Positions 1 through 64,000 are shown, counted from the first letter of the stretch. The stretch is 64,000 nt of DNA from a bacterium (GCA_043803945.1 JAZDJN010000054.1:108945-172944), one strand, 5' to 3'. Translations and numbers: made by a program. Notes: generated by a model from the sequence alone, not told the origin.

Positions 1-761
1 TCATTGATGAGCGGCGAGAAGACATCGGTATCATAATTTGAACTGTGCTCTTGCAGTACGGAACAGATACGCTCGAATCCCATCCCGGTGTCGACATGCT
101 TCGCAGGGAGAGGAGTTAGTGTTCCATTTGCATCCCGATTGTACTGGATAAAGACAAGATTCCAGATTTCCATGACCTCAGCGACGCCGGCATTCACCAT
201 AGACGCCGTTGCAGTACCACTTGGTGTTCTGTCGATGTGTATTTCCGAACATGGGCCGCACGGACCGGTCTCGCCCATTTCCCAGAAATTATCCTTCTCA
301 GCAAAGCGCAGAATATGGCTGTGGTTGATATCGGTGACAGTTTTCCAATATTCTTCAGCTTCCTCATCGTTGTTATAGACAGTTGCCCAGAGCCGGTTTT
401 TGGGCAGCTTCCACACATTCGTCAAGAGGTCCCATGCCCACTCAATAGCTTCTTTCTTGTAGTAATCGCCAAAGGACCAGTTACCGAGCATCTCAAAAAA
501 TGTATGATGATAGGTATCCCGTCCAACCTCTTCAAGATCGTTGTGTTTACCGCTGACGCGAATACACTTTTGTGTGTTTGCTGCACGCGTGTAATTGCGT
601 TTGCCGGCTCCGAGGAAAACGTCCTTGAATTGATTCATCCCTGCGTTCGTGAAAAGGAGCGTCGGATCGTCATAAGGAACCACGGGAGAGCTTGGAACAA
701 TCGCATGGCTATGGTTTTCAAAAAATTTTAGAAAGCTATTCCGAATTTCTGCTGAAGTCAT
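1..761 (-). CDS. alaS: Alanine--tRNA ligase, 5' part (runs off the window edge; absent from the ORF track)
   Basis: Minus strand from ATG at 761 reads [51 protein letters not shown], and later [11 protein letters not shown]; these are hallmark AlaRS motifs. Confidence 0.97.
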
Positions 762-845
762 AGAAACAGTGTGGTTTCAGAGTGGTTTGTATTAGTATCT
801 CAAGTTACGCAAAACAAAAAATGAGACTCTTTGAAAGAAAACCTG

Positions 846-990
846 GCCGCCAAGTGCGCCAAGAGCTTTATTGTTTCAATGTTTTTATAAGGATCTGAAT
901 CTATCACATTTTAATCTTGGCGTTTTGCCTGCCTGCTGCAGGCAGGGCGTTCTTGCCCGCCTGTGCGCCGCTTGCGGCGGGCAGGGCGGC
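846..990. repeat. Inverted-repeat element (GCCGCCAAG-type arms) carrying two CCTG-hairpin inserts (928-946, 956-985)
   Basis: Removing both inserts restores the right arm (15/18 match to the reverse complement of the left arm). Confidence 0.8.
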
Positions 991-1038
991 AAATCTTTCT
1001 CGTTTCCTGGTCTTACTCAGTTCCATGCGTAACATAAG

Positions 1039-1317
1039 TTAGTATTCAATTTGTGTATGAAGAGCAATCTCTTCAAGAACCGATGAAACTTTCAGGCATT
1101 CATCCATTGGCCCGTCAAAGATGACTGCTTTTCCATTCCTGTGTACTTCCCATGTTAAGGCTTCTGCGGTCGGTGAATCGCAGCGGATGGCTTTCATGAT
1201 CTGATGAATCACCTCTTCAAAGGTGTGTATTTCGTCATTATAGAGCAGGACCTTAGCCGGTTCCTGAGTGAGAACATTACTCTCTTTTTCCTGCTCAAAT
1301 TGTGTTTGTTGATCCAT
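1039..1317 (-). CDS. clpS: ATP-dependent Clp protease adaptor ClpS
   Basis: KVLLYNDEIHTFEEV and EVHRNGKAV motifs, 92 aa. Confidence 0.9.
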   Translation of the reverse strand: MDQQTQFEQEKESNVLTQEPAKVLLYNDEIHTFEEVIHQIMKAIRCDSPTAEALTWEVHRNGKAVIFDGPMDECLKVSSVLEEIALHTQIEY

Positions 1318-1348
1318 AAGTCGAGGTAATCCGAATTATAGTTACTAA

Positions 1349-1507
1349 GCCACGAAGGCACAAAGACACGAAGAGAAAACAAAATGGAGTTTACAAATAT
1401 CTCGATGTGTCGATCGGGAAATAATGGAAAAACAATCTCCAAAATAATTCGTGCCTTTCCTGCCCGCATAAAGTGGTCCCAGATGGCAGGCGGGGAGACT
1501 CGGTGGC
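1349..1507. repeat. Inverted-repeat element (GCCACGAAG/CACAAAG arms) with a 36-bp CCTG-hairpin insert at 1459-1494
   Basis: Removing the insert restores a 19/25 inverted match to the left arm at 1349-1373. Confidence 0.8.
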
Positions 1508-1664
1508 AAAATCATTTTGCTAAAACTTTTTCCTTTTCCATATTAAAAATACTAAAAAAACGACTGCCTTTCAACAAACGAGTTAAGAGAACTGGCCCAG
1601 AAGGGGAGAGAGTGCATCGTAAAGGAAGGGCCGCAATGAATACAGGAGTTTCGAATATAAAAGA

Positions 1665-1692
1665 AAAGGCATCTCTTCGTCGAGATGCCTTT
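1665..1692 (-). terminator. Rho-independent terminator after icd
   Basis: AAAGGCATCTC-ttcgtc-GAGATGCCTTT stem with a U-tract on the minus strand. Confidence 0.8.
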
Positions 1693-1713
1693 AAAATTGT
1701 GAATAGAATACGA

Positions 1714-2961
1714 TCACATTTGCGCGATGATAGCGTCGCCGAACTCAGAACACTTTACCTCTTTTGCACCCTCCATTAATCGTGCGAGGTCGTAGGTGAC
1801 AGTCTTTGCCTGGATTGCTTTTTCCAATCCCTTGAGGATAAGGTCAGCCGATTCTGTCCAACCCATATAGCGCAGCATCATCTCTCCCGAGAGAATAACG
1901 GAACCGGGATTCACTTTATCCAGGTTCGCATATTTAGGAGCAGTTCCGTGAGTGGCTTCAAAGACAGCATAGCCGTTTTCGTAGTTGATATTGCCGCCGG
2001 GGGCAATGCCAATTCCCCCAACCTGTGCGGCAAGGGCATCGGAGATATAGTCGCCGTTCAAATTGAGTGTGGCGATCACATCATATTCGGCAGGGCGGGT
2101 CAGGATCTGCTGCAGGAACGCATCTGCAATTACATCTTTTATGACCATTCCATTCGGTAATCTTACCCAGGGGCCGTCATCGATGAGCGTTCCGCCGAAT
2201 TCTTTCTGAGCAAGTTCATATCCCCAATCCCGAAATCCTCCTTCTGTGAACTTCATGATATTTCCCTTGTGCACGAGCGTCACAGACTTCCGATTGTTGT
2301 CGAGTGCGTACTGGATTGCAGCGCGGACAAGTCGTTTTGTTCCTTCGATCGAAACCGGTTTAATCCCGATGCTGGATGATTCCGGAAATCGTATCTTCTT
2401 TACATTCATCTCGCTTTGAAGCCATGCAATCACTTTTTGTGCTTCCGGTGTTCCTGCTTTCCATTCTATGCCGGCATAAATGTCTTCTGTGTTTTCACGG
2501 AAGATAACCATATTAACCAGCTCTGGTTTCTTCACGGGAGAGGGGACCCCGGGGAAATATTGAACGGGTCGCAAACAGACGTAAAGATCAAGCATTTGCC
2601 GGAGTGTGACGTTAATGGAGCGGATTCCCCCGCCAACTGGCGTCGTCAACGGTCCTTTAATCGCGACGACATGATCTTTGATTGCATGTAGAGTATCATC
2701 ATGCAGCCAGGTATTGGGTCCATAAACCACATTTGCTTTTTCTCCTGCATACACTTCGAACCAGACGATCTTTCTTTTTCCATCATAGGTCTTGGCCACA
2801 GCAGCATCCATAACACGCTGAGATGCCCGCCAAATGTCGGGACCAGTCCCATCACCTTCAATAAATGGTATGATCGGGTTGTCCGGTACCAGAAGCTTTC
2901 CGTTTTGAGAGGTGATTCTCGTTCCTTCAGATGGAGGAGTTATTTTGATATATGTGCTCAT
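1714..2961 (-). CDS. icd: Isocitrate dehydrogenase (NADP), E. coli-type
   Basis: [53 protein letters not shown]. Confidence 0.97.
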
Positions 2962-3410
2962 GGAGTTTCTTCCTCAATAAATGTTATGGAACCTCGCTTA
3001 AGTTGCTCACGAATCAGATTGCCGTAATAGGTAAGTTCTTCATCTGAATATTGCTTCAGCGTTGTCGTCAGAGTGATATTATCTCCCGGGTAACGAGGAG
3101 TAATATGGATATGAAAATGAAATACAGATTGTCCTGCGATATGTCCATTATTTGAAAAGAAATTGAATCCTTCCAGCTTCAGGCCTATCATCAGAGCTTT
3201 GCTGATCTGTTGCGTTGCCTGCAGCACACTGTTCACCGTCTCGATTGGGAGATCCAGAAATGTTGAATAATGCACTTTAGGAATGACGAGAGTATGCCCG
3301 AGGTGGATTGGATTGATATCGAGGATGGCAATCACCAGCGCATCTTCATAAATCAGTTCGGCTGAGTTTTTACCTGCGATGATTTGACAAAAAACGCAAT
3401 CACTCCACAT
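2958..3410 (-). CDS. HIT family hydrolase
   Basis: CVFC N-terminus and histidine triad HFHIH; overlaps the icd start. Confidence 0.93.
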
Positions 3411-3521
3411 ATTTTCAATAGTTCTCTCTTCTGAGAAATCCCTTCATTAACTGGCTGAATCTTACCGAAAAATGGTTCGAAAGTCAAAAGTACGAGGATG
3501 GTTTTTCAAAGGAATTTTATC

Positions 3522-3710
3522 TAATTGGTTCTCGCTGAAAAAAGATAGCCACCAAGGCACGAAGTCACTAGGAAAATCATATAATTCAAAAAAAACTTAT
3601 CTTTCTTTGTGCCTTAGAGACTTTTCAACCAGAGGCTGATGCGCCCGCCTGAACGACGTAGTCGGGCAGGCCTATGGTGCAGTGGCAATTATTTCATCGA
3701 GAACTAATTA
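3522..3710. mobile_element. MITE-like shell with three further nested palindromic elements
   Basis: TIR TAATTGGTTCTCGCTGAAA / TTTCATCGAGAACTAATTA (17/19); inner IR 3548-3686; insert 3624-3680; innermost insert 3644-3670. Confidence 0.7.
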
Positions 3711-3733
3711 AGGAAAAAGGAAGAATGAGGCTC

Positions 3734-3762
3734 TTGAATCTCTCGGAGTGATTTGGTATATT
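3734..3762 (+). promoter_or_regulatory. Sigma70-type promoter
   Basis: TTGAAT-N17-TATATT upstream of the TPR lipoprotein gene. Confidence 0.55.
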
Positions 3763-3817
3763 TTTCCGCATTCTGGAGGTAGTCAGACATATACAATTAC
3801 GTTAAAAAGGATTTGAT

Positions 3818-5389
3818 ATGAAGAACTATTCATTCGGTTTTATCATCATAAGTATCCTTGCCGTTGTACTATTCCAAGGATTTCAATGTGGTTCACCGGA
3901 ATTCACCGGTGCAAAAGTCTATATGCAGCAAAAGAATTTTATTGAAGCAAAACGGTTACTCGAGATTGAGGTGAAGAAGAACCCTCAGAATACCGAGGCT
4001 TGGTACTTTCTCGGTGGTATTTACGCTGAAGAGGGCAACTATGATGGAATGAATGAAGCATTCAATGAAGTCCTCAAAGCAGGTTCAGTTCATGCGGCAG
4101 ATATCCGGACTATCCGATATGCAAAATGGGGCCAGCATCTTAATGCGGGTGTGGCATTTCTGGAGCGTGCCACGGCTGATTCGGCAGCCTATTTTGAGAA
4201 GTCCATCAAAGAGTTTATTAATGCCAGCCGCGCATGGCCGGATACCGGTTTAACCTACAAGTACATTGCGTATGGTTATAATAACAAGGGCGATTTTGAT
4301 AATGCCATTGTCAATTTCCGAAAAGCCTGGGAAATGGGGAAGGACGTAGAATCGATTAAAAGGATCGGACGCATTTACGCAACCCGCGGCCAGCAGCACA
4401 GGGAGAAATTCGATATTGAAAATGAACCAAAACTGAAATCTATCCGGGATTACGCGGAAGCGAAGAGATCCACCAGCAAGAGTGAAATTGTAAAATGGCT
4501 GGGCAATCCCCGAATCGAAAAGGAAAAACCGGTAAAGGGGAAGAAGCCGCCTACGAAAGAAGAATGGTTTTTTGATACCTACAAATATAAAATCGTCGTT
4601 GATGGAGATAAAATACTCGAGAAGCAGGAGCTCGGTACATTTGCCCCAACGATTGATTCAATAGAAATAAAACTTGCCGTAGTGGAATTTGAGAAAGCAG
4701 TGTCCGCTCTTGACTTGGCTCTGAAGGCAGATCCTAAAGACAATGAAAGTATAACGCTTTTAATGTCGTCCTATGTTGGAACAGGGAGAATCAAAGATGC
4801 GGTTAAAACATTTGAACTCGCCGTTGCCAATGACCAAAAGAATAAGATGAACCATTACCTTCTTGGAGTTCTCTATCGGGAGGATGGACAGATTGAAAAG
4901 GCGATTGAACAGTTAAAGGAGATGTTAAAGATTGATGAGAATGATGTTGAGGGATTGTACGAACTTGGTGCCACCTACTACAACTGGGGATATGACATCT
5001 ATAAAACCGAACAGGCAAAGGGCGGTGAACTAAGCGGTGTTCATAAGGAAAAATTCAAGCTGGCATTGCCGTACCTGAAAAAAGTGAGTGAACATGAAAG
5101 CCGAAAAAATGATCCGACAATTTTCGAAACCCTCGGCCAAATTTATGCGCAACTGAGTGAACAGGAAAAGGCAATGAAGATGTTTGAGTACGCTGATTGG
5201 CTCAAGAAAAATCCATTGAAAATAGGTCTCTCAGAGGCTGATATTAAGAACCTCTGGGGAGAGCCAGATCAAAAGAATGAGACGGTTTACGAGAATTTAA
5301 AATCTGTTCAGTGGACATATGGGAAGCAAGGGGCACTTCTTTATTTTACCGATGGTAAATTAAAAAGTTGGACTCGAGTCACAAAGTAA
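3818..5389 (+). CDS. TPR-repeat lipoprotein with SmpA/BamE-like segments
   Basis: Signal peptide ending in GFQC; many TPR-like helices; KSEIVKWLGNP and GLSEADIKNLWGEPD...QWTY segments. Confidence 0.75.
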   Translation: MKNYSFGFIIISILAVVLFQGFQCGSPEFTGAKVYMQQKNFIEAKRLLEIEVKKNPQNTEAWYFLGGIYAEEGNYDGMNEAFNEVLKAGSVHAADIRTIRYAKWGQHLNAGVAFLERATADSAAYFEKSIKEFINASRAWPDTGLTYKYIAYGYNNKGDFDNAIVNFRKAWEMGKDVESIKRIGRIYATRGQQHREKFDIENEPKLKSIRDYAEAKRSTSKSEIVKWLGNPRIEKEKPVKGKKPPTKEEWFFDTYKYKIVVDGDKILEKQELGTFAPTIDSIEIKLAVVEFEKAVSALDLALKADPKDNESITLLMSSYVGTGRIKDAVKTFELAVANDQKNKMNHYLLGVLYREDGQIEKAIEQLKEMLKIDENDVEGLYELGATYYNWGYDIYKTEQAKGGELSGVHKEKFKLALPYLKKVSEHESRKNDPTIFETLGQIYAQLSEQEKAMKMFEYADWLKKNPLKIGLSEADIKNLWGEPDQKNETVYENLKSVQWTYGKQGALLYFTDGKLKSWTRVTK

Positions 5390-5422
5390 GTTTATAATTA
5401 TTATTCCAAGTGCTAGTCGAAT

Positions 5423-5455
5423 AAACGCCCATCAAATAACTATCGATGGGCGTTT
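5423..5455 (+). terminator. Stem-loop, probable terminator
   Basis: AAACGCCCATC...GATGGGCGTTT, 11-bp inverted repeat. Confidence 0.55.
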
Positions 5456-5480
5456 GCATCAGAACAGAGGAGATCAGAAG

Positions 5481-5807
5481 ATGAGTGAACCAGTGCAGCA
5501 ACAACAGATCAATATTGAGTTGGGAGAAAAAGAGGCGGAAGGAATTTATTCCAATCTTGCCATCATTACCCATTCTCCTGCAGAGTTTGTCATAGATTTT
5601 ACACGTGTCTTACCAGGAGTGCCAAAGGCTAAAGTCCATGCCCGCATTGTCATGACTCCGCAGCATACAAAGATGTTCCTCAATGCGATAGCTGATAATA
5701 TCGAGAAGTATGAATCGAAGTTTGGTGAAATAAAGATTCTCGGCGAAGCACCGGGTGGAGGTATTTTTGGATTCCAGCCTCCGGGGAAAGAGGAAAAATT
5801 TCATTAA
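5481..5807 (+). CDS. DUF3467 domain protein
   Basis: [21 protein letters not shown]...[10 protein letters not shown]; SD GAGGAG before ATG 5481. Confidence 0.88.
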
Positions 5808-7189
5808 AGAATATACCTGCTTAAATCCCGATCACGGACAATCGAACTCAATCTCTCCTGAACAAGATCCTTTGTTATACAGATTTGGCTCGACTTGATG
5901 GAATCGGGAGCATCAAACAGCAACTCCTCGAGTAGTGTTGTAATGATCGTGTGTAATCTTCTCGCACCAATATTTTCTACTTGTTCATTCACCTGATACG
6001 CAGTCCTGGCAATTTCGCGAACGGCTTCCGGCTCAAACTCCAGACTGATCCCTTCAGTCTCAAGCAGCGCAGCATATTGCTTCAGCAGGGCATTGTGAGG
6101 GAGTGTAAGTATTTTTACAAAATCTTCTTCGGTGAGGCTTTGAAGCTCAACACGAATGGGAAATCGCCCTTGCAGCTCAGGTATGAGATCGGAAGGCTTC
6201 GCGACATGAAATGCTCCTGAAGCGATGAACAGAATGTGGTCGGTCTTGACCATCCCATATTTTGTGGTAACACTTGATCCTTCTACGATGGGAAGGAGGT
6301 CGCGCTGAACTCCCTCGCGAGAGACATCGGGCCCTATGGATTGTCCCCGTGAACCTGTAATTTTGTCAATTTCGTCAATGAAGACGATACCGGAGTTCTC
6401 CACACGTGAGAGAGCCTCCTTCACCGCCTTTTCCATATCGATAAGCTTTTGGGCCTCCTCTTGTGCAAAGATCAGCCGGGCTTCAGCGACAGAAATTTTT
6501 CGATGCTTATTCTTTTTAGGTAGGATATTCCCAAACATCTCCTGGATGTTGATTCCCATATCGTCCAGTGTCATCGGTCCCATTACCTGCATCAACGGAA
6601 GCTGCGAGGTAGCAATCTCAACCTCAATAACGCGTCCATCGAGTGATCCTGAACGGAGCTTTTCTTTGAACCGTTGACGGGTTCGATCTTGCTCTTCCTC
6701 TGGTGTCAATCCTTCTCCTGCCGGTTCGGCCGTACGGTTTTTTCGTTGAGAGGGAACCAGAATATCAAGAATGCGTTCTTCAGCGAGCACTTCAGCCTTC
6801 TGCTGCACCTCTGCTGTTTTTTCAGCTTTCACCATACTGACCGCGATTTCGGTAAGGTCTCTGATCATCGATTCCACATCACGGCCAACGTATCCTACTT
6901 CCGTAAATTTCGAAGCTTCTACTTTTAGAAACGGTGCGTGGGCAAGCCGTGCCAGCCGGCGAGCGATCTCTGTTTTGCCAACACCGGTCGGTCCGATCAG
7001 AATGATGTTGTTCGGCATGATCTCTTCACGAAGCTGCTCGGAGACCTGCAGCCGCCGCCATCGATTCCGGAGAGCGATTGCCACGGATTTCTTGGCATTG
7101 TTCTGGCCTATGATATATTTGTCCAGTTCCGAGACGATCTCGCGGGGAGTTAATTCATTGTGCTGAGGTTGTTTGGATTTTGTTGTCAA
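5804..7189 (-). CDS. hslU: ATP-dependent protease ATPase subunit HslU
   Basis: [43 protein letters not shown]; likely TTG start at 7189. Confidence 0.96.
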
Positions 7190-7193
7190 GGAT

Positions 7194-7749
7194 TCACAGT
7201 TCTTCAATGGTGATTGACGTGTTTGTATAGATACAGATTTTTGCTGCAGTTTCCAATCCTTCCTGTACAATCTCGCGGGCATCCAATGGGGTATGCTTGA
7301 CCAACATGCGTGCAGCCGCCAGAGCGTAGCTTCCTCCTGAACCTACCGCGACGATACCATCGTCAGGTTCAATGACGTCGCCGGTCCCCCGAGATGATCA
7401 ATGCATGGTCTTTGTCAAGGACGGCCAGGAGAGCTTCAAGCTGGCGAAGATACTTGTCGGTGCGCCAGAGCTTGGCCAGTTCTACAGCCGCTCGAACAAT
7501 CTGTCCCTGATGTTGTTCTAATTTCTCTTCAAACCTGTCGAGCAAACTGAACGCATCCGCAGTTGCTCCTGCAAAGCCGACGAGTACGGAGTTATTATAA
7601 ATTTTCCGAATCTTGTTGGCTTTCTGCTTCATGATAGTGTTGCCCAATGTTACCTGACCATCGCCGCCGAGGGCTACGTTACCGTTATGCCGAACACCGA
7701 GAATGGTTGTTGCATGGATGGTGTGTGTTAAACAGGGTTCGTTGTTCAT
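7194..7749 (-). pseudogene. hslV: HslV protease subunit with a +1 frameshift in a G run near 7386-7390 (probably an assembly error)
   Basis: HATTILG...LIISG, then in another frame [21 protein letters not shown]...[14 protein letters not shown]; removing one G gives an intact 184-aa HslV. Confidence 0.9.
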
Positions 7750-7750
7750 A

Positions 7751-9202
7751 TCAAATTTTTTTCCTCATTCGGGCGATTGGAATTCCAAGTTGTTCGCGGT
7801 ATTTTGCTGCCGTCCGGCGAGCGATTTTAACACCCTCGGTACCGATCATGGCAGCAATTTTATCGTCGTTCAATGGTTTTTTAGGATCCTCTGTCGAGAT
7901 AATTTCTTTAATTCGCTGTTTAATGGTGAAGTTGGATACATCCTCGCCGGAATCGGATTCGAGCCCCGAGCTGAAGAAATATTTTAGCGAGTGGACACCG
8001 AATTCAGTCTGAACATATTTACTATTCACCACCCGGCTGATGGTGGAAATGTCGACTCCAACGGTCTCCGCAATATCTTTATAAATCATCGGCTTCAAAG
8101 TTTCACCCTCTTCGAACCAAAGCCGCTGCCGCTGAACAATTGAGCGCATAACTTTGAGCAATGTTTCTCTCCGCTGATGGATGGAGGCGATGAACCATTT
8201 GGCCGATTCGAATTTTTGTTTTACAAATTCTTTCGCCTCTTTTGAAGTTTTCTTGCTCTTCGGGGCTACTAAATCGCGGTACGCTTTATTAATCCGCAAC
8301 GTCGGCATGAAGCGATCGTTGAGGGTAATGATGAATGAGCCCTCATCATTTTCTACAAGGAAATCCGGAGTGACATAATTCTCCTGAGCGGAGAATTCGC
8401 CTTCACCCGGTTTTGGATTGAGGTGTTGAATGATTTCGATGACTTTCTTCAGGGTTTCGCGACCAATCCGCAGATTATGTGCAAGAGCGTCATAGCGCTT
8501 CAGTTTCAAATCATGGAAGTACACTCCCAGAATTTTCAATGACAATTCCTTGATGGAAGCCTCGAGGGTCATCGATTTGATTTGTGCGATGAGACACTCC
8601 TGGAGCGAGCGGGCGGCAATACCTGAGGGTTCGAGTAACTGAATTTTATGAAGGACATGTTCGGCCTTTTCTTCCTGAATCTCAAGACCAAAGCTGAGGT
8701 TAAGGTCCTGGACAATCAAACCCAAGTCGCGACGAAGATAGCCATCCTCATCGACATTTCCGAGAATTTCCTCTGCGAGGAGAATATCAACGTCGTCGAT
8801 ATTCTGCAGCCGAAATTGTGCGAGCAGACGTTCCGAGAGCGGTGTCGATGATTGCAATGGGCGTTCGTACTCTTCATCCTCGTTCTGATTGAGATACGAT
8901 TCGGGACTCTTATATCCTGCAAGGTCATCGTTCAGATAGTCTTCAATAGTGTACGGCTCTTCCTTCTCTGCCTTTTCTGCGGCGGCCCGTTCATCTTCTG
9001 CGGTCTGAGATTCCTTCTCTGGTTCCTCCTGGTCCAAGGTCAATTCCATTTCTTCGGCGACTTCGAGTAACGGATTTATTTCGAGTTCGGTTTTAATCCG
9101 TTGCTCAAGGGAGAGATTCGGCAACTGGAGTAATTTAAGATATTGGACCTGCTGCGGTGTGAGCCTAAGGCCCAATTTCATTTGTTGCGATAGGTTAATC
9201 AT
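7751..9202 (-). CDS. rpoN: RNA polymerase sigma-54 factor
   Basis: Q/L-rich region [11 protein letters not shown], RpoN box [10 protein letters not shown]. Confidence 0.97.
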
Positions 9203-9213
9203 AGACGGCAGCG

Positions 9214-9816
9214 CTATTCACGATCTGTCTGTGTTAGTGATTTTTCTGTTTCACAAAATTTGAGGATTTGATTGTAGCGTTCTTCTCCGAATGCCCTGAT
9301 CAGCGATAGTTTCAGAAACTGGATGAGTTCTATCTGCCCCTCATGACCCCGCTTGAGTGCAGGCTCACATTCTGCAATTGCCTCATACCGAAGGTGTTGC
9401 TCATAGCCGCCATCAATCCGAATGGGGAAGAGGTGGCACGAAAGCGGTTTGATCCAATCTGATTCCTTCTTCAGATAAGCTTTTTCGAATGAGCATTTCG
9501 CAATCCCATCTTCATAGTAGACAAAGACACAGGCCGTATTTCGAAAGACCTGGGTTGTAAAATCGCCCGGAACACCTTGAAAGATCCCATGACTCTGAAT
9601 ATAGTCGCGATGGTCAGGGGCAATATATCGTTGTGCGATCGGGGCATATCGTTGAATGAGGGGGATCTCTTTCTCTGACAGCGGCGCACCCCTCGGCCCT
9701 GGCATTGTGCAGCATCCCCCTTTGCACACCTTTAGATCACAGGCAAATTTGATAAAAGGAATATCCCCGCCGATGTGAGATTCAAAATCGTTCACGAGCA
9801 ACAATTCCCGTACCAA
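9214..9816 (-). CDS. DUF3109 family Cys-rich (Fe-S/Zn) protein
   Basis: FACDLKVCKGGCC...GAPL, KPLSCHLFPIR; start uncertain. Confidence 0.85.
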   Translation of the reverse strand: MVRELLLVNDFESHIGGDIPFIKFACDLKVCKGGCCTMPGPRGAPLSEKEIPLIQRYAPIAQRYIAPDHRDYIQSHGIFQGVPGDFTTQVFRNTACVFVYYEDGIAKCSFEKAYLKKESDWIKPLSCHLFPIRIDGGYEQHLRYEAIAECEPALKRGHEGQIELIQFLKLSLIRAFGEERYNQILKFCETEKSLTQTDRE

Positions 9817-9941
9817 AACACTATAAGTTCAGAGAATTCAATAGTAGTATAGTTAAAAATCTCCAAAAAACAATAGGTTTCAAGTGGCACATATCCTTTG
9901 TGGCTTGGATGTTGACGCGTTTTTTTCACAAGTTGCTGCCA

Positions 9942-9968
9942 CAACCATTTTCCTGATAGAAGGTCTAA
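9942..9968 (+). promoter_or_regulatory. Putative ECF-type promoter
   Basis: CAACC-N16-GTCTAA, also found before the second ECF gene. Confidence 0.6.
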
Positions 9969-9972
9969 TGAT

Positions 9973-10623
9973 ATGTTGACAAGAGAACATGAACACGGGA
10001 GTGAGAGTATGCAGGACATCGCTCTGATTCAAAAGGCGAAGGCTGGAGACCTCATTGCGTTTGAGCAATTGATCTATCGCTATGACAAGCAGGTACTCTC
10101 CCTGACCGCCCGTTATGTTCAGAGCGCAGAGGATGCTAAGGATATTTATCAGGAGGTTTTTCTGAGGGTCTTTCGCTCACTGCCAAAATTTCAATTCCGG
10201 AGTGAATTCTCAACGTGGCTCTTTCGCATAACAACCAATGTTTGTCTGACCCATCGTTCGCGAAAGAAACGGCATCCCCACACGTCGCTGAGTGACGAGT
10301 CCGATGAAGAGCATGGTGCTCTCAGTCTCAATACTCTTAGGAGCGATGAGCACACCGATGAGTCGCTGGAGAGGACAGAAATCTCCTTGCGAGTGAGAGA
10401 AGCGGTTGATCGATTATCAGCGAAACAGCGACTGGTCTTTATGATGAAGTACTTCGAAGGATATAAAATTCGTGAAATAGCGGTAATGATGAACTGTCAG
10501 GAAGGTACAGTTAAGAAGTACTTGTTTACGGCAATTCGAAAATTACGAAATGAGCTTCATGATCTCTATGAGCACAAGAGCGGTTCCGAATTGAAGGAAG
10601 TGAAGATGGAAGGATTGGTATAA
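9973..10623 (+). CDS. ECF sigma factor (sigma-70 family); alternative start 10009
   Basis: DAKDIYQEVF, FSTWLFRI, GTVKKYLF in regions 2 and 4. Confidence 0.93.
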   Translation: MLTREHEHGSESMQDIALIQKAKAGDLIAFEQLIYRYDKQVLSLTARYVQSAEDAKDIYQEVFLRVFRSLPKFQFRSEFSTWLFRITTNVCLTHRSRKKRHPHTSLSDESDEEHGALSLNTLRSDEHTDESLERTEISLRVREAVDRLSAKQRLVFMMKYFEGYKIREIAVMMNCQEGTVKKYLFTAIRKLRNELHDLYEHKSGSELKEVKMEGLV

Positions 10624-11588
10624 TGAAACATGATGACTACAAAAACCTTCTTTATCTGCATTGCTGGGATGAGGCAGATGATGATCAAAAAGGCATTCTG
10701 AAAAAGCATCTCCTCACCTGCAAGGAATGCCGCATTGAGTTGTCTGAAATCGATGGGATGAAGCATATCCTGCAGGATCAAAGCTCGATCGAAGTGACCG
10801 ATGATATGCTCGCAGAGGCACGCCGTGAGCTTCGCGTTGCACTTCGACTGGAGAAGAATAAACGTCGATCATTCCAGGAACTACTGGAATACCTCTCCAT
10901 ATTTTTCGAGCGCCCGATTCCCATTGCCATCGGCGGAGTAAGCTTGGTGCTGACCGGCCTGCTCGTTGGGTACTTTGCATTTCAACCTTCTGAACCAGGA
11001 AGTGATTTCCGATTGACAGGAATAACACAAGCGAATACTCCTGAGAGTGAGGAGCCGCAAATCACAAATTTCCGCCTCACAACTCAGGATCAGTTCTCCG
11101 GCCAGGTTGAAATAGAGTTTGATCTTATAACACCCGTCAAAATGCGCGGCACAGCGGATGATCCCGCAATTCAGAAAGTGCTGGCTCAGACACTTCTTGA
11201 TGAACAAAATCCGGGCGCTCGGTTACGCACAGTCACAGCATTAGCCTCTCAGATGGAAAAAACCAAGCGGCTCGATACAGAGACAAAGTCAGCTTTGATT
11301 TTCAGCCTGAAGGCCGATCCCAATGATGGGGTTCGTAAGGAAGCGCTGCGAACACTGCTGCAATTTCCGATGGACAAAGAGATTAAACAGGCACTTACCT
11401 ATGTTTTGCAGAAAGATATCAATCCCGCTATGCGCATTGAGGCTATTAACAGTCTCGGGAAGTTGATGACGGAGTCGAATTCACAGGATACCGATATCCT
11501 GAATGTCTTAAAAGAAAAAATGGAACGTGATAATAATAATTACATTCGCATTCGTGCGAGCAACCTCTTAAAGGAGATACAACAATGA
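10623..11588 (+). CDS. Membrane anti-sigma factor: zf-HC2, one TM helix, extracytoplasmic HEAT-like repeats
   Basis: HLLTCKEC (HxxxCxxC); TM AIGGVSLVLTGLLVGYFAF; NPGARLR, NDGVRKEAL, NPAMRIEAI repeats. Confidence 0.82.
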   Translation: MKHDDYKNLLYLHCWDEADDDQKGILKKHLLTCKECRIELSEIDGMKHILQDQSSIEVTDDMLAEARRELRVALRLEKNKRRSFQELLEYLSIFFERPIPIAIGGVSLVLTGLLVGYFAFQPSEPGSDFRLTGITQANTPESEEPQITNFRLTTQDQFSGQVEIEFDLITPVKMRGTADDPAIQKVLAQTLLDEQNPGARLRTVTALASQMEKTKRLDTETKSALIFSLKADPNDGVRKEALRTLLQFPMDKEIKQALTYVLQKDINPAMRIEAINSLGKLMTESNSQDTDILNVLKEKMERDNNNYIRIRASNLLKEIQQ

Positions 11589-12790
11589 AACGGTACCTAT
11601 TGGTTACATTCGTGATCCTTGGCTTGATGGCCGCGTCTCTCTCTGCAGCAACGCGTGATGGAGAGAGTGAACGATCAAAATCTTTCGCCGTCACCAAAGG
11701 CGGAAAGCTCATTGTAAAAGTCTATGGTGGTGAGTTGAAAATTACGAGCTGGGAAAAGAATGAAGTGTTCGCAAAGGTGACCAAGCTCGATGAGAAGGAT
11801 AGCGAACAGCTTGTTATGGAACAGGATGGCAATACGGTACGAATCGAATTGAAGAATAAATCTTCACGTTCGAGGCGGCAATCACCGGAATTTGCAATCA
11901 GTATTCCGTCTCAATTCGATGCCCAGTTGTCTACGGGTGGCGGCGGCATTAGTGTGCAAGGGAAAATTAAAGGTTCGGTAACCGGCACCACAGGTGGAGG
12001 AAGTATCACCCTAGAAGATGCCGTGGAAGGAGAATTGAATCTTACGACTGGGGGTGGTGAGATTAGGGCAAAAAATGTTGCTGGCAATACAACACTGACA
12101 ACCGGAGGCGGAGAAATTTCTATCGGAAGTATTGAGGGGAAGGTTACAGTAACAACTGGCGGCGGCTCGGTAACCCTCGATAAGGTATTGGGTGAATTGA
12201 CAGTAACAACCGGTGGCGGAAATATCGTCGTTGAGAGTGTTACAAAATCCCTGAAAGCGACCACCGGTGGCGGCGAGATTTACATTAAGAATGCCGGGGG
12301 AGACATCAAAGCCTCATCGGGTGGCGGCGAAATGAAAATCGGCAAAGTCACAGGAAATGCAACGATGAGCACTGGGGGTGGGGCTATAAGCCTGGATGGT
12401 GCCACCGGTAAGGTTTCCTTAACAACGGGTGGGGGCGAATTGGATATCCGCAATGTAACCGGTTCAGTCAAAGCGACCACCGGTGGAGGCGATATCGTAG
12501 CAGAATTGAGGCCCACGGGGCAGGGGGGTAGTAAACTAACCTCTGGTGGCGGAGATATTACACTCTATGTTCCGGAAGACGCCAGGGTTACGATCATTGC
12601 CGTCATTAAGGTTGAGGACAAGGATGATTTCAAAAAGTATAAAATAATGTCAGAATTTAAGCATGATAAGTATGAATCTAACGATCGCGATGAGGAAATA
12701 CGGGCTGTTTATACGCTGAATGGCGGGGGAGAAGAAATTACACTTACCACTTCAGAATCCGACATCACGATAAAAAAGCTTAAGAAATAG
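11585..12790 (+). CDS. Exported DUF4097-like beta-solenoid protein
   Basis: Signal peptide; 12 (T/S)(T/S)GGG repeats at about 18-19 aa spacing. Confidence 0.8.
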   Translation: MKRYLLVTFVILGLMAASLSAATRDGESERSKSFAVTKGGKLIVKVYGGELKITSWEKNEVFAKVTKLDEKDSEQLVMEQDGNTVRIELKNKSSRSRRQSPEFAISIPSQFDAQLSTGGGGISVQGKIKGSVTGTTGGGSITLEDAVEGELNLTTGGGEIRAKNVAGNTTLTTGGGEISIGSIEGKVTVTTGGGSVTLDKVLGELTVTTGGGNIVVESVTKSLKATTGGGEIYIKNAGGDIKASSGGGEMKIGKVTGNATMSTGGGAISLDGATGKVSLTTGGGELDIRNVTGSVKATTGGGDIVAELRPTGQGGSKLTSGGGDITLYVPEDARVTIIAVIKVEDKDDFKKYKIMSEFKHDKYESNDRDEEIRAVYTLNGGGEEITLTTSESDITIKKLKK

Positions 12791-12811
12791 CTCATATTAA
12801 AGTTTGCTCAC

Positions 12812-12846
12812 AAGCCCCTTGACCTAGATTGGTGAGGGGCTTTTTC
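12812..12846 (+). terminator. Rho-independent terminator
   Basis: AAGCCCCT...AGGGGCTTTTT. Confidence 0.8.
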
Positions 12847-12942
12847 TATATCCTCCCAAGAAACCTATCTTTGGAAAACCAACCCAGGTTTATTGAATTT
12901 CCTCCGTTATGTTCATAACCTTAGAATAATTCCTTGCCTTGT

Positions 12943-12970
12943 CAACCGATGGTCTGACGATGGCGTCTAA
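12943..12970 (+). promoter_or_regulatory. Putative ECF-type promoter
   Basis: CAACC-N17-GTCTAA (-10 CGTCTA). Confidence 0.6.
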
Positions 12971-13001
12971 ACAATGTAAGCTCAAGCAGAAGGAACTCTT
13001 G

Positions 13002-13553
13002 ATGGCTGAATCCCTGGAGCGCCAACTTGTCTGCCAGGTTAAAGAGGGAAGTCAGGAAGCATTTCGTGAACTTGTTCAAATGAAGATGAAGCAAGCATAC
13101 GATTTGGCGTACAGCTTTGTGAACGATCATGACGATGCGGAAGATATCACACAGGAATCATTTGTCAAAGCATATCAATCCATGGCGAATTTTCGCGAGG
13201 ACGCTGAATTCGGAACCTGGCTCTATCGGATTGTTACAAATACCGCTCTCGATCGATTGAAACAGAAAAAACGCAAGAAGAATCGAACTCTTTCACTGGA
13301 CGATTCGGAGGTGAAGACGATGGCAATATCACATGTCAACCAGGATGAGATGGACCTCAGTATTCATATTGAACGGGCACTCCATGAACTTCCCACACTA
13401 CAGCGTGCTGTGGTGATTCTGCGCCACTATGATGGCCTTTCAACACGGGATGTGAGCAAAATTCTTCAATGCTCGGAAGGGACTGTGAAAACCCATCTTC
13501 ATCGTGGTTTGAAGAAGATGAGAAGCACTTTGAATTTTCTGGTGGAGGCTTAG
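13002..13553 (+). CDS. Second ECF sigma factor
   Basis: DAEDITQESF, FGTWLYRI, GTVKTHLHRG; SD AAGGA. Confidence 0.93.
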   Translation: MAESLERQLVCQVKEGSQEAFRELVQMKMKQAYDLAYSFVNDHDDAEDITQESFVKAYQSMANFREDAEFGTWLYRIVTNTALDRLKQKKRKKNRTLSLDDSEVKTMAISHVNQDEMDLSIHIERALHELPTLQRAVVILRHYDGLSTRDVSKILQCSEGTVKTHLHRGLKKMRSTLNFLVEA

Positions 13554-13555
13554 CA

Positions 13556-14353
13556 ATGAGACATCGAACGGTACAAAATTTACTCTACGACTATCTTAAC
13601 GACGAATTATCTGCACCCGAAGCAGCTCAGGTTCGCGATCATTTAGCACGATGCAATAAATGCTTTGGTGAACAACAAATCATCAAGGAAAGCATACGCC
13701 TGTTGCAGCCGAAGCAGGTGAAGCCGAGTGAGAGTTTGTCTGAAACATACTGGCACAACTTTGCTGTCGAAATTCTGCATCAGGTTCAGTCTGGCGCAAA
13801 AAAAGAGAACGCGCTAAAGTTATGGTGGGAATCGAACCGATACTGGTTTCTCTCTCGCAAATCATATTCGCTTTCAATCGCCGGTGGACTTGCGTTGGTA
13901 ATCCTGGCAGTGTTTCTCTGGCCGCTCACCCGATCTGTTGATCCCGAAGTTGGAAATTCAATCAGACTAGTGTCAGAATCTCCAGATGAGCAGGTGAATC
14001 AGGAATTATCGGACTACTTCCATAAATCGAAAATACTCCTGGTAGGCATCTCGAACATCCGATCGGAGGATGTAGGGAACATTGATCTTTCCGTTGAACG
14101 CGATGCTGCAAGAAACCTGGTGAGGCAGGCTCGTACCTTCGATCATAAAGAGGTCGATGCCCGCTCTCGAATGCTCATTAAGGCTATGGAGAAGATCCTC
14201 ATTGAATTGGCAAATATGGAAGAGCGGGACGGGCTTTCTGACGTCGAGCTCATTCGTACAGGAATTCGGGAAGAGAACATGCTCTTCAAGATCAGAATGG
14301 CAGAAACAGCGGCCGGCGCACGGCAAGAGAATTCAGATAAGAATAATAATTAA
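13556..14353 (+). CDS. zf-HC2 membrane anti-sigma factor
   Basis: HLARCNKC; TM IAGGLALVILAVFLW; SD GGAGG. Confidence 0.82.
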   Translation: MRHRTVQNLLYDYLNDELSAPEAAQVRDHLARCNKCFGEQQIIKESIRLLQPKQVKPSESLSETYWHNFAVEILHQVQSGAKKENALKLWWESNRYWFLSRKSYSLSIAGGLALVILAVFLWPLTRSVDPEVGNSIRLVSESPDEQVNQELSDYFHKSKILLVGISNIRSEDVGNIDLSVERDAARNLVRQARTFDHKEVDARSRMLIKAMEKILIELANMEERDGLSDVELIRTGIREENMLFKIRMAETAAGARQENSDKNNN

Positions 14354-14366
14354 TTGGAGAAACGTC

Positions 14367-16382
14367 ATGAATCAATTACGAACTTCTATCCTCACCTCTG
14401 TGGTAATGATGTGCTGCTCAATTGCAGTATCACAGGAGCAACATGCATCTGCAACTGTGCAGGAGCACAACATTTCTGCGGCGACTGCACAGACAGCGTC
14501 AGGGCTTTTGTACCAGAGCGAGGCAGCCAGTGAGATCAACCTGCGTGAGCGTGAGGAACAGGATGACCCATCGTATACACAGTATAAGGCTGGCTACAAG
14601 TGTATTCTCGATGAACAATTCGAGAAAGCACGACAACTATTTTCCGAGATGATAAAAAAATATCCGAAGAGCAAGCATCTCGATAAAGCAGAGTATTGGT
14701 CAGCGTATTCCTGGAAAAACAGTGACAGAAAGAAAGCATCGAGTGCCTTCAAAGCGTTTATCAAAAAATATCCCTCGAGCAGCTATTTTGATGATGCCAT
14801 TGCAGAACTCACCAATCTCCAGGGCGGTGAAAAAAATCTTGGTGGATCAATGGGGATAGCCTATCCCACTGGAAGTTATTCCCTGAGTGCGGAGCGATAC
14901 TATCTTGAGGCACAGGAAGCAAAAGCTCGATCGCTCTTCCAATCCCAATATCAAGTGGTTCAAAAGTATAACATGGATCAGAATGCCAAGGAGTTAGTTC
15001 AACGCTACAAGTCGCAGGTGAGTGCAGCAGCCGGATTATCGTATAGCACCAGTGCAGAAGTAAAAAAGGAAGATCCGAAACTCAGAATGAAACGGGAAGC
15101 TCTCCAGGCTCTTGTTCGTTCCAATAAAGATGAGAAGACATTCGAAGTCGTCAAAGCGATGGTGTTCGATAGCACTCAGCCTGAAAGCATACGCGAAACA
15201 GCACTCCAGGCTCTCACGCAATTCAATAAGAAGGAGCTGACAGAAATCTATTTGCAATTCATGAAGAGCGATGCCCCAAACAAATTGAAACAACGCGCAC
15301 TATATGCAATGGCTTCGTCGGGAAAGGATAATGAAAAAGTATTCCAGATGATCAAGCAGGTGGCCCTTGATACCAAGGAGGATGAAGAGATGCGGCAGGC
15401 AGCGCTCCATGCTCTTCAATTTGTGAGTGATTCTGCAGCGGTGGGTCTCTATACCCAGATAGCCAATCAAGATGCTGATAAGAAAATTCGCTCATCAGCG
15501 GTCTATAAACTCGGCTCCATGCATCGCTCAGATGATCCACGGATCTTTGAAGCGATCAAAGAGTTTGCATTGAATCAACAAGCCGAACCAGAGGTGCGTG
15601 AAGCGGCACTCTACTCCCTCAGACAATTTGAAAAGAAGAAGGTCCTCGATACCTTCCTCAAGATAGCGAAAACTGATCCGGATATAAAAATCAGAGTCAT
15701 TGCAATCAGGAATTTGATGGGGAGTTCAGAGGATCCTCAAGCGGCAAGCTTCCTCAAAGAAGTTATCCTCAATAAAGAGAGCGATTACCAGGAAAAAGAA
15801 GCTGCACTCTATTCCATTGAAACAACGAAAGAGGGCGGACATGAACAGCTCTATGCCGAAATCTTAAAGAGTTCATCGGACGAACGATTCCGAGAAATGG
15901 CCTTACATTTACTGGTCAGAGCGAATAAAGATAATCCCTCTAAAAATCTCCAGATTCTGCGCGAAATAATTTTGGATCTATCGAAACCTAATCGTCTCCG
16001 CGAGGGTGCACTTGCAAGTCTCGCCTCATTGCGCAATGATGCCGCTCTCAGCTTATTGCTCGAAGTCGCAAAATCGGAAAAGGATGAGCGAATTAAGACG
16101 GCTGCAATTTACCAGATCGCCAATAGCAGCAAGAACAAAGCTAAATCGTTGGAGACATTAATTTCTCTCTTCGATTCTCTCGACAAGAAATCGTCTCAAG
16201 TTGCCCCCAGCCTCCTCTATGCGATCGCATCAATTGGAACGGAGCAAGCCGTTGACTTCCTCGCAAAGGTTGCAAAAACCCATGAGAACATGGATCTGCG
16301 TCAACAGGCTGTTGCGTTCCTAGGAAACATTGGTGGTGAGAAAGCCAGAAATGTTCTCCTCGATATTCTGAAGGAGAAGTGA
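14367..16382 (+). CDS. Exported protein with an N-terminal BamD/YfiO-like TPR and many HEAT repeats
   Basis: Signal peptide; KKYPKSKHLDKAEYW; repeated R-E/Q-x-AL motifs; SD GGAG before ATG 14367. Confidence 0.8.
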   Translation: MNQLRTSILTSVVMMCCSIAVSQEQHASATVQEHNISAATAQTASGLLYQSEAASEINLREREEQDDPSYTQYKAGYKCILDEQFEKARQLFSEMIKKYPKSKHLDKAEYWSAYSWKNSDRKKASSAFKAFIKKYPSSSYFDDAIAELTNLQGGEKNLGGSMGIAYPTGSYSLSAERYYLEAQEAKARSLFQSQYQVVQKYNMDQNAKELVQRYKSQVSAAAGLSYSTSAEVKKEDPKLRMKREALQALVRSNKDEKTFEVVKAMVFDSTQPESIRETALQALTQFNKKELTEIYLQFMKSDAPNKLKQRALYAMASSGKDNEKVFQMIKQVALDTKEDEEMRQAALHALQFVSDSAAVGLYTQIANQDADKKIRSSAVYKLGSMHRSDDPRIFEAIKEFALNQQAEPEVREAALYSLRQFEKKKVLDTFLKIAKTDPDIKIRVIAIRNLMGSSEDPQAASFLKEVILNKESDYQEKEAALYSIETTKEGGHEQLYAEILKSSSDERFREMALHLLVRANKDNPSKNLQILREIILDLSKPNRLREGALASLASLRNDAALSLLLEVAKSEKDERIKTAAIYQIANSSKNKAKSLETLISLFDSLDKKSSQVAPSLLYAIASIGTEQAVDFLAKVAKTHENMDLRQQAVAFLGNIGGEKARNVLLDILKEK

Positions 16383-16414
16383 TTCTCACACAAGAGTTGT
16401 GATCACTGATCCAC

Positions 16415-16444
16415 AAAGCCCCGGGAAGTTCTTCCGGGGCTTTT
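16415..16444 (+). terminator. Rho-independent terminator (possibly bidirectional)
   Basis: AAAGCCCCGG...CCGGGGCTTTT. Confidence 0.85.
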
Positions 16445-16479
16445 ATTCTTTATTGGGTCTAATACCCCGACGCTTGCGT

Positions 16480-16624
16480 CGTCATTCCGGCCCGCCTGCC
16501 GGCGAGGCAGGCGAAAGCTGGAATCTAGAAACTGGATGCCAGCCTGCCTGCCAACCTGTCCGCCGGAGCTTTGCGTAGGCGGAAGTGCCTGGCACGCAGG
16601 CAGGTAAAGACATTCGGGTGTGAC
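16480..16624. repeat. CGTC-type REP-like element with three CCTG-hairpin inserts (16491-16511; 16543-16604, itself containing 16555-16583)
   Basis: Removing the inserts gives CGTCATTCCGGC-GAAA-GCTGGAATC...CTGGATGCC...TCGGGTGTGAC. Confidence 0.8.
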
Positions 16625-16659
16625 AGTTATTTTCTTTTTGGATAACCGCATGTTTAGTT

Positions 16660-17772
16660 TTAAAGATGCGGGCTTCTGACAAAATATTTGCCGGGCAGTT
16701 GTGTAACGACTCCTTTAAATTCCAGGGAGAGCAGTTGCACCAATGCATCGGATGTCGAGGTTTCGGCTTGTTCTGCGAGAGTATCGATATGTATTGGCTC
16801 GGCCGAGAGGCACTCAAAGATCGCCCGTTCGAAAAGAGTGAGTGTGATTGTCGGAAGAGCCTCATGCACGCGTTCCTTTTTAAGCAAAGGGCGGAATTGC
16901 AGCTCAAGCTCGCTCAGAACATCCTCGGCAGAGAGAACAAGTTTTGCCCGTCCTTCCCGGATTAGTGTATTTGGTCCCGCACTACGTTTCTCATTGATGT
17001 TCCCCGGTACGGCAAAGACCTCCCGATTTTGATCCAACGCTGTTGATGCAGTAATCATGGCACCTCCGTCAATTGCCGATTCAATCACGATGGTGCCGAA
17101 CGTCATTCCACTTATAATTCTGTTCCGTCGCGGAAAATTTGTTGCATCGGGCTTGGCTCCCATGGGAAATTCAGAAATGATCGCGCCATGTTCAGCAATC
17201 CGCTCCATCAGTTTTTGATTCTCCGGGGGATAAGGGATGTCAATCCCCGAGCCAATGACGGCAATCGTCCTGCAATGGGTGCTCACACAGTTCGAATGAG
17301 CAATGGTATCGATCCCTCTTGCAAGACCGCTTACAATGGTAACGCCGAGAGTGGAGAGTTCTTTCGTAAACATTTCGGCGATCATCCGGCCGTAGTGCGA
17401 AGGTGCGCGTGTTCCGACGATCGCGATGGCAAACCGATCCTCCACCTTCAATTTTCCCAATACAAAGATGAAGGCAGGAGGGTCATAGATCTTTTTTAAG
17501 AGATCGGGGTACTCCTTTTCCCATATCGTAATTATTCTGCCACCGGTGTTGTTCAATCGTTTCAACTGTTGGGTCGCGAATTGGTTGCCGGTCTTGTGAT
17601 GGGCAATGCTGGAGGCAAGTTTTTTTTCGATTCCCTGAACCTGAATCAATTCCCGCGGCGATGCTTGCAGCACTTCTGCAGGCCCGCCGAAGTGTGCTAC
17701 AAGCGCGCGAATTTTATGAGGTCCTATACGCGGAACGGAGGAGAGAGCAAGCAGCTCTTTGACATTGATCAT
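16660..17772 (-). CDS. dprA: DNA-processing protein DprA
   Basis: AIVGTR, VSGLARGID, FPRRNRIISG, C-terminal winged helix. Confidence 0.96.
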   Translation of the reverse strand: MINVKELLALSSVPRIGPHKIRALVAHFGGPAEVLQASPRELIQVQGIEKKLASSIAHHKTGNQFATQQLKRLNNTGGRIITIWEKEYPDLLKKIYDPPAFIFVLGKLKVEDRFAIAIVGTRAPSHYGRMIAEMFTKELSTLGVTIVSGLARGIDTIAHSNCVSTHCRTIAVIGSGIDIPYPPENQKLMERIAEHGAIISEFPMGAKPDATNFPRRNRIISGMTFGTIVIESAIDGGAMITASTALDQNREVFAVPGNINEKRSAGPNTLIREGRAKLVLSAEDVLSELELQFRPLLKKERVHEALPTITLTLFERAIFECLSAEPIHIDTLAEQAETSTSDALVQLLSLEFKGVVTQLPGKYFVRSPHL

Positions 17773-17886
17773 AACAATAACCCTGTGAACGGTGCGATAA
17801 AGGAAGACGAACGAAACAGCAATAAAAACTATCTGAACAGTTTTACCCCTCCACGTCTATTGATGTATTACCAATGTAAAAAGCCA

Positions 17887-19251
17887 TTACAGTGAAAATA
17901 CTTTTTCCTTCAATTGCTTTACAAGCTGATCCGCCTGATCCTTCTGCGGAGCCTCGGCAATTAGGCGAATAATCGGTTCGGTGTTCGATTTACGCAGATG
18001 AATCCAATAGTCAGGAAAATCTATTTTCAAGCCATCCTCTGTATTGATCGCTGCGGAGCTGGAATACTGGTCCTGGATTATTTTTAACACTTCATCAGGA
18101 TTCAATGAGGCTATGTTCACTTTCCCCTTTGAGATAAAATACTGGGGAAGGCTTTTCTTCAACTCGGACATCGTTCCTCCGAACTCGACAAGGTGTTGCA
18201 GGGCGAGTCCAATACCCACAGGAGCATCTCTTCCAATGTGCGAGGCCGGCAGAATGACACCGCCGCTTCCTTCTCCACCAACAAGTGCCCCAATCTCCTT
18301 CATCTTTTTTGCCACATTGATTTCGCCAACCGGAGTTCGATGCACACGCGCTCCATAGAGTGCTGCAATATCATCGACGGCTCTTGTGGTGGAAAGGTTG
18401 ACGACCACCTCTGCATTCCGAATTTTCTGAGCTTCTTTTCCAAGAACGAATTTGATGATACTGGCAATGGTGTACTCTTCACCGATAGGCTCACCATGCT
18501 CGTCTATCAGCACGAGGCGATCAACATCAGGATCCACTGCGATGCCAAGGTCTGCCCCCGCAATTTTCACTTGCTCACATAAGGATGTCAAATTCTCTGG
18601 AATGGGTTCCGGAGTATGTGAGAATATTCCGGAGAGATTTGTATTCATCTCAACGAGTTCGCATCCAAACTCCCGGAGCAGTTGTGGAATAATCCGACCT
18701 CCGGCGGCGTTGACGCAATCCACAACAACTTTTAGTTTCCTTTTCTGAATTGCCTCCTGGTCGATATAGGGGAGAGCGAGAACATTGAGGATATGCTGGT
18801 CGATAAAACAATCATCGTGAATATACGAGCCTTGAGCGTTCCAAGGTGTGTACTTCCATCGTCTGGAATTTGCTATATCCCAAAAATCTTTATTCTCACC
18901 CGGATCGAGAAAGAGTCCTGTATAAGACATGAATTTGAGTCCATTCCATTCGATGGGATTATGGCTGGCAGTAATGGAGATTCCTCCTGCGGCGCGTTTT
19001 TTCTCGACACCAAGCTGAACAGTTGGAGTTGGACAGACACCAATATCGAGGACATCGCAGCCCATAGAAAGAAGAGTTGAGATAACAAGGTTGGAAATGG
19101 ATGCCCCTGTAATTCTTCCATCCCTCCCGACCACAACCAATCCCCGATTACAATATTCACTATACGCTGCTGCATATTTGATGATGACTTCGGGAGTCAG
19201 GCTTTCGCCGACGATCCCGCGAATTCCGGAAATACTCACCATTAATGACAT
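17887..19251 (-). CDS. glmM: Phosphoglucosamine mutase / phosphomannomutase family
   Basis: SISGIRG, ITASHNP, DPDVDR, GEGSGG. Confidence 0.85.
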   Translation of the reverse strand: MSLMVSISGIRGIVGESLTPEVIIKYAAAYSEYCNRGLVVVGRDGRITGASISNLVISTLLSMGCDVLDIGVCPTPTVQLGVEKKRAAGGISITASHNPIEWNGLKFMSYTGLFLDPGENKDFWDIANSRRWKYTPWNAQGSYIHDDCFIDQHILNVLALPYIDQEAIQKRKLKVVVDCVNAAGGRIIPQLLREFGCELVEMNTNLSGIFSHTPEPIPENLTSLCEQVKIAGADLGIAVDPDVDRLVLIDEHGEPIGEEYTIASIIKFVLGKEAQKIRNAEVVVNLSTTRAVDDIAALYGARVHRTPVGEINVAKKMKEIGALVGGEGSGGVILPASHIGRDAPVGIGLALQHLVEFGGTMSELKKSLPQYFISKGKVNIASLNPDEVLKIIQDQYSSSAAINTEDGLKIDFPDYWIHLRKSNTEPIIRLIAEAPQKDQADQLVKQLKEKVFSL

Positions 19252-19408
19252 ATTCGGCTCCGACGATGAATGCTTATTAAATTTACACATTGGGAGCTGG
19301 AGATGCAATAAATGCACGATTCACCGGGTCAAGACACAATTCAGTGTACAGGAATCTTGACACTGATGAGCGACATCATTAATTTGGTATAAGCGATCTG
19401 GAGGTACT

Positions 19409-19975
19409 ATGAATCTTACCAATGCTGAAAAAAAAGAGTTATTGACAATCGCACGTTCCTCGATAGCGTCTGGCGTAAAAGGCGCGCGAAACCAAAATCC
19501 TAGCCCATCGTCGGACACACTTCAAATTCCCTGTGGCGCGTTTGTGACACTGAAGCTCCACGGCGAACTTCGAGGATGCATCGGCTACATCGAACCCAGG
19601 GTTCCCCTCTATAAGACAATTGGCGATGTTGCTCGTAAAGCAGCATTTGAGGATCCAAGATTTCTTCCACTCCTTGAGTCAGAATTCAACGAGATCGAAA
19701 TAGAAATCTCCGTGATGTCACCATTGCAGGAGATCAGCGATCCGGAGGAAATTATCGTCGGAACGCATGGACTGGTTGTCGATGCAGGGTACACCCGCGG
19801 GTTACTGCTTCCGCAAGTAGCAACTGAGTACGGATGGAATCGCGACACATTTTTAATGCACACATGTAAGAAAGCTGGTTTGCCGGGAGATGCCTGGCAA
19901 AAGAAAAATGTAACGCTCTTTATTTTTACCTCGGCTGTATTTTCTGAATCTGAACTCGAACATCATCACCCCTAA
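19409..19975 (+). CDS. amrA: AmmeMemoRadiSam system protein A (AMMECR1)
   Basis: GAFVTL...LRGCIG, DPRF, LLLPQV. Confidence 0.93.
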   Translation: MNLTNAEKKELLTIARSSIASGVKGARNQNPSPSSDTLQIPCGAFVTLKLHGELRGCIGYIEPRVPLYKTIGDVARKAAFEDPRFLPLLESEFNEIEIEISVMSPLQEISDPEEIIVGTHGLVVDAGYTRGLLLPQVATEYGWNRDTFLMHTCKKAGLPGDAWQKKNVTLFIFTSAVFSESELEHHHP

Positions 19976-19986
19976 ACTGTAGTGAT

Positions 19987-20808
19987 ATGAAACCAATTCG
20001 ACCTGCTGCCGTTGCCGGTACGTTTTATACTAATAATCCTGCCCTCTTGCGAAAAGAGGTGGAGGCGTTTTTAATACCTCGTGAACCGGTTTCACTTCCC
20101 GGCATGGTGCGCGGTTTGGTCTCTCCTCATGCAGGATATCTCTATTCTGGTGCAACGGCGGGCGCGGGGTACAGTTTGATAAAAGGACACAGCTACGATA
20201 CAGTCTTCATCGTCAGTCCAAGCCATCGGGAATTTTTCAACGCTGTCTCAATCTTCCCCGGGGAAGCATATCAAACGCCGCTGGGGAATGTTCCCATCGA
20301 TACCGAAGCACGGGAACATCTGATCTCTAACTGCTCCTGCGTTATTGAGTCGGAAGCTGGACATCGGACGGAGCATGCCGTTGAAGTACAATTGCCTTTT
20401 CTCCAGGTTGCATTGGGTTCCTTCCGATTTGTACCGCTTGTTATTGGAAATCAAAGACGCGATCTCTGCTACCAGCTTGGCGAGGCTCTTGCATCGTACG
20501 CCAGGGGCAGGAATTGTCTGTTCATCGCCAGCAGCGATCTTTCTCACTTTCATCCCTATGATGTAGCGCAAAGCCTTGACCGCAGAGTAATCCGTGCCAT
20601 TGAAGCTTTCGATGAAGATGAGTTCATGAATCAATTAGAACTGGAAAAGATGGAAGCTTGCGGAGGCGGTCCGATTGTGACAGTAATGGTTGCCGCGAAG
20701 CTGCTCGGCTGTTCTCAGGCTAAAAAGATTCACTACTGTAATTCCGGCGATGTTACAAGTGATAAGACAGGTGTGGTCGGTTATCTCTCTGCCGTATTTT
20801 CCAATTGA
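19987..20808 (+). CDS. amrB: AmmeMemoRadiSam system protein B (MEMO1)
   Basis: RPAAVAGTFY, PHAGYLYSG, EHAVEVQLPF, SSDLSH, VVGY. Confidence 0.93.
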   Translation: MKPIRPAAVAGTFYTNNPALLRKEVEAFLIPREPVSLPGMVRGLVSPHAGYLYSGATAGAGYSLIKGHSYDTVFIVSPSHREFFNAVSIFPGEAYQTPLGNVPIDTEAREHLISNCSCVIESEAGHRTEHAVEVQLPFLQVALGSFRFVPLVIGNQRRDLCYQLGEALASYARGRNCLFIASSDLSHFHPYDVAQSLDRRVIRAIEAFDEDEFMNQLELEKMEACGGGPIVTVMVAAKLLGCSQAKKIHYCNSGDVTSDKTGVVGYLSAVFSN

Positions 20809-21063
20809 GCGAACTCTTCATCATTTCTTGAACCGATTCTGCATGGCCTACAGCAGAGAACACCCGCGACGGTGTTTTGCAGCTCATATTCCATAAGAGG
20901 AAATATTTTCTTACTATCATATTGTTCATGTTAGATTTAGTACTTTTTAGAGAACACGGCATTAAGCTTTTAGATCCGGCGGGTCTATATGCCTGCTCGG
21001 AAACATCAACAGGAGGGTTCCCTGAAGAAATAAGATCGGAGAACGAACCAGAACATCAAATTC

Positions 21064-21867
21064 ATGCAAATCGATTACCATACCCATACATCTCTTTGTA
21101 AGCATGCAACGGGAGATGTCGAAGATTATATTAAGAAGGCAATTGAACTCGGTTTTAAAGAAATCGGCTGTTCCGACCATACACCCTTGCCATTCAATTT
21201 TGATTTAAGGCATCGGATGACGCTGGAACAATATGAAACAGAGTATGCCCCTTCAGTCTCGGTAATGCAAGAGAAGTATGGGAAGAAGATTGCTATCAGG
21301 CGGGGACTTGAAGCAGATTTCTTCCCGGGAACAGAAGACTGGATGAGGCAATTCATCGCTGAGCATGAGTTCGATTACGTTATTGGATCTGTTCATTCGC
21401 TTGGCACACTGGAAACTGAAAAACCTCTGTTCGGTGGAGCTTCCTATGACCCAGAAGAACTAGAGGTTCTTCAGCTTGAATTCTATGATGCTGTAAGGCG
21501 CTCAGTGGAATCAGGGATGTTTGATATCATTGGACATTGTGACATAGTAAAAAAGTTCGGTGCGGTTAATAGCAGCAATATAAAAGATTCTCAGAGAACA
21601 GCTCTAGAAACCATTAAGAAGCATGAACTCTGTATCGAATTGAATACTTCCGGATGGAGGAAGCCGGAGCAGGAATCGTATCCTGGCGGGCAAATTCTTT
21701 CAATTGTCAAAGAACTGAATATACCCATCACCATCGGGTCCGATTCCCACCGGCCAGAAGATGTTGGCAGCCACTACCATCTTCTCGGCGATCTGATAGA
21801 ACGCTATGCTGGCGGGAAGATTTCCATCTTTAAAAAGCGTGAACGTGAGGAAGTGAAGTTCGGTTGA
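21064..21867 (+). CDS. PHP-family histidinol-phosphatase (HisJ/HisK-like)
   Basis: DYHTHT, SDH, IGSVH, ELNTSG, GSDSH. Confidence 0.88.
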   Translation: MQIDYHTHTSLCKHATGDVEDYIKKAIELGFKEIGCSDHTPLPFNFDLRHRMTLEQYETEYAPSVSVMQEKYGKKIAIRRGLEADFFPGTEDWMRQFIAEHEFDYVIGSVHSLGTLETEKPLFGGASYDPEELEVLQLEFYDAVRRSVESGMFDIIGHCDIVKKFGAVNSSNIKDSQRTALETIKKHELCIELNTSGWRKPEQESYPGGQILSIVKELNIPITIGSDSHRPEDVGSHYHLLGDLIERYAGGKISIFKKREREEVKFG

Positions 21868-21933
21868 TGAGCATTCGGAATTTCCCGCTGATGTTACGCA
21901 AGGGACGGTTTTTACTCGATAGAATATTAGTTG

Positions 21934-21960
21934 AACGCCAAGGACACGAAGGACGCCAAG
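21934..21960. repeat. Solo arm of the 9-mer repeat family (AACGCCAAGGACACGAAGGACGCCAAG)
   Basis: Same periodic motif as the arms at 846, 1349, 3548 and 63740; no partner arm seen. Confidence 0.55.
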
Positions 21961-22070
21961 GTAATAATTGAAATGAACAAAAGAGTGCAAAAAACAGGCG
22001 CTGGATTTTTTTCATACTGCATAAGCGAGATTGATATCAAGGATCATAATACTGAAAAGGAGATCGAGCA

Positions 22071-23135
22071 TTGAAGGCCCTAATTGCGAGCGGAGGCCGC
22101 GGAACCCGTCTGCGCCCCATTACCCATACACGAAACAAACACCTCATACCGGTGGCAAACAAGCCAATTCTCTACTACGCCATCGAAGCGGCGGTTGAAG
22201 CAGGTATCAAGGATATTGGCATTGTCTATAGTGCCGAGAGCACCGAAGTCCCTGAGTACATCGGCACTGGATCGAAATGGGGGATTCAAATCACCTACAT
22301 CCCGCAAGTGACTCCGGGAGGACTAGCCCAGGTAGTTCAACTGGCAGAATCGTACATTGGTGGAGATGATTTTATTTTCTACCTAGGCGATAACATGGTT
22401 GTCGGTGGTTTGAAACGCTTTATTGATGAATTTGAAAAACAACAATGCAATTGTCTGTTGACGTTGGCAAAAGTGAAAGACCCCCAGCGATTTGGTGTCC
22501 CTGAACTTCGTGATGGGAAAATCGTCGGCGTAGAGGAGAAACCAAATAACCCGAAGAGTAATTTTGCCGTTGCCGGCATCTATATCTATGATAGCCATAT
22601 CTTTGAAGCGGTGAAATCACTCAAACCCAGCGGGAGAGGTGAACTGGAAATTTCGGATGCTCATCAGTATCTCATCGATCATGGTTTCCATGTCGGTTAC
22701 TCCGAAATTACCGGCTGGTGGAAAGACACTGGCAAACCGAGTGACCTTCTCGAAGCAAATCGTTTGGTGCTTGATAATATTACCACTTCCCTTGAGGGCG
22801 AAGTGGATACACAGTCAGATATCACAGGGAGAGTTGTGCTTGAGCGGGGAGCGAAGATAATCAACAGTAAAGTTCGTGGTCCGGCAATCATCGGCAAGGA
22901 TGTGATTATTGAAAATAGTTTTATCGGGCCATTTACTTCTATCGGCGACCGGTCTGAAATTCGAAACAGCGAAGTAGAGTACAGTATTATCCTTCGTGAC
23001 TGTAAAATTCTTAGTGTTGGCATTCGTATTGAGGGAAGTATTCTCGGCAATGATGTTGAAGTAGTGAAAGCGAGTGGAAAGCCAAACGTTCACAGGTTCA
23101 TGATCGGTGATCAAAGCCGGGTAGAAGTAGCATAA
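22071..23135 (+). CDS. Glucose-1-phosphate thymidylyltransferase, long form
   Basis: GGRGTRLRPIT, EEKP, RGELEI, WKDTG, C-terminal hexapeptide region; TTG start with SD AGGAG. Confidence 0.9.
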   Translation: MKALIASGGRGTRLRPITHTRNKHLIPVANKPILYYAIEAAVEAGIKDIGIVYSAESTEVPEYIGTGSKWGIQITYIPQVTPGGLAQVVQLAESYIGGDDFIFYLGDNMVVGGLKRFIDEFEKQQCNCLLTLAKVKDPQRFGVPELRDGKIVGVEEKPNNPKSNFAVAGIYIYDSHIFEAVKSLKPSGRGELEISDAHQYLIDHGFHVGYSEITGWWKDTGKPSDLLEANRLVLDNITTSLEGEVDTQSDITGRVVLERGAKIINSKVRGPAIIGKDVIIENSFIGPFTSIGDRSEIRNSEVEYSIILRDCKILSVGIRIEGSILGNDVEVVKASGKPNVHRFMIGDQSRVEVA

Positions 23136-23939
23136 ATGACGGAAGAGAGAAAAGCGATGGGATACGACACAATACTTTTAGAGAAAAGAGATCGATTGGC
23201 AATTGTGACAATCAATCGGCCTGATAAACTCAACGCGCTCAATTTTCAGGCAAAGGTAGAATTGAAACATCTCTTCGACCAACTGAAGATTGACCCGGAT
23301 GTCGATGTGGTCATTCTCACCGGTGCCGGTGAAAAGGCATTTGTGGCGGGCACGGATATTAAGGAATTGACTGAACTCAACGCAAAGACCGGAACATCGT
23401 TTTCACATACGGGTCAGGCTGTCTTTCAACTCATTGAGGAACTCGGGAAGCCGGTGATTGCCGCTGTCAATGGATTCGCACTAGGTGGAGGTGCCGAACT
23501 TGCACTTGCCTGTCATATCAGGATTGCTTCTGAGAATGCAAAGTTTGGCCAGCCGGAGGTGAACCTCGGCATTATTCCGGGGTACGGTGGAACCCAACGC
23601 CTCCCTCGATTAGTTGGAAGAGGAAAAGCGTTGGAGATGATTCTCACCGGCGATCCCATCGATGCGCAGGAAGCGTTGCGCATCGGACTGGTGAATAAGG
23701 TAGTTCCATTAACTGAATTGATGGACACTGCCATAACCATGGGGAAGAAGATTAGCGCAAAAGGTCAGATGGCCATCCGGCTTGCATTGCAGTGTATTAA
23801 GGCTGCGGAGGAAATGAGCCTCTCGGAAGGATTGGCATTGGAATCAAAGTTGTTTGGCGAATGTTGTGGGAGTGAGGATTTCAAGGAAGGCACTACTGCC
23901 TTTTTGGAGAAACGCAAACCACAATTTAAGAATCGATAA
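23136..23939 (+). CDS. Enoyl-CoA hydratase/isomerase (crotonase)
   Basis: NRPDKLNALN, AFVAGTDI, GGGAEL, QPEVNLG. Confidence 0.92.
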   Translation: MTEERKAMGYDTILLEKRDRLAIVTINRPDKLNALNFQAKVELKHLFDQLKIDPDVDVVILTGAGEKAFVAGTDIKELTELNAKTGTSFSHTGQAVFQLIEELGKPVIAAVNGFALGGGAELALACHIRIASENAKFGQPEVNLGIIPGYGGTQRLPRLVGRGKALEMILTGDPIDAQEALRIGLVNKVVPLTELMDTAITMGKKISAKGQMAIRLALQCIKAAEEMSLSEGLALESKLFGECCGSEDFKEGTTAFLEKRKPQFKNR

Positions 23940-23968
23940 CACCACTATTGTGAAACGAGAAGGATCGA

Positions 23969-25456
23969 ATGAGTCAAAATAAAAAATCTGCCGGAGATCA
24001 GGCAAAGGTCATGGAAAAAATCGTCTCGCTGGCAAAGAGACGGGGATATGTTTTTCAATCGAGTGAAATTTATGGCGGCCTGAACGGCTGTTGGGATTAT
24101 GGTCCGCTCGGCGTTGAAATGTTGAATAACCTCAAGGCGCAGTGGTGGAAGCATATGACCTATCGTGAAAATATCGAGGGGATCGATGCTTCTATCCTCA
24201 TGCATCCTCGTGTCTGGGAAGCCTCAGGCCATGTTGAAAATTTTACTGATCCCATGGTCGATTGCAAACAATGTAAATCCCGCTACCGAATCGATGTCTT
24301 ATTCGATGAACTTTCCCTCAAACGGAAAAAGGAGACATTGCGGGAGCTTGAACCGGGGAAATATGAAGGCCAGGTGAAAGACGAGTTGGTTCTCGCCGAG
24401 TTTGAAAAGCTGGTAGCACAGGAAAAAGACGCAGTGAAAGTCATTGCCATTCTCGCCTGTCCGAACTGCGGCAACAAAGGTACGTTCACCGAGGCTCGAA
24501 AATTTAATCTGATGTTCAAAACGTTTGTTGGGCCTATGGAAGACTCTTCCGCCGTAGTCTACCTTCGGCCGGAGACTGCACAGGGAATTTTTGTGAACTT
24601 TCTCAATGTCCAGTCAGCCTCAAGGCAGAAGCTGCCTTTTGGCATTGCTCAGATCGGGAAAGCATTCCGGAATGAAATAAACACCAAGAACTTTCTCTTC
24701 CGCACCCGTGAATTTGAACAAATGGAGATGCAGTTTTTTGTGAAACCGGGAACAGACGATGAATGGTTTGAATACTGGCGCTCCGAACGCATGAAGTGGT
24801 TCACCGAACTTGGAATGACGAAAGAGAAGCTCCAGTGGCATCAGCATCCAAAAGATAAGCTGGCACACTATGCAAAGGATGCATACGATATTGAATATCT
24901 CTTTCCGTTTGGGTGGGGAGAGGTTGAAGGAGTCCATAACCGTACTGATTATGATCTCTCCCGCCACGAGCAATTTTCAGGCAAGACGATGAAGTATTTC
25001 GATGAAGAATCGAAAGAGAAATTCACCCCCTTTGTTATTGAGACCTCTGTCGGAGCCAGCCGTTCCTTTATGGCATTTCTGGTAGATTCTTATAATGAAG
25101 AGGAAGCCCCCACGGCTGAAGGAGCGATGGAAACCCGAGTTGTCTTGAAACTTCATCCGAAGCTATCTCCGATCAAAGCAGCAATCTTTCCGCTTGTGAA
25201 TCGGGATGGAATGCCCGAAATTGCCCGCAAAATTGAAGCCGAGTTGCGCTCCCATCTTCGCGTTTTCTATGATGACAGCGGGGCCGTCGGGCGTCGGTAC
25301 AGGCGGCAGGATGAAGCGGGTACACCGTACTGTATTACTGTCGACTCTCAATCACTGCAGGATCAGACGGTGACAATCAGAGATCGCGACTCGATGAAAC
25401 AGGATCGAATTTCACTCTCAAATATCCGACTCTATCTCACTGAGAGATTGTTCTAG
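23969..25456 (+). CDS. glyQS: Glycine--tRNA ligase, alpha2 type
   Basis: YGPLG, LRPETAQGIF, FRTREFEQME, GRRYRRQDE. Confidence 0.96.
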   Translation: MSQNKKSAGDQAKVMEKIVSLAKRRGYVFQSSEIYGGLNGCWDYGPLGVEMLNNLKAQWWKHMTYRENIEGIDASILMHPRVWEASGHVENFTDPMVDCKQCKSRYRIDVLFDELSLKRKKETLRELEPGKYEGQVKDELVLAEFEKLVAQEKDAVKVIAILACPNCGNKGTFTEARKFNLMFKTFVGPMEDSSAVVYLRPETAQGIFVNFLNVQSASRQKLPFGIAQIGKAFRNEINTKNFLFRTREFEQMEMQFFVKPGTDDEWFEYWRSERMKWFTELGMTKEKLQWHQHPKDKLAHYAKDAYDIEYLFPFGWGEVEGVHNRTDYDLSRHEQFSGKTMKYFDEESKEKFTPFVIETSVGASRSFMAFLVDSYNEEEAPTAEGAMETRVVLKLHPKLSPIKAAIFPLVNRDGMPEIARKIEAELRSHLRVFYDDSGAVGRRYRRQDEAGTPYCITVDSQSLQDQTVTIRDRDSMKQDRISLSNIRLYLTERLF

Positions 25457-25462
25457 AACTCC

Positions 25463-26650
25463 ATGTTCCCATTTGGAATGGCTGCGAACACACTCCGATC
25501 ACTGCTGCTAACGGCGTTTCTCTGTTGTTGGCTGCTGCCATCGGCAGCACTTCGGGGTCAATGGCTTGAGGATCCCCGTCTTGATGAGAAAATCGTAAAG
25601 GGCATCGACGCTATTTACTCGATGGAATTTGAAAAGGCGGACAAAGAATTTTTCGATGTCGTTCGCGCCGCCCCCGACCATCCCGCGGGATATTTTTTCC
25701 AATGCATGACCCAGTGGTGGCGTCTTCTCGTGAATTTCCAGGATGAATCAAAAGATGAACTCTACTACGCAATGATCGAGAAGGTGTTGGAGGTGTGCGA
25801 AGAACGACTCGATAGGAATCCCAACGATGTCACAGCATTATTTTTTAAAGGCGGCGCCATTGGATTCCGCGGGCGTCTTCGAGTCAATCGCAATAAATGG
25901 ATTGCAGCAGCCAACGATGGGATTATCGCTCTGTGTGCTGTACGGCGTGCCTACGAACTGGAGCCGGAGAATTCCGATGTACTTCTGGGGATAGGCATGT
26001 ATAATTACTATGCTGAGATCATTCCGGCACAATACCCCATTGTGAAACCGTTTATGCTGTTTCTCCCAAGCGGTGACAAGAAGAAGGGATTAGAGCAACT
26101 CATTATCGCATCGCAGCAAGCCCGTTATGCAAGAATTGAGGCGGTGTACTTTCTTGTCCAATCCTATTTCTCCTACGAGAAACAGTATTGGAAAGCTCTG
26201 GAGCTAGCACGTGAGTTGCATGTATCATATCCGCGAAATCCCGTTTTCCATCGGATGTATGGTCGTTGTTTTGTTGGCCTGGGGAATTGGTCTGAGGCTT
26301 TCAAGATCTTCAGCGATGTAGAAAAGCACTATCGTGAGAAACAATTCGGTTACGATGTCTACGACGCCCGGGAGGCCTATTACTACCTGGGGAAATTTCT
26401 CTTTTTGGCTGGCCGCCTGGATGAATCGTTAAAGAGTTTTCTCCAATGTGATGAACTCTGTCGCCGCCTGGACAAAGAGGGTGCGTCAGGATTTATGTCC
26501 ATGGCAAACCTGACAATGGGATTCATTTTCGATCTACAGAAGAAGCGAGGATCAGCGCTTGCACAGTATCAAAAAGTACTTAACATGAGAGAGTTCGAGA
26601 ATACCCATAGGGATGCTCAGAAGTACATGCGATCTCCATATTCGAGGTAA
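25463..26650 (+). CDS. Exported TPR protein (TTC39/DUF3808-like)
   Basis: Signal peptide; GDKKKGLEQL; TPR helices. Confidence 0.7.
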   Translation: MFPFGMAANTLRSLLLTAFLCCWLLPSAALRGQWLEDPRLDEKIVKGIDAIYSMEFEKADKEFFDVVRAAPDHPAGYFFQCMTQWWRLLVNFQDESKDELYYAMIEKVLEVCEERLDRNPNDVTALFFKGGAIGFRGRLRVNRNKWIAAANDGIIALCAVRRAYELEPENSDVLLGIGMYNYYAEIIPAQYPIVKPFMLFLPSGDKKKGLEQLIIASQQARYARIEAVYFLVQSYFSYEKQYWKALELARELHVSYPRNPVFHRMYGRCFVGLGNWSEAFKIFSDVEKHYREKQFGYDVYDAREAYYYLGKFLFLAGRLDESLKSFLQCDELCRRLDKEGASGFMSMANLTMGFIFDLQKKRGSALAQYQKVLNMREFENTHRDAQKYMRSPYSR

Positions 26651-26652
26651 GT

Positions 26653-27399
26653 ATGAAATTTCAGATATTGCTGTTTGGTACCATCGCCGCACTTGCGGTT
26701 ATCCTTGGCGGAGCGTTGGTGTATTTTAAACGTTCGTGGCCAAAACGTATCCAGGAGATGATGCTCGCTCTCGGAGCAGGCTTCATCCTGGCACTGGTAT
26801 TTCTCAAGCTTGTTCCCTCAAGCTTTAAGATCATTGGAGAGAGTGCGGCCATCTATATGCTGCTCGGATACAGTGTCATTCATTTCTTTGAGCATACGGT
26901 TGCCACCCACCTCCATTTCGGCGAGGAAACACACACCGAAGTGATGGTTTCGCATGTTGCCAGTATTTCTGCGTTTACCGGATTGTTCATCCATGCCTTC
27001 TTCGATGGAGTTTCTATCTCTGTCGGGATGCAGTTCAATGCCCTTGTTGGCATTCTTGTTTTTGTTGCCATTCTGCTTCATAAACTTCCTGAGGGATTGA
27101 CAATCGGATCTATTGTCCTGGCTGCAGGATTTCCGCGAAGGACAATAATAACAGCAGCGCTCGCATTGGGATTTGCCACGCTGCTCGGGGTTTGTACAAT
27201 ATTCGTTTTCGAGCGAGTGAGTGAACAACTGACAGGAGCAGCGTTCGCATTCTCCGCTGGTGTGGCTGTCTATGTTGGCGCTTCAGATTTGGTCCCGGAA
27301 GTGAACAAATCTGAAGAACGGACTCCCCCCTTATTGGTTTTTGTTGGAATCCTTCTCTTCTTCCTCAGTGAGTCGTTATTGGAAAAGCTGGTAGGGTAG
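26653..27399 (+). CDS. ZIP family metal transporter
   Basis: About 8 TM helices; HAFFDG, LHKLPEG, His-rich loop. Confidence 0.92.
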   Translation: MKFQILLFGTIAALAVILGGALVYFKRSWPKRIQEMMLALGAGFILALVFLKLVPSSFKIIGESAAIYMLLGYSVIHFFEHTVATHLHFGEETHTEVMVSHVASISAFTGLFIHAFFDGVSISVGMQFNALVGILVFVAILLHKLPEGLTIGSIVLAAGFPRRTIITAALALGFATLLGVCTIFVFERVSEQLTGAAFAFSAGVAVYVGASDLVPEVNKSEERTPPLLVFVGILLFFLSESLLEKLVG

Positions 27400-27405
27400 G
27401 GAAGT

Positions 27406-28350
27406 CTAAAGTGCGATACCAAGCGAGAATCGGTGGAGTGCTCCGATCTTCCCATACGAATTAAAGGCATAATCTATTACGTAGTCTTTCCAAACAATTC
27501 CGCCGCCAAGCGACATTCCTGCAAATCCCGCTCCGGATCCAAGTTTGAGATCTTTTCGTAACTGGTTGTTATAGCCAAACCGGAAGCGAACCGATTCGCT
27601 CATCAGGAATTCTGCTCCGATGGAAAATGCACTGAACCGATTGAGCAGCTTTTCATTTGTCTCGTTCAAACGATGGAAATTGAGATTCAATAGCACCGGG
27701 AGATGCTGCGGCCTTTTCGTAACTCCAATTTTTACATCCAGCGGCAGCCGTTCCTTCGTCATTCCAAAAGAACTCAATTGCGTTCCCAGGTTCAGAATAC
27801 TGGCACCAAGTGTAATATTCTCTGCGGGGATTTGATAGAGCACGCCGACATCCATCGCCAGAGCAGAGGAGGTATAGGATGCAAGGGAAGAATAAATAAA
27901 CTTGAGGCCAACACCGATACTTGTTGCTTCATCAATCGTTGTTCCATAACCGGCGGAAATTGCAAGATCACGTGCCGCAAATGTTCCGAGCGTATTCATA
28001 GACTCGTCTGTCTCAGTAAATGACCCATAATCGATGAAATGAATTCCGGCGCCAAAGTACCCCAATCCCTCATACTCGCGGGCATATGCCAGATGTCCGC
28101 CATTCACGTCGAGCAGGTGTCGTTCAAAGCCAAGGGAGATTCTCTGCTGAGTCAACGTGGTCAGTGCGGCTGGATTATAGAAGATGACGAGCGGGTCATT
28201 CGTCATCGAGACAAAACTGCCATTTAAGCCTGCGACACGGGCTCCAACATCAGTGCGAAGAAATAAGTATGATGGCCGCTCTTCGGCATACAGGGCCTGG
28301 GAACAGACGAAGATGACAAGTATGGCTGTGATTTTAATTTTTTTCATCAT
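27406..28350 (-). CDS. PorV/PorQ family outer-membrane beta-barrel (T9SS-related)
   Basis: Signal peptide; FL...GARVAGL, YNPA, C-terminal HRFSLG. Confidence 0.8.
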   Translation of the reverse strand: MMKKIKITAILVIFVCSQALYAEERPSYLFLRTDVGARVAGLNGSFVSMTNDPLVIFYNPAALTTLTQQRISLGFERHLLDVNGGHLAYAREYEGLGYFGAGIHFIDYGSFTETDESMNTLGTFAARDLAISAGYGTTIDEATSIGVGLKFIYSSLASYTSSALAMDVGVLYQIPAENITLGASILNLGTQLSSFGMTKERLPLDVKIGVTKRPQHLPVLLNLNFHRLNETNEKLLNRFSAFSIGAEFLMSESVRFRFGYNNQLRKDLKLGSGAGFAGMSLGGGIVWKDYVIDYAFNSYGKIGALHRFSLGIAL

Positions 28351-28594
28351 GATAATTTACCCAATAATGGGTTGAATTTCAAGATTTCTTTCCAAGTACC
28401 ATACGAGGATCGCGAATCGATTGTGTACATTGGAATTCTTTTTGGGAGAAAATCGTTTATTAAAGACAGCGGATCAATGAGACCTCTTCCCTCGCATTCG
28501 GCCGAGGGTGAGGAAAAAACGATTGCATCTTACCCTTGATCTAATTACTTTTGCTAAGTATCGTAACGGTACAATCAAGAAGGATTTCTACACC

Positions 28595-29272
28595 ATGATC
28601 AATCTCGCAATTGTTATTCTCCTAAGTTATATCGTAGGTTCCGTTCCAACGAGCATTATGTTATCGAAATGGATCCATGGATTCGATATAAGAACAAAAG
28701 GAAGTGGCAATGCCGGTGGGACGAATGTGTTTCGAGTGCTTGGATGGAAAGCGGGATTATTCGTAATCATCGTCGATGCCGGGAAGGCAGCAATTGCTAC
28801 TACGATTATTGCAAGGCTCTTTTGGGATCCAGCACTTCCGTTCTATAACAGAACACCATTCGATGACTTTACGATCATCCAGATCATCTGCGGTGCGGCG
28901 GCAATTATTGGCCACATCTGGACTATGTTTGCGGGATTCAAGGGTGGCAAGGGGATTGCTTCAGGCGCAGGAATGCTTATCGGCATTGCACCTACGGAAT
29001 TCGCAATTTCCATTGGAGTTTTCTTATTGGTCTTATGGCTTTATAAAACAGTCTCCCTTGGTTCCATTGCGGCAGCGATTTCTTTCCCATTTTCCATCTT
29101 TCTCCGTCATAACGTTCTGGGAGATGAAATCCACAGCTACAAGACATTGATCGTATTCAGTTTCGCTGTTGCAGTACTCCTGGTGTATTCCCATCGGGAA
29201 AATGTTAAACGCCTTATCGCCGGAACGGAAAAGAAAATTAATTCCTCCAGCGAAAAAGCAAACGAGTCATGA
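28595..29272 (+). CDS. plsY: Glycerol-3-phosphate acyltransferase PlsY
   Basis: GSGNAGGTN, DAGK, FKGGKGIAS, HRENVKR. Confidence 0.93.
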   Translation: MINLAIVILLSYIVGSVPTSIMLSKWIHGFDIRTKGSGNAGGTNVFRVLGWKAGLFVIIVDAGKAAIATTIIARLFWDPALPFYNRTPFDDFTIIQIICGAAAIIGHIWTMFAGFKGGKGIASGAGMLIGIAPTEFAISIGVFLLVLWLYKTVSLGSIAAAISFPFSIFLRHNVLGDEIHSYKTLIVFSFAVAVLLVYSHRENVKRLIAGTEKKINSSSEKANES

Positions 29273-29369
29273 CGGATTCATCCCTTCACGCAGCAGCGAA
29301 GAAGAGAAAAACCATCAGTGAACCACTCATCGTTTTAGTGCATATCGATCAGAGCATCTGCCATTACAC

Positions 29370-30365
29370 ATGAAAGTCACTGTACTTGGTGCTGGAAGTT
29401 GGGGGACAACGCTCGCTCTTGTCCTAATGGATAATGGTCACGATGTAAATCTCTGGACGTTCGATCCGAAACAGGCTGAGGAGATGCGAGAACTGCGTGC
29501 CAATCCCAATTTCCTTCCAGGAATTCCGCTTCCACCCTCTCTCGGAGTATCTTCGGATATTGAAGCAGCCTCCTCCAATCGGGATATGATCGTGATGGCG
29601 GTACCGGCACAGTTCCTCCGTTCGGTCATCCAAAGCATCGCCCATCTTAATCTTGAACGGACAATCATCTGCAATGTCGCTAAGGGGATTGAGAATGGCA
29701 CCTTCATGACCATGTCGGAAGTTCTTATCGATGTTTTGCAGCATGAACGAAAAGAAAATCTCGCTACTCTCTCCGGTCCGAGCCATGCAGAAGAGGTTTC
29801 GAAAAAAATACCCACGGCTATCGTTGCCGCCTCCTACAAGAATCGCACGGCAAAGGTGGTGCAGGACGCATTCATGACCCCCTATTTCAGAGTCTACGTC
29901 AATGATGATATTCGTGGAGTCGAGGTGGGGGGATCATTGAAAAATGTTATAGCTGTTGCTGCAGGAATAAGCGATGGTGCTGGTTTTGGTGATAATACAA
30001 AAGCAGCACTTATGACCAGAGGAATTTATGAGATCACACGCCTCGGAGTCAAACTTGGTGCTCATCCGAAAACATTTGCCGGATTATCTGGAATGGGTGA
30101 TCTCATCGTCACCTGTATGAGCCGGCATAGCCGGAATCGTTATGTTGGAGAGCAGGTGGGGAAAGGCAGGAAATTAGAGGATGTGCTCAAAGAAATGGTG
30201 ATGGTGGCTGAGGGTGTGGCGACAGCCCGTTCGGCACGTGACATTGAGAAGAAGTTCGGCATCGATCTGCATATCATTACCGGCGTCTATCGGGTTCTCT
30301 TTGAAGGCAAGAATCCTCGAGAAGCTATCATCGATCTTATGATCGGGGATTCCAGAGGCGAATAG
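29370..30365 (+). CDS. gpsA: NAD(P)H-dependent glycerol-3-phosphate dehydrogenase
   Basis: GAGSWGT, SGPSHA, KNVIA, GDLIVTC, SRN. Confidence 0.96.
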   Translation: MKVTVLGAGSWGTTLALVLMDNGHDVNLWTFDPKQAEEMRELRANPNFLPGIPLPPSLGVSSDIEAASSNRDMIVMAVPAQFLRSVIQSIAHLNLERTIICNVAKGIENGTFMTMSEVLIDVLQHERKENLATLSGPSHAEEVSKKIPTAIVAASYKNRTAKVVQDAFMTPYFRVYVNDDIRGVEVGGSLKNVIAVAAGISDGAGFGDNTKAALMTRGIYEITRLGVKLGAHPKTFAGLSGMGDLIVTCMSRHSRNRYVGEQVGKGRKLEDVLKEMVMVAEGVATARSARDIEKKFGIDLHIITGVYRVLFEGKNPREAIIDLMIGDSRGE

Positions 30366-30550
30366 ATTTCAAAATTGAATCTGTGCAATTACTATCCTGA
30401 CCTCGTCTTCCGATTTTTCCATTCAAAACATCCATTCTTGTCAGATTTGAAGGCACATTGTTGCGCGCAGATTCGAGTTGTTGATTCTCGCCTCCCTTTT
30501 CCTTAATTTTAATAATAAACTAAAGATTAGGTAGCTTGTTTGGAATTTCA

Positions 30551-31198
30551 ATGATTGATTTCCTTTTCATTTTTTTGGGTGGATACCTGTTGGGATCAAT
30601 CCCTACGGCATATCTTATCGTGAAATGGAAATCCAATATCGATATCCGTAATGCTGGCAGTGGTAATGTCGGTGGTTTTAATGCGTATGGAGTCACGGGC
30701 TCTGTCAATACCGGGATTCTGGTTGGTGTGCTGGATGGCCTGAAAGGATTAGCTGCTGTCCTCCTTTCACTTCTATTACCGGAACAATCATACTGGCTCT
30801 CAGCAGTTGTTTTGTTCGGTGCTATGATGGGTCATATATACCCAATTTGGCTTCAGTTTAAAGGGGGAAGAGGTCTTGCGACAACTGCTGGGGGGATGTT
30901 TATTCTCGGTTTTAGTTTCACACTCGTCTGGTGTATTATGTGGGTGATTGGTAGAGTCTTCAAGATGGAGATCGTCAACTCGAATCTGCTGGCGATCATC
31001 CTCACACCGATAATCCTCAATGTGTTACCGTGGAATTTTGTGTATCGTGGAATAGTATTAATCGTGCGTCCCGAGGAGTTTATACTTTTCTCCTGCATTA
31101 TCAGTGTTATTTTGGTCCTTGGTCACCGCGACGTCATAGTGAAGATATTTCAGAAATCAAATAAAATAGAAGAGAATACCATTAATAATTCCCTATGA
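30551..31198 (+). CDS. plsY: Second, divergent PlsY-family acyltransferase
   Basis: GSGNVGGFN, DGLK, FKGGRGLAT. Confidence 0.8.
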   Translation: MIDFLFIFLGGYLLGSIPTAYLIVKWKSNIDIRNAGSGNVGGFNAYGVTGSVNTGILVGVLDGLKGLAAVLLSLLLPEQSYWLSAVVLFGAMMGHIYPIWLQFKGGRGLATTAGGMFILGFSFTLVWCIMWVIGRVFKMEIVNSNLLAIILTPIILNVLPWNFVYRGIVLIVRPEEFILFSCIISVILVLGHRDVIVKIFQKSNKIEENTINNSL

Positions 31199-32418
31199 AC
31201 AATTACTATCTGAAAATATATCTTTCCATTGCCTTTTTACTTCTGCTCGGCATTGGAATCGGCTATATGATTAAGCCTTCATCTGCTGCAGTAGGTACTG
31301 CAATGGAGGCTGCACGGGAATTCGAAGAAGCATTCCCCAATGTGAAAAAGGCAGGTCTTGAAATTCAAGCTTCTCAGGATCAAGTTTCTCAATCCCGGCA
31401 GAACGCAATTACCCGGGCAGCGGCAAGGGTGAGTCCCGCCACTGTGGGAATCAATGTCACCGAAATACGGGAACAGCGTGGAGTATTTTCTGATAAAGAT
31501 ATCAGAAGATTCTTTGGCGATGATCCAACCTGGAAGCAATTTTTTGGGTCCCGCCAATATGAAGTAAAGAATCTTGGATCAGGAGTTATCATCTCGCCCG
31601 ATGGGTATATCGTCACCAATAACCATGTTGCCGGAAACGCCACAAAGATTACAGTAACTCTGGCCGGTGGAAAGCGCTATGAAGCAGATCTTATCGGTGC
31701 CGATCCTCTCTCCGATATTGCTTTGCTTAAGGTGAAAGCGACAGATTTGCCTTATGCAACGCTTGGAAATTCCGATGACCTGATCGTCGGTGAATGGACC
31801 ATCGCGTTAGGGAATCCCTTTGGTTTATTTGAAATTAATAAGGAGCCTACCGTAACAGTTGGGGTCGTTTCGTCACTTTCCATGAATCTTGGAAAACAGG
31901 GGGATGCCTATTACCGGGATATGATCGAGACAGATGCGGCCATCAACGGAGGGAACAGCGGCGGACCACTCGTTAATACCTTGGGTGAAGTCATTGGCAT
32001 TAATACCCTGATCTTTACCGGTGGAGTCAGTCAGGCGTTCGTCGGCTATGGATTTGCCATTCCCGTCTCCAAGGTGAAAAAAATTGTGGCACAATTGAAA
32101 CGAACTGGCAAAGTAGAAAAGGAGATCTGGTTCGGCTTTGAAGCGCAACAGGTTGATGCTCGAGTAGCACGCTACTTCGGTCTCTCTCGTGTCGAAGGGA
32201 TCATCGCCAGTGAAGTTTATCAAAATAGTCCTGCGGATAAAGCTCGCATCAAAGTGGGAGATATTATTCTGGAGATTAACGGTCAGAAGGTGAATAATGA
32301 AGATGACTTGATCGGACTTCTTCTCGATGCTGAACCCGGCGACCTCTGGAAATTGAAGATATTTCGGGAAAAGAAAATGATTGATATCGATCTGAAACTG
32401 GAACGTCAGAAAAAATAG
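31195..32418 (+). CDS. HtrA/DegP-family serine protease with a PDZ domain
   Basis: TNNHV, DIAL, GNSGGPL catalytic triad; single PDZ. Confidence 0.93.
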   Translation: MNNYYLKIYLSIAFLLLLGIGIGYMIKPSSAAVGTAMEAAREFEEAFPNVKKAGLEIQASQDQVSQSRQNAITRAAARVSPATVGINVTEIREQRGVFSDKDIRRFFGDDPTWKQFFGSRQYEVKNLGSGVIISPDGYIVTNNHVAGNATKITVTLAGGKRYEADLIGADPLSDIALLKVKATDLPYATLGNSDDLIVGEWTIALGNPFGLFEINKEPTVTVGVVSSLSMNLGKQGDAYYRDMIETDAAINGGNSGGPLVNTLGEVIGINTLIFTGGVSQAFVGYGFAIPVSKVKKIVAQLKRTGKVEKEIWFGFEAQQVDARVARYFGLSRVEGIIASEVYQNSPADKARIKVGDIILEINGQKVNNEDDLIGLLLDAEPGDLWKLKIFREKKMIDIDLKLERQKK

Positions 32419-32427
32419 GAAACCAAC

Positions 32428-33723
32428 GTGATCGAACGCTATACCCGCCCCGAGATGGGGAAAATTTGGGAAGATGAGAATAAGTATCGAATCTGGCTTG
32501 AGATCGAAATTCTTGCATGTGAAGCACAGGCGGAATTGGGCGTTATTCCTAAAGAAGCCGTGGAAGTCATTCGCCGGAAAGCTCAGTTTAATGTCAATCG
32601 AATCCTTGAGATCGAAAACGAAGTGAAGCATGATGTCATCGCTTTTCTGACAAATGTGGGCGAGGCTATCGGGCCTGAATCAAGATTTATTCATGTGGGA
32701 ATGACATCATCGGACATTCTCGATACCTGCCTTGCGGTTCAAATGAAGCAGTCGGGTGAACTACTCCTGAAAGGTTTAGAGAAACTGAGGGATGTGCTTG
32801 CGCTTCGTGCCAAGGAATTTAAATATACCTTGACAATCGGGAGAACGCACGGCATTCATGCAGAGCCGACAACCTTTGGATTGAAACTTGCACTATGGTT
32901 TGCGGAAACCGTTCGAAATATCACCCGAATGAAGAGCGCATTACAGACCATCTCTGTCGGCCAGATTTCCGGGGCGGTCGGAACCTATGCACATCTCGAT
33001 CCTTTTATCGAACGCTATGTTTGTGAAAAGCTTAGACTTACTCCGGCTCCCGTTTCGACTCAGGTTTTACAGAGAGACAGACATGCGGAATTTTTAACAA
33101 CAATCGCTCTCTGTGGTTGCTCACTTGAGAAATTTGCCACTGAGATCCGCCATCTGCAAAAAACAGAGGTACTTGAAGCTGAGGAATTTTTTTCGAAAGG
33201 GCAGAAAGGTTCCTCAGCGATGCCGCATAAGAGGAACCCTATAGCTTGTGAACGAATTGCAGGGCTCTCCAGAGTCCTTCGGGGTAACGCACTTGCCGCT
33301 ATGGAGAATGTCGCGTTATGGCACGAGCGTGATATAACACACTCTTCAGTGGAGAGAGTCATCCTTCCCGATAGCTGCATTGTACTGGATTATGTGATGG
33401 CACAATTTATAAAAATTGTTGGACAGCTCCTGGTCTATCCTGACACTATGCTTGCCAATATCCAGAAGACCAATGGACTGATCTTTTCTCAGGACATTCT
33501 CTTGGCTCTGACTGAAAAGGGAATGAAAAGGGAGGAAGCGTATCGAATTGTTCAGGAACAGGCAATGCTGGTCTGGAGTGAAAAAAAGAATTTTAAGGAA
33601 CTTCTCCTCTCAACAAAAGAGGTAACGGACTGCCTGACGAAAAAAGAAATTGAGGATCATTTTGATCTTCAGCGAAGTATCAAGCATGTTGATTATATCT
33701 TCAAACAGGTTGGACTTGAGTAA
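32428..33723 (+). CDS. purB: Adenylosuccinate lyase
   Basis: [14 protein letters not shown]. Confidence 0.97.
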
Positions 33724-33867
33724 ACAGGAACAGTGAGAGAGACCGTGATTGGAAGGCCATATATACTATCACTGTATGAACACCAGGAGTTCTTTTGAAA
33801 TGATTGGTTGTTGCTCCCTCACAGAAAAAAAAGCAACCATCAACACAAAAGAAAATGAAGGTGAGTC

Positions 33868-35289
33868 ATGTCCAATACAATAATTGTAGAGAAAGAACAC
33901 ATCGCAAGCCGCACGCCCGACCATGAGGTTTTGCGCCACGCAAAGCCAACCACAAAAAATCCAGTTAAGATTTTACCAACTGAAGTTCACTCAGTTCTTG
34001 CCAGGCATATGCTCGCGGATGGGTTCGACCTCGTGGTTGATTTGAAGCGAAGCAAGGGATCGTACCTTTTCGATTCTCGTTATAACAAAAAGTATCTCGA
34101 TTTTTTTACCTTCTTCGCATCGGGAGCCATCGGAATGAACCATCCCAAGCTGACCACTCCTGAATTTCTCGAAAAGCTCGGAATGATCGCTGTTAATAAA
34201 CCTTCGAACTCTGATGCGTATACCGTTGAGATGGCAGAGTTCGTAGAAACCTTTACCCAGATTGCGACACCGGAATATTTTTCTTATGTCTTTTACATTG
34301 ACGGTGGAGCGTTGGCGGTTGAGAATGCATTAAAGACTGCCTTCGACTGGAAAGTGCGAAAAAACTTTCAAAAGGGGTACACGGAAGAGCGCGGTCATCA
34401 AATCATTCATTTTCGCCGCGCATTTCATGGCCGGAGTGGCTATACGCTCTCGTTGACCAATACGGATCCAACCAAAACCAACTATTTCCCGAAATTTAAA
34501 TGGCCCCGCGTCCATAACCCTGTTATGAAATTTCCGCTCAATTATAAGAATATTGAGCAGGTGATGAAAGAGGAGGAGATCTCCCTCCAGCAAATCAAAC
34601 AGGCGATTATCAATTATCCTGATGATATCGCTGCAATCATTATCGAACCGATTCAGTGTGAGGGGGGGGATAATCATTTTCGGAAGGAATTTCTTGTCCA
34701 ACTTCGCACGATCTGTAACGAGAACGAAATTCTTCTCATCTTCGACGAAGTTCAAACCGGTGTCGGAATGACAGGTAAAATGTGGGCACATCAGCATTTT
34801 GTGCAGCCCGATTTGATGACCTTTGGGAAGAAAACTCAGATCTGTGGATTTATGAGCTCGAAACGGATTGATGACGTGCTGGAGAATGTATTCCACAAAG
34901 CGAGCCGGATCAACTCCACCTTCGGCGGAAATCTTGTCGACATGGTTAGATTTAAGAGGGTTCTTGAGGTGATTGAGGAAGAACGGTTGGTGGAGAATGC
35001 TGCCAAGGTAGGAGCTCATCTCCTGAAACATCTTGAAAGACTCGAGGTGGAATACCCGCAACTATTATCCAATGCTCGGGGCCGCGGTTTACTCTGTGCC
35101 TTCGATCTCGATTCAGCACAAAACCGCGATCAGCTTCGCACAAAGGCCTATGAGGAAGGATTAATTCTCATAGGTTGCGGCGATCGGTCCATCCGATTCA
35201 GACCGCCATTGAATATTTCCGAATCGGAGATTAATGAAGGAATTGCAATCATACAAAAAGCGTTAAAGGAGATAGAAGAAGGGGAGTAA
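33868..35289 (+). CDS. lat: L-lysine 6-transaminase
   Basis: Class III aminotransferase: GALAVENALK, FHGRSGY, DEVQTG, FGKK, RINSTFGG. Confidence 0.88.
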   Translation: MSNTIIVEKEHIASRTPDHEVLRHAKPTTKNPVKILPTEVHSVLARHMLADGFDLVVDLKRSKGSYLFDSRYNKKYLDFFTFFASGAIGMNHPKLTTPEFLEKLGMIAVNKPSNSDAYTVEMAEFVETFTQIATPEYFSYVFYIDGGALAVENALKTAFDWKVRKNFQKGYTEERGHQIIHFRRAFHGRSGYTLSLTNTDPTKTNYFPKFKWPRVHNPVMKFPLNYKNIEQVMKEEEISLQQIKQAIINYPDDIAAIIIEPIQCEGGDNHFRKEFLVQLRTICNENEILLIFDEVQTGVGMTGKMWAHQHFVQPDLMTFGKKTQICGFMSSKRIDDVLENVFHKASRINSTFGGNLVDMVRFKRVLEVIEEERLVENAAKVGAHLLKHLERLEVEYPQLLSNARGRGLLCAFDLDSAQNRDQLRTKAYEEGLILIGCGDRSIRFRPPLNISESEINEGIAIIQKALKEIEEGE

Positions 35290-35325
35290 CAATATTCTCA
35301 TTTTTATATTGAAGAAGGAGAACTG

Positions 35326-36171
35326 GTGGAAACTGCGGGTCGGGAATCTGCTCAAGAATTGGCACTCAATATGGAGTTTGTACATTACCTTCTGGTGAAA
35401 TTCATCGCAGATGAGATTACCAATACTGGATTCAACAAAGGTGTTATCGGTGTCTCTGGTGGAGTGGATTCTGCTGTGAGTGCTTCTCTTACGGCTGAGG
35501 CGTTGGGTAAGGAGAATACAATCGGTATATTGATGCCGTACAAAACAAGCAGCCCAAAGAGTGTCGAAGATGCACTCGCGCTGATAGAGAAACTGGGTAT
35601 TACTCATCAGGTTCTCGATATCTCACCAATGGTGGATGCCTATTGTGATCAGCACGATGTGAAGGACCCAATGCGCATAGGCAATATTATGGCTCGCATG
35701 CGAATGATTCTACTGTACGATATTTCTGCCCGCGAGAAGGCTCTGGTCATCGGGACAAGCAATAAGACAGAGTTAATGGTTGGGTATGGAACACTCTTCG
35801 GAGATACTGCATCAGCGATCAATCCTCTGGGAGATTTATACAAGACGCAAGTATGGCAGCTTGCTGAAGCATTGGGAGTTCCGGAAGGGATTATCAAAAA
35901 GCATCCAACGGCTGATCTCTGGGAAGGGCAAACGGATGAAGGCGAAATAGGAATCAGCTATTCGATACTTGATAAAATCCTCTATCAGATTGTTGATGAA
36001 CGAAGGATCGATGAGGAAATAAAAGAAGCAGGCTGCGATATGACGGTTGTTTCGAAAATTCGAAGAATGATACAGACAAGCCAATTCAAACGACGGATGC
36101 CGCTTATCGCAAAAGTTTCGTATCGCACCATAAATGTCGATTTCCGTTATGTAAGAGACTGGGGGATTTAG
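35326..36171 (+). CDS. nadE: NH3-dependent NAD+ synthetase
   Basis: SGGVDS, GTSNKTE, PTADL, QTDE. Confidence 0.95.
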   Translation: METAGRESAQELALNMEFVHYLLVKFIADEITNTGFNKGVIGVSGGVDSAVSASLTAEALGKENTIGILMPYKTSSPKSVEDALALIEKLGITHQVLDISPMVDAYCDQHDVKDPMRIGNIMARMRMILLYDISAREKALVIGTSNKTELMVGYGTLFGDTASAINPLGDLYKTQVWQLAEALGVPEGIIKKHPTADLWEGQTDEGEIGISYSILDKILYQIVDERRIDEEIKEAGCDMTVVSKIRRMIQTSQFKRRMPLIAKVSYRTINVDFRYVRDWGI

Positions 36172-36181
36172 GAAGAATGAG

Positions 36182-36229
36182 AACCTTCCGAAGGTCTCTC
36201 TGAATTACCTTTGAAACCTTTGGAAGGTT
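36182..36229. repeat. Inverted pair of short palindromes (REP-like doublet)
   Basis: AACCTTCCGAAGGT ... AACCTTTGGAAGGTT. Confidence 0.65.
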
Positions 36230-36242
36230 ACACGAGAAACCC

Positions 36243-36932
36243 ATGCCTGAAGAAATACAAAAAGGGACACTTTATCTCGTCGCCACTCCAATAGGTAATA
36301 TGGAGGACATCACCTATCGTGCCGTTAAGATTCTTTCTTCTGTAGACCTGATCGCGGCTGAAGACACACGAACGACAAAAGTGTTACTCGATCATTACAA
36401 TATCAGCAAGCCGATGTTGAGCTACTTCAGCTATAATGAGAAGCAGCGCACACCTCAACTCATTGAACGGCTGAAAGAAGGGGCTTCCATTGCTTTAGTT
36501 TCCGATGCGGGGACACCCGGAATTTCAGATCCAGCCTTTCACATTGTCAGAGTTGCACTCGAGCACTTAATTCCAATCATACCAATTCCCGGTCCAACTG
36601 CATTTGTCGCCGCTCTGATTGTCAGCGGACTTGCAACAGAAAGTTTTGTGTTTGAAGGCTTCCCCCCTGTGAAGAAGGGAAGAAAGACATTGTTTGAGCG
36701 CCTGCAGCACGAATCTCGGACCATTGTGATCTATGAATCTTCACATCGCATTCAAAAGACCCTCAGAGAGATTAATCAATACTGGGGCAATAGGCGCGTA
36801 GTAGTAGCTCGCGAACTTACAAAAAAGTTCGAAGAAGTCATTCGTGGTTCGCTCTCTGAAGTACTCCCCCTAATTGAATTAAAGACACCGAAAGGGGAGT
36901 ATGTTGTGGTTGTGGAAGGGAAAAAGAGATAA
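36243..36932 (+). CDS. rsmI: 16S rRNA C1402 2'-O-methyltransferase
   Basis: LYLVATPIGN, AEDTR, SDAGTPGISDP, RELTK. Confidence 0.96.
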   Translation: MPEEIQKGTLYLVATPIGNMEDITYRAVKILSSVDLIAAEDTRTTKVLLDHYNISKPMLSYFSYNEKQRTPQLIERLKEGASIALVSDAGTPGISDPAFHIVRVALEHLIPIIPIPGPTAFVAALIVSGLATESFVFEGFPPVKKGRKTLFERLQHESRTIVIYESSHRIQKTLREINQYWGNRRVVVARELTKKFEEVIRGSLSEVLPLIELKTPKGEYVVVVEGKKR

Positions 36933-37005
36933 AAGTCTATCTTCTAAGAGTGATTAATTTTTGTAAGAAGACAGACTTCTTCAACCATCGTCATGTGTCA
37001 TCCAT

Positions 37006-37058
37006 TGCAGGACGATTCGCTGTATCGTCCAATAGGCGAGACAGCATATAGCCCTACA
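37006..37058. repeat. Degenerate GTAG-type REP doublet
   Basis: tGCAG-GACGATtcgctgtATCGTCC ... GGCGAGAC...GCCCTACA. Confidence 0.5.
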
Positions 37059-37139
37059 AGTTTTAATGTTCGGCGATTTGGAAAATCATCTCTAAATGGC
37101 GATATGACATATTGCCCTGCACTTCTCAAAAGAATCCTC

Positions 37140-37168
37140 TTGACAAATCCTGTATCTTATCGTATATT
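37140..37168 (+). promoter_or_regulatory. Sigma70 promoter of groES-groEL
   Basis: TTGACA-N17-TATATT. Confidence 0.85.
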
Positions 37169-37193
37169 AGCACTCACATCAAGAGAGTGCTAA
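37167..37193 (+). promoter_or_regulatory. CIRCE operator (HrcA site)
   Basis: Perfect TTAGCACTC-N9-GAGTGCTAA. Confidence 0.97.
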
Positions 37194-37249
37194 TCACTCA
37201 TCAATCTTGCAATTTATTACAAATCAACAACTTATAGGAGATAACGTCT

Positions 37250-37543
37250 ATGGCAACACTCAAGCCTCTGGCAGATCGAGTCGTAGTAAAGCCATCAAAG
37301 GCCGAGGAAATGACAAAGGGCGGAATTATCGTTCCTGATACAGCAAAAGAGAAACCCGTTTGGGGTGAAGTGATCGCTGTTGGCCCAGGAAGAACCTCAG
37401 ATGATGGTAAGCTCATTACTCCCGAAATAAAAGTCGGCGACAGAGTTCTCTACGGAAAATACTCCGGAACCGAAGTTACTGTCGATGCAGAAGAGCTTCT
37501 CATTATGCGTGAGAGTGATATTTTCGCAATAATGCCCAAGTAA
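37250..37543 (+). CDS. groES: Co-chaperonin GroES
   Basis: [23 protein letters not shown]. Confidence 0.98.
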
Positions 37544-39208
<1,665 letters not shown>

Positions 39209-39233
39209 CCTCAGGCTGTTGTTCCTTTTTAAT

Positions 39234-39269
39234 GCCCTTCAGAATGAATATTCTGAGGGGCTTTTTTTT
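39234..39269 (+). terminator. Rho-independent terminator
   Basis: GCCCTTCAGAAT...ATTCTGAGGGGC followed by T8. Confidence 0.9.
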
Positions 39270-39395
39270 GCTTGACAACAAGAATGGAATTGTATAGTTT
39301 TCGATAGCGTTTCAGTGGTCATCGACAATGACACTGACTACCGCACCAAGCACCATTAACCACCACATCCAATATCATTCACGGGAGGATTTATC

Positions 39396-39614
39396 ATGGA
39401 TGCACTATTCAGTAAGTCGGTAAAGTCCGGCAAGATCACCTATTTCTTCGATGTCAGGGAAGCAAAGAATCAGAAGAAATATTTGACCATCACAGCGAGT
39501 CAACCTGCCGGCACGGCTGATGCAAAATTCACGAAGCGCAGCATTAATGTATTCAGCGATGCAGTGGATAAATTCGCTGAAGCGTTGACCGATGCTGTGG
39601 GGAATATGAAGTAA
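39396..39614 (+). CDS. PUR-domain DNA/RNA-binding protein (DUF3276 family)
   Basis: FSKSVKSGKITYFFDV...YLTIT; 72 aa; SD GGAGG. Confidence 0.85.
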   Translation: MDALFSKSVKSGKITYFFDVREAKNQKKYLTITASQPAGTADAKFTKRSINVFSDAVDKFAEALTDAVGNMK

Positions 39615-39631
39615 TCAATCGTCACCGTTCC

Positions 39632-39673
39632 AGAGCCCCCCGGGAACTGCACAGTAATCCGGGGGCTCTTTCT
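39632..39673 (+). terminator. Rho-independent terminator
   Basis: AGAGCCCCC...GGGGGCTCTTTCT. Confidence 0.75.
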
Positions 39674-39745
39674 GTCTGCCTCACGGCGCTCCTCTTCAAA
39701 CCAATCTTGCTTGTACTTCCTTATTTCTCTACATTATTTTTAAGA

Positions 39746-41635
39746 ATGAAGATCCCCCAGGAAAAAATAGAAGAAATTCGATCGGCGATCGATATCGTCG
39801 ATGTTGTTGGCCTCCACGTTCATCTTAAGAAACGGGGTAAAAGCTTCACCGGCCTTTGCCCATTCCATCAGGAAAAGACACCCTCCTTTACGGTGAGCCA
39901 GGAGAAACAGGTCTACCATTGCTTTGGCTGTGGGAAGGGGGGCAATCTCTTTACCTTTGTGATGGAGATCGAGAAAATCTCTTTTACTGAGGCCGTCCGT
40001 TCGCTCGCTGAAAAAGCTGGTATCCATGTTGTCTATTCCGACGTCGACGAACAGCAAAGCGAGATTGAGGCACTTTCCAATGTCCTTCGATATGCAGGAT
40101 TAGAGTTCCACCATAACCTCATGAAGACTGAGGAGGGGAAGGAAGCGCTCACGTATTTTCATCAACGCCAGTTTACCGATGATACAATAAGGACATTCGG
40201 ACTTGGGTATTCGCTCCAAAGCTGGGACTCGTTATTGAGCCGTGCAACAAGCGAAGGATTCAGCAGAGAGCAACTTTTAAAAGCAGGATTGGTCCGGAAG
40301 CGTGAGGATGGTTCGGAGTACGATTATTTCCGCGGTCGGGCGATGTTCCCGATCCTTTCAACGAGCGGACGCATCGTCGGTTTTGGTGCACGAAAACTAC
40401 GGGAAGACGATCCCCTCGGGAAATATATCAACTCTCCTGAGACACCGGTCTATAATAAAAGTAAAATTCTCTACGGACTGTTTCATTCAAAAGATGCCAT
40501 TCGTTCGGAAGAGCATGCATTACTCGTTGAGGGTTACGCAGATCTTATTTCATTGTACCAGGCAGGCATCCACAATGTTGTCGCATCGAGCGGAACAGCG
40601 TTGACGGAAGAACAAATTCAAGTGATTGCCCGGTATACAAAGAAATTGTTTTTAGTCTACGACGCAGATTCAGCCGGATCAAATGCGACGCTTCGCGGAA
40701 TGGATCTGGCGCTAGCAAAAGATTTGGATGTGAGTGTGGTGCAACTGCCAGAAGGAGAAGATCCGGATTCATTTATCAAGAAGTATAGTGGAAAGGAATT
40801 CCGTCAACTGCAGGAGAGAGCAAGCTCAATGATCGACTTCAAGGCCGGTCAATTTGCTCGCTCGGGTGCTTTTCAATCTCCAGAAGGCAAAGCCGAGGCA
40901 GTACGCAGTATCGTAAAGACGATTGCGCTCATTCCTGATGAATTGAAACGCAACTTTTTTATTAAAGATGTCTCAGCGAAGTATGACATTTACGAATCTG
41001 TTCTTCATCGTGAACTCGAGCGCTGGATAGCAAAAGGAAAAGGTGTCTCCTCAAAAGGATTTCTTCGGGAGAGAGCCTCGATAACCCCGGATCGAAGTGT
41101 TCGAACAACTTCCGGTTCATCTCAACCTCTGGATGCGAACGCACCGATTCCTGCCGCTGAAAGGGATCTGCTGAAATTGCTGCTTGAAGACCAGGCCGAG
41201 ATCATTCAGTTCCTATTCTCTCATCTCACCTTATCCGACATTTCAAATGCTCAAATTCATTCTGCTGTCGGGATGATCCTTGATCGCCTGGATGAAGGAA
41301 ACCCTTCTCAGTTTGCTGATTGGGTTCAGAGCGTTACCGATGAAAGTCTTAAAACCATTCTAACCGATATCGCTCTGAGCCGCTATGAACTCAGCAAAAA
41401 ATGGCATACGGAAAACCTGGACTTTGGTGAGGCGGATCCATGGGAGATTGCTCGCGGTGTCATTGTGACATTGAAAAAGCAAGCTGTGCAGAAGGAAGTC
41501 GAATCCAATCAAAGGAGAATGAGAGAGGCAACGAAAAAGGGTGAAGATGTAATGGAATATGTGCAGGCCCATCAGGAATTGCTGAATATTCTCCGATCCA
41601 TTGAGGATGGTAAATTATTCGAGACAACAAAATGA
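39746..41635 (+). CDS. dnaG: DNA primase
   Basis: CPFH...CFGC zinc finger, KYINSPET, EGYAD, YDAD TOPRIM. Confidence 0.97.
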   Translation: MKIPQEKIEEIRSAIDIVDVVGLHVHLKKRGKSFTGLCPFHQEKTPSFTVSQEKQVYHCFGCGKGGNLFTFVMEIEKISFTEAVRSLAEKAGIHVVYSDVDEQQSEIEALSNVLRYAGLEFHHNLMKTEEGKEALTYFHQRQFTDDTIRTFGLGYSLQSWDSLLSRATSEGFSREQLLKAGLVRKREDGSEYDYFRGRAMFPILSTSGRIVGFGARKLREDDPLGKYINSPETPVYNKSKILYGLFHSKDAIRSEEHALLVEGYADLISLYQAGIHNVVASSGTALTEEQIQVIARYTKKLFLVYDADSAGSNATLRGMDLALAKDLDVSVVQLPEGEDPDSFIKKYSGKEFRQLQERASSMIDFKAGQFARSGAFQSPEGKAEAVRSIVKTIALIPDELKRNFFIKDVSAKYDIYESVLHRELERWIAKGKGVSSKGFLRERASITPDRSVRTTSGSSQPLDANAPIPAAERDLLKLLLEDQAEIIQFLFSHLTLSDISNAQIHSAVGMILDRLDEGNPSQFADWVQSVTDESLKTILTDIALSRYELSKKWHTENLDFGEADPWEIARGVIVTLKKQAVQKEVESNQRRMREATKKGEDVMEYVQAHQELLNILRSIEDGKLFETTK

Positions 41636-41736
41636 CTTTGCAGTTGAAACCGAAAACTGCTCTGAAGTGTTTTAAAAAGTGATCCAATGACCCAATGTTT
41701 CTATCGTTCAAATAACATCACAATTTGGAGTGAGAA

Positions 41737-41991
41737 GTGCAGCGAACTACTCCTTTAATGATTCATATCGTTCCCGGTAAATGCGATTATTGCGGTTGTT
41801 GTGTTGGTGTGTGCCCAGAGGATGCCATCGAGTTAATGGAGTCTTCTATCCGGATCATTGATGAACGGTGCACGAACTGCAGCAAATGCGTTTGGGCTTG
41901 TCCCTGGGAAGTCATCGAATTTCACCGGGAAGGAATTACGCATCTTCCGAAAGAGGTCATTCTTGAACAACAAGCACCTCCTTCATTCTAA
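41737..41991 (+). CDS. 2x[4Fe-4S] ferredoxin
   Basis: CDYCGCCVGVCP and CTNCSKCVWACP. Confidence 0.9.
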   Translation: MQRTTPLMIHIVPGKCDYCGCCVGVCPEDAIELMESSIRIIDERCTNCSKCVWACPWEVIEFHREGITHLPKEVILEQQAPPSF

Positions 41992-42002
41992 GAGGAGCAT
42001 GG

Positions 42003-43169
42003 ATGAAAACTAGTTATGATGTGATTATCGTTGGCGGGGGGCCTGCGGGCTCAACCGCTGCACGATATGCCGCAGCAGGAGGCGCTTCTGTCTTACTCCT
42101 TGAAAAGGATCGTGATATTGGCTATCCGGTTCGCTGCGCAGAAGCAGTTAGCCATGAAGGCGTAATCCAGTTCATTGAGCCCGATCCACGATGGATCGCA
42201 GCTTCAGTGACAAAGTTCCGAATAGTGGCACCCAACGGGAGTTCAATTTCTCCACGACTCGATGGACTCGCCTATGTTCTGGAACGCCGCATCTTCGATT
42301 ATGAGCTCGCAAAGCTCGCTGTGCGAGAGGGCACCGAAATTATTACCAAAGCATATGTTTATGATCTCCTCAAAGAGGACGAGAACATTGTCGGTGTTAA
42401 TGCCTTAATCAAAGATCAGAAATACGAATATCGAGCGAAAGTAATTATCGGTGCAGATGGCGTGGAGAGTAGAGTTGGAAAGTGGGCTGGAATCGATACG
42501 ACCTGTTCTATCCATGATATGGAGAGCTGTGCACAGGTCACGTTGAGCGGCATTCATCTCGATGAAGGATTCCTCGATTTCTATTTTGGAGCTGCTGTAG
42601 CACCCAGCGGCTATCTCTGGGTATTTCCAAAGGGTCGAGACTCCGCAAATGTTGGTATTGGAATCAATGTTGAACACGCAAGAAAGAAGTCGGCGATAAA
42701 GTATCTTGAGGAATTCGTCAATCAGCACTATCCGCACGCGGCACAACTCACTCGAATCGCCGGAGGCGTGCCATGTGCAAAAACGTGTGATGAAATCGTG
42801 AAGGCAAATGTAATGCTTGTTGGCGATGCTGCTCACCAGGTGAATCCAGTCTCCGGTGGTGGCATTATCAGCGGCATGATTGGTGGTATGATTGCAGGGC
42901 AGGTAGCAGTTGAAGCAATCCAGAACAAGGACATCGCGCATTTGGTCGAGTATCAAAAACGCTGGCACAAGCGGCTCGGATGGCGGCATGAAGTTTTCTA
43001 TCGAATCAAAGAGTCGATCTCCGACTTTTCCGATGAGACCTTGAATAAGCTCTGTGCCGACGCCAATAAATTGCCGGAGGAGAAACAAACTGTGGGTGCA
43101 ATATTTCGTACAGCGCTATGGAATAATCCTTCCATGATGCTTGATATGGCAAAAGTATTCATTTCTTAG
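42003..43169 (+). CDS. Geranylgeranyl reductase family (DGGR-like) FAD oxidoreductase
   Basis: GGGPAG, PVRCAE, R..FD, YLWVFP (YxWxFP), GDAA. Confidence 0.85.
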   Translation: MKTSYDVIIVGGGPAGSTAARYAAAGGASVLLLEKDRDIGYPVRCAEAVSHEGVIQFIEPDPRWIAASVTKFRIVAPNGSSISPRLDGLAYVLERRIFDYELAKLAVREGTEIITKAYVYDLLKEDENIVGVNALIKDQKYEYRAKVIIGADGVESRVGKWAGIDTTCSIHDMESCAQVTLSGIHLDEGFLDFYFGAAVAPSGYLWVFPKGRDSANVGIGINVEHARKKSAIKYLEEFVNQHYPHAAQLTRIAGGVPCAKTCDEIVKANVMLVGDAAHQVNPVSGGGIISGMIGGMIAGQVAVEAIQNKDIAHLVEYQKRWHKRLGWRHEVFYRIKESISDFSDETLNKLCADANKLPEEKQTVGAIFRTALWNNPSMMLDMAKVFIS

Positions 43170-43403
43170 TCCAAGCGAACACTCATTCCTTATTTTTGTT
43201 TTACATCTGACTCTTCGGATTGTCTTAGGCGGTGATTGCTGTTTGCATGCAGGTGTACCCTCTACTCAAATGGTACCGATGGGCATCGATAATCAGGATT
43301 CCGATCAGGGAAATGAACCACCTATCACTTCATTAATTTCCTCCAGTAGAGGCTTTCTTGCACCTCATAACACCTTCCCGTATATTGATCTTGTAAAAGA
43401 AAG

Positions 43404-44453
43404 GTGGAAGTGAATCGGGAACAATTTCAACATATACTTGTCGTTCGAACCGACCGTATTGGCGACGTAATCCTCTCCCTTCCAATGATTACAAGCTTGA
43501 GGGCTCAATTCCCCTCCGCAAGGATTACAATGCTTTTGCGCGCCTATACTGCCGAAATCGCTGAAAATTTTAAAGGATTGGATGCAATATTGCTGTATGA
43601 TCAGGAAGGAAGGCAGAAACCATATTCAACAATGTTAAGGGAATTGAGGGCACAACGATTCGATGGTGTCATTCTTGCACATCCCACTTTTCGCTTGGCT
43701 TCATTGATGTTCCAGGCCGGAATCCCAAGGCGAGTCGGAACTGGTTATCGATTGTATTCGTTTTTATTCAATAGAAAAGTACTCGAGCATCGGAAGACGG
43801 CTGAGAAGCATGAAGCGGAATATAATCTCTCACTTCTTCATGCCCTTGGTTGTCAATCTCTTCAACTCGTACCACCCCGAATTGAGATTCCGGCAGTTCT
43901 GGTTCAAAAGATGGAGCATGCACGAGAACTGAACCGGATTTCCGATCCCTATATCGTGCTTCACCCTGGAAGCGGCGGATCAGCCAGAGAATGGAAAGCA
44001 GAAAACTTTGGGGCACTCGCACAGAAGCTCATTCAGGATTCTTTCACCATTGTTGTGACTGGTATCAGTGTTGAAGAATTATTAGTACAGAAGGTTGTTC
44101 AGATGACCGAGGGCAAGGCAATCTCCATCGTTGGTTCGCTTTCAATAAAGGAGCTTGGTGCTTTAATACAGCACGCTGCCCTGTTCGTTTCGAATTCTAC
44201 CGGTCCCTTACATCTTGCCGCCGCCGTGGCGGTTCCTGTCATTGCATTGTATCCGCCTATTCGGGAATGCAGTCCAACGCGCTGGGGCCCACTGACGGAG
44301 CGGAAGGTAATATTTGAAGCCGACAATCGGTTATGCAAACGTTGTGGTGGAGGTGAGTGTCAGGGAAACGACTGTATGGATCAGATATCAGTTGATCAGG
44401 TATATGCCGCTGCAAAATCCATGATATCAAAAAAGACTGTCTCTGAGGATTAG
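43404..44453 (+). CDS. Glycosyltransferase family 9 (heptosyltransferase-like)
   Basis: RTDRIGD, HPGSG, NSTGPLHLAAA. Confidence 0.9.
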   Translation: MEVNREQFQHILVVRTDRIGDVILSLPMITSLRAQFPSARITMLLRAYTAEIAENFKGLDAILLYDQEGRQKPYSTMLRELRAQRFDGVILAHPTFRLASLMFQAGIPRRVGTGYRLYSFLFNRKVLEHRKTAEKHEAEYNLSLLHALGCQSLQLVPPRIEIPAVLVQKMEHARELNRISDPYIVLHPGSGGSAREWKAENFGALAQKLIQDSFTIVVTGISVEELLVQKVVQMTEGKAISIVGSLSIKELGALIQHAALFVSNSTGPLHLAAAVAVPVIALYPPIRECSPTRWGPLTERKVIFEADNRLCKRCGGGECQGNDCMDQISVDQVYAAAKSMISKKTVSED

Positions 44454-44454
44454 G

Positions 44455-45285
44455 GTGATCAAACAATACCTGCTTGTAGCATTTCTGGTGATGGGATATT
44501 TTTTTGAGAAGGCCCATGAACCACAGCAGATACCGATAAGTGCCCTCGCTGCTCAAATTGCCGATTCGACAAAGCTCAGGTCGATAAAACAACACGCCTT
44601 TACTACAGGGGAAAAACTGACGTTTGACGTTGGTTATGGTTTCATCATTGCCGGTGAGGCAATAATGCAGGTTCCCCGGATCGATACCATCGATGGTCGG
44701 AAGAGTTTTCAGGTATTGTTTACCGTGAATTCCACCTCAACATTTTCATGGATTTTCAAAGTTGAGGACCGGTATGAAACAATGCTCGATGTCGACGGGC
44801 TCTTTCCGTGGCGCTTCAATCAGAAAATTCGGGAGGGTAAATATCGGAGGGATTTCAGCGCAAAATTTGACCAACGCAAACACGTTGCTTATGCGAATGA
44901 TAAAATTTATCCCATCCCGCCTTACGTCCAAGATGTTGTTTCGGCATTCTATTTCATCAGAACGCTCGATTATTCAAAGTCAAAACCGGGTGAAAAGGTG
45001 TTTCTGTATAATTTCTACAAAGATACCACTCATACTCTCGCAGTTAAATTTCTTGGCCGGCAGCGTATTGAGGTGGATGCAGGTACGTTTGATTGCGTCA
45101 TTGTCGAACCGCTCATCAAGGAGGGCGGCCTGTTTAAAAGTGAGGGAAGGGTGTTAATCTGGCTCACGAATGATGAACGAAAAATTCCGGTGAAAGTCAG
45201 CACAAAGGTTGTCATTGGCTCGATTGACGCCGAACTGCGCGAATACTCAGGCATCGCAGGACCAATCACAGCGAAAGTAAAGTAA
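44455..45285 (+). CDS. DUF3108 domain protein
   Basis: GEKLTF, IWLTND..KIPVK. Confidence 0.8.
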   Translation: MIKQYLLVAFLVMGYFFEKAHEPQQIPISALAAQIADSTKLRSIKQHAFTTGEKLTFDVGYGFIIAGEAIMQVPRIDTIDGRKSFQVLFTVNSTSTFSWIFKVEDRYETMLDVDGLFPWRFNQKIREGKYRRDFSAKFDQRKHVAYANDKIYPIPPYVQDVVSAFYFIRTLDYSKSKPGEKVFLYNFYKDTTHTLAVKFLGRQRIEVDAGTFDCVIVEPLIKEGGLFKSEGRVLIWLTNDERKIPVKVSTKVVIGSIDAELREYSGIAGPITAKVK

Positions 45286-45286
45286 T

Positions 45287-46252
45287 ATGGGTAAGGCACG
45301 CTATCATCAACTTCGATTTGATAAGGTTTCACTGATCTCGATCAAAGACCGTAAAAGCAAAGTCACACAAAAAGACTTTGCCCGGGTCATAGACCCAAAG
45401 GAAGCAACGCTGGAAGAATTCTTTGATTCCTTTCCGAAAATCCTGGCCGCGGAAGATCTTCGGGCGTTTGCGGATACGATCGTGCATTCCTGGAAGAAGA
45501 AGAAACCTGTGATTGTAATGATCGGTGCTCATGTGATAAAGGTGGGGCTCTCGCCTCTTCTGATCGATCTGATCAACCGAGGAATCATCACCCATCTTGC
45601 CATGAATAGTGCAGCCGCTATACACGATGTCGAGACCGCGATGTGGGGAAAAACTTCCGAAGATGTCGCGGTGAATATTCTGGATGGAAAATTCGGGATG
45701 TCAAAGGAGACAGGCGATTTTATCAATGGGACACTCTCAGAATCGTTCTCCTGCTCAGAGGAGGGATATGGAGAGTCTCTCGGTAATAAACTACTCGAAG
45801 TGCGAGCTCCCAACCGTTCAGTAAGTCTCCTCGCCCGTTGTGTTGAATCTGGAACTCCAGTTACGGTCCATGCCGCCATTGGTACAGATATCATTCATCA
45901 GCAGAACACGATGAACGGTGCAGCGACGGGTGAACTCAGTTACCGCGATTTTAGAGTGCTGGCAAATTCGGTGAAAGATCTCCGCGGTGGCGGTATCGTG
46001 ATGAATATCGGATCGGCAGTTATTCTTCCCGAGGTCTTTCTGAAAGCCCTTACGGTTGCTCGCAACCTCAGATTCAAAGCAAAAGGATTCACGACAGCCA
46101 ACTTCGATATGATACGGCAGTACCGTCCAATGATGAATGTCGTTGAGCGGCCGACCCAGAACCATGGCAAAGGATATAATTTTGTGGGGCACCATGAGAT
46201 CATGATTCCTCTGCTTGCCGCGCTGATTAAGACGAAGGCGGGGAAGGTCTAG
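45287..46252 (+). CDS. Deoxyhypusine-synthase-like conserved protein (GSU2086-like)
   Basis: GAHVIK, AMN, TVHAAIGTDIIH, GSAVILPEVFLKA, GHHEIM. Confidence 0.65.
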   Translation: MGKARYHQLRFDKVSLISIKDRKSKVTQKDFARVIDPKEATLEEFFDSFPKILAAEDLRAFADTIVHSWKKKKPVIVMIGAHVIKVGLSPLLIDLINRGIITHLAMNSAAAIHDVETAMWGKTSEDVAVNILDGKFGMSKETGDFINGTLSESFSCSEEGYGESLGNKLLEVRAPNRSVSLLARCVESGTPVTVHAAIGTDIIHQQNTMNGAATGELSYRDFRVLANSVKDLRGGGIVMNIGSAVILPEVFLKALTVARNLRFKAKGFTTANFDMIRQYRPMMNVVERPTQNHGKGYNFVGHHEIMIPLLAALIKTKAGKV

Positions 46253-46259
46253 ATCGAAA

Positions 46260-47189
46260 GTGGAAAACGACGTTCAACAAAATCCTCCGCAACAAACCTC
46301 ACCCATCGCCGCGATGGTGGAACGGATTCGTTCGCACCCGATTGCCTTCGCCTTCGTTTGTCTTGGTATAATATTTTTTCTTTATCAGGCCATCGGTGGA
46401 ACCATCACGCTGGTGGTCGTTGGCTCTAAGGTAACGCCGGAAAATGTAGGGCTCCATCGCATCTTCACGGGGGCCGGTCAAATTCTCTTTATCCTCATTC
46501 CAACCCTCCTCTTTGCAAAGCTGATGCGGGAGAACCTCAGTGTCGTGTTCCCTTCAAGAATGCCACAAGGGATGGAGACGTTATTTGCTATTCTGGGTTT
46601 GCTCTTTCTCCAATCATTTCTGCAATCCTACATGGCGTTGCAGGACCTGCTGCCGTTTGCTCAGGAATTGAAGAAATATATTGAACCGTTGCGGAAAATG
46701 ATGGAAGAGATCTATAAGGTTCTTATTTCTGCCGAGAGTATTCCGGAACTTTTATTTGTTCTCTTGATCGTGGCTATCGTTCCAGGGATTATTGAGGAAT
46801 TACTCTTTCGAGGAGTGATTCAATCGAGTTTTGAGCGCCGGATGTCTCCTCTTGCTGCTGCCGCCTTCGCTGGTGCAATCTTCGGCGCATTTCACTTTAA
46901 TCCCATCGATATTGTACCCCTGATGCTCCTCGGCTGCTACTTTGGCATTCTCCGATGGCGGTCGCGCAGTATCATTCTGGCAATGACGGCTCATTTTTTG
47001 AACAACGCTCTCGCTGTTCTGGCAAACTACTATCATCTCGACCAGGAGAGTGTCGTTGGAACTGCAGGTACTGCAGAATTGAGCTTAACGCTTATCGTAA
47101 CACAATTTTTCTTTTCTATGATGATGTTTGGTATTTCATTTCATCTCTACCTTCGGTTCTCTGGGGATGAACGAATTCATTCAGCTTAA
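46260..47189 (+). CDS. CPBP (CAAX/Abi) intramembrane metalloprotease
   Basis: EELLFRG, FGAFH, HFLNN. Confidence 0.92.
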   Translation: MENDVQQNPPQQTSPIAAMVERIRSHPIAFAFVCLGIIFFLYQAIGGTITLVVVGSKVTPENVGLHRIFTGAGQILFILIPTLLFAKLMRENLSVVFPSRMPQGMETLFAILGLLFLQSFLQSYMALQDLLPFAQELKKYIEPLRKMMEEIYKVLISAESIPELLFVLLIVAIVPGIIEELLFRGVIQSSFERRMSPLAAAAFAGAIFGAFHFNPIDIVPLMLLGCYFGILRWRSRSIILAMTAHFLNNALAVLANYYHLDQESVVGTAGTAELSLTLIVTQFFFSMMMFGISFHLYLRFSGDERIHSA

Positions 47190-47194
47190 CAAGT

Positions 47195-48166
47195 ATGAAA
47201 AGGAATAAACTCTTGGCGGCAACCTCGTTTAAGAATCTTGGAACACGTATTCTCGTAGCGGTTGTTGCGATACCGTTGATTGTTCTGCTTGCCATGCAGG
47301 GTGGATATTTGTTCTTTTTTCTTGTGGCGGCAATCTCTGCTCTGATGCTCCTTGAATTTTATGCACTGGCCGAGGCAAAAGGCGCATTTCCCGTCAAATC
47401 GCTTGGATTGATTTTTGGATTTCTTGTGAACGCGGCGTTCATCTATGAACGATCCCAGGTGGCCATCTATCAATTCTTTCTTGACCGGGGTATTCATCTT
47501 TCGATGTTTTCCCAGCTTCAATTTCTGCTTGTCATCCTTCTCGTCTTCTTTCTTCTTGTTCTGCTTATTGAACTGTTCCGTGTGAAAGGATCTCCACTGC
47601 ACAATGTGGCCGCAACAATTATGGGAGTCGTTTACATCTCTCTTTTTCTTGGGACATTAATTTCCTCAAGAGAACTTTTCCCGTATGGCTTTCCGGTCCA
47701 TAAATTCTTCACGGTAACCCTTGCCCGTGAACTTGAACTGGAACGGATTGAGCAATGGGGAGGATATACAGTTGTTGCACTCTTTGCCAGTATCTGGATT
47801 TGCGATACTGCAGCATATTTCAGCGGACTCACGTTAGGAAGGCATAAACTTTTCGAACGGGTCAGTCCGAAAAAAACCTGGGAGGGCGCCGTCTTTGGAT
47901 TTGTCTTCGCGGTTTTAACCATGGTTGCTGCCCGGTCACTCGTGCTCGATTATCTCTCAATCCAGGATGCTCTGATCATTGGTATGATGGTTGGAATATT
48001 TGGACAACTCGGTGATTTGATTGAATCAAGATTCAAGCGCGATGCAGGTGTAAAAGATTCCTCCGGACTGATCCCCGGCCATGGTGGGTTGTTTGACCGG
48101 TTTGATAGTCTGGTCTATGTAGCGCCGATGGTCTATTTGTACATCGATTTTGTTGTTTTATCCTGA
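47195..48166 (+). CDS. cdsA: Phosphatidate cytidylyltransferase
   Basis: SPKKTWEG, KRDAGVKDS, PGHGGLFDRFDS. Confidence 0.95.
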   Translation: MKRNKLLAATSFKNLGTRILVAVVAIPLIVLLAMQGGYLFFFLVAAISALMLLEFYALAEAKGAFPVKSLGLIFGFLVNAAFIYERSQVAIYQFFLDRGIHLSMFSQLQFLLVILLVFFLLVLLIELFRVKGSPLHNVAATIMGVVYISLFLGTLISSRELFPYGFPVHKFFTVTLARELELERIEQWGGYTVVALFASIWICDTAAYFSGLTLGRHKLFERVSPKKTWEGAVFGFVFAVLTMVAARSLVLDYLSIQDALIIGMMVGIFGQLGDLIESRFKRDAGVKDSSGLIPGHGGLFDRFDSLVYVAPMVYLYIDFVVLS

Positions 48167-48184
48167 CAGGGCTCTATTGGTCAT

Positions 48185-49528
48185 ATGAAGAGAGAGAATA
48201 AAGCGAAAATTGCAGTTCTTACATTAGGCTGTTCCAAGAACGTTGTCGATAGCGAAGTCTTACTCGGGCACCTGTCAAAGGGAAAAGTAACAATTGCTGC
48301 TGAGGCTGATCAGGCCGATGTGCTCGTGATCAATACATGTGGATTTATTGATGCGGCCAAACAGGAATCCATCGATGCTATTCTTGAAGCGGTGGAACAG
48401 AAAAAGAATGGGTCGCTGAAAAAAGTTGTCGTGATGGGATGTCTTTCAGAACGATTCAAGGAGGACTTGAAAAAAGAGATTCCTGATGTCGATGCATACT
48501 TTGGAACAAATCAGCTTGCGCAGGTCATTACCGAGCTCGGGGTCGACTACAAAAAAGAACTCCTTGGCGAACGCAGCCTCTCAACACCGCGGCATTACGC
48601 GTACTTGAAGATCTCGGAAGGGTGCGATCATCCCTGCTCATTCTGTGCGATCCCATTAATGCGCGGAAAGCATCTCACAAAACCAATAGAAGAGGTAATC
48701 CGCGAAGCAGAATCTCTGGCAAGCAAGGGCGTGAGGGAATTAATCGTTATAGGCCAGGATACAACGAGTTATGGTATCGATTTGTATGGGAAAAGCAGGA
48801 TTTCTGAACTCATAAAGAGCCTCTCAAAGGTTCGGGGGATCGATTGGATTCGCTTAATGTATGCATACCCGGCGCACTTTCCTGAAGAACTTATTTCAAT
48901 GATGAGAAACTCCAGGACAATTTGCCGCTATCTCGATTTGCCGATTCAGCATATTGCAGATCCAGTTCTGCGTTCGATGAGAAGAGGGATAACGAAACGG
49001 GCAACTGAAGAGTTGCTGACCAGACTCAGAAATGAAATTCCGGATCTTGCCTTGAGGACAACATTGATTCTCGGCTATCCGGAGGAGGGCGAAAAGGAAT
49101 TTGAGGAACTCCGCGAATTTGTGACCGAATTCAAATTCGATCGCCTGGGAGTGTTCACCTATTCTCATGAGGAAGGAACCTCCGCCTATGCGTTGGAAGA
49201 TCGCATTCCCGGGGAGATCAAAGAAGAGCGAAAAAATACTATCATGAAAATTCAACAGGAGATTTCCGAAACACGGAATCAGCGATTGATCGGAAAGGAT
49301 CTCCGGGTGTTGGTGGACCGAAGAGAGGGCGAATACGCAATAGCCAGATCTGAATGGGATGCGCCGGATATCGATCAAGAAATTTATATTTCTGATCCTG
49401 ACTCCTCACTGCCACCCGGCACGATGACCCAGGTGCACATTACCGATGCAACGGAATATGATCTCATGGCGGAACATGTTGGTCTCACGGTTCACCGGAC
49501 ATCACCGACGCCGTCTGTCAGATCTTGA
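48185..49528 (+). CDS. rimO: Ribosomal protein S12 methylthiotransferase
   Basis: LGCSKNVVDSE, NTCGFI, GCDHPCSFC, TRAM domain. Confidence 0.95.
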   Translation: MKRENKAKIAVLTLGCSKNVVDSEVLLGHLSKGKVTIAAEADQADVLVINTCGFIDAAKQESIDAILEAVEQKKNGSLKKVVVMGCLSERFKEDLKKEIPDVDAYFGTNQLAQVITELGVDYKKELLGERSLSTPRHYAYLKISEGCDHPCSFCAIPLMRGKHLTKPIEEVIREAESLASKGVRELIVIGQDTTSYGIDLYGKSRISELIKSLSKVRGIDWIRLMYAYPAHFPEELISMMRNSRTICRYLDLPIQHIADPVLRSMRRGITKRATEELLTRLRNEIPDLALRTTLILGYPEEGEKEFEELREFVTEFKFDRLGVFTYSHEEGTSAYALEDRIPGEIKEERKNTIMKIQQEISETRNQRLIGKDLRVLVDRREGEYAIARSEWDAPDIDQEIYISDPDSSLPPGTMTQVHITDATEYDLMAEHVGLTVHRTSPTPSVRS

Positions 49529-49543
49529 AAGGAGTGTTTTGAA

Positions 49544-50842
49544 ATGAAGAATCGAGCTTTGAACATCGCAGTCTTCCTCTTCGCTCTTTGGTGCATGGCT
49601 CTGCAGTATGCACAAGCGCAGGTGGAAATGCAAAAGCGGGATGCTGAGCAAACCATAACACTCTCCATCGATGCGATGACCTACCTTTCTGAAACAGAAG
49701 ATAAGTCTCGGGTCGATGTCTACGTTCAGATCCCAAATTCTGAAATGCGCTTCATAAAAGATGGAGATAGTTTCGTTGCACGGTACGATGTGACTGTGAA
49801 TTTTCAGATTCAGGATCAGACCATGCTATCTGTGAACTGGTTGCGAGAACGGCGGGTGGAAGATTTTGCACTGACAGCATCATCCCGGCATTCCGATCTG
49901 AGCGTCAAATCGATTGACATCCCTCCAGGAAAATATGATATCCTGATTCAGGTCACTGATCTGGAGTCTAAAAAAAGTGCGGTTGCGAAGAGAACGTTGC
50001 TTGTCCTGGATCTCCGCAAGGATGCCATGAGTGTGAGTGATATTATGCTGCTTAATCGGATGAGTGTGGATGGTCAACAACGCAATATCGTTCCGAATGT
50101 CGGTGGAACCTTCACGAAGATCACTGAGGGTTTTTCGGTCTTCTTTGAAATCTATGCCAAGAATCCGATTTCTACAGCGACGTTCAACTATAAGATAGTT
50201 AACATGAAAAAAGCAGAGGTTCAGGCCCGAACCCAGACGGAACAGGTCAATGGAACCAAAGCACAAGTATTTTTCAAGCTCGACAGCCTCAATCTGCAAT
50301 TAGGGACCTATTTCATCGTCATTGATGCCATTGCTCTGGACGAGAATGGCGATACTCTCAAAGCAAATTCCTCCAGGAATTTCTCGGTCCGCTCCACTGA
50401 CCTTCCCTTTACGGTAAAGAATATCGATAAAGCTGTCGATCAAATGATGTACATTGCACTCGATTCCGATTTACGGTATATCCGAAATGCAGAAGATCCA
50501 GAGGAAAAGAGAAGGCGGTTTTTAGATTTCTGGGCTAAGCGCGATCCGGATCCCTCCACATCGCGTAATGAATTGTTGGAAGAATATTATCAGCGAGTAG
50601 AATATGCCAATGCCACCTTTACCCATCATCTGGAAGGATGGAAGAGTGATATGGGTATGGTCTACATCACCTTTGGTCCTCCTGAATCTGTGGAGCGTCG
50701 GCCATTTGAAGCCGGAATGAAACCATTCGAAATCTGGTACTATTATCAGCAGGGGCGCAGGTTCGACTTTATCGATGAAACAGGATTCGGCGATTATCGT
50801 CTCGTCTATCCGACACGAGATTTGTGGGGAAGAGTTCGTTGA
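49544..50842 (+). CDS. Exported GWxTD domain protein
   Basis: FW..RDP...NE..EEYY.RV.YAN...GWKSDMG..YI.FGPP. Confidence 0.9.
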   Translation: MKNRALNIAVFLFALWCMALQYAQAQVEMQKRDAEQTITLSIDAMTYLSETEDKSRVDVYVQIPNSEMRFIKDGDSFVARYDVTVNFQIQDQTMLSVNWLRERRVEDFALTASSRHSDLSVKSIDIPPGKYDILIQVTDLESKKSAVAKRTLLVLDLRKDAMSVSDIMLLNRMSVDGQQRNIVPNVGGTFTKITEGFSVFFEIYAKNPISTATFNYKIVNMKKAEVQARTQTEQVNGTKAQVFFKLDSLNLQLGTYFIVIDAIALDENGDTLKANSSRNFSVRSTDLPFTVKNIDKAVDQMMYIALDSDLRYIRNAEDPEEKRRRFLDFWAKRDPDPSTSRNELLEEYYQRVEYANATFTHHLEGWKSDMGMVYITFGPPESVERRPFEAGMKPFEIWYYYQQGRRFDFIDETGFGDYRLVYPTRDLWGRVR

Positions 50843-52644
50843 GAGGATTGATGGAATATTTTAAAAAAAAAGCCAGGACGAACGTTAAAACGACTGGCTT
50901 TTTCTATCACACGATTATGATTCTCTCCCTGGTTCTTCTGATACCAGAAGAAAATAATGCCCAATCAAAAGGAGTTGTCCGGTCGATTATCTTTCATGGT
51001 GTCGCAGCGATCAATGAGGATGAGTTGCTGCAGATGATGCAAACCAAACAAGGGTCGATGTTCTTTCGATCAGATTCTCAAACCATTGTTTCATGGTACA
51101 CATCCCTTGGATATCTCAACGCCCGTATCGATTCCTTCCGTGAGCAGTACTCCAGCGATTCCACCAGACTTGATCTCGTCTATTACATTACGGAGGGAAA
51201 GCCCTCTCGTGTGGACACCATCAAGATTGAGGAAAATCGCGCTTTCTCGTCGGAGCTTCTGCTGAGTCAAATGAAGACGAAGGAACATACCATCTTTTCT
51301 TCTCGGCAGTTGGAATCGGATATTGGAGCGCTTCTTGCTTTCTATGAACACCGGGGTTATCCGTTGACAAAAATCACGATCACTCGGATGGAACTCCGTG
51401 AGAGTAGTGAAGTCATCCAGGTTTCTCTCTCTCTGCTCATCAATGAAGGTGTACGACTACAGATTAGTACTCTTCTGGTCAAGGGTAACGAGTTGACCAG
51501 TTCAGAAGTCATTCAACGGGAAGCGCGCCTCAGCGGCACGGAACCCTATTCGCATGATCTTGCCGTAAAAATTAAAAAAAGGATAGAGCGGTTGCAGTTG
51601 TTTAATTCTGTCAGCTTACCGGAGTTAGTACTCAAGGAAGACGGCCATGCTGCTTTGATGGTAAATGTCCAGGAGGGGCGCCAAAACCGATTTGATGGGA
51701 TTGTGGGTTATATTCCCTCCACGACTTCGGAGAGTGCAGGCTATCTTACTGGATTACTCGATCTCCAGTTCAGAAATATTATGGGCTCTGCACGCCGGTT
51801 TGATGCTCGCTGGTTTCGAGAGAGCCCTGTGACTCAGGAGATACAATTGCACTATGGTGAACCATGGGTCGCCTCCATTCCGATGAATCTTGATCTCCGG
51901 TTCCAGCAACGGAAACAGGATTCGACCTATACGCGGCGCCAGATCGCCCTCGATGCCGAGCTCTTCCTCGCGGATGAACTTTCGGGCGGAATGTCAATTT
52001 CACAGACAACGGTGATTCCCTCAGAACTTTATGGTTTCCGTTTTATGCAAAACAGCACAACCACCATGATCGGGGTCACCTTTCGTTATGATTCAAGGGA
52101 TAATGTGATCATTCCTGAGGAAGGATCCTACTATCGGGCTTCTTATGGAACAGGGAAAAAGTCAATTGAATCTCATTCGACGCTAACAGAGCAACTCTCT
52201 TCTACGACTCAGCGTTTCGATCTGGATCTGGAGTGGTACTTCTCTCCAGTTCGTCGACAGGTTGCTGCCCTTGCCCTGTTCGTGAGAGAGTTCAGGTCGG
52301 GAACACCAGAACTCAGCGACCTGTTTCGGATAGGCGGAGCAACGACAATTCGGGGATATCGGGAAGGTCAATTTCTTGCTTCACGCATGGTCTGGTCTAA
52401 TTTGGAATATCGTGTTATCTTTGGCGAGCGGGCGTTTGCCTATCTCTTTATGGACGCCGGATATCTCTCTTGTCCTGAAATCGTTCTTGCAGGAGTGGAA
52501 AGACAAGAACAATTAAAATATGGATATGGAGTTGGACTTCGTACTGATTCACCGTTGGGGATCATCGGTGTCAGTATTGGATTGGGAGAGGGAGATACCT
52601 TTAGTATGGCAAAATTACATGTTCGGTTGGTGAATGAATTTTAG
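50824..52644 (+). CDS. Omp85 (BamA/TamA) family protein with POTRA domains; start uncertain
   Basis: POTRA-like repeats, IRGY motif, C-terminal Phe. Confidence 0.85.
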   Translation: MGKSSLRGLMEYFKKKARTNVKTTGFFYHTIMILSLVLLIPEENNAQSKGVVRSIIFHGVAAINEDELLQMMQTKQGSMFFRSDSQTIVSWYTSLGYLNARIDSFREQYSSDSTRLDLVYYITEGKPSRVDTIKIEENRAFSSELLLSQMKTKEHTIFSSRQLESDIGALLAFYEHRGYPLTKITITRMELRESSEVIQVSLSLLINEGVRLQISTLLVKGNELTSSEVIQREARLSGTEPYSHDLAVKIKKRIERLQLFNSVSLPELVLKEDGHAALMVNVQEGRQNRFDGIVGYIPSTTSESAGYLTGLLDLQFRNIMGSARRFDARWFRESPVTQEIQLHYGEPWVASIPMNLDLRFQQRKQDSTYTRRQIALDAELFLADELSGGMSISQTTVIPSELYGFRFMQNSTTTMIGVTFRYDSRDNVIIPEEGSYYRASYGTGKKSIESHSTLTEQLSSTTQRFDLDLEWYFSPVRRQVAALALFVREFRSGTPELSDLFRIGGATTIRGYREGQFLASRMVWSNLEYRVIFGERAFAYLFMDAGYLSCPEIVLAGVERQEQLKYGYGVGLRTDSPLGIIGVSIGLGEGDTFSMAKLHVRLVNEF

Positions 52645-53481
52645 AAGAGTTGTCGCACATATTAGACTGCTTCGTCCTGTGAACTCAGGCATTGTCCTTG
52701 CCACAGTGGCAATAGCATGCCTCCTGGGAGGCGCACAGCTTGAAGAGTGGCCGATTATTATGATCGCCTCGCTCTCCGCAGCTCTTATTGCTGCCGGCGG
52801 ATATGCTATCAATGATTACTTTGATCTTGAAATCGATAAATACAACAGACCGGACCGGCCATTACCAAGCATGCTTGTGACGCCGATGGCGAGCCATCAC
52901 CTCTGGTTTTTGCTCTCAATGATGGGATTTGGATTCAGCACGTTCTGGGGTATCCAGACAATGGCCATTGCTTTTTTTTGGATCACGGCACTTTACTTCT
53001 ATAGCAGGATATTCAAACGAAAAGTCTTGGTTGGAAATATTATTGTCGCGCTGGCAACCGCACTCGCATTTATGTATGGTGCAGCAGCAGTCGGGCAGAT
53101 TCAACTGGCAATCTTCCCTACACTCTTTGCTTTTCTTATCAATATGGCCCGTGAGCTGGTGAAAGACGCAGAAGATGTGGAAGGTGATCGACTTGATGAT
53201 GCAAAGACATTCACCATCCGATATGGTATAGCGAAAACAATCGGTCTTTCTAATATAATTCTTGTCGTTCTCATTGTGCTGACACTCCTTCCGTACGCTC
53301 TTCGAATATACCATGGCCGATATTTATTTCTTGTCATGATTGTAAATATGATGCTTATTTATTCAATTCTACTTTTACATCACCACATACAACGATTTCG
53401 CTTCATCGCACCAGCATGATGTTGAAGCTTTCGATGGTGATTGGAATATTGGCAATATATCTTGGATCGACGCCACGATGA
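52634..53481 (+). CDS. UbiA-family DGGGP-synthase-like prenyltransferase; apparent 1-nt deletion near 53372 (as read, stops at 53419)
   Basis: LRPVN, NDYFDLEIDKYNRPDRP, RELVKDAEDVEGD; a final TM helix continues in another frame to TGA 53481, overlapping the rnhB ATG. Confidence 0.8.
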
Positions 53482-54125
53482 GCAAGGCACGACGGACACT
53501 CCCGCTCACCTATGAACGGATGGTGTGGGAACGTGGAATTGACCATATTGCTGGTGTGGATGAGGCAGGCAGGGGTCCTTTAGCGGGACCTGTGGTGGCA
53601 GCAGCAGTCATCCTCCCGCATGAGTTGACACTGGAAGGGGTCGATGACTCCAAGAAACTCTCTCCAAAGCGAAGGGAAGAATTATTCGAGGCGATTTCCG
53701 AATCGGCTCTTAGTGTTGGGATCGGTATCGTAAGTCATAAGATCATCGACCGTATTAACATCCTTCAGGCTACAGTGGCAGCTATGAAGGAAGCAATTGC
53801 AAATCTTCGATTGCCGCCGCAATTTATTTTAGCAGACGGCAATTCATTCAGCCACGAGACGATACAGTATGAGAATATAATTCATGGAGATGCACGTTGT
53901 CACTCGATAGCCGCTGCATCAATCATCGCAAAGGTGACTCGTGATCGGTTGATGTGCGGGTATGATATCGAATATCCACGATATGGATTCGCGCAGCATA
54001 AAGGATATGGGACACGGCAACACGTAGAGGCAATTCATACGCTTGGGTTCTGTGCCATTCATCGCAGAAGTTTCCATTTACCAGAATGGCCTCAAAGAAG
54101 GCAAACAAAAGCAAATAAATTCTGA
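53478..54125 (+). CDS. rnhB: Ribonuclease HII
   Basis: GVDEAGRGPLAGPV, DSKKL, AASIIAKV. Confidence 0.97.
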   Translation: MSKARRTLPLTYERMVWERGIDHIAGVDEAGRGPLAGPVVAAAVILPHELTLEGVDDSKKLSPKRREELFEAISESALSVGIGIVSHKIIDRINILQATVAAMKEAIANLRLPPQFILADGNSFSHETIQYENIIHGDARCHSIAAASIIAKVTRDRLMCGYDIEYPRYGFAQHKGYGTRQHVEAIHTLGFCAIHRRSFHLPEWPQRRQTKANKF

Positions 54126-54132
54126 ATCGCTG

Positions 54133-54486
54133 ATGAATAAGAGGAAGAAGGGATCGAGAGGAGAAGAGATTGCTGCCAGGTATCTTCAGACGAGGGGTTA
54201 CGTGATCCTGGAGAGGAATTATCGCTTCGAGCGGGGAGAGATTGATATTGTTGCAAAAGATGGAGAGACTCTGGTGTTTGTTGAGGTTAAAACACGATCT
54301 TCAGACGCTTACGGGGAACCGGAGGACGCCGTTGATGATCGAAAGCAAGGCCAATTACGAACTGTTGCAGAAGGATATCTTTTCGATCATGAAATTGAAA
54401 ACCAATCCTGCCGATTCGATGTGGTAGCAATTACAATGAAGGACGATACGGTGGCCATTCGGCTTATACAACACGCATTTCTTTAG
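54133..54486 (+). CDS. yraN: YraN family PD-(D/E)xK protein
   Basis: GEIDIVA, FVEVKTR, RFDVV. Confidence 0.93.
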   Translation: MNKRKKGSRGEEIAARYLQTRGYVILERNYRFERGEIDIVAKDGETLVFVEVKTRSSDAYGEPEDAVDDRKQGQLRTVAEGYLFDHEIENQSCRFDVVAITMKDDTVAIRLIQHAFL

Positions 54487-54501
54487 CAAGAAGCAGGCAT
54501 T

Positions 54502-55935
54502 ATGAGATCACTCATTGAAAAAAATTCTGGACTGTATACTGATTACTACCAACTGACCATGGCACAGGGATATTATCTCGCCGGTTTTGAACGGACGAGA
54601 AGTTGTTTTGATTATTTTTTTCGTGAGATCCCATTCTATGGAAGTTATGTGCTCTTTGCTGGATTGAAGGATTTACTCGGGATGCTTCAGACATTCGGAT
54701 TTCAGCAAGAATCGCTCGACTATTTGAAGGCACAGGGATTCCATCAGGAATTTCTGAATTATCTTCGTTCGTTCCATTTTGGCGGTACAATACTTTCTGT
54801 CCGTGAAGGAGAATTGGTCTTTCCTCTGGAGCCAATTCTGAGGGTGGAAGGATCGTTGATTGAAGCGCAGCTCATTGAATCAATGCTTCTGAATATCCTG
54901 AACTTCGAATCATTGATTGCCACAAAGGCTTCAAGAGTCCGGATTGCTGCCGGGGATCGTCGGATTGTCGATTTTGGATTACGAAGAGGCCAGGGATTTG
55001 GCAGTGTCCATGCATCACGCGCTGCCATCATCGGAGGGGTTGATGCCACCTCGAATGTCTTTACGGCATTTGAAGAGTCAGTCGAAGTGGCTGGAACACA
55101 AGCACATTCCTGGATTCAGAGTTTCGATGATGAGCTTACATCGTTTAGAAAATTTGCAGAAATCTATCCCGATAAGTGTGTGCTCCTGGTTGATACCTAT
55201 AACACGTTGAAAAGCGGTGTTCCGAATGCAATCATCGTCGCAAAAGAGCTGGAAGCTCGAGGCTATCGAATGGTTGGGATTAGACTTGATAGCGGAGACC
55301 TTGCCTACCTGAGCAAGCATACGCGTGCAATGCTCGACGAGGCAAGCCTCGGCTATGTGAAAATTGTCGTATCGAATCAACTCGATGAAAATGTCATCCG
55401 CAGCTTGCTGATTGAGCAGCAGGCACCGATTGATATTTTTGGAGTCGGAACACGCCTCATCACCGGTCAGCCATCGGCAGCCCTGGATGGAGTCTACAAA
55501 TTAAGCATGTCGGATGGCGTTCCCCGGTTGAAGTTTTCTGAGAACTATGGGAAACTATCCTTACCGGGAATAAAGAAGGTGTATCGTTATAAAGATGGAG
55601 ACGGATTTTTCACTGCTGATGCTATTGCACTCGATGATGAGTCTGTGCCAGAATTCATCCATCACCCGATCTATCCCGAACAACAGAGCCGATTGGATCG
55701 TTTTACCGCTGAACAAATTCTTGTTCCGGTGATGGAGAACGGAAAGCCAGTACTAACGCAGACAACACTGCAGAGTGCGGAGTATGCACGGACACGGCTT
55801 GCTCAAATAGCATCTGAACATAAGAGGTTCGAACATCCCCATATCTACAAGGTCGGAATAAGCCATAACCTTCTGAAACTACGCACACAACTGGTGGATC
55901 AGTTTCTTAAAAAAATGCACGCAAGAGAATCATAA
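54502..55935 (+). CDS. pncB: Nicotinate phosphoribosyltransferase
   Basis: TDYYQLTM, GTQAHS, DTY, IRLDSGD. Confidence 0.95.
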   Translation: MRSLIEKNSGLYTDYYQLTMAQGYYLAGFERTRSCFDYFFREIPFYGSYVLFAGLKDLLGMLQTFGFQQESLDYLKAQGFHQEFLNYLRSFHFGGTILSVREGELVFPLEPILRVEGSLIEAQLIESMLLNILNFESLIATKASRVRIAAGDRRIVDFGLRRGQGFGSVHASRAAIIGGVDATSNVFTAFEESVEVAGTQAHSWIQSFDDELTSFRKFAEIYPDKCVLLVDTYNTLKSGVPNAIIVAKELEARGYRMVGIRLDSGDLAYLSKHTRAMLDEASLGYVKIVVSNQLDENVIRSLLIEQQAPIDIFGVGTRLITGQPSAALDGVYKLSMSDGVPRLKFSENYGKLSLPGIKKVYRYKDGDGFFTADAIALDDESVPEFIHHPIYPEQQSRLDRFTAEQILVPVMENGKPVLTQTTLQSAEYARTRLAQIASEHKRFEHPHIYKVGISHNLLKLRTQLVDQFLKKMHARES

Positions 55936-55950
55936 GTGAGGAACGAGAGA

Positions 55951-56511
55951 ATGAAAGCTTTGCTTATTGTTGATGTTCAGAATGATTTTTGTCCTGGTGG
56001 TGCACTTGCTGTCCCGCAGGGAGATAAGATCGTCCCAGTCATTAATTCGATATTCGATAAATTCAATCTCATCGTGGCATCAAAGGACTGGCATCCGCTG
56101 AACTCGATGCATTTTGATACGTGGCCGAAACATTGTTTGCAGCATACTGTCGGTTCGGAGTTTCATCCCAACCTGAAGAGTACGAGTATTGCAGAAATAT
56201 TCCTCAAAGGCACGAGTGGAAAGGACGATGGGTACTCAGCATTCGAAGCATCCAATCTCGACCTTAATCACTACCTTCGCAGCCGGGGTGTCGATGATTT
56301 GTATGTCGTCGGGCTGGCAACTGATTATTGTGTGCGGGCATCCGCTCTCGATGCAGTGAAAAAAGGATTTTCTACCTACATCATCACCGATGCAATTGCA
56401 GCGGTGAATGTCAAACCCGACGATGGCGACATGGCCATAGAGGAAATGAAAAGGGAGGGAGTAAAACTGATTTCCTCCGGCGATATTCGCTCCGATGAGT
56501 CGGGCACCTGA
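55951..56511 (+). CDS. pncA: Nicotinamidase/pyrazinamidase
   Basis: VDVQNDF, DWH, WPKHC, GLATDYCV. Confidence 0.94.
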   Translation: MKALLIVDVQNDFCPGGALAVPQGDKIVPVINSIFDKFNLIVASKDWHPLNSMHFDTWPKHCLQHTVGSEFHPNLKSTSIAEIFLKGTSGKDDGYSAFEASNLDLNHYLRSRGVDDLYVVGLATDYCVRASALDAVKKGFSTYIITDAIAAVNVKPDDGDMAIEEMKREGVKLISSGDIRSDESGT

Positions 56512-56535
56512 TTTATTTTTCTCTTCTCTCCGGCG

Positions 56536-56564
56536 TTGACACTCCATGGAAAAAAAGTTATCCT
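56536..56564 (+). promoter_or_regulatory. Sigma70-type promoter of cstA
   Basis: TTGACA-N17-TATCCT. Confidence 0.6.
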
Positions 56565-56695
56565 TCAACAAATGAGCCGCTATTTTGGCAATTAACTGCT
56601 GCCGTTCCAGATAAATAGTTCGATTTCTTAAGAACAAAATCCTTTCTGAAACGGGCAGCATGAATCAAACCATTGATGAGTCAGATGGAATAATT

Positions 56696-58549
56696 ATGAA
56701 TGCTCTCCCTCTCCTGATCGCAGCTCTTTGTGTGATGACGATTTCCTACCGGTATTATAGCGCGTTCATCGCAGCAAAAGTAATAGCGCTGGATGATTCC
56801 CGGATGACACCGGCCCATACACTCTACGACGGACAGAATTATGATCCGACAAACAAATGGGTGCTCTTTGGCCATCACTTCGCTGCAATTTCCGGTGCTG
56901 GCCCGCTTATCGGACCGGTCTTGGCGTCGCAATTTGGATTCCTGCCGGGTTATCTTTGGCTGGTTATAGGCGTTTGCGTAGCAGGAGCAGTTCATGATTT
57001 TGTCATACTTGCTGCTTCAATCAGAAGAAACGGAAAATCATTGGCGAATATCGCCCGACACGAAATTAGTCCATTCGCGGGCCTGATCGGTTCGATCGCG
57101 ATTCTGATCATCGTTATTATTGCACTTGCTGGTCTTGGGCTTGCTGTGGTGAATGCCTTACGCGAAAGTTCATGGGGAACATTCACTATTGCTATGACAA
57201 TACCGATTGCGTTGTTCGTCGGTCTATGGATGTACCGCATCCGGCCTGGAAAAATAGCTGAGGCAAGTATTATTGGAGTCGTTGCTGTCTGTTCGGCGGT
57301 TATTGGTGGAAGTCTTGTTCCTGGATCATTTCTTGAACCATATTTTTCTCTTTCTCGCGAAGGAATCATCATTGCTATTGCAGTGTACGGCTTCATCGCT
57401 TCGGTACTTCCAGTCTGGCTGCTACTGGTTCCCCGTGATTATCTTAGTTCTTATATGAAAATCGGTACCATTGCTGCATTGGTACTAGGAGTCTTTATTG
57501 TTGCACCGGAATTAAAAATGCCCGCCTTTACTGAATATATCCACGGCGGCGGGCCAATTATTCCCGGCAAGGTCTATCCATTTATGTTTATAACCATAGC
57601 CTGTGGGGCAATATCGGGATTCCATTCCCTGGTTTCCTCCGGAACAACTCCTAAGATGCTGAACAAGGAGACCGATGCACGGGTTATAGGATATGGTGCG
57701 ATGCTTATGGAAGGATTGGTTGGCATTATCGCATTGATTGCTGCGAGTTCTCTGGAACCTGCCGATTATTTTGCCATCAACCTCACACCGGAAAAATTTA
57801 ACACGCTTGGTATGGTACCAGTCAATCTTCAAGATCTTGCTTCTCAAGTCGGAGAATCAATTGCCGGCAGGCCGGGAGGTGCAGTTTCTCTCGCGGTCGG
57901 ATTCGCTCAAATTTTCTCAGCGATTCCGGGGATGCGTGGATTGATGTCGTTCTGGTATCATTTTGCCATCATGTTTGAAGCGTTGTTCATTCTCACCACA
58001 ATCGATGCGGGTACCCGCGTAGCACGATTCCTGGTTCAGGAATTCGTCGGACGAATCTGGAAACCATTTGAAAAAACGGATTGGTTGCCCGGGGCGTTGA
58101 TTGCTACAACTTTGGTAGTCTTCTCGTGGGGGTATTTTATCTGGGCTGGAAGTATCGGGACAATTTGGCCAATGTTTGGAACAGCAAATCAGTTGCTCGC
58201 CGGGGTGGCCCTTGCAGTTGCGACCAGCGCGATCATCAATGCAGGGAAGGTGAGATATGTTTGGGTGACACTACTACCCATGCTCTTTGTCTCAACAACC
58301 ACGTTGATTGCCGGCTGGCTCAATATCACAGACAACTTCTGGCCATTGACCAATAACCCATCAACGGCGGTACAGGGCTATGTCAATTCAACACTAACGA
58401 TCATAATGATGGTCTGTGCGATTGCCATCCTCTTTGAGGCAGCGCGAAGAGCATATCAGGTGCTCGTTCTGAAACAACCGCCTTCTGCCAATACGGTCTA
58501 TGCTGAATCGGAGAGAGATACTACACCGCCTCATCTGGGATGCTGCTGA
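56696..58549 (+). CDS. cstA: Carbon starvation protein A family transporter
   Basis: [31 protein letters not shown]. Confidence 0.95.
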
Positions 58550-58649
58550 ACGTCGTTCATCGATGGGTGAGCATGAAAAGGCAAGCATGCCATAATGTCC
58601 AGCGCTCTTGTTACTCTGCCTGGCTGTTTACTATCCTGCACTGGGTGAG

Positions 58650-59387
58650 TTAGAGAATAGAATAAAGATTAACTGCAGGGAGCAGGAGGAGGTATAATCC
58701 CCACATGATCAACCCAATCGAGATGGGGATTGAGAGGTTGTCGTCGATCTTTATCGAGCATGCTTCGACAACCGTGCCAATGACGACTCCGACAAATGCA
58801 ATGATATATTCAAGCGGTAAACCCTGAATCTTCGGTGTAACGAGAATAACAAGTACACCGCTCACCAGAAATCCGGTCGATCCTTCCAGGCTTTTATCAA
58901 AAAATTTGTGCTTGCCGAATTTTCGCCCCACAAGTGCCGATGTGATATCGGAGATAATCATGACCGCAAATGCTGTTATCGTAATAATTTTCGGAAAGAT
59001 CAAAACACAAACAACAGCAGAAATCAAAACAAACGTAGCACCGGTGAGTTGTTTGCGCTTCCCATCTTTCTCGCTCTTACGCAATAGCCGGCCAAACCAT
59101 CGTTGAAACCACAGTCGAGTGGGTTCGTGATAATAACGTGCCAAGTCTACTCCGAGAAAACCAATGAACATCGGAATAAGCAGCATCAGGGCGAGCTCTT
59201 TGGAAATCTGTGAATAGATAATGGGCACCGAAAGAGAGCAGAGATGAATGCTCTTCCTAATCAGTTCAGATTGGAAATTGATCGTTGCACGAGCATGAAG
59301 ATGCTGCGATTCTGCCTGGGGCAGGTCTGGTATCATACGATCAAGATGATTTCGGGTTTCTTCTTTCTCTACCGACACGTCCTTCAT
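58650..59387 (-). CDS. CTP-dependent polyprenol/phytol/DAG kinase-like membrane protein (SEC59/DGK1/VTE5 family)
   Basis: [25 protein letters not shown]. Confidence 0.8.
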
Positions 59388-61513
59388 GCACTTTTAGTGT
59401 TAGGTGCGTCAGAGGAACCAGTTGGAGCAGGCGCTCCCTTCGAATTTTCACTGGCAGCCTGTGCAGGGAGTTGAACGGGCTTTGTTGAAAGTTCATCATT
59501 CCGTTTTTTCTCAAGAGGGGGAAGTTCTTCACCTTGAATGATCTTATCGATCTCGCCTGAGTCGAGAATTTCGCGATCAAGCAATGCATTAGAAAGCCGA
59601 TGGAGGATCTCAATGTTTTCGTTGAGAATTTTTTCGGCACACTTCATTGCAAGGGTGATGATTTTTTTGATTTCTGCATCTATGGTGATTGCTGTGTTTT
59701 CACTGAAATTTCTTGAGCGTGTGATTTCTCTGCCGAGGAAGAGTTCCTCTTCCTTGTTGCCATAAGCGAGAGGGCCCAGTTTCTCGCTCATCCCCCATTC
59801 GCAGACCATTTTTCTGGCCAACTCAGTTGCGCGCTCGATATCATTTCCTGCACCAGTGGTCAACTGGTTGAAAATAAGTCTCTCAGCAGCACGGCCGCCC
59901 AATGCATAGGTGATCATCGCATCGAGATACTCTTTCGAATACGTGTGCTTTTCATCAATCGGAAGATAAGTAGTTAAACCGAGAGCACGGCCCCGTGGGA
60001 TAATCGTGACTTTATGCACAGGATCTGCTTCGGGGAGATATTTTGCGACAAGGACATGGCCCGATTCGTGGTATGCAGTAATACGTTTCTCACGATCGGA
60101 GATGATCATGGATTTTCGCTCCATGCCCATCATTACTTTATCTTTTGCAGCTTCGAAATGCTGCATGGAAACGACCTTGCAATTCTGACGCGCTGCAAGG
60201 AGGGCAGCTTCGTTGACAAGGTTTGCAATGTCTGCACCAGCGAGTCCGGGTGTTCCTTTTGCCAGAGTATCAAGCTTCACATCGTCGGAGAGTGGGATGT
60301 TCTTGGTGTGAACCCGATAGATCCCTTCGCGGCCTTTAACATCCGGACGGTCTACTACGACCTGTCGGTCAAAGCGTCCAGGTCGAAGGAGAGCCGGGTC
60401 GAGAACATCGGGTCTGTTGGTAGCGGAAATAATGATCACGCCGCTATTCTGTTCAAATCCATCCATCTCGACAAGCAATTGATTCAACGTTTGCTCGCGT
60501 TCATCATGCCCGCCGCCGATTCCAGCACCGCGATGCCGTCCCACTGCGTCAATTTCATCGATAAAGATGATGCAGGGGGCACTCTTTTTACCCTGTTCGA
60601 ATAAGTCTCGAACACGGCTTGCACCAACGCCGACGAACATTTCAACAAAGTCGGCTCCACTAATAGAAAAGAATGGCACTCCGGCTTCACCGGCAACTGC
60701 ACGGGCAAGGAGGGTTTTGCCTGTTCCCGGAGGTCCCAGGAGGAGGACGCCTCGCGGAATTTTACCTCCGAGCTTCTGAAATTTAGCTGGTTCCTTGAGG
60801 AATTCAATAATTTCCTGCAATTCAGATTTGGCTTCATCGGCACCGGCCACATCCTGGAACGTCACTTTTATCATGCCCTCGGTGAGCAGTTTTGCTCGGC
60901 TCTTGCCAAACGAAAATAACCCTTTCGCACCTCCGGCGCCAGCTTGCATTCTCCGGAAGATGATAAGCCAGATCCCGATGATGAGTAACCATGGTAAAAA
61001 AGAAATCAAAGCATTGAGCCAAGTATCATTTTCCTTCTCTACTCTGTAACTTTTTGTGATTGTGGAATCCCATTGGGCGGTCACATCCTGGTTAATGTTT
61101 GAGTAGGGAAGCGTCAGAACAATTTTTGTGACGTTCGTGTAGGTCTTATTATTTGATGTCGTGATATCCTGTGCTTTAACAAGCTTGCCGTGGAAGTCAT
61201 AATTATTGAAGTCCGACTTCTTGATGACAGCTTCATTGAACTTCCTGTCATTCAGAAGTTTCTGATACAGAGAGAAGCTGATTTCATATTCAGTCTCTTC
61301 GGTAGGTTTAAACATCTGGATTGCAAGCCACACAGTAGCCAGGATGGCTATCCAGCCAATGACCATACGCCCAACTTTATTCCAATTGAAATCATCATCT
61401 TTGATTGGAATTGGGTTCTTCTTAGGCGAACGCTGGGATAGCGGCTTGCGTTTTTGAGGGCCTTTTGGTTCTTTTTCTTCTGATGAATTTTCAGCGTACC
61501 AATTCGAATTCAT
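59384..61513 (-). CDS. ftsH: ATP-dependent zinc metalloprotease FtsH
   Basis: Two TM helices, [19 protein letters not shown]. Confidence 0.98.
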
Positions 61514-61578
61514 GTTCACTCCTGACTTCAATACCGAGAACACAGTTGCTCGCTCCTTTGTCTTTCCATGGGTTGCGA

Positions 61579-62121
61579 TTATTCGGGAGAGAGCCTGTAA
61601 ATCGACTTCAAATTACGAACTTTTTGAGCATAGTCCAAACCATAACCAATCACAAACTCCGGAGGTATCTCGAAACCGACATAATCAATCGAAAAATCAA
61701 TTTTTGCTATACTCTTTTTTAATAATAATGTAACAACTCGAAATGATGTCGGGTTCTCCCGCAAGACGAGTTTTTTCATGAAATCGATAGAGAGTCCAGA
61801 ATCAACGACATCCTCAACAACGATGATGTCTCGCCCTGCCACCTGGCAATTCAAATCTTTGAGGAGTCGAACCTGACCGGAGGATATTTTTGCATCCCCA
61901 TAACTTGATAATTTCAGGAAGTCAACTTCGCAATCGATCGAAATCTCACGAATCAGGTCGGCAATGAAGATAAATGAGCCGTTCAGGATTCCGATGAAGA
62001 TAGGGATTTTGCCTGCGTAATCTTTGTTGATTTGACCGGCAAGTTCACGTACACGCTCATGGATCTGCTCTTCCGAGAGATAGAGGGTAAAGCGATCGTT
62101 GTTGAGTTTAATGCTCTCCAT
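61579..62121 (-). CDS. hpt: Hypoxanthine phosphoribosyltransferase
   Basis: [16 protein letters not shown]. Confidence 0.96.
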
Positions 62122-62138
62122 AGGTACCTGATTCGATG

Positions 62139-63542
62139 CTATGAATGATTGTGTGGGCTAAATTGGAGCCTCACTGTCTTTTGTGTCTTCTCTGTAATAC
62201 GAAACCGATTATCAATCCTTTGACCGCATACCCAGACAATAGAACCATCCGATTCAAAAATTGGAATCTCCGATTTTTTTGAGGAAGGAATTTTCTGATC
62301 TATGAAAAAGTCACTTAATTTTTTCTTTTCTTGCATTCCAAGAGGGATAAACCAGTCTCCCTCACGCCAGGTACGAAGGATGAGACGACTCCCGAGTTTC
62401 GCAGCGTCAATATCCTCAATGAGAGTACTTTCGGAATAAGAGACCGGTAACGCGGTTTCCTGAGAGATTGAAAAGCTGAAATGCTCGCACTCAATGACAG
62501 CGCCGCTCTCGATGCTCAATTCATATGCCGGGTATTCATTCCTTCGTTGAAACAACAGCGAATCACGATCTTTCCATACGATAACCTCTGGAGAAAGGTG
62601 CAGGGACCGCCCGGATTGGCTGCAACTGAGATCGAGCAGCGCATGTACTTTTTCATGGGCAGGCTCGATTTTCAAACGTCTCAGAAGCTCAAGAATAATT
62701 TCGTTTTGCAGGTAAAGAGGTTCCGCTGAAAATCGCACAATGTTCAAGCGAAATTCGTTTCCGTCTGCAGCAACAACATTTCCAAAGCGCGATTCCACTT
62801 CAGCATCTACCCAGGATCGCAGATGTTTCATTGTCTCGGAGAGCCTATTGAGGACCGTGTTGATTTCTGGATTATAATTTTTCCGGATTTCCGGTAAAAG
62901 CGAGAGTCGAACCTTGTTGCGCCGGTATTCGAGCGAAGGATTTGATGAGTCTTCACGATACTGGACGCCATGCACACTTGCATATGCCTCAATTTGCTCT
63001 CGGCTGACATGTAATAAAGGCCGTACGATCTTTCGCGTTGGGACATAATCGGGGATCCCTGCCAGTCCTCGAATTCCAGTGCCGCGGATAACATTCATCA
63101 ACACGGTTTCTGCATTATCATCGGCATGATGAGCCGTGAGGATGAAATCAGAAGCGCTTTCCAGCCGGAGTTCTTCAAGAGCCTGATACCGGAGTGCCCT
63201 TGCTGCCTCCTGCTTGGAGAGGTTCCTCTGTGCGGCAAAAGAGTTCACATCGACTCTCTTCAAGTAATAAGGCACTGACAATTCTTTTGCTATGCGACGA
63301 ACGAATACTTCATCCTGATCAGACTCTGTGCCCCGCAATAGATGATTAATATGGGCGATCCGCAGGTGGAAAGGATAGGTGGTTCGAATATCAACAAAGA
63401 GTTGTAGCATAACCATCGAATCGATTCCACCGCTTACGGCAAGCAGAAGAGTACTGCCCTCAGAAATGGAATTCCCTTCCGCAAGAAAGCGCTTGAGAGA
63501 GTCTCCGATACTGATCTGGTTGTTTTCGTTTGTGTGTCCCAT
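62139..63542 (-). CDS. tilS: tRNA(Ile)-lysidine synthetase
   Basis: AVSGGIDS, TAHHADDNAET, RPLL, EDSSN, C-terminal KKLSDFFID; start at ATG 63542. Confidence 0.96.
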   Translation of the reverse strand: MGHTNENNQISIGDSLKRFLAEGNSISEGSTLLLAVSGGIDSMVMLQLFVDIRTTYPFHLRIAHINHLLRGTESDQDEVFVRRIAKELSVPYYLKRVDVNSFAAQRNLSKQEAARALRYQALEELRLESASDFILTAHHADDNAETVLMNVIRGTGIRGLAGIPDYVPTRKIVRPLLHVSREQIEAYASVHGVQYREDSSNPSLEYRRNKVRLSLLPEIRKNYNPEINTVLNRLSETMKHLRSWVDAEVESRFGNVVAADGNEFRLNIVRFSAEPLYLQNEIILELLRRLKIEPAHEKVHALLDLSCSQSGRSLHLSPEVIVWKDRDSLLFQRRNEYPAYELSIESGAVIECEHFSFSISQETALPVSYSESTLIEDIDAAKLGSRLILRTWREGDWFIPLGMQEKKKLSDFFIDQKIPSSKKSEIPIFESDGSIVWVCGQRIDNRFRITEKTQKTVRLQFSPHNHS

Positions 63543-63610
63543 GGGATAGGCCTCAAACAAAAAAACTTGATTCCTCAATAGAGAAGAATCAAGAGTCTTT
63601 GTTTTGACAG

Positions 63611-63684
63611 TAGCGGGGGAGGGATTTGAACCCACGACCTGCGGATTATGATTCCGACGCTCTAACCAACTGAGCTACCCCGCC
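63611..63684 (-). tRNA. tRNA with CAU anticodon, most likely elongator tRNA-Met
   Basis: GGCGGGG-TAGCTCAGTTGGTTAGAGC-...CGGA-ATCATAA-TCCG...GGTTCAAATCC-...CCCCGCT-A; CCA not encoded. Confidence 0.92.
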
Positions 63685-63702
63685 GTATATTCTTCTTGCT
63701 CT

Positions 63703-63857
63703 CTAGAAACCTGGCCGAAAAGTATAGGAAATATTTTATCCACGAAGGCCACGAAGAAAAAGCTGTAAAAGTGATAAAATTCAAATCAATTAAATTTCAT
63801 ATTATCATTTGTGTTCTTGGTGTTCTTCGTGGTTGGACTTTTCGTCCAAGTTTCTAG
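63703..63857. mobile_element. MITE-like element A (CTAG-bounded, 21-bp TIR)
   Basis: CTAGAAACCTGGCCGAAAAGT / ACTTTTCGTCCAAGTTTCTAG (19/21); internal IR 63740-63832. Confidence 0.7.
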
Positions 63858-63999
63858 GAATCTGGTCGAAAAGTGACTTTGCCACTGAGTCACAGAGAGC
63901 ACAGAGATAGTCTTTTTGAAATATTGAGGATATAGCAAACATTTATTGATCTCAGTGAACTCTGTGTCTCCGTGGCGGACTTTTCGACCGGCTCTCTAG
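63854..63999. mobile_element. MITE-like element B, sharing its CTAG with element A
   Basis: CTAGGAATCTGGTCGAAAAGT / ACTTTTCGACCGGCTCTCTAG (17/21); internal IR 63881-63976 (22/27). Confidence 0.7.
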
Positions 64000-64000
64000 T

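Follow-up and report, generated by a model that had tools for sequence, protein, structure and literature searches.

Hairpin units of the window and their hosts

The window analysed in this work, i.e., the whole stretch of 64,000 nucleotides, includes the spacer between alaS and clpS, which is 277 nt long here versus about 0–8 nt in related genomes. Most of this spacer consists of a dispersed repeat of ~250 nt (785–1045, plus strand), which has paralogues on eight other contigs and carries two short palindromic units, at positions 928–946 and 956–985. These two and five further copies are the seven stretches that a preliminary inspection (hereafter, the sequence-only reading) had described as an invariant CCTG foot followed by a hairpin; all of them were found where that reading had placed them, with the sequences it had quoted.

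The first copy (928–946, no strand) is a 19-nt perfect palindrome of family F1, CCTGCCTGC-T-GCAGGCAGG, which can also be written CCTGCCTG-ctg-CAGGCAGG; since the palindrome is perfect, its foot is base-paired, and the entire palindrome represents the indel unit. Among nine aligned paralogues of the ~250-nt host repeat, three are filled and three cleanly empty at this site, and three to six empty paralogues of exact length (one mismatch in 44 nt) are known. The second copy (956–985, minus strand) is a 30-nt unit, CCTG-CCCGCC-14 nt-GGCGGG; a CA further downstream additionally pairs with the TG of its foot, and the maximal stem, TGCCCGCC/GGCGGGCA at 954–983, pairs two of the four foot bases. According to the same alignment, five paralogues are filled, one is empty, and one harbors a different 20-nt CCTG hairpin instead (empty paralogues of exact length: one to two). 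The hosts of both copies turned out to be direct repeats of the TTGGCG type, so that the proposed location of every copy within a second inverted repeat is not confirmed.

The third copy (1459–1494, plus strand) is a 36-nt unit in which CCTGCC..GGCAGG overlaps CCCGC..GCGGG; at maximal extension (1459–1490) it folds as CCTGCC/GGCAGG or, alternatively, over 5 bp as CCCGC/GCGGG. It corresponds in type to an indel of 36 nt observed in paralogues of the 785–1045 repeat, and a similar unit, at another site, is present in two and absent from seven of the nine aligned copies. The fourth (3644–3670, minus strand), a 27-nt unit CCTG-CCCG..CGGG with weak stems of only 4 bp, is carried by a dispersed repeat, where it occupies the loop region of the hairpin TGCGCC..GGTGCA, and has 15–16 empty paralogues of exact length. 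The fifth (16491–16511, minus strand; 21 nt), whose best fold is CGCCTGCC-ggcga-GGCAGGCG at 16493–16513, lies in the host hairpin cattccgg..ctggaat, at the edge of its loop, and has one empty paralogue, with two mismatches in 44 nt.

The last two copies are nested. The stretch 16543–16604 (plus strand) is a 62-nt composite palindrome closed by CCTGCCTGC/GCAGGCAGG, and its foot is therefore paired; it contains the unit 16555–16583 (plus strand), a clean 29-nt foot and hairpin, CCTG-TCCGCC-13 nt-GGCGGA, belonging to the TCCGCC family, which counts 46 copies in the genome. Copies of ~35 nt, without the inner unit, occur elsewhere; sister copies have 11–13 empties, and the inner unit has two empty paralogues (one mismatch in 34 nt).

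Thus, the proposed parse into foot and hairpin applies as such to 16555–16583, the sole copy with an unpaired foot, and is lost in the others once their stems are maximally extended; in four of these six the foot is wholly or partly paired inside a longer palindrome. The proposed unit boundaries and clean excision are supported by exact-length empties for five of the seven copies; the genome search with exact-length excision retrieved none for 1459–1494 or for the whole composite 16543–16604. True terminators are also present in the window, at 5423, 12812, 16415, and 39632, and are unlike the units.

A genome-wide class of hairpins

Throughout the genome, CCTG is the most frequent 4-mer immediately 5' of GC-rich hairpins (174 of ~9,000 feet), followed by CTTG and AAAA with 77 each; among intergenic hairpins it accounts for 114 of ~2,600 feet, and the next 4-mer for 47. 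The stems that follow a CYTG foot fall into the classes CCTGCC (57), TCCGCC (50), CCCGCC (43), and CCCCGA (13). In turn, the feet preceding NCCGCC hairpins are CCTG (71), CTTG (31), and CCAG (14), which shows that the foot is not invariant: CTTG is found in 31 of the 102 units of the form CYTG-N-CCGCC..GGCGG-N, and CCAG variants exist as well. The covariation of the stems was instead confirmed, the outer position of these 102 units being C..G in 52 and T..A in 39 (91 altogether), with the one-step intermediates C..A and T..G occurring once each.

The CCTGCCTGC sequence occurs 217 times on the two strands, and 62% of the occurrences lie outside long ORFs, versus 6–8% for control hexamers. Overall, the family comprises 244 foot-and-hairpin units and 32 CCTGCCTGC palindromes. 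A unit may be described as a GC-rich hairpin, usually directly after CYTG, with the stem YCCGCC, CCCCGA, TCCCGAC, or CCTGCC; the CCTGCCTGC palindromes have CCTG..CAGG as their boundaries on both strands.

In principle, seven GC-rich, terminator-like hairpins might resemble one another by chance, the more so as in four of the seven copies the "foot" derives from the CCTGCC stem motif. This is by now refuted, and we regard it as having virtually no probability: the distribution of CCTGCCTGC, the enrichment of the CCTG foot, and the reversed-pattern control (one match versus 26) place the resemblance beyond chance, and the exact empty sites described below speak against it too. The class is real across the genome.

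Filled and empty sites

Each unit was cut from the start of the foot to the end of the hairpin, and an empty paralogue was defined as an ungapped match with at least 11 nt on each side and no more than four mismatches. An uninterrupted empty paralogue was found for 90 of the 244 foot-and-hairpin units and for 19 of the 32 CCTGCCTGC palindromes; control excisions with a length off by 1–4 nt gave empties for one to eight units, the best register being 0 or −1. The junctions carry no more than 1 nt of repeat, and the module that is present or absent is the single unit, not an inverted doublet. Hence, gains and losses involve the unit as an exact block and create no target-site duplication, in agreement with the sequence-only reading: the empties fit register 0 or −1 and no flank is repeated. 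A 9-nt "duplication" beside some CCTGCCTGC palindromes proved to be a pre-existing tandem motif of the host.

As no genome of the same genus is available for comparison with that of the window, orthologous spacers were inspected at six loci of genome G072 and up to five sister genomes of its genus, g17 (91–95% identical). The precise empty alleles anticipated by the sequence-only reading did not emerge there: no clean filled/empty pair differing by a single unit was observed at the six loci, of which one is filled in both genomes, two have the unit inside larger indels (1.2 kb and about 200 nt), and three lie in repeat arrays. Two public runs, containing 5–7% of the sampled words, yielded fragments of relatives and no usable empty allele; the sole joint retrieved, from 3570 to 3682, has 26 letters on its shorter side and is too weak.

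The two larger indels are in line with a different scenario, in which the units are not mobile by themselves, composite palindromic repeats spread as a whole, and the empty sites derive from the precise loss of an inner hairpin, e.g., by replication slippage across it. The same holds for the copies at 928–985, carried inside a 250-nt repeat that is dispersed over several contigs, and for another dispersed repeat, at least 12 copies of which have a 24-nt unit at the identical site, some of them with a shared second-order insert. Since many copies share one site of a repeated host, the copy number overstates the number of events. Slippage is disfavoured, because a junction repeat of 1 nt or less is too little for it; furthermore, one host loop is occupied by at least seven different units, and the 24-nt sequence is embedded in non-homologous flanks, both within this genome and between different genera. 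On these grounds we consider spreading as whole composites rather unlikely, and the units are probably mobile, REP-like micro-elements.

Host sites and nesting

The units occupy 74 distinct host contexts with unrelated flanks. The host loop GGGAGC..GCTCCC is the one with at least seven different inserts and also exists in 11–15 empty copies; site D of the alaS–clpS repeat is occupied by two different units. Units are nested in other units as well as in hairpins belonging to other repeat families, among them the REPs flanking RAYT genes.

The sequence-only reading held that the elements insert only into other palindromes, which is too strong. Predicted hairpin loops represent 26 of the 74 host contexts (35%, versus 24% expected) and, in five other genomes, 14 of 30 sites (21% expected), so that folding would suggest a preference for loops of about 1.5- to 2-fold. 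A perfect host stem of at least 6 bp is restored in 25 of 250 units, versus 1.6% of other feet and 1.8% of random intergenic junctions, and in 1 of 151 cases when the wrong side is excised. These figures speak in favour of a preference for structured sites.

Concerning the target, which had been said to share no sequence, there is a weak preference at position −1: hosts of the TCCGCC family have A there in 31 of 38 cases, and those of the CCCCGA family have G in 12 of 12. Arithmetic on the host-site counts shows that the −1 base equals the last base of the unit in 70 of 97 cases, versus about 47% expected. Moreover, the sites TTG^GCG and GA^AG are recurrent.

Distribution among genomes and relationship to genes

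The 24-nt member of the class, CYTG-TCCGCC-8 nt-GGCGGA, was found in 70 of the 151 genomes of the order (Ignavibacteriales) and in 10 of 60 genomes of other orders of the class Ignavibacteria; in the rest of the phylum it matched 9 of 302 genomes, once each, which is the chance level given by the reversed control. This member, loop included, is kept across the class Ignavibacteria, and its loop (RTCTKTTT) is kept across families of the order.

The conservation of the loop raises the question of whether the hairpins might be selected functional signals (a protein-binding DNA hairpin, or a determinant of RNA stability or termination), the "hosts" being part of one motif. This would also agree with the window stretch 3643–3673, whose copies in genomes of other genera are 97–100% identical, versus about 75% identity for the genes of these genomes, and with the scarcity of units in divergent (promoter) spacers (7 of 85). 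Yet the units show no bias in orientation relative to the flanking genes (14/13 and 19/17), no gene-strand bias, and, in the window copies, no T-run after the stems, unlike the four terminators mentioned above; at the gathering threshold, Rfam matched only a tRNA in the window, and many host copies exist without a unit. The avoidance of divergent spacers, together with the absence of orientation, fits elements acting at the DNA level and not RNA signals. Accordingly, a selected signal appears improbable to us, and we retain the interpretation of the units as mobile elements.

Search for a mobilising enzyme

The genome encodes at least 12 Y1/HUH proteins of the RAYT/TnpA kind. The sequence-only reading had suggested looking for such genes flanked by, or co-distributed with, the motif. 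No Y1 locus is flanked by units among 10 loci of this genome and 30 of five element-rich genomes, with two incidental units within 1.5 kb (one per set), and each of 12 Y1 ORFs of this genome has flanking repeats of other kinds. The co-distribution is weak: a PF01797 match is found in 64 of the 70 genomes with the 24-nt pattern versus 55 of the 81 without it, the Spearman coefficient between Y1 genes and the pattern is 0.50 when not corrected for kinship, and one genome (G107) has eight copies and no Y1 match.

The RAYT on contig C72, which has CC[TA]G-CCCGCC hairpins nearby, was rejected as the general enzyme because its close relatives occur in 3 of 150 other genomes and in neither of the element-rich G072 and G140. 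In G069 and G133, the 24-nt unit adjacent to a RAYT gene sits in the loop of that gene's own REP. The resident IS200-like element on contig C31, considered as a possible parent, has unrelated ends and no similarity to the units. Only three ORFs are flanked by units on both sides; judging from a reading of their sequences, none would be a transposase, the likely products being a membrane protein and two proteins resembling a pectate lyase and a cytidylyltransferase, respectively.

Single-strand transposition of the IS200/IS605 type leads to an orientation bias relative to replication. The units showed no such bias versus the local GC skew (16/13 against 28/26, p = 0.82), in what is a weak test, the genome being a draft.

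Comparison with known systems and possible origin

REPs are multicopy extragenic hairpins, GC-rich and short (20–40 nt), in which a conserved tetranucleotide directly precedes the hairpin on the 5' side, as outlined in PMC6006769 and PMC3733652, where this foot is defined as GT[AG]G or CGTC. The units resemble the REP/REPIN-RAYT system in being short extragenic palindromes in many copies with a tetranucleotide at the foot, and differ from it in four respects: the tag is CYTG, they flank no RAYT gene, the indel module is a single unit and not an inverted doublet, and they are found inside the REPs of RAYT genes without being those REPs. The possibility of an already catalogued REP class, which the sequence-only reading had named as counting against it, is partly borne out: some REP families are indeed reported inside other palindromes (PMC3733652, section 7), and "CCTG" is absent from the main text of that paper. 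Within open-access full texts we found neither a CCTG-tagged REP nor a description of such elements in Ignavibacteria.

IS200/IS605 ends likewise have a hairpin immediately preceded by a tetranucleotide, and their insertion occurs without target duplication, as the sequence-only reading had noted and as PMC6006769 indicates. The units share both traits. Unlike IS200/IS605 elements, with their separate left and right ends, they consist of a single hairpin, appear to lack a fixed target tetranucleotide, showing a weak preference for a purine at −1, and exhibit no strand bias.

A further parallel is the small dispersed repeats (SDR) of Nostoc and relatives, which Elhai et al. (2008, Genome Res 18:1484) reportedly judged mobile: they are said to be 21–27 nt long, often nested in repeats or hairpins, and without a known enzyme. 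They would be similar to the units in being small, nested, judged mobile, and enzyme-less; they belong to a different phylum, and their sequence is presumably unrelated.

Taken together, these data lead us to favour, with some reservation, the interpretation of the window units as members of a superfamily specific to this lineage, composed of miniature hairpin elements of 19 to ~60 nt that are REP-like and non-autonomous. They would travel as single-stranded hairpins, with an enzyme from another locus performing the cutting and rejoining in trans. Single-stranded targets, i.e., loops and feet of other hairpins, would be favoured for entry, as would positions following a purine, and repeated entry at such places would give rise to the nested palindromes. 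The involvement of a HUH enzyme is something that we infer, and its identification with a Y1/HUH protein of the RAYT/TnpA kind is a guess that may well be wrong. A bolder version, which we advance quite tentatively, is that the 24-nt units, each made of one hairpin plus a 4-nt tag, are the smallest known mobile DNA and are spread class-wide; as single-stranded hairpins, they would invade other hairpins at their loops and feet, the REPs of RAYT systems among them (parasites of parasites), by means of an enzyme that is unlinked and not of any known REP-associated kind.

If the units move, the minimum for a transposable element would be about 24 nt, one hairpin, and a tetranucleotide, and the secondary structure of DNA, not its sequence, could be a favoured target. 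Structure-targeted entry would explain why nested palindromes accumulate between the genes of some bacteria, and the mobilising enzyme, if found, would enrich the known repertoire with a structure-guided single-strand DNA insertion activity. From a practical viewpoint, the units expand spacers (as between alaS and clpS), break assemblies, and seed spurious ORFs, and they may also serve as a marker.

A Class of CYTG Units in the Genome

The draft genome (5.54 Mb in 118 contigs, 46.5% G+C), of which the window represents contig C54:108945-172944, was surveyed for perfect GC-rich hairpins with a stem of at least 6 bp and a loop of 3-45 nt, and 4,523 of them were retrieved. The commonest tetranucleotide 5' of the stem was CCTG (174 of about 9,000 feet), followed by CTTG and AAAA with 77 each; when only intergenic hairpins were considered, CCTG occurred 114 times and the next 4-mer 47 times. 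Few stem classes stand behind the 251 CYTG feet (CCTG or CTTG), i.e., CCTGCC (57), TCCGCC (50), CCCGCC (43), CCCCGA (13), and TCCCGA (7). Furthermore, the genome contains 217 occurrences of CCTGCCTGC or its complement, of which 62% fall outside long ORFs, compared with an intergenic share of 6-8% for control hexamers of similar composition. The covariation of the stems, proposed in the sequence-only reading from seven copies, was borne out in 102 CYTG-N-CCGCC..GGCGG-N units collected without presupposing the pairing of the outer position, which was C..G in 52 units, T..A in 39, and C..A and T..G in one each.

Modularity, Nesting, and Independence of Events

We searched the genome, without gaps, for the joined flanks (22 nt per side) of 244 non-redundant foot-plus-hairpin units. 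At least one "empty" paralogue, that is, the flanks of the host sequence without the unit, was retrieved for 90 of the 244 when the cut ran from the first base of the foot to the last base of the stem; with an excised length wrong by 1-4 nt, only 1-8 units had empties. By class, the units with empties were CCTGCC 31/57, TCCGCC 22/46, CCCGCC 24/42, TCCCGA 4/6, and CCCCGA 4/13. The best register of the empties was 0 or -1, a one-base ambiguity being common and several units matching perfectly at register 0 only; since the empties fit at these registers, there is no duplication of the target, in agreement with what the seven copies had indicated.

The same modular behavior was found for 32 palindromes of 19-20 nt with the structure CCTGCCTGC-N(1-2)-GCAGGCAGG, 19 of which have empties on removal of the whole palindrome. 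This palindrome also occurs within the foot of a CCCGCC unit and within the loop of a 24-nt TCCGCC unit, which is itself embedded in a dispersed repeat. Two tandem arrays (C60:19300-19750 and C102:55700-56080) are built from a 99-nt unit, in which a TGCGCC hairpin whose loop holds the 24-nt unit precedes a TCAGCC hairpin.

After clustering of the flanks, the classes other than CCTGCC lie in 74 distinct host contexts. The loop of one repeat, GGGAGC..GCTCCC, harbors at least seven different units, in addition to 11-15 empty copies. In another dispersed repeat, a dozen copies hold one identical unit at one identical site, which probably represents a single event copied along with the host. The number of events is therefore well below that of copies.

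The Seven Copies in the Window

The seven copies occupy four places, all intergenic: the alaS-clpS spacer (762-1038), the clpS-icd spacer (1318-1713), the HIT-TPR spacer (3411-3817), and the HEAT-dprA spacer (16383-16659). The relatives of the ClpS protein were all from Ignavibacteriales, Ignavibacteria, or "Bacteroidota" MAGs.

All seven sequences match their quotation at the positions indicated. Their description as an unpaired foot plus a hairpin is wrong for most of them, and once the stems are extended to the maximum it holds cleanly only at 16555-16583. The foot CCTG pairs with CAGG in the copies at 928-946 and 16543-16604, both of them palindromes; at 954-983, TG of the foot pairs with CA; a better fold at 16493-16513 is CGCCTGCC/GGCAGGCG; the copy at 1459-1490 folds as CCTGCC/GGCAGG; and that at 3644-3670 has stems of 4 bp only. 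The supposed invariance of the foot was overstated, part of it being the same CCTGCC stem motif counted twice. The borders fared better: when the copies were excised as originally delimited and the genome was searched with the joined flanks, uninterrupted empties of exact length were found for five of the seven, and none for 1459-1494 or for 16543-16604 as a whole. Overall, the initial observation holds in part: the units are real, and their borders are correct.

In related genomes, the alaS-clpS spacer measures about 0-8 nt; here, most of it is one copy (785-1045) of a dispersed repeat, about 250 nt long and bounded by the inverted ends tcacgttacgca .. tgcgtaacataag, which is also present on contigs C5, C21, C46, C58, C16, C42, C1, and C61. 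The alignment of nine copies revealed four independent module sites: a 36-nt CCTGCC..GGCAGGCGGG unit present in two copies; a 25-nt CCAG-CCCGCC hairpin in four complete copies; the palindrome of 19 nt seen at 928-946, with three copies filled and three cleanly empty; and the 30-nt unit of 956-985, with five copies filled, one empty, and one in which another CCTG hairpin, of 20 nt, occupies the identical position.

Regarding the rest of the window, a 31-nt stretch (3643-3673) has several copies with 97-100% identity in genomes of other genera, where gene identity is only about 75%; the stretch is either strongly constrained or recently exchanged. Terminator-like hairpins (A-run, stem, T-run) lie downstream of genes at 5423-5455, 12812-12842, 16415-16443, and 39632-39669, and are clearly distinct from CYTG units. 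A tRNA gene (63611-63684, minus strand) is the sole Rfam match in the window at the gathering threshold.

Target Sites

The statement that the elements insert only into palindromes proved too strong, a perfect host stem of at least 6 bp being restored on removal of the unit in just 25 of 250 cases. The corresponding controls gave 1.6% (hairpins with other feet), 1.8% (random intergenic points), and 1/151 (4 nt removed on the wrong side). By class, such a stem was found for 12 of 50 TCCGCC units, 8 of 42 CCCGCC units, and none of the 57 CCTGCC units. According to DNA folding, 26 of 74 restored sites lie in a hairpin loop (against an expectation of 24%, based on the remaining positions of these sequences), 17 in a stem, 17 in unstructured DNA, and 14 in an internal loop; several are located at the junction of two hairpins or, like those at 928 and 956, within direct repeats of the TTGGCG type (TTG^GCG). 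Moreover, a weak target bias was detected, as 31 of the 38 hosts of TCCGCC units have A at position -1 and all 12 hosts of CCCCGA units have G; this base matches the one that ends the unit in 70 of 97 cases, versus about 47% expected by arithmetic on the target counts.

Distribution in Other Genomes

The pattern CYTGTCCGCC-N(6-10)-GGCGGA is present in 70 of 151 genomes of the order, with a maximum of 26 in the genome analyzed here, and its reversed control gave almost no matches. It was retrieved from 10 of 60 genomes in other orders of the class; in the remaining phylum, 9 of 302 genomes had one match each, which is not above the control. The loop is also conserved, as RTCTKTTT. At 30 loci in five other genomes, whose hosts are mutually unrelated, folding places the unit in a hairpin loop in 14 cases (21% expected), and seven have a perfect host stem of at least 6 bp. 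In two genomes of one genus, it is found in the loop of REPs flanking a RAYT-like gene.

The comparison of six orthologous loci, in genomes of another genus that are 91-95% identical, yielded no clean case of a single-unit empty allele: one locus is filled in both genomes, three lie in repeat arrays, and two fall within larger indels, one being an IS200-like element of 1.2 kb and the other a cluster of modules spanning about 200 nt. The IS200-like insertion (G072:C1:356630-357856, in another genome of the set) is missing from two sister genomes; one of its own hairpins holds the 24-nt unit in the loop, at a distance of about 130 nt upstream of tnpA.

Search for the Enzyme

The genome has 12 matches to PF01797 (Y1), and additional ones were detected by protein search. 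These genes are unusually numerous and RAYT-like (e.g., on contigs C66, C62, C18, C16, C65, C73, C85, C56, C72, and C76), and most of the proteins resemble, by their motifs, the RAYT subclasses listed in PMC6006769. The hairpin repeats on either side differ from one Y1 gene to the next, each gene having a family of its own; the genome therefore houses several REP-RAYT systems at once.

CYTG units flank none of the Y1 loci compared, 10 from this genome and 30 from five element-rich ones, an incidental unit lying within 1.5 kb at two of them. CC[TA]G-CCCGCC hairpins occur near the RAYT of contig C72; as a general enzyme this candidate was rejected, since its close relatives are confined to 3 of the 150 other genomes and are absent from the element-rich G072 and G140. 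The pattern and Y1 genes tend to occur together: Y1 is present in 64 of 70 genomes with the pattern versus 55 of 81 without it (Spearman 0.50 over 151 genomes, with no correction for kinship or genome size). One genome contains eight units and no Y1 match. The orientation of the units showed no bias with respect to local GC skew, gene strand, or flanking genes. A step catalyzed by an HUH enzyme is therefore a guess, suggested by the architecture of the units.

Relationship to Known Repeats

CYTG units share with REPs their size, extragenic location, and the tetranucleotide at the hairpin foot (PMC3733652; PMC6006769), and REP families within palindromes are already in print in the former. Unlike REPs, they have CYTG as their tag, lack RAYT linkage, probably move as a single hairpin rather than a doublet, and lodge within REPs of other families. 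Like IS200/IS605 ends, CYTG units combine a hairpin with a tetranucleotide and leave no target duplication; as regards target and strand, only a weak bias at position -1 and no strand bias were detected for them. The resident IS is unrelated. The nearest known repeats in behavior are reportedly the small dispersed repeats of cyanobacteria (Elhai et al. 2008). Neither a description from Ignavibacteria nor a CCTG-tagged class was found in the open-access literature.

CYTG units are modular elements, REP-like and probably mobile, in partial support of the initial interpretation; their interest lies in their extreme smallness, their nesting inside other mobile repeats, and their class-wide conservation. 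Lastly, a census of 10-mers revealed overlapping abundant ones (120-175 counts each, both strands) that form one repeat of about 30 nt resembling a CRISPR repeat.
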